From positions 1 through 35,789 of the forward strand of contig JAWSUI010000039.1 in the NCBI GenBank assembly GCA_033551855.1: a stretch of DNA of 35,789 bases, written 5' to 3'. The translations under genes and the position numbers were made by a program. Source of the stretch: Deferrisomatales bacterium (GTDB taxonomy: Bacteria > Desulfobacterota > Deferrisomatia > Deferrisomatales > JACRMM01). This document shows, in pieces, positions 1 to 35,789 of the stretch; position 1 is the first letter of the stretch, and the number at the start of each line of letters is the position of its first letter. A model generated the notes under the pieces. The model had not been told where the DNA came from. It did no database searches and was given only the letters and a program-made list of their open reading frames with translations.

Positions 1-76
1 CGTGGGGGTCAGTTCTTCGTGATCACAAAGGGGTCAGTTCCGGTGAGCGCCCGGGGACCCATGACGTTGCGAAGAT

Positions 77-2973
<2,897 letters not shown>

Positions 2974-3033
2974 ACTAATTCCACCTCGCTGAAATGACTG
3001 GTTTATTTGAGCTGTGAAAACTGTACCAAGACG
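2974..3033 (-). promoter_or_regulatory. CRISPR leader (short, AT-rich)
   Basis: AT-rich 60 bp between the cas2 stop and the first repeat. The minus strand reads TTGGTACAGTTTT...AAATAAACCAGTCATTT, resembling the TTGGTAG(A)TTTT and IHF-like elements of I-E leaders. Confidence 0.8.
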
Positions 3034-4246
<1,213 letters not shown>

Positions 4247-4268
4247 TTCACACGACCGCGAACTGGCG

Positions 4269-4583
4269 TCAGCCCGGCCACGCACGCGGGGGTCTTCGCC
4301 GACCCCACGTGCCCGGCCGACGCGAGGTGTGTAGGACCGCCAACACTGTGACCACGTCGTTCTCGAACAGGTAGAAGATTGCGTAGGGGAAACGTCGGGT
4401 GAGAGCCCTCCTCACCGCGGCCCAGGCTCGGGGGTGGCGAAGCGGTTCCTCCGCAATCGCTTCCAGCGCCCGATCGACTGCCTCGACGAACTCGGTGCCG
4501 AGTCCTCTCCACTGGTCTTCGTACCAGCCTGCGGCCTCCGAGACATCCGCTTCGGCCTCGGGGCGGATCACCAACCGCGGCAT
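4269..4583 (-). CDS. RelE/ParE-family type II toxin
   Basis: 104 aa with the RelE/ParE plasmid-stabilisation pattern IRPEAEADV..WYE..GLG.EF..RRFPYAIFY..VLAVLHTSRRP..W. Its start overlaps the antitoxin stop. Confidence 0.9.
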   Translation of the reverse strand: MPRLVIRPEAEADVSEAAGWYEDQWRGLGTEFVEAVDRALEAIAEEPLRHPRAWAAVRRALTRRFPYAIFYLFENDVVTVLAVLHTSRRPGTWGRRRPPRAWPG

Positions 4584-4804
4584 CAGAGGCTCGACAAGAT
4601 GCGCTTCTTCACTTCGGGCCAGGGCGATCCCTGTTCCGGGTTCTTCTCGTAGGCGGCCAGGCGGCGATCGATCTCCTCCGACTGCTCACGTGTCAGTTCC
4701 ACGGCTTCCGGCACTTCGACGACGCTGTCCCAGATCTCCTGGGCCAGACGAATGCGGTCCGGTACGCTGAGCCGCAGAACGTCGGCAACTGTCACGGTCG
4801 GCAT
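4583..4804 (-). CDS. Addiction-module antitoxin (TIGR02574-like)
   Basis: 73 aa, LSVPDRIRLAQEIWDSV..EIDRRLAAY..P..GSPWPEVK. Directly upstream of and coupled to the toxin. Confidence 0.88.
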   Translation of the reverse strand: MPTVTVADVLRLSVPDRIRLAQEIWDSVVEVPEAVELTREQSEEIDRRLAAYEKNPEQGSPWPEVKKRILSSL

Positions 4805-4910
4805 GTTTGCACCCCTTTGGTGTCAAGCTCTCTCGTCGCCATGAGGTCATGACTCACGGGACCTCTCCTTCTTGAACCGTGCTCGCGTGGGCTTCCAGAT
4901 GCCGCATCCA

Positions 4911-5597
4911 TCATACCCGCCGAATCAGCATCAGCCCACACCCGAAGCCCTTGGCAGGGCCAATGCCATCTCGGAGTTGTTCAACAAAACGGATCGGGTC
5001 GACGACCTCGAGCACTCCGGCGAAGTCCACCGTGCTGAGGCGCACAGGGCTGCCCCCCTTCTTCCAGAACTCGTGCTGGCGGTAACTGTCGGCTCGCACG
5101 CTCTCGACCCGAAAGCCGCCCTTCTCGGCCCTCTCACCGAGCCACCTTCCGCTGGCCTCCTGCACGAGCTCCGCCTCCGTGGGCCACTCGCCTCGGGCGA
5201 CGCCCTTGGTCTTGAGGCGATACTTGGCCTCCATGACGACGTCGTGGCGCTTTCGTTTCTTCGGGTTCGGATCCGGGGTTTCGGGTCTCCGCGTCACGAC
5301 GGGATTCGCGCGCAGTTGAAAGCCGAGGAGCATGCCTGCGCACAGGCGGGGGGCGAACGGCTTGCTCTCGGCCTGCCAGAGCTCGCTGCCCTCGGCCAGC
5401 GGCCGGGCGGACAGGGCGTAGACCACCGGCGGCCCGGCGCCCTCGGTCACCTGGTACAGGAAGTCCCGCTCGCGGTCCGGGTGGTCGCCAAACAGCCCCC
5501 ACACCGCTTTGTGTAGCGAGTAGGAACTTCGAAATGCGCTCCAGAACGCGCCTGCCCGCCCGGCGTCGGGGCGGACGGTGATCCGGCTGAAGAACAT
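4911..5597 (-). CDS. cas6e: Cas6e (Cse3) crRNA-processing endoribonuclease
   Basis: YSLHKAVWGLF, RDFLY, FQLRANPV and the glycine-rich C-terminal GIGPAKGFGCGLMLI. Confidence 0.96.
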   Translation of the reverse strand: MFFSRITVRPDAGRAGAFWSAFRSSYSLHKAVWGLFGDHPDRERDFLYQVTEGAGPPVVYALSARPLAEGSELWQAESKPFAPRLCAGMLLGFQLRANPVVTRRPETPDPNPKKRKRHDVVMEAKYRLKTKGVARGEWPTEAELVQEASGRWLGERAEKGGFRVESVRADSYRQHEFWKKGGSPVRLSTVDFAGVLEVVDPIRFVEQLRDGIGPAKGFGCGLMLIRRV

Positions 5598-5600
5598 GGC

Positions 5601-6341
5601 TCACCCCTCCTCGGTCAGCGGCGCGTGGTGCTCGCGGCGGACGTCGAACTGCCATCGGCGGCGAGACAGCGGCACGTCCCGGCGTTCGAAGGTGTGGCGG
5701 GGTTCCAGCCCGGCCTCGGCGCCGTCCTCCCAGTACAGCGCCGGCGACCCCGAGGCGGGCAACTGGCCCACACCCTCGACCTCGGCGAACCGCGCCGCCT
5801 CGAACGCCGCCCGGATCGAGGTCGCGCCCACGACCTGTGGTTCCAGCGGCAGGGCCAGGGGGCAAGACTTCCGGCCCAGGTAGAGCACGTACCCGGGCCG
5901 CTCCAGGGCGTCGCGGATCGTCCCCAGGGGGAAGGGGGCATCATGCGCCCTGACCCAGAGCGCGACGGCGGTGACGGCGTCCATCCGGTAGTCGCGGCGG
6001 GACAGGATGGTGTTCAGGGCTTCGCGCCGCAGCGTGCACAACTCGTCTCGCCGTGTGGCGAAGGTCCTCCGGTTCCTGCCAGTTCCCGACGGCGGCACCT
6101 GTACCGTATGGTAGTCCACCAGGGGCACGCCCATGCTGTCCACCCGTACGGCGAAGCCGTAGCCCCGGGCCAGGGCGTGGTGCGTGGCCTCCTGCTCCCG
6201 GTCGACCCGGAGGGCCGCGGCCACCAATCCCAATATGGCGGACTTGGAGGGGTGGGTAGCGCTCGGCCGCACCTCGCCCACGGCGATGTCGCCCCAGGAA
6301 GCCAGGGGGCCGTAGAGTCGGAAGACGAGGTAGTCCGTCAT
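5601..6341 (-). CDS. cas5: Cas5e (CasD)
   Basis: YLVFRLYGPLASWG, PSKSAILGLVAAAL, DYHTVQ, YLGRKSCP. Confidence 0.96.
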   Translation of the reverse strand: MTDYLVFRLYGPLASWGDIAVGEVRPSATHPSKSAILGLVAAALRVDREQEATHHALARGYGFAVRVDSMGVPLVDYHTVQVPPSGTGRNRRTFATRRDELCTLRREALNTILSRRDYRMDAVTAVALWVRAHDAPFPLGTIRDALERPGYVLYLGRKSCPLALPLEPQVVGATSIRAAFEAARFAEVEGVGQLPASGSPALYWEDGAEAGLEPRHTFERRDVPLSRRRWQFDVRREHHAPLTEEG

Positions 6342-7588
6342 GCCGGGTCCTTCTTCTCGGGCAGCGGCTCGGCCACGAAGTCGAGGAGCTCCGCAAGACT
6401 TCCCTCGCCCGTCGCCGCGTTCATCACGCAGGGGGGCACGTCGCTCAAGGCTCCGTAGACCTTGTCCATGTTCACTCGGGTGTCTTCAAGGACCTTGATC
6501 GCGCCGCCCAGCATGTCCTGGCCGGTCACGGGCTTCAGGAAAGCGACCGACAGGGACCGGGGTTGGCGCGTGCCTTTCTCGGCCAGGATGTACGAGGCGT
6601 AGGCGCGAGAGGCGAAGCTGTTCTGCTTGCCCGTGGGCGCCACGGTCGCGGCAGCCTCGGCCAACGCTTTCAATGTCCGCCGGGTCAGATCCTTCTCGTC
6701 CTGGAGGTTCTCGAGGAGAAGGTCCCGGTCGATGCAGACGTAGAGGTAGAAGAGACCGGCTGCGAACTCGGTCTCCCCGATGTGGCCGGCGCCCACGTCC
6801 TCGGCCCCGCTGTTCAGGTCGTCCACCGCGGTGAAGTAGTCGTCCTCGACGGCGACCTTGTGGACGGTGATGGCATGCGCTACTTGGGCAGCAGCCTCGA
6901 CATTCTTGGCCGGAGACGCGGCCAGCATTCGTCCGAACATGGCTAGATCCGCGTCGGTGTGCCTGTCCTTGGCAAGGTTCTTAATCTCTTCCTGAGCTGG
7001 GAGCTTGCGATCCTTGAGAACCCGCTTCACTAGGTTGGCGATGGCCTGGATCTCCAAAGTTGAGCAGAAGACGAGTTGCTCGCTCATGAGCGTGTCTCTG
7101 CTGACATTGCTCTTGGACTCGTCCTTCTTGCCCTTCTTCTTTCCCTTCTTGGCGTCTGGCTTCTCCTCATCTTCTGCTTCCATCTCTTCGTCGTCCGGTT
7201 CTTCGCCTTCCTTGCGAGGCTTGTCCACGAAGGCTGCCGCTATCGACCAGGCCAGGTCTCTTGCCTCGGCTTCAGCTAGGCGGCTTGATCCTGCCGGAGG
7301 TTGAGGAAAGGGCGGCAACGCCTCTCTGACCAAGTCGGACAACTCCTCTCCGGTTTGGAGTGCTCGGAACACGCAGGTACCAAGTCGTTTAGTACGCACC
7401 CCCAAGTGTCCCGACAGTGCCTCGCGTAGGGCGTCGGACGTTCTCCACGCGCGCTTCAGGCTCTGCGACGAGATTCGAAGCCGCTTCGCGCCCCCCATCA
7501 TCGCGGTCTTGGGCCGGCCGAGGTCGTCTCGGTTCAGGTTGGCCGGAGGATAGCTCGTTAGCAGATGAAGCTGGATGAAGGTGCTCAT
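6338..7588 (-). CDS. cas7: Cas7 (Cse4/CasC) backbone subunit with a charged insertion
   Basis: FIQLHLLTSYPPANLNRDDLGRPK, RISSQSLKRAWR, AMFGRMLA, DDYFTAVDD, PTGKQNSFA. Confidence 0.97.
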   Translation of the reverse strand: MSTFIQLHLLTSYPPANLNRDDLGRPKTAMMGGAKRLRISSQSLKRAWRTSDALREALSGHLGVRTKRLGTCVFRALQTGEELSDLVREALPPFPQPPAGSSRLAEAEARDLAWSIAAAFVDKPRKEGEEPDDEEMEAEDEEKPDAKKGKKKGKKDESKSNVSRDTLMSEQLVFCSTLEIQAIANLVKRVLKDRKLPAQEEIKNLAKDRHTDADLAMFGRMLAASPAKNVEAAAQVAHAITVHKVAVEDDYFTAVDDLNSGAEDVGAGHIGETEFAAGLFYLYVCIDRDLLLENLQDEKDLTRRTLKALAEAAATVAPTGKQNSFASRAYASYILAEKGTRQPRSLSVAFLKPVTGQDMLGGAIKVLEDTRVNMDKVYGALSDVPPCVMNAATGEGSLAELLDFVAEPLPEKKDPA

Positions 7589-7603
7589 GTTGTGTTTCCT
7601 CCT

Positions 7604-8128
7604 CTACTTTTCAGAAGGCATCTTGGCGTAATAGGCATAGGCCCAATCACGTTTGCTTTTTTCGTTCCACCAGAATACTGCGTTAGCTAAGCTGACCAGA
7701 TTGACGCGCCTATCAAGCAGTCTGACAACCCGAATCAGGAGTGGATAGAGTTCGTTGACGTCAGAGACCTCAAGAAGCCGCCGAAAGCGAAGGCCTCCCA
7801 CTTTGGCGTTCTTAGAGCCGGGAGCCTTCCGCGCCGCCATTTGCTCCGCGAATGAAGCGCCCTCCTCGTTAGTCTTGACGTGAGCCGCGAGCCCAGCGAT
7901 CGCAGCTAGGTTTGTGGCTCGTTCTGCGTTTGGCGAATCATCTTCCGGGAGAAGTCGGCTCAGGAGCCGATGGAAGCACGGACTGAAGGTCACCTCAGTC
8001 GGCGTAGCCGCCCGCCGCAACTCCGCCCTGCCGCCCCGGTCTTGATCCATACCCTTCCACCAGACCAAGAGGACTCTTGAAGACTCAGCGCCCTGGGCAA
8101 ACATCCGGTTTCGCTCGCTCTCAGACAT
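7604..8128 (-). CDS. cse2: Cas11 (Cse2/CasB) small subunit
   Basis: WW...DRGGRAELRRA, LRFRRLL, WAYAYY, located between cas8e and cas7. Start taken as MSESE at 8128, which overlaps the cas8e stop. Confidence 0.92.
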   Translation of the reverse strand: MSESERNRMFAQGAESSRVLLVWWKGMDQDRGGRAELRRAATPTEVTFSPCFHRLLSRLLPEDDSPNAERATNLAAIAGLAAHVKTNEEGASFAEQMAARKAPGSKNAKVGGLRFRRLLEVSDVNELYPLLIRVVRLLDRRVNLVSLANAVFWWNEKSKRDWAYAYYAKMPSEK

Positions 8129-9797
8129 TTTGTGTCTTCCCTCCTTTCTGCCGCGTCTTTCCCTTCGGCTTGTCGGGCAGCCCCAAGGTTTGTTTGAACT
8201 TCTTGCTCTGAATGGTCTTCTGCAGTGCCCGCCAGGAAAGGGCAATCCTCTTTGGGTCTGCGGCGTCAAAGTCCCCTGTCTGAGACAGATCATTGAAGAT
8301 GCTCTCCGCGGTTGCACCGAGAAACCGTCCCCATCGCTCCAAGACGGGTGCTATTTCTTCCGACGCGTCGAGCTTCGCACCCATCTCTCGAATTGACTCA
8401 AAGAACATCGCTTCTGTGAGCTGCCAAAACCGCTGATCTATGAACTTCAGGTTGCCTCGCACCTTAGTTCTTGAGTTGAACATGGCTTTCTTTATATTAT
8501 CTCGTGTTGCTTTGGCGATGAGTTCGGCGGCTTTGACCAGCGAAACCACATGGTATTCGCAGGAAGAACGGTGCTCCTCGGGGCAGCCCAGAATTGGCAT
8601 AGTGCTCTCGTACCAGCAACAGGCTTTCTTGTTGGACATCTGGTAGCCAAAGGCCCACAGGCGGACGTCGCCGTCCTTCCGAGCCAGTGCCCATCCCACC
8701 ACTGCTGAGGGCTCTCGAACCAATTTTGGTTTCCCTGGCGTCTCGGATTCAATCTTGACGCCCTGGACCAAACCAAGCCAATGCCGATATCCGACACCAC
8801 CCGCCTCCGGGTGCACAGGAAGAAACGCCCCTCCATCTTTGGAATAGTAGGGCGACAGGGGATGCTTCCATGGGCCTTCGTAGCTGATACCTTGGTCCTT
8901 GGCCCAATAGCCTTTTGTCCCCTTTGCATCCGGCTCGCCACAGAGGTCACACGCATTCCCGCAAGGAGCGGCAGCAAAGACGAGCCGTATTCTGCGAGGC
9001 ATGGCCCAGAACACTTGGTGTGGGTGGCAATCCTCGGGGGTCAGGGTGCGGTCTCCAGGTACACCACTCTTGGCCATCCAAGGGAAGGTGTCGGCACAAT
9101 CGTCCTTCTCTGGGTTTCCCGTCGAAGCAAGGAACGAGTCGTCCGTCAGCACGTTTTCCCAACATGTCCGCCACAACGTGGCCGGACTCTCGTGGTTGCC
9201 GGAGACCACCAGAGTCGTCAAAGGACCGCCGCCGCGAATCCCGGTGAAGTACCCTCGGCCACCTAGCGGCGCATTGGTCTGCAGAGTAAAGAGCGCTACG
9301 GCCGAGCAGGCTCGGCACAGGAAGCCGATCCCGCCTCGCTTCACAAAATGGTCCGTGTTGTCGCGAAGTGTCTTTCCGGTTGGGACCTCAATGAGTAGGC
9401 CGCACACAGGGAGGAGATCCCCCACCAGCTTCGATGCACCGTTGTCTTCAGGCGAGACCACTCCGTCACGGCCCACCGCGAGATCCTGAAGAAACCTGTG
9501 TTCACCCTTGTCCAGCGAGAATGCCTCGGCGATCGTCTGGAAGCGTGCTCGAAGTTCGGCTTCAGGTGGGGGTTGTCGGATGCGACGCCACCATTCGCCC
9601 CACGTCTCGGGGGGGAACGCCGTCTGAAGCAGTCCAATCAGGAACTGCACCAGCGCCCCGTTGAAATCCGGCCGGGGTGCGGCAGGCCCCACGAACGGGT
9701 CTTCCGCGAACCCATCCGTGAGTTGCCACGGCGAGATTCGCTCTACTTTGCCGCTCCGGCGGCGGGCTGGAATCCAGGCGTCTTCGATGAGATTCAT
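8121..9797 (-). CDS. cas8e: Cas8e (Cse1/CasA) large subunit
   Basis: MNLIEDAWIP start, PRPDFNGALVQFLIGLLQT, NTDHFVKRG, CxxC..ALFTLQTNAP..RGGGPLTTL, FWAMPRRIRL, CDLCG, WKHPLSPY. ATGA overlap with cas3. Confidence 0.95.
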   Translation of the reverse strand: MNLIEDAWIPARRRSGKVERISPWQLTDGFAEDPFVGPAAPRPDFNGALVQFLIGLLQTAFPPETWGEWWRRIRQPPPEAELRARFQTIAEAFSLDKGEHRFLQDLAVGRDGVVSPEDNGASKLVGDLLPVCGLLIEVPTGKTLRDNTDHFVKRGGIGFLCRACSAVALFTLQTNAPLGGRGYFTGIRGGGPLTTLVVSGNHESPATLWRTCWENVLTDDSFLASTGNPEKDDCADTFPWMAKSGVPGDRTLTPEDCHPHQVFWAMPRRIRLVFAAAPCGNACDLCGEPDAKGTKGYWAKDQGISYEGPWKHPLSPYYSKDGGAFLPVHPEAGGVGYRHWLGLVQGVKIESETPGKPKLVREPSAVVGWALARKDGDVRLWAFGYQMSNKKACCWYESTMPILGCPEEHRSSCEYHVVSLVKAAELIAKATRDNIKKAMFNSRTKVRGNLKFIDQRFWQLTEAMFFESIREMGAKLDASEEIAPVLERWGRFLGATAESIFNDLSQTGDFDAADPKRIALSWRALQKTIQSKKFKQTLGLPDKPKGKTRQKGGKTQNV

Positions 9798-12535
9798 GGG
9801 GTGTCTCCTCCCAGGTACTGGAGCCCAAATCGGGCATCGTAGCGCACGCGGACCGATCGGCCATTCCCATCGACGGCGCTTCCGACGTGGCCGTCCGACG
9901 TTTCCTCCAGGACCACCACCACGCAGTGCTTGCCCCGGTCGGGCATGGATTCCCTCGCGGCGGAAAGTGCCTCTTCTGGCAGATTGGCCGCCTCGGCGGA
10001 GATCCGGGTCCGCCGGACGGTGAGCTGGGAGAGCTGCCAGGCGTGGCGGGGATCTCCGGAGGCCCAGGGTCCCAGGCGGGCTCCTTCCCGGCGGGCCAAG
10101 CGAACCGTGGTGGTGGGGTCGCCCAGGCGCGTGGGCGCGTAGGCGTCGTCTTGCCATTGAGCGTCCTTGGCCGGGTCAAAGTATCCAGCATCAAGGTTGA
10201 GGCTGTTTAGCCGCCCCTGGGCAGACTTCGCCTTGCCTGAGCCCTCGGCCCGCAGGGTCCGCGTGGCCAGCCCCGGCGGGATGTCGTCCTGGACGTCGCT
10301 GCCGTACACCGCCTCGATCATGTTGCGGGCGTCCTCGGGCGTCGAAAAGCCCAGCCGCTCCCGCAGCCAACGGGCGGTGAGCCAGAGTTGGCCGTGATTC
10401 TCATACACCCACGCGGCCCTGGGAAAGGCGCCAGAAAACCAGCGGGCGTCGACCTCGGCCGTGGGCTCGGGCAGGAAGACGCCAAGCTCCGGCGGAGAAC
10501 GCCGGTCGCGGCCCTCGACGCGGTTGCCGGCGGCGTCCCGGGCGTGGCGCTTCAAGCGCCCGGTCCGTTGAATCAGGAGGTCGATGGGCGCAAGGTCGGA
10601 GATCATGCCGTCGAAGTCGAGGTCCAGCGACTGCTCGACGACTTGGGTGGCGATGAGCAGCCGGCCGCCGCGCTCGGCGGCCGAGCTCTCTGGACCAAAC
10701 ACCCGCAGAACCTCGGACTCCCGCGCGAGCCGGTCGCCCAGGGTGAAGCGGGCGTGAAAGAGGGTGACCCGGTCCTCGCCGAGCCGTTCTGCCCACGCAC
10801 GGTAGGCCTCCAGGGCGTCGTCCACGGTGTTTCGCACCCAGCAGGCGCAGCCTCCCGCCTCCAGCACCCGGGAGAGCATGGAGGCGACGTCCTCCTCGGA
10901 GTGGAGCAGGGGCACCGCCACGCGTCTGCGCGCGTTCGGCCTCGCTTCGATCGGGTGCTCTCGGAGCCCCTCGGCGGTGAGGTACGTCACGAGGGGGTAG
11001 GCTGTGTCCCGGAGGATCGGCCGATCGACGCCAAGCCCGTCCCCGAAGGCCCGGACCAGCTCGGCACGCGTCCGGGCGGGAAGGGTGGCCGAGAGGAGCA
11101 CGGCGCTCCCGCCGAGCGCCGCGTGGAAGCGGAGCAGGGTGCACAGGAGTTGGTTCACGTAGGCGTCGCAGGCGTGCACCTCGTCGACGACCAGCACCTT
11201 GCGGCACAGCCCGAAGAGTCGCAGGGACTGGTGGCGCGCCGCCAGTACCGCGAGCAGGGCCTGGTCGATGGTGCCCACGCCCACCTGGGCCAGGAGCGCC
11301 TTCTTCCGACTGTCGGCAAGCCAGTCGGCGCACTGGCGGGAGGCAGTCTCCTCTGCGCCGTCGGGAGCCCGAGACGCCCGGTTCTTCTCCTCCAGGTCCA
11401 GGGCCATGCGGCTCGCGCTGTGGGCCAGGACGAGGGACGCCTCGGGTCCGTCGCCGAAGAGGCCGCGGAACATCTTCTCTACGCGGCGGTGCATGGCGTT
11501 GGCCGTCGCCATGGTGGGCAGCGCGAAGTACACGCCGTCGGCGGCCCCCCGCGCCATCAGGCGGTGAGCGAGGGCCAGGGCGGCCTCCGTCTTCCCGCCT
11601 CCCGTGACCTCTTCCACGACGAAGACCTGCGGGTAGTCGGAGAGTTCCAGACGTTCGGCGAACCCTTGGAGAGGGGTAGGGACTTCGATCGCGGGGAAGA
11701 GACTGCGAAGGCCCTTCCAGGCCGACGGCTGCACGGCCGGAACGCCGCTCTCGGCCACCGCCGTCCGGGCCTGGGGCAGGGCGTGGTTGCGCCAGTAGTC
11801 CTCCAGGGGCATCGGCTCGTCCACGTAGGGGAACCACGCCTCGTTGGAGCCGATCCAGTCGGCGGCCACGGCAAGCCCCGCTGCGAGCCACGATACCCGG
11901 GGGAACGCGCGGCGGTACCGGTCGTAGTCGGTCAGGTCGAAGGGCACCCCGTCGCCCGAGAACAGGGAGAATACGTCTCGAACGAAGGCCGCCGCGTCGG
12001 CGCGAACCGCAGGGGGAAACTGGTGCGAGAGCGGCTTCGGCCAGCCGCGGAGCGCCGGGGGACGCCCGTGGTGACCGGCCGAGGCCGCGAGCCAGGGAAG
12101 GAGGAGCTCGCGAAGGTCTTCCGGATCGAGCCGTCCGGCCTCGTTCCCTGCCAGCACGTCCAGGGGCCTCGGACTGCCGTCCTTCGCGGTCAGCAGGCGG
12201 AAACCGAGCGTGTCGTGCCGCTCGTCATAGCCCGCGCTGGACGTTCGGCCCTGCAACTCTGCCAAGAGGTCCGGGCGCAAGTTCTGGAACCCGTCGCCGA
12301 GCTTGCCGACGTCGTGGGCGGCCAGGAGGGCGACGAGCCACCGCCGCAGGGCGTCTGCCTCGACGCCAAGGAACTCCGCCACCCCAGCAACGAGGGACGG
12401 CTGTGCCCTCAGAAGCTCGTCGCCAGCCGCTGCCACGTCCAGGCAGTGGTACGGCAGCATGTGGTACCTCGGCCCCTCGCCCTCGGTCCTCGCCTTGCCC
12501 CAGTACCGGAAGTACGAGCCGTGGCTGCTGCTCAT
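9794..12535 (-). CDS. cas3: Cas3 HD nuclease/SF2 helicase
   Basis: HD-domain motifs YHCLDV, HDVGK, GHHG and ADWIGS. Helicase motifs TGGGKTE, DEVH, SAT and QVVEQSLDLDFD..QRTGRL.RH. Start MSSSH at 12535. Confidence 0.97.
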   Translation of the reverse strand: MSSSHGSYFRYWGKARTEGEGPRYHMLPYHCLDVAAAGDELLRAQPSLVAGVAEFLGVEADALRRWLVALLAAHDVGKLGDGFQNLRPDLLAELQGRTSSAGYDERHDTLGFRLLTAKDGSPRPLDVLAGNEAGRLDPEDLRELLLPWLAASAGHHGRPPALRGWPKPLSHQFPPAVRADAAAFVRDVFSLFSGDGVPFDLTDYDRYRRAFPRVSWLAAGLAVAADWIGSNEAWFPYVDEPMPLEDYWRNHALPQARTAVAESGVPAVQPSAWKGLRSLFPAIEVPTPLQGFAERLELSDYPQVFVVEEVTGGGKTEAALALAHRLMARGAADGVYFALPTMATANAMHRRVEKMFRGLFGDGPEASLVLAHSASRMALDLEEKNRASRAPDGAEETASRQCADWLADSRKKALLAQVGVGTIDQALLAVLAARHQSLRLFGLCRKVLVVDEVHACDAYVNQLLCTLLRFHAALGGSAVLLSATLPARTRAELVRAFGDGLGVDRPILRDTAYPLVTYLTAEGLREHPIEARPNARRRVAVPLLHSEEDVASMLSRVLEAGGCACWVRNTVDDALEAYRAWAERLGEDRVTLFHARFTLGDRLARESEVLRVFGPESSAAERGGRLLIATQVVEQSLDLDFDGMISDLAPIDLLIQRTGRLKRHARDAAGNRVEGRDRRSPPELGVFLPEPTAEVDARWFSGAFPRAAWVYENHGQLWLTARWLRERLGFSTPEDARNMIEAVYGSDVQDDIPPGLATRTLRAEGSGKAKSAQGRLNSLNLDAGYFDPAKDAQWQDDAYAPTRLGDPTTTVRLARREGARLGPWASGDPRHAWQLSQLTVRRTRISAEAANLPEEALSAARESMPDRGKHCVVVVLEETSDGHVGSAVDGNGRSVRVRYDARFGLQYLGGDTP

Positions 12536-13137
12536 CCCATCACCCCCAGCTCCCGCAGCCGGAAGAAGCACCGGGCGCACGCCCGCACGTCGGCCAGGGA
12601 GGTGTGGGCGCCCTCGATACCCTTGCCGAAGAGCTTGCGGTGGAGCTGCTCGAGGGTGGGCCACTTGAAGCGGCCCCGCGCGCCGGGGATGCGGCAGTAG
12701 GCCGTGGATTCCTGCATGGTGCAGTGTGCGGGCCTTCGGAAGAAGGTGCGCTCGATGTCGGGCCGGGCATGGCCCAGGCGGTGGAGCTCCGCAGCGATGA
12801 CGTTTCGGTCGAAGTCCAGGTTGTGGGTGACGAGGGCGACGGAGGGCCCCTCGCCGTCGAGCGCAGCCAGAAACCGGCCCAGGGTGTCGGCAAGGGGCAG
12901 GCCTTCGGCCCTCGCCCGCTCCGTGGTGATCCCGTGCACCCGGACCGCATCGGCCGGGATGGCAAACCCCTCGGGGCGGATGAGGTGCTCTTCAGCAGCC
13001 GCTTCCCGACCGTCTTCCTCGACCACCGCCCAGGCGAGCTGGACGATGCGCGGCCAGTTGCGGGCGTGGGTGTAGGGGGCCCGGCGGTCGCGGGGGAAGC
13101 CGGTGGTCTCGGTGTCGAAGAACAGGAATCGGCTCAT
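12532..13137 (-). CDS. DEDDh (DnaQ-like) 3'-5' exonuclease
   Basis: ExoI FFDTETTG, VHGIT, ExoII THNLDFD and ExoIII AHTSLADV are all intact. Its stop overlaps the cas3 start (ATGA). Confidence 0.93.
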   Translation of the reverse strand: MSRFLFFDTETTGFPRDRRAPYTHARNWPRIVQLAWAVVEEDGREAAAEEHLIRPEGFAIPADAVRVHGITTERARAEGLPLADTLGRFLAALDGEGPSVALVTHNLDFDRNVIAAELHRLGHARPDIERTFFRRPAHCTMQESTAYCRIPGARGRFKWPTLEQLHRKLFGKGIEGAHTSLADVRACARCFFRLRELGVMG

Positions 13138-13191
13138 GCGGTCTCCCGAGGGGAAGGCGGCGGCCGGCGTGCCTCTCTTTCTATCACGGCG

Positions 13192-13214
13192 GGTGGCTCA
13201 GGGAGTGAGCCACC
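13192..13214. promoter_or_regulatory. Perfect inverted repeat GGTGGCTCA-N5-TGAGCCACC, candidate WYL-regulator operator
   Basis: 9-bp arms with a 5-bp spacer between the WYL gene and the exonuclease-cas3 operon. It sits just upstream of a TGnTAGAAA extended -10-like element on the minus strand and has no U-tract. Confidence 0.6.
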
Positions 13215-13220
13215 GGCGGA

Positions 13221-14186
13221 CTATTTCTCCCGGTAGAGCGCGGCGGCGGCCCGATGGAGATCGCCAACCCGGCGGCGTAGGTCCTCGGGTTCCAGGACCT
13301 CCACGTCGGGGCCGTATTTCAGGATGTCGAGGAGGAGCTCGCGGGGGTCGGAAAAGGGGACGGTGAGCTCGTAGGCGCCGTCCACCCACCGGCCGCACTG
13401 CTCGGGGTGCCAGACCTCGTCGGCCACCCAGCGGGCCCTCTCGGCGGAGAACCGCAACACGGCTCGGGCGGTCGGCGCTCCGGAGAAGATGCCGAAGCTC
13501 GCGTCGAGGTAGGCGTCGAGGTCGGCTTCAGGCACGGGTGCGAAGGGCGGCGCGGCGGGTCTGGCGTGTCGGATGCGGTCGAGCGAGAAGACGCGCAGCT
13601 CGCGGGCCGCCTCGCACCAGGCCAGGAGGTACCAGTTGTCCCGGTAGTGCAGGAGGCACTGGGGGTGGACGCGGCGGCGGGTCGCGTCGCCCCGGGTGCG
13701 GCCGTGGTACTCCAGATCGAGAGGCCTGGGTTCCAGCACGGCCTGGGCCACCGCAGCGAACCGCTCGGGGTGCGTCCGGCGCCGTGCAGCCGGCACGATG
13801 CGGACCCGGGAGACGACGGCCTCGGCGGGGTGACCGGCCCGGGAGAGGATGTCCCTCACCCGGGCCAAGAGCGGGCCGAGGTAAGGGGTGAGGATGCCGG
13901 GCTGCACCTGCTCCAGGAGGCGGGCGCTCGCGAGCAGGGCGTAGAGCTCGCTCTCGTTGAGCCAGAAGCCGGGAAGCTCGAAGGCTTCGGCCCGGGGATC
14001 GTACCGGTAGCCGTTGGCTTCCCGCTCGTAGGTGACCGGGGCCCCGAAGAAGTCGCGCAGGTATCGGAGATCGCGCACCACGGTGGCGCGGGAGGTTTCG
14101 AGGCGTCCGACGAAGTCGGCCATGCTTACGGGACGCCTGCCGCCGAGCAGGGCGTGGAGGCGGCAGAGGCGTTCCGCCCGGTTCAT
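13221..14186 (-). CDS. HTH-WYL-WCX transcriptional regulator (YafY/PafC/DriD-like)
   Basis: N-terminal wHTH (MNRAERL..LETSRATVVRDLRYLRD), WYL domain (RRVHPQCLLHYRDNWYLLAWC..RVFSLDRI) and WCX domain (ILKYGPDVEVLEPEDLR). Confidence 0.94.
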   Translation of the reverse strand: MNRAERLCRLHALLGGRRPVSMADFVGRLETSRATVVRDLRYLRDFFGAPVTYEREANGYRYDPRAEAFELPGFWLNESELYALLASARLLEQVQPGILTPYLGPLLARVRDILSRAGHPAEAVVSRVRIVPAARRRTHPERFAAVAQAVLEPRPLDLEYHGRTRGDATRRRVHPQCLLHYRDNWYLLAWCEAARELRVFSLDRIRHARPAAPPFAPVPEADLDAYLDASFGIFSGAPTARAVLRFSAERARWVADEVWHPEQCGRWVDGAYELTVPFSDPRELLLDILKYGPDVEVLEPEDLRRRVGDLHRAAAALYREK

Positions 14187-14392
14187 CGCCGCGGGGGGGC
14201 CGGAGTCATCTCTCGCCCTCTCCTCTCGGTCCGGGAACGGAGCGTGGCGGGAGGGGTTGGGAACCGGCCGGCGCCCCCCCCACGAGAGGCGAGCATACAA
14301 TAGGCCGTTCGGAGTGGAAAGGAAGGTCTGGGCCGCCCCGGGGCCAAAGGCCGGCGGAGCGCCCTACCCGTCGGGGGTGCGGGCCGGCCCCG

Positions 14393-16312
14393 TCAGTCGT
14401 CCTCCCCGGCGGGGAGAATCCCCCGCTCGCGGAAGTCGTCGGCGACCTCGTCCAGGGAGAGGCGGCGAAGCGTCTCTTCCGTGGGGATGCCCTCGGCGTT
14501 CCAGCCCTTGAGCTCGTAGTACGCATCCAGGAGCGTGGTTTCCATCTCGGGGTCCCGGTGCTTCCAGTGGTCGGCGGGGGGAGCCTCGTCACGGCGGCGG
14601 AGGCCCCGCCGGACGTTGAGCGCCCTCACCAGGTTCCGGTTGCGCGCCGCCACTTCCCAAAGCCCGTCGGAATCGATGTCCAGGCCGCTCGCCAGGGAGA
14701 TGAACTCCGGGAGGTTGTAGAGGTGGTACGGCGGCCGGCCGCCGAACTGTCCTCGGAAGGACGAAAGGAACGCGCAGGTGCCCAAGGCGTCGTCCACGTA
14801 GTGCATCGTCTCGTTCCAGTCGCAGATGTTGATCGCCGCCTCTACCGAAGGGTGTTGTTTGGGCTCCCACTCCATCAGGTATTTCTTGAACCGCTCCGGA
14901 GCCGCCTCCCAGTTGGCCACGAATCGCTCTCGCTCCTCGATGTCCTCGATCGGCTGCTGCGGGAAGGACCCCTCGATCTGCGTGATATTCATCTTCTCGC
15001 CGGTGGCGTACATCAGGAAGTACGGGTAGTTGATCATCCCGAGCTTGATCGGAACCTGCTCGAACTTCTTCATGGTATTGTGGTCGAAGGCCTCGGCCCC
15101 CTTGCCGATCTGGCGCGCCGCCCAGTAGACGCCGTTGGCCAGCACGTCTCCGATGCCATCCCTGCGGACGACCTTCTCCACGAGGTAGAAGAACCGTTCG
15201 GCTCCCTTTGCAGGAAAGCCGGGGAGATCCTGATCCGTCAGGATGCCTGCCTCGTAGAGCTCGACGGCAAACGCGAGGACCTGAGGCGTAGAATAACCGT
15301 CGAGGCCGTATTCCTGCGTGACGCCGAGAATGTCGTAGTCGAAATCCAGCTCTTCGAACGCCGCCATGGCATAGGTGAGCTTGCTGTAGCACTTCTGGAA
15401 GTAAGGGCGGCGCCCCGGATACCGGATGGCCTGGTGGCACCCCTTGGCACAGTTGTAACAGCCGACCCAACGGGCTCGGATGCTTTCTTCCAGCGCCTTC
15501 CAGCGATCTTCTCGTTCCTTGTTCCAGTACCCCCTCATGCGGGTGCGCGCGTTGCCCCAAGCGAAGTTCTCCACGTGGAACTCGTCGCCTTCCCCGTGGG
15601 CCATGGAATCCCCGCAGTGGGGGTTGTCGCGGATCTCCATCTGCATCCGCAGGCACTTCTCCATGAGCTCGCTCGGCCGGGCGACGTTGACGTCCCTCGT
15701 GCCCCGCACGGCGATGGCCTTCAACCGCTTGTCGCCCATGATGACGCCGACCCCGCGGGAGGCGCTGGCGACGTCGTGCTCGATCGAGGCCATGAAGACC
15801 CGGTTCTCGCCGGCCAGGCCGATGGCGGCGACCTGGGCGTCGGGCTCCCGCAGCTCTTCCCGTATCCTGTCGGCGGTCTCGAGGGCCCCCCTCCCGCTCA
15901 GATGCCGGGCGTCGCGGATCTCGACCCGGTCGTCGTGAATGTGCAGGTAGACCAGTCCCGAGGCCCTTCCCCGAATCACGAGCTTGTCGTAGCCCGCATG
16001 CTTCATCTCCGGCCCGAAGTACCCCCCGAAGACCGAGTGGGAGTATCGGTCGGTCTGGGGCGAGAAGGTGTCGACGAACGTGCGGTTCGCCCCAGGGACC
16101 GGCGTGCCGTGCAGGAGCCCCGTGCTGAAGATCAGCAGGTTGTCGGTGGAGAACGGTGTGAGCTCGGGCTGCACGCGCTCCCACAGGATCTTCGCCGCCG
16201 TGCCCTGCCCCCCCAGGTGCCGGCGCATCCCGTCTGGGTCGGTCTCCACTCTCTCGATATTGCCGGTGGAGAGGTCGATCTCGAGTTGAAACCCGGTCTC
16301 CGCGTAACGCAT
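14393..16312 (-). CDS. bamB: BamB-like tungsten enzyme (class II benzoyl-CoA reductase active-site subunit homolog, AOR family)
   Basis: MRYAETG..EIDL start, FHVENFAWGNARTR, CYNCAKGC Fe-S motif, KCYSKLTY (metal-ligand Cys), GEKMNITQIEG and MHYVDDALG all follow Geobacter BamB as I recall it. Looks like a divergent paralog. Confidence 0.8.
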   Translation of the reverse strand: MRYAETGFQLEIDLSTGNIERVETDPDGMRRHLGGQGTAAKILWERVQPELTPFSTDNLLIFSTGLLHGTPVPGANRTFVDTFSPQTDRYSHSVFGGYFGPEMKHAGYDKLVIRGRASGLVYLHIHDDRVEIRDARHLSGRGALETADRIREELREPDAQVAAIGLAGENRVFMASIEHDVASASRGVGVIMGDKRLKAIAVRGTRDVNVARPSELMEKCLRMQMEIRDNPHCGDSMAHGEGDEFHVENFAWGNARTRMRGYWNKEREDRWKALEESIRARWVGCYNCAKGCHQAIRYPGRRPYFQKCYSKLTYAMAAFEELDFDYDILGVTQEYGLDGYSTPQVLAFAVELYEAGILTDQDLPGFPAKGAERFFYLVEKVVRRDGIGDVLANGVYWAARQIGKGAEAFDHNTMKKFEQVPIKLGMINYPYFLMYATGEKMNITQIEGSFPQQPIEDIEERERFVANWEAAPERFKKYLMEWEPKQHPSVEAAINICDWNETMHYVDDALGTCAFLSSFRGQFGGRPPYHLYNLPEFISLASGLDIDSDGLWEVAARNRNLVRALNVRRGLRRRDEAPPADHWKHRDPEMETTLLDAYYELKGWNAEGIPTEETLRRLSLDEVADDFRERGILPAGEDD

Positions 16313-16323
16313 GGCGCCCCCGA

Positions 16324-18531
16324 TCAGCCCTCGTCCGCCTTGTAGACCTTGCAGAGCAGCCCCCGCAGCGGCCAGCCGCCGCTGATGGGGTTGCAGACCT
16401 CGGGATCGTCGTCGGTGAGGACGTTGCAGTTCGATTTCCACACCCCATGCAGGGACGGCTCGGCGCCCTCCTCCTCGGGGAACCACCAGCCGTGCTGGAC
16501 GTGGACCACCCGGGGGTCGATCCCTTCGAACAGGCGGCATTTTTGCCGGATCCTGCCCCGGGGCGACTCGATCCAGACCCAGTCGTCGTTGCCGATGCCG
16601 AGCCCCGCCGCAGTCTCCGGGTGGAGCTGCACGATGGGATCCGGGTGCATCTTGCGCAGCGAGGCGTTCTGCCGGTGCTCGGAGTGGTAATACGGCTGGT
16701 GCCGTCCGCCGGTGATGAGGATGAAGGGGTACTCGGCCGCCAGGTCCGGCCGGCTCACGGGGCTTTCGGCGGGCTCGCGGAAGTCGGGCAGGGGATCGTA
16801 CCCCAGGGACTCGAGCACGGTGGAGTACAGCTCGACCTTCCCCGTCGCCGTGCCGAACCCTGTCTTCTCGTACCGCTTGGGCTCCTTCTTGGCGCCCATG
16901 TGCCCACCGCGGGCCATGAACTCCGAGAAGGTGAGGCCCAGGGGTTTGAGCCGGTAGTCGTAGACGTCTTCCAGGGTTTCCCAGGGCCAGTCCTCCGGGC
17001 TCTGGCCGACCTGGAGACCCAGGCCCCTCCAGATGTCGTAGTCGTCGCGGCGGTCGTAGGCGCCGGGCACCATCTTGGGAAGGGCGCGCTCCCCCCCGAC
17101 GATGCCCGAGTACGCCCAGATCCACGGGCGCTCCAGGTACGTCGTGGCCGGCAAGACGTAGTCCGCCAACTGGGCGCTGGGGGTCATGAAGAAGTCCGCC
17201 ACCACGTAGAGATCCAGCTTCTTGAGCGCCCGGTGGACCAGCTTGGTGTTGGGCGCCGTCACCATGGGATTGCTCGACAGGGTGATCATGCCCCGCACCG
17301 GGTAGGGTTCGTCCGTGAGGATGGCCCGGTAGATGGTCGGCCCGTGGGCGTAGACCTCGTAGGAGCTGCGGGCGTGGGCCTCGCGGCCCCACACCCTGGC
17401 CACGGCGTCCTGCACCCGGTCGAAGCCCTGGCGCGAGAAGAACCGGAAGCGCTCGATCCCGAGCGTCTTCTCGATCTGCCCCGGGGGCAGCCGGTCGTGG
17501 GCGGCGATCTCCTGCTCGTGGATGAAGCCCGGCATGGGCGTGGTGAACACGTCCCCACCCTTCTCCTCCAGGTGCCCGCACAGGGCCGCCAGGGCGAAGT
17601 GAGCGTGCAGGGTCTCGATCACCGTGGCTTGGTGCTCCAGGCCCATGCCGTGGCTGGAGGCGGCGGGCCGGAGGGTGGCATACCACTCGGCGGCCTGGCG
17701 AATCTGGTCCGCCGGGAGCCAGGTGATCTCGCTGACCTTTTCGACGGGGTACCGGGCCGCCCGCTCCCGCAGCTCGTCGAAGCCGTGGCACCAACGGGAG
17801 ACGAAATCCTTGTCGTAGAGCTCCTTTTCGATGATGTGGTGGATCATCCCCAGAGCGAGGGCGACGTCGGTTCCGGGGCGGAGTTGGAGCCACAGGTCCG
17901 CGTGCCGGGTGGAGTCGATTCCCCGGGGGTCGATGACGATGATCTTGGCGCCGTTTTCCTGCCGGGCCTTCTTGGCCGCCTGCCAGAACACGTCCCAATA
18001 CCGGGGCCCCCCGCCCCCCCACAGGAGCACGCACTGGGTTTCCGCCCGCACCACGGGGAACACCCGCCACCCGAAGATGGTGTGACTCATGGCGCAGAAG
18101 GGCCCGTAACAGATCTGTCCGGCGCCGGTGTGATTGGGGGTGCCCAGCAGGTTCAGGAACCGCTGTCGGATCTCGTCGTGGGTCCGGCCCGTGCCGCTCG
18201 TGCAGGCGATGGTCTCCGCCCCGTAGCGGTCCACGAGCTGCCGCATCTTGCCTCCGATCTCGGCGAGGGCCTCGTCCCACGAGATCGCCTGCCATCGGTT
18301 TTCTCCCCGGGCGCCGACCCTCCGCAGGGGGTAGTTGAGCCGTTTCGGGTGGTTGAAGTACTCCAGCACGTGCCGACGCCGGGGGCACGCCTTGGTGATG
18401 GGGTACGAAGACCGGGTGCCGGGGAAGCCCTCGTCCGGCTCCACGGCCACCAGGCACCCGTCCTCCACCGTGGCCGCCAGCCGGCAGCCGTTGTGGCACT
18501 GGATGCAGATGACCTTCTTGACTTCTGCCAT
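16324..18531 (-). CDS. Mo/W-bis-PGD oxidoreductase, acetylene hydratase-like clade of the DMSO reductase family
   Basis: CxxCHxxC..C Fe-S motif, RLNYPLRRVGARGENRW..ISWDEAL, LLGTPN..QIC ligand, HSEHRQ and HGWWFPE. Start at 18531 has an AGGAG SD; 18567 is an alternative that overlaps the upstream stop. No Tat signal. Confidence 0.9.
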   Translation of the reverse strand: MAEVKKVICIQCHNGCRLAATVEDGCLVAVEPDEGFPGTRSSYPITKACPRRRHVLEYFNHPKRLNYPLRRVGARGENRWQAISWDEALAEIGGKMRQLVDRYGAETIACTSGTGRTHDEIRQRFLNLLGTPNHTGAGQICYGPFCAMSHTIFGWRVFPVVRAETQCVLLWGGGGPRYWDVFWQAAKKARQENGAKIIVIDPRGIDSTRHADLWLQLRPGTDVALALGMIHHIIEKELYDKDFVSRWCHGFDELRERAARYPVEKVSEITWLPADQIRQAAEWYATLRPAASSHGMGLEHQATVIETLHAHFALAALCGHLEEKGGDVFTTPMPGFIHEQEIAAHDRLPPGQIEKTLGIERFRFFSRQGFDRVQDAVARVWGREAHARSSYEVYAHGPTIYRAILTDEPYPVRGMITLSSNPMVTAPNTKLVHRALKKLDLYVVADFFMTPSAQLADYVLPATTYLERPWIWAYSGIVGGERALPKMVPGAYDRRDDYDIWRGLGLQVGQSPEDWPWETLEDVYDYRLKPLGLTFSEFMARGGHMGAKKEPKRYEKTGFGTATGKVELYSTVLESLGYDPLPDFREPAESPVSRPDLAAEYPFILITGGRHQPYYHSEHRQNASLRKMHPDPIVQLHPETAAGLGIGNDDWVWIESPRGRIRQKCRLFEGIDPRVVHVQHGWWFPEEEGAEPSLHGVWKSNCNVLTDDDPEVCNPISGGWPLRGLLCKVYKADEG

Positions 18532-18563
18532 GGAGGGCTCCTCTATGACCCTGGAAGGGTCCG

Positions 18564-20138
18564 TCATTCAGAGCGTTTCGCCTGGGCGTCCGCCTGCCGC
18601 AGCTTGAAGCGCTGCAGCTTTCCCGTGGCCGTCTTCGGAAGCTCCGACACGTACTCGATCCACCGCGGGTACTTGTACGGAGCGATCCTGTCCTTGACGA
18701 ACTGCTGGAGCTCCCCGGTGAGCTCGGGAGACGGCGTCCACCCGCTGCGCAGGACCACATACGCTTTGGGTTTGACCAGGCTCTGCGGGTCGGGCGAGCC
18801 GATCACACCGCACTCGGCCACGGCCGGGTGGAGGCCCAGTGTCGCCTCGACCTCGATGGGAGCGACCCAGATCCCACCGCTCTTGATCATGTCGTCGCCC
18901 CGGCCGGCGAACCAGAACCGGCCCTCCTCGTCCCGGGAGAACTTGTCGCCGGTCTTCACCCACTCCCCCAGGAACGTGCGCTGGGAGAGCTCGTGCTTGT
19001 TCCAGTAGCCCGCCGCCACGAAGCCCGCCCGAACCAGCACGTTCCCGATCTCGCCCGGCCCCACGTCGGCTCCGTCTTCATCCGCGAGCCGTACACCCAC
19101 CCCCGGCAAGGGCCTTCCGGTGGAGCCCGGGGTGATCTCCTCCGGGCGGTTCGAGATGAAGATGTGGTAGCACTCGGTGGCGCCGATGCCGTCGACGATG
19201 TCGAGGTTCCAGGCCGCCTTCCATCCCTCCTGCACGGCCGGGGGGAGAGCCTCGCCGGCAGACAGGCAGAGACGAACCGAGCGAAAGTCGAACGCTTCCG
19301 TAAAGCGAGGAAGGGCCAGCATGGCGTTGTACGCCGTGGGAACGCCGCAGAAGACCGTGGGGCGCTCGCGGGTGACGAGCTCGGCGATGGTGTCCGGTTC
19401 GGGGCGGTCCGGCATCAGGATCGTCGTGGCGCCTGCACCGAAGGGGAGATACAGGGAGTTGCCCTGTCCGTAGCCGAAGAAGAGCTTGGCCACGGACAGG
19501 AAGCGGTCGTCCTCGGTGATCCCGAGCAGGGCATGCGCATAGCTCTCGAAGTGGCACAGGATGTTCCTGTGCATCTGCACGATGCCCTTGGGAACCCCCG
19601 TGGTCCCGGAGCTGTACTGCCAGACAGCCGAGTCATCCCGGCAGGTGTCGGCGGCCGAAAGCTCCTCACCCGCCGCCGCGACGAGGTCCCGGTAGGCCAG
19701 GTGCCCCCGCCCCCCCTCCCCGATGACGACCACGCGGCGAAGGTGGGCCAGGGTCGGACGCGCCGCCTCCACGGGTTCCAGCAGGGACTCGTGGACGATG
19801 GCGACCTTGGCTCGGCTGTCCCTCAGGATGTAGGCGATGTCCGCCGCCGGGAGGAGGGTGTTCGCCGCGATCGGCACGGCCCCGATCTTCATGCTCGCCA
19901 GCAGGCCGAAGACCAGCTCCGGGAGGTCGGGAGAGAGCAGGAAGACCCGGTTCTCGATCTCGACGCCCAGGCCTCGGAGGGCGTTGCCCAGACGGTTGAC
20001 CTCCCGCTGCACCTCCCGGTAGGTCCAGCTCTGTCCGCGGCACATCAGGGCCACCTTGTCCCCCCGGCCCTCGGCCAGGTGGCGGTCCAGCAGAAAGGTC
20101 GCCGCGTTGAACCGTTCGGGAATCTCGACGCTGTGCAT
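18564..20138 (-). CDS. Benzoate-CoA ligase family (aryl-CoA ligase)
   Basis: PERFNAA, YSSGTTGVPKG, AKLFFGYGQGN, SAGEALP, DGIGATE..HIFISN, APYKYPRWIE, LPKTATGKLQRFKLR. Confidence 0.92.
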   Translation of the reverse strand: MHSVEIPERFNAATFLLDRHLAEGRGDKVALMCRGQSWTYREVQREVNRLGNALRGLGVEIENRVFLLSPDLPELVFGLLASMKIGAVPIAANTLLPAADIAYILRDSRAKVAIVHESLLEPVEAARPTLAHLRRVVVIGEGGRGHLAYRDLVAAAGEELSAADTCRDDSAVWQYSSGTTGVPKGIVQMHRNILCHFESYAHALLGITEDDRFLSVAKLFFGYGQGNSLYLPFGAGATTILMPDRPEPDTIAELVTRERPTVFCGVPTAYNAMLALPRFTEAFDFRSVRLCLSAGEALPPAVQEGWKAAWNLDIVDGIGATECYHIFISNRPEEITPGSTGRPLPGVGVRLADEDGADVGPGEIGNVLVRAGFVAAGYWNKHELSQRTFLGEWVKTGDKFSRDEEGRFWFAGRGDDMIKSGGIWVAPIEVEATLGLHPAVAECGVIGSPDPQSLVKPKAYVVLRSGWTPSPELTGELQQFVKDRIAPYKYPRWIEYVSELPKTATGKLQRFKLRQADAQAKRSE

Positions 20139-20167
20139 GACTGGCTCCTTCGCCTCCTTGGGACGGT

Positions 20168-20569
20168 TCAGTCGATGACTTCCACCAGCACCCCGTTCAT
20201 GAAGGCCGGATTGAGAAAGGCATACCGGCTCTTCTCCCAGGCCCGGGGGGTCTTGTCGAGCATCTCGAAGCCGGCAGCTTTCAGCGTTGCCATCGCCTGC
20301 ACCGTGTCCGGGACCTTGAAGGACACGAGCATGACGCCCTCGCCCCGCTTCCGGAGGAAGCGGTCAACGTCGCTCCCCTCCCGCGTGGACGCCATGAGCT
20401 CGTAGCCCACCTCGCCGACATAGTAGCGGGCCACGTCGATCGCCTCGGCCTCGTGGCGGTAGGCCAGGTCCGGGCCCGCCTTCCCCAGGAACGGCTCCCA
20501 CACCTTCCTCGCCTGCTCCAGGTCCTTCACCGCGATGCAGATGTGGTCGATCTTCTCGATGCCGAGCAT
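20168..20569 (-). CDS. VOC/glyoxalase superfamily protein (methylmalonyl-CoA epimerase-like)
   Basis: KIDHICIAVKDL, YELM, RFLRKRGEGV, AFLNP..NGVLVEVI. Confidence 0.87.
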   Translation of the reverse strand: MLGIEKIDHICIAVKDLEQARKVWEPFLGKAGPDLAYRHEAEAIDVARYYVGEVGYELMASTREGSDVDRFLRKRGEGVMLVSFKVPDTVQAMATLKAAGFEMLDKTPRAWEKSRYAFLNPAFMNGVLVEVID

Positions 20570-20633
20570 GGTGGGCTCTCCTTTGGGCGATTGCCGTGAG
20601 TGGGTATGTGGCTCAAGGTCTCCCTGGGTCGTT

Positions 20634-20649
20634 TGCGAAATCCGTGCCG
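20634..20649 (-). promoter_or_regulatory. Sigma-54 (-24/-12) promoter for the VOC-ligase-Mo enzyme-bamB operon
   Basis: Minus strand CGGCACGGATTTCGCA has exact GG-N10-GC spacing, 65 bp upstream of the VOC start. Confidence 0.75.
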
Positions 20650-20795
20650 TGCCCAGACACGCCGACTACCGGGCACGGTCCGCGTCGGTTGTTGTCGAAA
20701 AGCCACACTACGATCCGAATCGCTGGGGTCGCGGCTGAAAATAACTTTCAAGTCAACGCCTTGCGAGTGTTGGGGCTGTCGTCGGTCCTGTGGCG

Positions 20796-21680
20796 TCAGC
20801 GCACCGCAGCGGCTCCGCCGCCCCCCGGCGGGCGTCCGTGGAGGAGGCCCAGGGCGGCACGGGTCAAGGCCGCGCCGGGGTCTTGCCAGTCCAGGATCAC
20901 ATCGAAGTGGTTGCGGCCGAAGACTTCGAAGCACTCGACGGGAAACCCGCGGGCCGCCCAGGCCCCGCCGTAGCGCAGGCTTTGGCGCTTGAACTCGTCG
21001 GTCTCGGCTTCGGCGTAGGCGAGCACGAGGGGGCAGCCCCGCTCGGGGAGGTGGTAGAGCGGACTCATCGCGCGGGCCGTGGCCGTGTCCAGCCCCAGCC
21101 ACTCGTTGACGTGGGTGCGGGGAACGAGCGACAGATCGTAGAGGCCGCTCACCCCGAAAGCGCCCTTCACGACGTCGTCGGGCACCCCGGCTGCCTCCTG
21201 CCACCCCCCCGCGAGCACCATGCCCGCCAGGTGGCCCCCGGCGGAGCTGCCGGCGACCACGAGACGGTTGCGGTCTACGCCGTAGTCCTCACCGTGGCGC
21301 CAGAGCCATGCGACGGCACGGCGCACCTGTGCCACGATGGCCGGCAGCGTGGCGGCCGGGGCGAGGGAGTAGTCCACCGAGACGACCGCTGCGCCCGCCC
21401 GTGTGAAGGTCTCGGCCATGAAACAGCCGTCGTCCTTCGAGAGCAGCCGCCAGTATCCCCCGTGGAGGAAGATGAAGGCCGGGGCCCGGGGGACGCCCGG
21501 GACGGGAAAGACATGCAGGGTGTCGGTCGCCCCTCGGCCATAGGCAAGGTCGCGGTGGCACGGCAGCGACGCCAGCGCCTTCGCCGACTCGCTGCGGTAC
21601 GCCGCGAGGAAGGGCGCCACGTCGGCCACGGTCCCGCGGGCGTTGAACTGTCGATCGAGCTCTTCCTGGGATGCGTACAC
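20796..21680 (-). CDS. Alpha/beta hydrolase, arylformamidase (kynurenine formamidase)-like
   Basis: ELDRQFNAR, FLHGGYWR, DYSLAP, GSSAGGHL nucleophile elbow, SGLYDL, ETDEFKRQS, NHFDV. Confidence 0.85.
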   Translation of the reverse strand: MYASQEELDRQFNARGTVADVAPFLAAYRSESAKALASLPCHRDLAYGRGATDTLHVFPVPGVPRAPAFIFLHGGYWRLLSKDDGCFMAETFTRAGAAVVSVDYSLAPAATLPAIVAQVRRAVAWLWRHGEDYGVDRNRLVVAGSSAGGHLAGMVLAGGWQEAAGVPDDVVKGAFGVSGLYDLSLVPRTHVNEWLGLDTATARAMSPLYHLPERGCPLVLAYAEAETDEFKRQSLRYGGAWAARGFPVECFEVFGRNHFDVILDWQDPGAALTRAALGLLHGRPPGGGGAAAVR

Positions 21681-21692
21681 GGCACCGCCCGT

Positions 21693-22406
21693 TCAGACGC
21701 TGAGGTACCGGCTCACCGCGTCCCGGTCCCGACCGAGCTCGGCGGAGGTGCCGGACCACACCACCCGCCCTTTTTGGAGGACGTAGTGGCGGTCGCCGAT
21801 CCGGCCCAGGGCATCGACGTTCTTGTCCACGACCAAGATGGCCTGGCCCTCAGTCTTCAGCCGGGCCAGGCACGACCAGATCTCCCGGCGCACCAGCGGG
21901 GCCAGCCCTTCCGTGGCCTCGTCGAGGATGAGCAGGCGCGGGTTCGTCAGGAGTGCGCGACCGATGGCCAGCATCTGCTGCTCACCCCCAGAGAGGTTGC
22001 TGCCCAGGTTGCCCGCGCGTTCCTCCAGGCGCGGAAAGAGCTGATAGATCCGGCCCAGAGTCCACGGGGAAGGCCGACCTGTCCGGTTGGCCGCCGTAGC
22101 TACCAGATTCTCCCGCACCGTGAGGTTTGGGAACACGTGGCGCCCCTCCGGGACCAGACCCATTCCGGCTTTGGCCACGCGGTAGGCCGGCCACCCGGTG
22201 ATCTCCCGGGCGCCAAACCGGATCTCGCCGGCGGCGGGACGCATCAAGCCGGTGATGCACCGGAGGGTGGTCGTCTTGCCCATCCCGTTTCGTCCGAGCA
22301 GCGAGACGCACTGCCCCTCCTCCACCTCGAGGCTCATGCCGAAGAGGACTTGGGAGAGCCCATAGCGGGCCTCCAGCCCGCTCACCGACAAGAGCTCGCT
22401 TCCCAT
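21693..22406 (-). CDS. LIV-type ABC transporter ATPase (LivF-like)
   Basis: GRNGMGKTT, VPEGRHVF, LSGGEQQM, LDEATEGLAP. Confidence 0.93.
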   Translation of the reverse strand: MGSELLSVSGLEARYGLSQVLFGMSLEVEEGQCVSLLGRNGMGKTTTLRCITGLMRPAAGEIRFGAREITGWPAYRVAKAGMGLVPEGRHVFPNLTVRENLVATAANRTGRPSPWTLGRIYQLFPRLEERAGNLGSNLSGGEQQMLAIGRALLTNPRLLILDEATEGLAPLVRREIWSCLARLKTEGQAILVVDKNVDALGRIGDRHYVLQKGRVVWSGTSAELGRDRDAVSRYLSV

Positions 22407-22467
22407 CAGCCGCCTCCTCCGATGGGTGCCGTGCCGCGGCCGGCCGCCCGGGTGCCGGGCACCCCGG

Positions 22468-23247
22468 TCACATCCCCACCAGGTGCATGAACTCGTCGCC
22501 GCCCTGCTCCCCCAGGTAGGCGGACCGGACGTCCGGGTCGTCCCGGATCTCTGCCGGCGTGCCGCAGGCAATGACGCTCCCGTAGACGAGGACCGAGATC
22601 CGGTCGGCCAACGCGAACACGGCCTCCATGTCGTGCTCGACCAGAAGCATGGTCACTCCCCCTTTCAGCGACCCCAGAAGTTCGGTCATCGCCTGGGTTT
22701 CCTGGGGGCTCATGCCGGCCATGGGCTCGTCGAGCAGGACGAGCTTCGGGCGGCTCGCCAGCACCATCGCCAGCTCCAACTGCCGGCGCTCGCCGTGACC
22801 CAGGCGAGCGACCCGGATGTCTTCGCGGCCGGCGAGGCCGACCTTGCCCAGGGCCTCTCGGGCCGGGCCGTTCAGGGAATCGGCACGACGCGTCGCCTGC
22901 CAGAAGCGAAAGCTGTGCCCCTGCTGCGCTTGGACCGCCAGGGCCACGTTCTGCAGGGCGGTGAACTCGGGAAAGACCGAGGTGATCTGGTACGAGCGCG
23001 CAAGGCCTCGCAAGGCCCGCCGGTAGGCGGGCAAGGGAGTGACGTCCTCCCCTTCGAACCAGATGCTCCCCGAGTCGGGGCGCAACGCGCCGGCCACCTG
23101 CGAGATGAGCGTCGTCTTGCCGGCGCCGTTGGGCCCGATGACCGCGTGCACCTCCCCCGGGCTGACGTCCATGCTGAGGTGGCAGGTCGCGGCCAGCCCG
23201 CCGTACGACTTGACGAGGTCTCGGACCGACAGGATCGGCTCGGTCAT
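22468..23247 (-). CDS. LIV-type ABC transporter ATPase (LivG-like)
   Basis: GPNGAGKTT, ARSYQIT, LLDEPMAG, VEHDM, VRSAYLG. Start MTEP at 23247. Confidence 0.93.
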   Translation of the reverse strand: MTEPILSVRDLVKSYGGLAATCHLSMDVSPGEVHAVIGPNGAGKTTLISQVAGALRPDSGSIWFEGEDVTPLPAYRRALRGLARSYQITSVFPEFTALQNVALAVQAQQGHSFRFWQATRRADSLNGPAREALGKVGLAGREDIRVARLGHGERRQLELAMVLASRPKLVLLDEPMAGMSPQETQAMTELLGSLKGGVTMLLVEHDMEAVFALADRISVLVYGSVIACGTPAEIRDDPDVRSAYLGEQGGDEFMHLVGM

Positions 23248-24197
23248 CCCCGGTCTCCTGCGCCTTCCGGCACAAGTCCCACGATCCCTCTCTTGGCCAC
23301 GAGAGCGATCCACACGATGATGGGCCCCAGCACGATCATCCAATGCTCCGTGAAGGCCGACAACACCTCCTCGAGCAGCAGCAGGCCCGTCGCGCCGACC
23401 ACCGGGCCGATCAAGGTGCCCATTCCCCCCAGCACCACCATGACGATGAGCTCGCCGGAGCGCGTCCATGCCATGTAGTCCGGCGAGGTAAACCCCGTCA
23501 GGTTGGCCAGCAGAAGGCCCGCGATCGAGCACACGCAGGCCGAGATCACGTAGGCCGTGAGCCGATACCTCAAGGTGGGAAAACCGAGGGCCCGCATCCT
23601 GGGCTCGTTGCCCATGCTGCCCCGCAAGACCATGCCGAAGCGCGACTCGATCAGACGCCGGCTCCCATAGAGCGCCAACAGCAGCAGACCGAAGACCGTG
23701 TAGTAGAAGACGACCCGGTTTCCGAGATCGATGAGGCCGAAGTCGCTCGGCTGGGGGATGGTCATGCCCTCGTCCCCCCCGAACTGCCGCAGGCTCACCG
23801 CGAGGAAGAAGAACATCTGCGCGAAGGCCAGGGTGATCATGATGAAGGCGATGCCGGCGGTGCGCAAAGAGATCAGCCCCGTCAGGAGGGCGACGGCGGC
23901 GGAGACGCCGAGGGCGGCCGCCAGGTGGGCCCATCCGCTGGAGACGCCGAAGTGGCTCAGGATGCCCACCGCATAGGCGCCGACCCCCAGGTAGAGGGCG
24001 TGACCGAAACTCACCATGCCGCCGTAGCCGAGCAGGAGGTTCAGGGACAGAGCTGCCAACCCGTAGACCATCATCCGCAGGACCAGGGTCAGGTAGAACG
24101 GTTGGCCCAGTGCCGTGGCCACCGGCGGGACCAGCGCCAACAGCAACAGCATCCCGACGGTGAGCGCGGCCCGGGGCGAGCGGAGGAACGCCTTCAT
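23244..24197 (-). CDS. LIV-type ABC transporter permease (LivM-like)
   Basis: LSLNLLLGYGGMVSFGHA, FIMITLAFAQM, GGDEG, MVVLGGMGTL. Hydrophobic throughout. Confidence 0.92.
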   Translation of the reverse strand: MKAFLRSPRAALTVGMLLLLALVPPVATALGQPFYLTLVLRMMVYGLAALSLNLLLGYGGMVSFGHALYLGVGAYAVGILSHFGVSSGWAHLAAALGVSAAVALLTGLISLRTAGIAFIMITLAFAQMFFFLAVSLRQFGGDEGMTIPQPSDFGLIDLGNRVVFYYTVFGLLLLALYGSRRLIESRFGMVLRGSMGNEPRMRALGFPTLRYRLTAYVISACVCSIAGLLLANLTGFTSPDYMAWTRSGELIVMVVLGGMGTLIGPVVGATGLLLLEEVLSAFTEHWMIVLGPIIVWIALVAKRGIVGLVPEGAGDRG

Positions 24198-24210
24198 GTC
24201 GGGAGTCTCC

Positions 24211-24373
24211 GAGGTTGCGGATCGATCTCCGGACCGAGCCGGACGGTCGAGATGCGAGCCGGGCGAGGAAAAAGCCCGCAGCCACCGCTGGGCCCTGCGG
24301 CAAGGGTTTCCGACGAAGCCCGGCGAAACAAAGCGGCCGTCGCGGCGACGGGAGGGGATGGATTCACAGCCTC
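24211..24373. repeat. MITE/REP-like structured element with imperfect 20-bp terminal inverted repeats
   Basis: GAGGTTGCGGATCGATCTCC (24211-24230) matches the reverse complement of 24354-24373 (GAGGCTGTGAATCCATCCCC) at 15/20 positions. Nested internal stems are present. Confidence 0.55.
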
Positions 24374-25297
24374 TCAGCCTTTCTTGACGGGAAAGAGCCC
24401 CTGGGGTTTCACCGCGAGAACCCCGGCCATCAGCAGGTAGATCAACATCGACGCGATGGCGGGCCCCGCGGCGTTGGCGGCCGCGCGGTCCAGGACCTCG
24501 CGCAGGAGGATCGGCAGCATGGTTCGCCCCAAGGTGTCGACCATGCCCACGATGACGGCACCCAGGAAGGCGCCCCGAATCGAACCGATGCCCCCGATGA
24601 CGATGGTTACCAGCGTCAGGATGAGAATGGGCTCTCCCATGCCGACCTGAACCGAGAGGATCGGCCCCACCATCACCCCGGCGAGGCCCGCCAGCGCGGC
24701 TCCCAGACCGAAGAGGAGGGTGTTGAGCAGCTTGATGTTGACCCCCAGGGCGCCGACCATCCAGCCCACGGAGGCACCGGCCCGGATCAGCATGCCGAGG
24801 CGGGTCTTCTGGATGAGCAGCCAGGCGCCCACGGCCACCCCGAGGCCCACCCCGACGATCAGCAGCCGGTAGACCGGATAGGTCCGGTCCCCGATCAGGC
24901 GGACGGCTCCCGAGAGCGCCTCGGGCACGTCCATGTAATACGGGCTGGGGCCCCAGATCATCCGCGCCGCTTCGTTGAAGAACAGGACCAGGCCAAAGGT
25001 CGCCAGCACCTGGTCCAGGTGATCCCGCTCGTAGAGCCGCCGAAGCGCGCCACGCTCCACGGCCACCCCGAGGAGAAAGCTGCCCCCAACGGCCCCGAAG
25101 GCAGCCGCCACGAACGATCCGGTGGCGCCGTACAGCGTCGCCGCGAAGTAGGCCCCCAACATGTAGAAGGAACCGTGGGCGAGGTTCACGAAGTTCATGA
25201 TGCCGAGCACGAGCGTCAGCCCGGCCGCGAGCAGGAACAGCAGCACCCCCAGCTGAAACCCGTTGAGGGCCTGCGTCAGAACCAGGGATAGGTCCAT
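24374..25297 (-). CDS. LIV-type ABC transporter permease (LivH-like)
   Basis: QALNG.QLG..LFLLAAGLTLVLGIMNFVNLAHGSFYMLGAY, TRLGMLIRAGA, IVIGGIGSIRGA. Confidence 0.93.
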   Translation of the reverse strand: MDLSLVLTQALNGFQLGVLLFLLAAGLTLVLGIMNFVNLAHGSFYMLGAYFAATLYGATGSFVAAAFGAVGGSFLLGVAVERGALRRLYERDHLDQVLATFGLVLFFNEAARMIWGPSPYYMDVPEALSGAVRLIGDRTYPVYRLLIVGVGLGVAVGAWLLIQKTRLGMLIRAGASVGWMVGALGVNIKLLNTLLFGLGAALAGLAGVMVGPILSVQVGMGEPILILTLVTIVIGGIGSIRGAFLGAVIVGMVDTLGRTMLPILLREVLDRAAANAAGPAIASMLIYLLMAGVLAVKPQGLFPVKKG

Positions 25298-25403
25298 CGC
25301 CAATCCGGAAGCAGCGTGTGCGTGGCGGGGAAGGGGGTGGCCGAGCGGGCGCCGCGGCCAGCGGGTCCGTCACCCGCAGGCCGCGGCGCCCCAGGTTTCC
25401 GAT

Positions 25404-26579
25404 CTACTCCATGGGGCACAGCTCCCGGTAGGCGACGCGGTGCTCCGACAGGGTCTTGCCGCGGAACGCGAAGGACGGGTTTGCGTCCCCGGGATTCTTC
25501 ACGACCTCCCACATGTACCAGTCGGTGATGGGGAACTGATTGGTGTCGAACCGGAAGTCGCCCCGCAACGACTGGAAGTCCGCCTGCTTCAGGGCAGCAA
25601 GGAAGGCCTTCTTGTCCGCCACGTTGCCGTTGGTCTTCTCCAACGCCGAAGCGATCAACTGCGCGGCGTCGTACGACTGGGCGGCATAGAAGGAGGGCGA
25701 ACGCCCGTACTTCGCGGTGAAGGCCGCGACGAACGTCTTGGTTTGGGGGTTGTCCAGCGCCGGCTCCCAAGGCGCGGCGGTGATGGCGCCGATGGCCGCA
25801 TCCCTGATCGCGGGGAGCGTCGAGCCGTCGATGGTGGAGGTGGAGATCAGGGGAATCCTTCCCATCAGGCCCGCCTGCCGATACTGCTTGACGAAGTTCA
25901 CCCCCATCCCGCCCGGGTAGAAGACATACACCGCCTCGGGCCTCGCTGCCTGGATCTGGGAGATCTCGGCCGAGTAGTCCGGCTGGTTGATCTGTGTGTA
26001 CACCTCGTCCACTACGGTGCCTTCAAACAACCGCTTGAACCCGGAGATCGCGTCCCGCCCCGCCTGGTAGTTCGGAGCCATCAGGTACACGTTCTTGTAG
26101 CCTAGGATGTTTGCCACCGCACCGCCGTTCTCGTGAAGGCTGTCGTTCGTCCAGGACGTGGAGAAGAAGTACGGGGAGCACTGCGCTCCCGCGATGGGAG
26201 ACGGCCCCGCGTTCGACCCGATGAAGATCGTCTCGGACCCGACGATCCTCGGGTAGACCGCCATCATCACGTTCGAGAAGATCACGCCCGTGACGAGGTC
26301 GACCTGGTCCTTCTCGATCAGTTCCTGTGCGAGCTGGGCGCCTAGATCGGGCTTGAGCTGGTCGTCCTTCCGGATCACCGAGACCGGGACGCCGCCCAGC
26401 TTCCCGCCGTTCTGTTCCACCGCGAGCATGAAGGCGTCGTACTGGTCCTGGCCCAACGTGGCCCCGGGCCCCGAGAGGGTAGTGATGAGGCCGATCTTGA
26501 CCTGGGCGGCGGCGGGCGAGACACCGAGGAGCAGAAACAGGGTCGCTGCCAGAAGGATGGGTCGGGAGGCCAATCGCAT
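25404..26579 (-). CDS. ABC substrate-binding protein (LIV fold, aromatic-acid-binding type)
   Basis: Signal peptide ending AAA-Q, KIGLITTLSGPGA, DDQLKPD, SNAGPS, APNYQAGRD, FYPGGMGVNFVKQY, PSFYAAQSYDAA. GGAG SD upstream. Confidence 0.92.
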   Translation of the reverse strand: MRLASRPILLAATLFLLLGVSPAAAQVKIGLITTLSGPGATLGQDQYDAFMLAVEQNGGKLGGVPVSVIRKDDQLKPDLGAQLAQELIEKDQVDLVTGVIFSNVMMAVYPRIVGSETIFIGSNAGPSPIAGAQCSPYFFSTSWTNDSLHENGGAVANILGYKNVYLMAPNYQAGRDAISGFKRLFEGTVVDEVYTQINQPDYSAEISQIQAARPEAVYVFYPGGMGVNFVKQYRQAGLMGRIPLISTSTIDGSTLPAIRDAAIGAITAAPWEPALDNPQTKTFVAAFTAKYGRSPSFYAAQSYDAAQLIASALEKTNGNVADKKAFLAALKQADFQSLRGDFRFDTNQFPITDWYMWEVVKNPGDANPSFAFRGKTLSEHRVAYRELCPME

Positions 26580-26706
26580 GAAGTTCTCCTTGTGAGGGGG
26601 GTTTCGTTTGCCGGCCCGGCGGTGCCTCGGCTTGCGACAGCCGGGGCGCCCCGGCACTGTCGGGTTGGAAGAACGACGGGTCGCGCAGGTGCGAACATAC
26701 CTTTCT

Positions 26707-26722
26707 AGCCAGAAACGTGCCA
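26707..26722 (-). promoter_or_regulatory. Sigma-54 (-24/-12) promoter for the ABC transporter-hydrolase operon
   Basis: Minus strand TGGCACGTTTCTGGCT, GG-N10-GC, about 130 bp upstream of the binding-protein start. Confidence 0.75.
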
Positions 26723-27025
26723 TACCAAAACGGCGTATCAGGGCAGATCGAGCTCGGGGTGGCGGTGCGAGAATGCAACACGGCACCTCCCCTCGAAAGG
26801 GTGCCACGGGAAACTATGGTTAATTTTCAGGTAGATACAGGGCCGTCGCGACCTGGTCGCCTCATGGTGCCCAGGCGCAACAAGAGGCGAAGATGCCCGG
26901 CCTCAACGGAGCCGGGACCTGGATCCGGGACGAGAGATCCTGCAGATAAACGTAATTTTGTCAACCCGGGCCCGACCGGCTCCGACTCGTGGAGTGCCGC
27001 GAGTGATGCCCCCGGGAACGACCCG

Positions 27026-28372
27026 TCAGAGGTCTCGTAGGTCGATTCCGTACTGTTTGGCTTTCCGCGCGACCGTGGAGTGGTCCACACCGAGGACTTT
27101 GGCGGCGCTTCGCCCCGAGCCGAACCTGCCCACCGCCCTGTGGATGAGCTCCCGCTCGAGAATCTCGCGCCCCTCCCGCAGGGAAACCACATCGTTGACG
27201 ACGACGCTCTGTCTCTTTTCCCCGCCCAGCCCGAAGTACTCCACCAAGACCTCGTCGCTCATGCCGATGGCGACTTCGCTCGACGACACGACCAGGCGCT
27301 CGATCACGTTTTCCAGCTCGCGAATGTTTCCGGGCCACTCGCAGGACTTCTCGAAGAACCCGATGACGTCCGGGAGCAGTCTCGTTTGCCTCCGGTACTT
27401 CGTATTGTATTTGTCCAGGAAGGTCTGGGTCAGGCGAGCCACGTCCTCTCTTCGTTCCCGCAGGGGCGGAATCCGAATGGCGACGACATTGAGCCGATAG
27501 AAGAGGTCCTCTCGGAACAGACGCTGCTTGACCATGGACTGCAGGTCACGGTTGGTGGCGGCCAAGAAACGGACGTTGGTCGATACCGGTTTCACCCCTC
27601 CCACCCTCAGGAACGTCTGCTCTTGGATCGCGCGCAGCAGTTTGACCTGCAGGGTCAGCGGCATCTCCCCCACTTCGTCGAGCAGCAGCGTTCCGCCGTC
27701 CGCCACCTCGATCAACCCCGCCTTCCCCTTGGGGCCTGCCCCGGTGAAGGAGTGCTTCTCGTGGCCGAACAGCTCGGACTCCATCAGGGTCTCGGGGATC
27801 GCGCCGCAGTTGATCGCGGCGAACGGCCCCTCCACACGGGGGCTGAGGCGGTGGATGAGCTTCGCGATCCTCTCCTTTCCGACCCCGGATTCCCCCGTCA
27901 GCAGCACCGTCGAGTCGACCAGCGCCACGCGCTGCACCAGGTCCAAGACTCGCTGCATCCTGGGGCTGCCCGAGGTCAGCTCGTCGGTCGCCAGAAGCCG
28001 GCTCCTCAGCTCCTGAAGCTCGGCAAAGTACCGCGTCGTCAACTCCTTCAAGGCGGCGATGTCGGTGGCGTCCCGGAAGACCGCGACGGCGCCCGTGACG
28101 ACGTCGCCCTCCCGAACGGGGGTTACGGTGGTGACGATGTCGACGGAGGCTGAGACCACCCGGGTCGGCTGGTTGACGACGGCTTGCGCCGTACGCAGGA
28201 CATCGAGAACGACCGAGGTCGGCTCGATCTCGGCGAGCATGCGCCCCACGACCTTGTCGGCCGAGACCCCGAAGATCCGCTCGTACCCCGGATTCGCCAG
28301 GACGATCCGGCCGCCGGCATCGACGACCATGAGCCCGTCGTGGATCGACTGGAGAACCGCGCTCTGATCCAT
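27026..28372 (-). CDS. PAS-domain sigma-54 enhancer-binding protein (AAA+ and C-terminal HTH)
   Basis: PAS (LQSIHDGLMVVD..GRIVLANP), GESGVGKE, ESELFG..SFTGA, LLDEVGE, FREDLFYRLNV, WPGNIRELEN, RSAAKVLGVDHSTVARK. Confidence 0.94.
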   Translation of the reverse strand: MDQSAVLQSIHDGLMVVDAGGRIVLANPGYERIFGVSADKVVGRMLAEIEPTSVVLDVLRTAQAVVNQPTRVVSASVDIVTTVTPVREGDVVTGAVAVFRDATDIAALKELTTRYFAELQELRSRLLATDELTSGSPRMQRVLDLVQRVALVDSTVLLTGESGVGKERIAKLIHRLSPRVEGPFAAINCGAIPETLMESELFGHEKHSFTGAGPKGKAGLIEVADGGTLLLDEVGEMPLTLQVKLLRAIQEQTFLRVGGVKPVSTNVRFLAATNRDLQSMVKQRLFREDLFYRLNVVAIRIPPLRERREDVARLTQTFLDKYNTKYRRQTRLLPDVIGFFEKSCEWPGNIRELENVIERLVVSSSEVAIGMSDEVLVEYFGLGGEKRQSVVVNDVVSLREGREILERELIHRAVGRFGSGRSAAKVLGVDHSTVARKAKQYGIDLRDL

Positions 28373-28592
28373 CGTCCTGGGACCTCCGGTTACGGCCCTC
28401 CGCCAAGGTGCTCTCGGAAGGTCTCGGGCTCGGACCCGCCGGCGGTTCCACCTGCGGCCGACCGGCGCGGGTGTTCCTGCCCCATCCACGCACCTTGGGA
28501 ACACGGTCCATGCGGATCGCCACGGCGGCCCTGCGCCGTGGCCTGCAGCAACCCGGACGGCCCCGGTTGCCGCACGCGGCGGAAACTCTCTT

Positions 28593-28601
28593 AGCATAGC
28601 A
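28593..28601 (-). promoter_or_regulatory. Possible extended -10 element (TGCTATGCT) for the activator gene
   Basis: TGnTATGCT in one of the few AT-rich spots of the 390-bp intergenic region. Confidence 0.35.
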
Positions 28602-28759
28602 CCGGTGAGGACGGGGGTCACTGCGGTCGGCGGCAGCCCATCGCCCCGGCAGCTCGCCCCCAACGAGCACCCCCAGGGAGCGCCCGCCGCAGGGGATCCC
28701 CGCGCCGGGAAGGCCGGGGGTCCATTCGCCCGCCCTGGAGCCGGCGCCCCTGCCGCCGC

Positions 28760-29629
28760 CTAGCCTTCCCGCAGCGCCTTGGCCCGGCGCAGGTTCTTCC
28801 GGTCGGGGCCCTTGTCGTCGAAGCCGGGCGTCTCCAGCACGAAGGGGGCGTGGCGCAGGGCGGGGTGCCGCACCCAGAAGCCGAGGCCCTCCATGCCGAT
28901 GGCCCCCTCGCCCAGGTTCTCGTGGCGGTCGCGGCGAGACCCCAGCTCGGAGCGCGAATCGTTGAGGTGCACGAGCCCCACCCGCCCCAGGCCGACGGCC
29001 CGGTCCAGGTCCGCGAGGTAGCCGTCGCAGCCCTCGGGGGTGTGCACCGGGTGCCCGGCGGCGAAGAGGTGGGCGGTGTCGAGGCACACGCCCGCCGTCA
29101 GATCTTCCGGTAGCACGTCCAGGAGGCGGCGGAGCTCCCCCGGGCTCGCCCCCACGGAGCCCGTGCCCCCGGCGGCCGTCTCGAGAAGCAGCGGGGGCAG
29201 CGGCCGGGGAGCCGCCTCCGGGGCGGCCAGCCCCAGGGCCTCGCGCACCGCCGAGGCTACCCGCCCGAGGGCGGCCTCGAAGCCCTCCCCCCGGTGGGAG
29301 CCCACGTGGGTGACCACGCCGCACGCCCCGGCCCGCGCGCCGAAGACGAGGGCATCCGCGAGGGCACGGCTCGACTTGCGCCCCAGGGCGGGGTCGGGGG
29401 AGGCCAGGTTGATGAGGTAGATGGTGTGGACGGCGAGGGGCCTCCGGGACCGGCGCAGGGCACCCCGGAAGCCCCCCAGCTCTTCGGGGGAGACCCCGGG
29501 GCGGAGCCACTGGCGGGGGTTGCTCGGGAAGACCTGGAGGGCCTCCGCGCCGATCCCCCGGGCCCGCTCCAGGGACCGGGCCAGCCCCCCGGCCACCGAG
29601 ACGTGGGCGCCGATGCGGGGCAGCCTCAC
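28760..29629 (-). CDS. nfo: Endonuclease IV (AP endonuclease family 2)
   Basis: IGAHVSVAGG, QVF..NPRQW, H..YLINLAS, HVGS, LLETAAG, CLDTAHLFAAG, HLNDS..GSRRDRHENLGEG, VLETP. Confidence 0.93.
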   Translation of the reverse strand: MRLPRIGAHVSVAGGLARSLERARGIGAEALQVFPSNPRQWLRPGVSPEELGGFRGALRRSRRPLAVHTIYLINLASPDPALGRKSSRALADALVFGARAGACGVVTHVGSHRGEGFEAALGRVASAVREALGLAAPEAAPRPLPPLLLETAAGGTGSVGASPGELRRLLDVLPEDLTAGVCLDTAHLFAAGHPVHTPEGCDGYLADLDRAVGLGRVGLVHLNDSRSELGSRRDRHENLGEGAIGMEGLGFWVRHPALRHAPFVLETPGFDDKGPDRKNLRRAKALREG

Positions 29630-29666
29630 CGGCGACGGGGGGCCCCGGGCGCCGAGGGCGTGGGCC

Positions 29667-30182
29667 TCAAAACTGGAGCAGGCTGTGGACGGGCACGTCG
29701 GTGAGCTTCTCGCGCCCTCGGAGGGCCAGGATCTCGGCCAGGAAGGCGCACTCCACCACCTCCCCCCCCATCTGCCGCACCAGGTCCGTCACCGCCCGCA
29801 CGGTGCCGCCCGTGGCGAGCACGTCGTCGGCGATGAGCACCCGCTGGCCGGGTTCCAGGGCATCCTGGTGGATCTCCAGGGTGTCGGTGCCGTACTCGAG
29901 CTGGTACGTGGTGGCGTGGGTCTTGTACGGCAGCTTGCCGGGCTTGCGCACCAGGATCACGCCGCGGTTGAGCTTGTAGGCCAGGGCCGCTCCCACGATG
30001 AACCCCCGCGCCTCGATGCCCACCACCACGTCGACCCCGCTCTCCAAGTACCGGTGCCCCAGCAGGTCCACGGCCCGGTTGAAGCTCGAGGCGTCTCGCA
30101 GGAGGGTGGTGATGTCCTTGAAGATCACCCCCGCCTTCGGGAAGTCGACGATGTCCCGAATCTTCCCCTTCAGCTCCTCCAC
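29667..30182 (-). CDS. apt: Adenine phosphoribosyltransferase
   Basis: [58 protein letters not shown]. Confidence 0.97.
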
Positions 30183-30265
30183 GCCGCATCCTCCTCACCC
30201 GTCGCCCGCCCCCCGGTCACCGTTCACTGATCACCGGTCCCAGGTCACCCGTCGCCTCCCACCCG

Positions 30266-31189
30266 TCAGTACAAGCTCTGGAACCCCACCTTCTGCTGGG
30301 CCGTGAGCCGGCGCAGCTTTCGCAGGGCGCCGACCTCGATCTGCCGGACGCGCTCCCGGGTGACGTGGTATCTCTGTCCGATCTCCTCCAGGGTCCTGGG
30401 CTCCTCGTCCTTCCCGAGTCCGTACCGCAGCTCCAGGATCTCCCGCTCACGGTCGTTCAGGCGGCGCAGCCATTCGGCCAGGAGCCGGAGCCGGTCGTCC
30501 GCCAGGACCCGGTCCGCCGGGTCCGGGGTCTCGGTGTCCTCGAGGGTGTCCTGGAGGGAGTAGTCCCCGGCCTCCCCCAGCGGCTGGTCCAGGCTGAAGG
30601 AGCGCCGGGCAAAGCTCAGGAGGCGCCGCACGTGCCCCGGTGGGACGTCCATCTCGCGGGCCAGCCGGTCCAGGTCGGGTTCCTGTCCCTCTGCCGCCCT
30701 CAGGTGGGAGGCGACCCGAAAGAGCCGCGCGATGTCGTCGGAGATGTGCACCGGAAGGCGCACCGCGTTGGCCTGGTTCACCAAGGCGCGGTCGATGGAC
30801 TGGCGGATCCACCACGTGGCGTAGGTGGAGAACCGGCAGCCCTTGTCGGCCCGGAACCTCTCCACCGCACGGATGAGCCCGAGGTTGCCCTCCTCGATCA
30901 GGTCGAGCAGGGCAAGGCCTCGGTGTGTGTAGCGCTTCGCGATCTTGACGACCAGCCGCAGGTTCGACTCGATCATCCGCGCCCGGGCGCCGTCGTCCCC
31001 CTGCTCCACCCGACGGGCCAGATCGAGCTCTTCCTCGGGGGTGAGGAGATTCGTGCGGCGGATCTCGGACAGATACAGGGCGATGGCGCTCGGGGCCAGC
31101 CGCCGCGCCGCCTCCCGCTTCGCCGCGCCGCCTCCCGCCTCGAGCTCGGCGGTCTCTTCCCTCATCCACGACCGGCGATCGTTTCCCAT
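30266..31189 (-). CDS. rpoS: RNA polymerase sigma factor RpoS
   Basis: [82 protein letters not shown]. No region 1.1, and it lies downstream of nlpD. Start may be 31165. Confidence 0.88.
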
Positions 31190-31361
31190 GGACCTGGCTC
31201 ATTCGGGAGAGGGTCGGGCAGAGCTGCCCGCCGCCGCGAGCCCCCCGCGGCGCGGTGAGTCGGAACGGCGAACGCGGGATCCCGAAGACCCCCGCGGCTC
31301 CGCCCCGGGGCCCGCGGGGTGACCCCTCCGCGCGGGCTGTCGAGCGATGGTACGGGAGCCC

Positions 31362-32114
31362 TCAGCGGGCGGGCAAGAACAAAAGCGGATCGGTCGGCTC
31401 CTGTCCCCGCCGCACCTCGAAGTGCACGTGAGGGGGCAGCGTGGGGTCCCGGGAGCCCGAAACGCCGACCACCTGGCCCTGCTCCACCCGCTGGCCCCGC
31501 TCCACCCGGTGGTCCCGAAGGTTTCCGTACACCGTGAAGAGACCCCCTTCGTGCTCGACGATCACCAGGGGACCGTAGGCGCTCGCAGGGGTTCCGGCGT
31601 ACGTCACCGTCCCCCCCTCCGCCGCCGCCACGGGGGTGCCGGGGGCCGTTCCGATGTCGATCCCCCGGCTCTCGCCGGCAGGACCCGTCCCGAAACCCCG
31701 GAGGATCGGGCCTTCCACCGGCCACCGCAGGCGAGCCCGGCCGGCGGGGGCGGCCGGGGGGGGCGTGCGGGTCGCCGCGACGGGCGGCGGGAGGGGTTGC
31801 TCCGGGGCCCGTTGGGCCGCCGGAGGCGGGGCAAGGGGCGCAGAAGGTGCCGGAGGAACCGCCCGGGGCGCGGGCGCAGCGGGCGGGGCCGGAGCAGCGG
31901 GTCCCCCCGGCCCGGGCAGGAACAGGATGTCCCCGGGGGCGACCCGGTCACCGGGCTCGAGGCGGTTGAACCGCCGGAGCTCCCCCTCGGTGAGGCCGTG
32001 ACTCCGGGCGATGGACCCCAGGTCTTCCCCGGGCCCCACCCGGTGGCGCACGGCGTAGGACGTCCCGCAGCCCAGGGCGACGAGCAGGATCAACGACACG
32101 AACGCACGTCTCAC
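31362..32114 (-). CDS. nlpD: LysM/M23 lipoprotein, NlpD-like
   Basis: GTG start overlapping the upstream stop, lipobox LVALGC, LysM domain, Pro/Ala linker, and M23 domain (WPVEG, GIDI, YGPLVIVEH, HFEVRR). YGN replaces the usual YAH, so the peptidase is probably degenerate. Confidence 0.85.
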   Translation of the reverse strand: MRRAFVSLILLVALGCGTSYAVRHRVGPGEDLGSIARSHGLTEGELRRFNRLEPGDRVAPGDILFLPGPGGPAAPAPPAAPAPRAVPPAPSAPLAPPPAAQRAPEQPLPPPVAATRTPPPAAPAGRARLRWPVEGPILRGFGTGPAGESRGIDIGTAPGTPVAAAEGGTVTYAGTPASAYGPLVIVEHEGGLFTVYGNLRDHRVERGQRVEQGQVVGVSGSRDPTLPPHVHFEVRRGQEPTDPLLFLPAR

Positions 32115-32620
32115 GGTCTCCCTCCCGCCAACGTCAGCGCCAGGGCGGCCGCCTCCTCCGGGGAGTCGGCGAGCCGCACTCCTTCGACCTCTCCCCACGC
32201 GCCGCAGCACACCACCGGCCTGCCGGTCTTCAGGGCAAGGGCGATCTCGCTCAGGGTTCCCCAGGAGCCCGGCAGGGCCACCACCGCGTCCCCTGACTGG
32301 ACCACCACGGCGTTCCGGGCGTGCCCCAGCCCCGTGGCCACCACCACCCCGGCCCAGGGGTTGGCGTCCCGGGGTTCCGCCCCCGGCAGCACCGCCACGG
32401 CCAGCCCCCCCGCCTCCCAGGCCCCCTGACAGGCTCCGGCCATTACCCCGCTCAGCCCCCCGCACACCACCACGCCCCCTCCCCGGGCCACGGCCGAGCC
32501 CACCCGACGGGCAAGCTCCCGGAGCTCCGGCCCCGCCTCCCCCGCGCCGACCACGCTCACGTGGGGAGCCCTCCGGGGCGACGGACCTCCTGGTCCCGCG
32601 AAACCGGCCCCCTGAGTCAT
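32111..32620 (-). CDS. TIGR00725-type Rossmann-fold (LOG/SLOG family) protein
   Basis: VSVVG, VVCGGLSGVM, TGLGHARN, LPGSWGTLSEIALAL. Confidence 0.85.
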   Translation of the reverse strand: MTQGAGFAGPGGPSPRRAPHVSVVGAGEAGPELRELARRVGSAVARGGGVVVCGGLSGVMAGACQGAWEAGGLAVAVLPGAEPRDANPWAGVVVATGLGHARNAVVVQSGDAVVALPGSWGTLSEIALALKTGRPVVCCGAWGEVEGVRLADSPEEAAALALTLAGGRP

Positions 32621-33261
32621 CCCATACCTCCCCTCCCCACGAGGGGAACGAAGCGACAGGGCTCGAGGGTCTCCTCGGCCCAGCTCGCGGGGCCGGTGCG
32701 CACCAAGCGGCGGAGGCTCTGCCCGTCCTCCTCGGCCACCGGCAGCACGAGCCGCCCGCCCACCTCCAACTGCTCCAGCAACGCCCGAGGGGTGCCGGGG
32801 GCGGCCGCCGTCACGAGGATGCCGCGGAAGGGCGCCGCCTCCGGCCAGCCCTGGGCGCCGTCGCCGGGCCGCACCGAAACCCCGAAGGCCCCGACCTGGA
32901 CCAGCACCCGGCGGGCCCGAAGGGCCAAGGCCGGAATCCGCTCCACGGTGTACAGGCGGACGCCGAGGAACGCCAGAACCGCAGCCTGGTAGCCCGAACC
33001 GGTCCCCACTTCGAGCACCCGGTCCCCCGGGGCAGGGTCCAGGGCTTCGGTCATCCGCGCCACGGTGGACGGCTTCGAGATCGTCTGGCCGTAACCGATG
33101 GGGAGCGCGTCGTCCGTGTAGGCCCGGGCCCACAGCGCTTCCTCGACGAAGAGGTGGCGGGGCACCCGGGCCAGGGCCCCGAGCACGCGGTCGCTCCGGG
33201 AGGCGCCGGACGTCTCCGCCACTTCCCGGAGCAGTCGGCGCAGCGCCCCGTCGAACCTCAC
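32617..33261 (-). CDS. pcm: Protein-L-isoaspartate O-methyltransferase
   Basis: VPRHLFV, AYTDDALPIGYGQTISKP, VLEVGTGSGYQAAVL, GWPEAAPF, RFVPL. Confidence 0.96.
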   Translation of the reverse strand: MRFDGALRRLLREVAETSGASRSDRVLGALARVPRHLFVEEALWARAYTDDALPIGYGQTISKPSTVARMTEALDPAPGDRVLEVGTGSGYQAAVLAFLGVRLYTVERIPALALRARRVLVQVGAFGVSVRPGDGAQGWPEAAPFRGILVTAAAPGTPRALLEQLEVGGRLVLPVAEEDGQSLRRLVRTGPASWAEETLEPCRFVPLVGRGGMG

Positions 33262-34637
33262 CCGGCGACCCTCCCGCCCAGAACCGCCCGCGCTGCCCAC
33301 ACCCCCGAAGCGCTGGCCTGCATGAGCCCCCGGCTCACCCCCACACCGTCCCCCGCTCCGTAGAGGCCCCGCACCGGCGTCTCCAGGCGGCGGTCGAGGG
33401 CGAGGCGGCCCGAGTAGAACTTCACCTCCACCCCATAGAGCAGGGTGTCCGGGCCGGCCAGTCCCGGGCAGAGGGCGTCCAGCGCCCAGAACATCTCCGT
33501 GAGATCCACCAGGTGCCGGTGAGGCAACGCGAAGGCCAGATCCCCCGGAGTGGCGTCGTGCAGGGTCGGGGCAATGGAGGCACGGGCAAGGCGCTCGGGC
33601 GTGGACCGCCGGCCCGCCTGGAGATCCGCGAACCGCTGCACCAGCACCCCGCCGCCCAGCAGGTTGGCCAGGCGCGCGATGGACTTGCCGTACGCGATCG
33701 GGTCGTCGAAGGGTTCGGTGAAGGCCGTCTTCACCAGCAGGGCGAAGTTGGTCGCCTCGCCCCGGCCGGCCGCGTAGGCGTGTCCGTTCACCGTCAGGCA
33801 GTCTTCGTAGGCCTCGTGCACGACCTCACCCCGGGGGTTCATGCAGAAGGTGCGGACCTCGTCCGAGAAGGTGGGGGAGGTGTAGTGGAGCTTCGCCTCG
33901 TACAGGGCAGCGGTCAGCTCCTCGAGCACCTGCGCCGGACACTCCACCCGGATCCCGATGTCGACGGGGTTGGGGACCGTGGAGATGCCCAGATCCCCCG
34001 CCAGCCCCCGCACCCACTCTGCCCCGAGTCGGCCGGGGGCCAGGATGACCGCCCCCGCGCCGATCGTCTCGGCACCCACGCGCGCCCCCACGGCGCGCCC
34101 GTCCTGCACCTCGACCCCCGCGCAGGCAGTGCCGAAGCGCACCTCCACTGCCCCGCGGACCTCTTCGAACAGGCTCGCCAGGACATCCCGGCACCGGTCC
34201 GTTCCCATGTGCCGGACCGGGTTCTCCACCAGGGTCAATCCCGCGGCTCCCGCCCGCTCCCGCAGGCCGTCGAACCCCGCCACCCCCAATCCGTGCACGC
34301 GGTCCGGCGCCCCGTGCCTCCGGTACACGCCGTCCACGTAGGACAGCAGACCCAGGAGCTCCTCCGGGGGAACCAGCTCCGAGAGTACCCCCCCGACCCG
34401 GGGGGACAGGCTGAGCTTGCCGTCGCTGTAAGCGCCGGCTCCGCCCCAGCCGGCCAGGAGCCGGCAGTGGACACAACGGCGGCACGCCCCCCCGGCCTCC
34501 CGTCGGGGACACTCTCGCGCCGAGAGATCGCCCCCCATCTCGACCAGGAGCACCCGGGCCCCGGCGAGCCCGAGCTCCCGGGCCGCGAAGATCCCGGCGG
34601 CGCCGGCCCCCACCACCACCGCGTCCCACCGCCTCAC
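33258..34637 (-). CDS. FAD/NAD(P)-dependent oxidoreductase (uncharacterised family)
   Basis: VVVGAGAAG Rossmann motif, Cys cluster C..CxxCxxC, GWGGAGAYSDGKL, RHMGTD, VRTFCMNP.G, YGVEVKFYS, GDGVG.SRGL.QA. Confidence 0.9.
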   Translation of the reverse strand: MRRWDAVVVGAGAAGIFAARELGLAGARVLLVEMGGDLSARECPRREAGGACRRCVHCRLLAGWGGAGAYSDGKLSLSPRVGGVLSELVPPEELLGLLSYVDGVYRRHGAPDRVHGLGVAGFDGLRERAGAAGLTLVENPVRHMGTDRCRDVLASLFEEVRGAVEVRFGTACAGVEVQDGRAVGARVGAETIGAGAVILAPGRLGAEWVRGLAGDLGISTVPNPVDIGIRVECPAQVLEELTAALYEAKLHYTSPTFSDEVRTFCMNPRGEVVHEAYEDCLTVNGHAYAAGRGEATNFALLVKTAFTEPFDDPIAYGKSIARLANLLGGGVLVQRFADLQAGRRSTPERLARASIAPTLHDATPGDLAFALPHRHLVDLTEMFWALDALCPGLAGPDTLLYGVEVKFYSGRLALDRRLETPVRGLYGAGDGVGVSRGLMQASASGVWAARAVLGGRVAG

Positions 34638-35380
34638 AGCCGCCACTGCCGCAGTTCCTCCAGGAAGCGGTGATCCGTGAGGTCCGTGCACACCGGCGTG
34701 ACCGAGACGCAGCCGTGGCTCACGGCCTCCACGTCGGTTCCCACGTCCTCCTCCACGTACCCCAGCTCCTGGGCGCCCACCCAGTAATAGGAACGGCCCC
34801 GGGGGTCCACCTTCTCCACCACACCGCTCCCGAACACCCGCCGGCCCTGGCGGGTCATGCGGATTCCCCGCAGCTCCTCCCACGATCCCACGTTGGGGAC
34901 GTTCACGTTCAGGAGCGTCCCCTGGGGCAACCCCCGCGCCGCAACGGCCTCGGCCACCATCCGGGCCACCCGCCCCGCCACCTCGAAACGATAGTCTCCC
35001 CGGGCGGCGAGGGAGACCGCGAGACTCGGCACGCCGAAGAGCGTCCCCTCCAGGGCGACGCCCACGGTGCCCGAGTAGGTGACGTCGTCGCCCAGATTGC
35101 CGCCGTGGTTGATCCCCGCGATCAGGAGGTCCGGTTTGCGCTTGAGCACCCCGTGGATCCCCAGGTGCACGCAGTCCGTCGGCGTGCCGTCCACGCTGTA
35201 GCGTTCGCGGCCGAGGGGAGAGATGCGAAGGGGGCGGTGCAGGGTGAGTGCGTGCCCCACGGCGCTGCGCTCGCGGTCCGGTGCCACCACCACCACCCGC
35301 CCCAGGGTGTCCAGTGCCTCCACGAGCGCCTGGAGCCCCGGGGCGTGCACACCGTCGTCGTTGCTGACCAGGATGAGCAC
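34634..35380 (-). CDS. surE: 5'/3'-nucleotidase SurE
   Basis: ILVSNDDG, VVAPDRERSA, DGTPTDCV, GINHGGNLGDDVTYSGTV, LNVNVP, VSVTP. Confidence 0.96.
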   Translation of the reverse strand: MLILVSNDDGVHAPGLQALVEALDTLGRVVVVAPDRERSAVGHALTLHRPLRISPLGRERYSVDGTPTDCVHLGIHGVLKRKPDLLIAGINHGGNLGDDVTYSGTVGVALEGTLFGVPSLAVSLAARGDYRFEVAGRVARMVAEAVAARGLPQGTLLNVNVPNVGSWEELRGIRMTRQGRRVFGSGVVEKVDPRGRSYYWVGAQELGYVEEDVGTDVEAVSHGCVSVTPVCTDLTDHRFLEELRQWRL

Positions 35381-35789
35381 GTCGTCTCCGGGTGGAAGAG
35401 AAGGGCGCCGCCCGGGGAGCACAGCCCTCCGCGGCCACCCGGTGGGCCCCAGGGTATCCCACGAGGCGGCCAGGATTCCAGCGTTTGGCGCACCAGCGGA
35501 CTCTCGGCCTCCGGGGGGCGGAATGCGGGATGGAGATCACCCCCCCGACCACTGCGACGGACAGCGCCCGCCGGCTTCAGCAGCATGCCGGCGAAGAACG
35601 AGGCGCAGCCGACGAGGGACAGGCCCATCGCCGCCTCGACCCTGCCAACGACCATGCTGAGCAGCAGGGGCAACCCGGCCGGCATCACCATCACGGCGCA
35701 GAGAAAAAAGGATCATCCGGGGAGTGCCCGGGTGCTCGTGTCCAGGGACGATCGGGTGGGCCCGACCACGTAGGCGGACGGCCGCTCGA

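Follow-up and report, generated by a model that had tools for sequence, protein, structure and literature searches.

A WYL regulator gene with its own palindrome and extended -10 element: a predicted portable activation module ahead of type I cas operons in a Deferrisomatales bacterium

A WYL regulator gene and the palindrome with extended -10 element directly behind it would together form a portable module that stands before type I-C, I-E and I-G-like cas operons; we describe it here from a 35,789-nt stretch of DNA of a Deferrisomatales bacterium (the window). In the explanation we favor, a WYL dimer likely binds the palindrome over a missing -35 element and, once bound, would activate the DEDDh-cas3-Cascade transcript, the trigger probably being single-stranded DNA (ssDNA) sensed by the WYL protein. 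The DEDDh exonuclease would be optional cargo, possibly trimming prespacers in trans. We put the probability of this explanation in full at roughly 0.6. The features concerned are as follows.

77..2973, minus strand: CRISPR array, 48 identical 29-nt repeats, 46 of 47 spacers 32 nt long
3034..4285, minus strand: cas1 and cas2, the Cas2 protein (106 aa) without DEDDh fusion
4269..4804, minus strand: TIGR02574 antitoxin and ParE toxin pair, between cas6e and cas1
4911..9797, minus strand: cas8e, cse2, cas7, cas5 and cas6e (type I-E Cascade)
9794..12535, minus strand: cas3 (HD and helicase), start overlapping the DEDDh stop
12532..13137, minus strand: stand-alone DEDDh 3'-5' exonuclease, 201 aa, catalytic residues intact, probably an optional accessory gene
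13143..13147, minus strand: ribosome-binding-site-like GGGAG, from the sequence
13178..13186, minus strand: extended -10-like element TG-A-TAGAAA, 11 nt 3' of the operator core, from comparison of homologous sites
13192..13214, no strand assigned: perfect 9-5-9 palindrome with core GGCTCA-N5-TGAGCC at 13195-13211, likely WYL operator centered at about -32, from sequence comparison
13221..14186, minus strand: HTH-WYL-WCX transcription regulator, 321 aa, from Pfam, PDB relatives and tree

WYL, DEDDh and the cas operon all lie on the minus strand, and the type I-E set is complete (cas3, cas8e, cse2, cas7, cas5, cas6e, cas1, cas2e and an array with a 61-bp period) and Cas4-less. The layout given by the initial annotation, namely the WYL gene, an 83-bp gap (13220-13138), the perfect palindrome, the -10-like element, an intact DEDDh gene and its ATGA overlap with cas3 (12535-12532), was exact on re-examination; the palindrome starts 6 nt past the WYL stop codon. 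Uniform spacer length is usual for type I-E systems, so the uniformity seen here (46/47) is uninformative about a trimmer.

The regulator has the wHTH-WYL-WCX architecture of DriD-type activators, with WYL (E 5e-20) and WCX (E 2e-15) exceeding the Pfam cut-off and HTH_11 just below it (E 6e-5, 23.2 bits against a cut-off of 25). Its best PDB matches are the activator PafBC and PafC, further WYL proteins also being matched, and DriD-type entries give a partial sequence match only (E about 7e-8); we predict a homodimeric activator. Mapped by hand onto the PafB residues described in PMC11804915, four of six positions are kept (R181, Y196, R208 and R214), and the equivalents of R204 and R211, which are implicated there in ssDNA binding, are Ala and Ser by hand mapping and alignment column counts, so the ligand may differ. 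A plasmid search returned only WYL relatives, of at most 44% identity over most of their length. Among cultured bacteria, Thioalkalivibrio sulfidiphilus encodes a close relative of the WYL protein, at about 60% identity.

By itself the palindrome is not much beyond chance, as three perfect palindromes with arms of at least 9 occur in the 32.8 kb outside the CRISPR array. It is its conservation beside WYL relatives that argues for a real site. The motif lies close to the WYL 3' end in 36 of 83 loci (own locus and near-duplicates counted), compared with 0/83 equal-length stretches within the WYL gene and 2/71 stretches upstream of it. Counted with at most one mismatch and within 1.2 kb past the WYL stop, it stands behind 22 of the 32 distinct WYL relatives that share at least 50% identity, the other ten having less than 1.2 kb of downstream DNA each, and behind 15 of 36 at 39-50%. 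The palindrome thus goes with the WYL gene and not with the exonuclease. The position 6 nt after the WYL stop and a 9-bp stem on folding might instead suggest an RNA hairpin that terminates or stabilizes the WYL transcript. We regard this as very improbable: the folding z-score is -0.5, an Rfam scan of the gap gave no match, a run of at least five T comes after the site in just two of 40 cases, pairing in the flanks is not conserved, and the core is kept as sequence rather than through compensatory change. Moreover, the distance from the stop varies, being 250-1100 nt in some loci, while in others the motif overlaps the last codons.

The geometry of the homologous sites points to a promoter. 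On the cas side, 39 of the 40 sites have TA at +10/+11; on the opposite side, 10 of the 40 do. Of 39 sites, 28 carry the TG extension of the -10, and in 36 of 39 the best -35 match is at most 2/6. Fixed spacing and lack of a -35 consensus are thus established by comparison, and because the -10-like TA sits at a fixed 10-11 nt, the operator center falls at about -32, where a -35 would be expected. A sigma-70 scan detected neither a complete promoter nor a terminator at the palindrome; with no -35 consensus present, a complete promoter was not to be expected. This fixed geometry supports, by comparison, a direction that the initial annotation had left open, that is, an activator rather than a repressor.

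Two published WYL activators resemble this arrangement. DriD of Caulobacter crescentus is a homodimeric wHTH-WYL-WCX protein whose palindrome overlaps a poorly matching -35 and keeps a constant distance to a weak -10 (PMC12340889), our own start site being predicted by comparison; unlike the site here, that of DriD is ATACGAC-N7-GTCGTAT, and its regulon consists of chromosomal DNA-damage genes (PMC12340889). SiwR of Mycobacterium smegmatis is a local, ssDNA-binding homodimeric activator of adjacent genes with a palindrome upstream of the -10, although its targets are DinB-like genes and not cas (PMC10693628); for the protein described here, these traits are predicted ones.

A repressor of the CapW/BrxR type, which would occupy the palindrome, block the promoter and be released upon binding ssDNA, must also be weighed. 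CapW and BrxR are wHTH-WYL-WCX repressors acting on inverted repeats within defense loci, some beside CRISPR-Cas (PMC11662680, PMC9122601, 10.1101/2022.01.04.474952), and the BrxR R-BOX likewise has a 5-bp spacer (PMC9122601, PMC11662680). The extended -10 could function without a -35, and a repressor too may cover the -35 region, which counts against the activator reading. However, the R-BOX1 of BrxR is found 3' of the -10, in front of brxR itself (PMC9122601), a placement not matched here (the 2/71 loci with an upstream motif), whereas our site precedes the -10 by a constant interval and comes after the regulator gene. Together with the PafBC and PafC matches, this makes a repressor improbable.

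The closest precedent for activation of cas genes is DdaA of Moraxellaceae, a WYL activator shown to raise CRISPR-Cas and restriction-modification expression (PMC12392091). Its site, CGWCA-N5-TGWCG, has the same CA-N5-TG core, and the first ssDNA-contact Arg is replaced in both proteins, by Ala in DdaA and by Ser here (PMC12392091). DdaA differs in being a global regulator encoded apart from its targets, its site lying some 50 bp before the start, though its authors propose that ancestral DdaA regulated neighboring genes (PMC12392091). In the present case each genome has a single site, immediately following the regulator gene and with another half-site: allowing up to two mismatches, the 9-5-9 site occurs nowhere else in the genome, so no DdaA-like genome-wide regulon was found, and two one-mismatch matches to core plus TA elsewhere are at about the level we estimate for chance. 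The DdaA motif itself was near one of 106 WYL loci examined and not near the WYL gene here. Among viral contigs, 121 stretches carry the exact motif plus TA, by our estimate roughly the chance number for a collection of that size, and none of the 80 with flanks examined had matches to WYL, cas or DEDDh; taken by itself, the short motif is therefore not diagnostic.

Comparison also establishes that motif and cas genes co-occur. When the count is limited to loci with at least 3 kb of downstream DNA, 17 of the 18 motif loci lead into cas genes, compared with four of the 16 that lack the motif (Fisher p 4.5e-5, overstated since kin are not independent); a Pfam tally finds cas genes behind the motif in 19/20. 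The operons are of types I-C, I-E and I-G-like. The four cas loci that lack the motif count against the link, as do motif loci on short contigs that lead into ARPP-1, HD_4 or HIRAN genes. Motif conservation and cas association thus back the proposal of the initial annotation that the palindrome would be a WYL operator and that the WYL protein would control the cas operon. It might be objected that WYL genes are common close to defense genes and that the WYL here is not an ortholog of the WYL at the same position in two relatives (G001 and G004), so that all are chance neighbors in a defense island and the cas genes escape WYL control. This we consider hardly probable, in view of the strong motif-cas association and of what the replacement brought with it. 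Both relatives retain the DEDDh (89% and 54% identity), overlapping cas3 (74% and 31%), while their WYL proteins are an orthologous pair of another clade, 60% identical to each other and 36% to ours. Behind each stands a different CA-N5-TG palindrome and then, at 11 nt, a -10-like hexamer, in the same geometry. Since the same DEDDh-cas3 junction follows a different WYL and a different palindrome, the regulator module was likely exchanged whole, a swap derived from these three related genomes. DNA similarity to a same-genus locus stops at 13153, just upstream of GGGAG (blastn).

The exonuclease belongs with the DEDDh class by its D-E-D-D acidic set, general-base His and DnaQ fold (RNase_T E 7e-9; PADLOC DEDDh E 1.5e-26), and D8, E10, D110, H178 and D183 are invariant across 55 aligned relatives. 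Its predicted model (pLDDT 95 from an alignment, 45 from the single sequence) matches ExoI, TREX and DnaQ, with the S. thermophilus DnaQ domain (8h2f) among the top matches. Relatives occur in Bacteroidota, Patescibacteria and Verrucomicrobiota, and the family is mostly without a CRISPR link: neither of two phylum relatives is CRISPR-linked, and of 80 distant GTDB relatives none is near cas or WYL genes. The counter-case named by the initial annotation, a WYL-DEDDh pair usually found without cas genes, thus holds in part, the exonuclease relatives lying away from cas but away from WYL as well. Of 29 further cas3 loci from the phylum, 23 had no DEDDh in the 0.5-1.5 kb of upstream DNA examined. 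Geobacter sulfurreducens may have an exonuclease gene ahead of cas3, for which we found no support in print.

In 9 of its 20 regions, a second, shorter DEDDh family, separated from this one by a 100/100 branch, stands at the head of a cas locus (six I-E, one I-Fv, one I-E cas3 remnant before I-C and one V-A), with a WYL gene preceding it in seven. The other 11 regions of this short family show no cas genes, clearly so in four long ones, while seven end early at contig ends. The three cas-linked long DEDDh are drawn as paraphyletic, a single clade not being rejected (p-AU 0.70).

These data bear on whether WYL and DEDDh form a dedicated pair, as initially proposed, in an integrated circuit where exonuclease and Cas3 destroy the ssDNA inducer and so switch the operon off again. 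The model's resemblance to the ssDNA exonucleases ExoI and TREX, the predicted place of the DEDDh as first gene of the transcript and the WYL-DEDDh-cas order of the seven second-family regions would suit such a circuit, as would the 3'-5' exonuclease Cap18 in one CapW-controlled CBASS operon, whose loss left protection unaffected (10.1101/2022.01.04.474952). We nonetheless think it unlikely. Among close WYL relatives only one other locus has a DEDDh, from a different family, and the first slot more often holds HIRAN, pRiA4-ORF3 or MNT-HEPN, or is empty. The DEDDh stayed constant while the WYL was exchanged and the cas3 lineage changed. A Cas3-specific coupling, also proposed initially, fares no better, as unrelated pRiA4-ORF3 cargo has the same stop/start overlap with cas3. 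Variable cargo is established by comparison, and on this sequence evidence the DEDDh is best read as optional cargo of the module we favor.

As to its role, Cas2-DEDDh trimmer-integrases share the fold, the catalytic set and a Cas4-less type I-E setting (PMC10284694), although the DEDDh here is a separate gene ahead of cas3, 9 kb from cas2 and of a mostly non-CRISPR family. The same paper expects unfused exonucleases to behave likewise in trans and describes stand-alone DEDDh as ancillary parts widespread among all CRISPR types (PMC10284694). Of the motif loci, two of the six with an I-E-like operon carry a DEDDh, and none of the 16 with an I-C/I-G-like one does (p 0.065, post hoc). Because the second family takes the same slot, mostly in I-E/I-F loci, trimming is mildly favored; even so, prespacer trimming and no CRISPR role at all seem to us about equally probable, each short of an even chance, and ssDNA clearing about half as probable as either.

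The principle is already published, both WYL activation of CRISPR-Cas (DdaA, PMC12392091) and ancillary stand-alone DEDDh (PMC10284694), which makes the "undescribed system" of the initial annotation an overstatement; what is gained is scope and detail. The GGCTCA-N5-TGAGCC operator was absent from the papers searched, although figure S4B of the DdaA supplement may already place DdaA-like genes next to cas operons, in which case less would be new.

To our knowledge, the way in which infection or DNA damage turns on type I CRISPR operons has been worked out in few organisms. The locus offers a concrete operator consensus, a promoter position and a natural regulator-operator swap, by which local WYL activation of cas genes becomes testable, and the two stand-alone DEDDh families are candidates for the unfused prespacer trimmers anticipated in PMC10284694. 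More speculatively, and with odds well below even, an interchangeable WYL and operator-promoter might make any downstream type I cas operon ssDNA-inducible, clades with their own operator variants replacing one another whole, and the first slot having been filled twice by unrelated DEDDh families as trans prespacer trimmers for Cas4-less systems. If so, interference and accurate acquisition would be induced together upon damage or infection.

The stand-alone DEDDh exonuclease (a 3'-5' exonuclease gene ahead of cas3) sits at the head of a type I-E cas operon behind a WYL regulator gene, and the arrangement described in the initial annotation, a WYL gene, a gap with a palindrome and an intact DEDDh overlapping cas3, is present in the window in every feature:

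14186-13221, minus strand: HTH-WYL-WCX gene
13192-13214: perfect palindrome, within the 83-bp gap between the WYL and DEDDh genes
13186-13178, minus strand: TG-A-TAGAAA, in the same gap
13137-12532, minus strand: DEDDh gene, 201 aa, its end overlapping the cas3 start
downstream, minus strand, in order: cas3, cas8e, cse2, cas7, cas5, cas6e, an antitoxin-ParE pair, cas1, cas2, CRISPR array

Here cas2 is unfused and the array carries 48 identical repeats. Within the array (77-2973) two spacers are each present twice, and no spacer gave a full-length match to its own genome (best 20/20 and 25/27 nt). The interval between cas6e and cas1 is a second exchangeable cargo slot, holding a TIGR02574-ParE toxin-antitoxin pair in the window (4269-4804), a DUF433-DUF5615 (PIN-like) pair in the same-genus genome G001 (L133:1871-2511) and a 349-aa ORF in the same-family genome G004 (L134:17684-18733). 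Genes further upstream (14393-20138) encode an aldehyde:ferredoxin oxidoreductase, a molybdopterin oxidoreductase and an AMP-binding enzyme, with no relation to the defence locus.

Three palindromes of comparable size lie outside the array in the window, and chance therefore needed to be excluded by comparison with WYL relatives, sampled from 80 metagenome loci and from within the phylum. The core GGCTCA-N5-TGAGCC (up to 2 mismatches) was found near the WYL 3' end in 36/83 loci at 39% identity or more, counting our own locus and near-duplicates, against 0/83 for control stretches within the WYL gene and 2/71 upstream of it. After deduplication, it occurred within 1.2 kb in 22/32 loci at 50% identity or more, the remaining 10 being loci whose sequence stops before 1.2 kb and which were left out of the cas-gene tally, and in 15/36 loci at 39-50%. 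In the WYL tree the window protein is sister to its ortholog in the same-family genome G005 (65%), nested in a group in which 20/20 carry the motif. G005 itself has the palindrome and no DEDDh of this kind, its contig stopping 340 nt further on. Across these comparisons the predicted operator travels with the WYL gene. Most of the close relatives that have a name are sulfur-oxidising Gammaproteobacteria, which would suggest horizontal movement. One locus (L188:5919-7149) has a duplicated WYL 3' end (a WCX fragment) with a second operator, the two flanking an MNT-HEPN pair ahead of cas3.

Distal to WYL, TA follows TGAGCC by 10 or 11 nt in 39/40 distinct sites, compared with 10/40 on the opposite side. 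The resulting -10-like hexamer has at least four TATAAT matches in 35/39 sites (two being fixed through selection on TA) and is preceded by TG in 28/39, and the best -35 match is 2/6 or less in 36/39. With an implied operator centre at about -32, the predicted operator has activator geometry. That the palindrome instead acts as an RNA hairpin is unlikely: the folding z-score is -0.5, a T-tail is absent in 38/40 sites, flanking bases are unpaired and Rfam gives no match. Since the site is single in its own genome, the presumed activator looks dedicated rather than global.

What follows the module is usually CRISPR machinery. Of the distinct loci with 3 kb or more of downstream sequence, 17/18 with the motif and 4/16 without it continue into cas genes, a p-value for this association being overstated because kin are not independent. 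A Pfam-based tally gave 19/20 behind the motif, including I-C, I-E and I-G-like operons. Cargo between operator and cas3 may be HIRAN, pRiA4-ORF3, MNT-HEPN, DEDDh or nothing, and some short motif loci run into ARPP-1 or HD genes in place of cas genes. GGCTCA-type modules in L223, L224 and L225 lead to ARPP-1 genes, in L225 followed by an ADP-ribosylglycohydrolase. The window's own genome contains another WYL gene elsewhere (L138:36-3200, contig C113), and behind it lie a CTGACA-N5-TGTCAC palindrome, 10 nt, TATCCT and ORFs resembling, by eye, ARPP-1 and ADP-ribosylglycohydrolase. G001 (L141) shows the same arrangement; in G004 (L140), too, a WYL gene has a palindrome of this sort behind it.

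In G001 and G004 the DEDDh (89% and 54% identical) overlaps cas3 (74% and 31%) in complete I-E operons. Their upstream WYL proteins belong to another clade (36% to the window's, 60% to each other, separating branch support 100), followed by a different CA-N5-TG palindrome, 11 nt and a -10-like hexamer. Their WYL-DEDDh intervals also hold a Trp-rich ORF of 114 aa (L133:10460-10801; L134:9411-9722; 77% identical) with no Pfam match, which was not found in the window's genome. DNA similarity between the window and G001 breaks off at 13153, immediately upstream of the DEDDh ribosome-binding site. By parsimony over three genomes, the window's lineage would have exchanged regulator, operator and promoter as one unit.

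The exonuclease keeps 5/5 catalytic residues. Structural matches to its model (pLDDT 95) include ExoI, TREX1/2 and the S. thermophilus DnaQ domain. The DEDDh family it belongs to is widespread, and most of its members have no CRISPR link. Of the 61 nearest genomes, three carry it, always ahead of cas3. A second, short DEDDh family, set apart by a 100/100 branch, precedes cas3 in 6/29 other cas3 loci. Twenty regions were fetched for its 21 matches, and nine were cas-linked (6 I-E, 1 I-Fv, 1 I-E remnant plus I-C, 1 V-A); four long regions clearly had no cas link and seven end early. A WYL gene lies upstream in 7/9 cas-linked regions of this short family. In the window's own family, 80 GTDB relatives (44-54%; 57 with at least 8 kb of DNA) and 2 phylum relatives were without WYL, cas genes, array or motif. 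The ATGA overlap does not point to a special coupling to Cas3, as pRiA4-ORF3 overlaps cas3 likewise (L151, possibly L154). Subtypes I-E and I-F are known to lack Cas4. Because DEDDh leans to these subtypes, and occurs in 2/6 I-E-like versus 0/16 I-C/I-G-like motif loci (p 0.065, post hoc), a role as a prespacer trimmer in trans is mildly favoured, as anticipated for unfused DEDDh in PMC10284694. Of the short-family regions, L286 begins with a WYL gene and the short DEDDh, continues with Bro-N and Cas12a (type V-A), and then has an unassigned ORF of at least 994 aa. In L290 (5268-7970) WYL, DEDDh and YhcG are followed by a shortened I-E-type cas3 and, immediately after it, a complete I-C operon, which looks like one subtype replaced by another behind the same switch.

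Mapped by hand onto PMC11804915, WYL R171, Y186, R198 and R204 correspond to PafB R181, Y196, R208 and R214, and A194 and S201 stand where PafB has R204 and R211. As DdaA is reported to have Ala in place of the first of these two arginines yet is still damage-responsive (PMC12392091), ssDNA is the likeliest inducer, for which Cas3, RecBCD and phage replication are candidate sources.

PADLOC profiles and the literature already record WYL regulators next to CRISPR loci as well as DEDDh genes that stand alone. In geometry the module appears to resemble SiwR and DriD, the latter of which recruits polymerase from a site that spans -35 and keeps a constant spacing to a weak -10 element (PMC12340889), and in its probable target it resembles DdaA, whose knockout in Acinetobacter lowers cas transcription and interference (PMC12392091). 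The BrxR box lies downstream of -10 (PMC9122601), whereas the predicted operator here lies upstream. We keep the module apart from DriD, SiwR and DdaA because their sites have other sequences, only 1/106 WYL loci examined has the DdaA motif nearby, and the module, its site single in the genome, has no regulon. In the literature listings searched, neither a GGCTCA-N5-TGAGCC operator nor a WYL activator encoded next to the cas3 operon it controls was found. Judged by sequence comparison, the predicted module is real and conserved, and it adds a consensus for the operator and the promoter geometry around it, the probable exchange of regulator together with operator, and an exonuclease slot filled twice.
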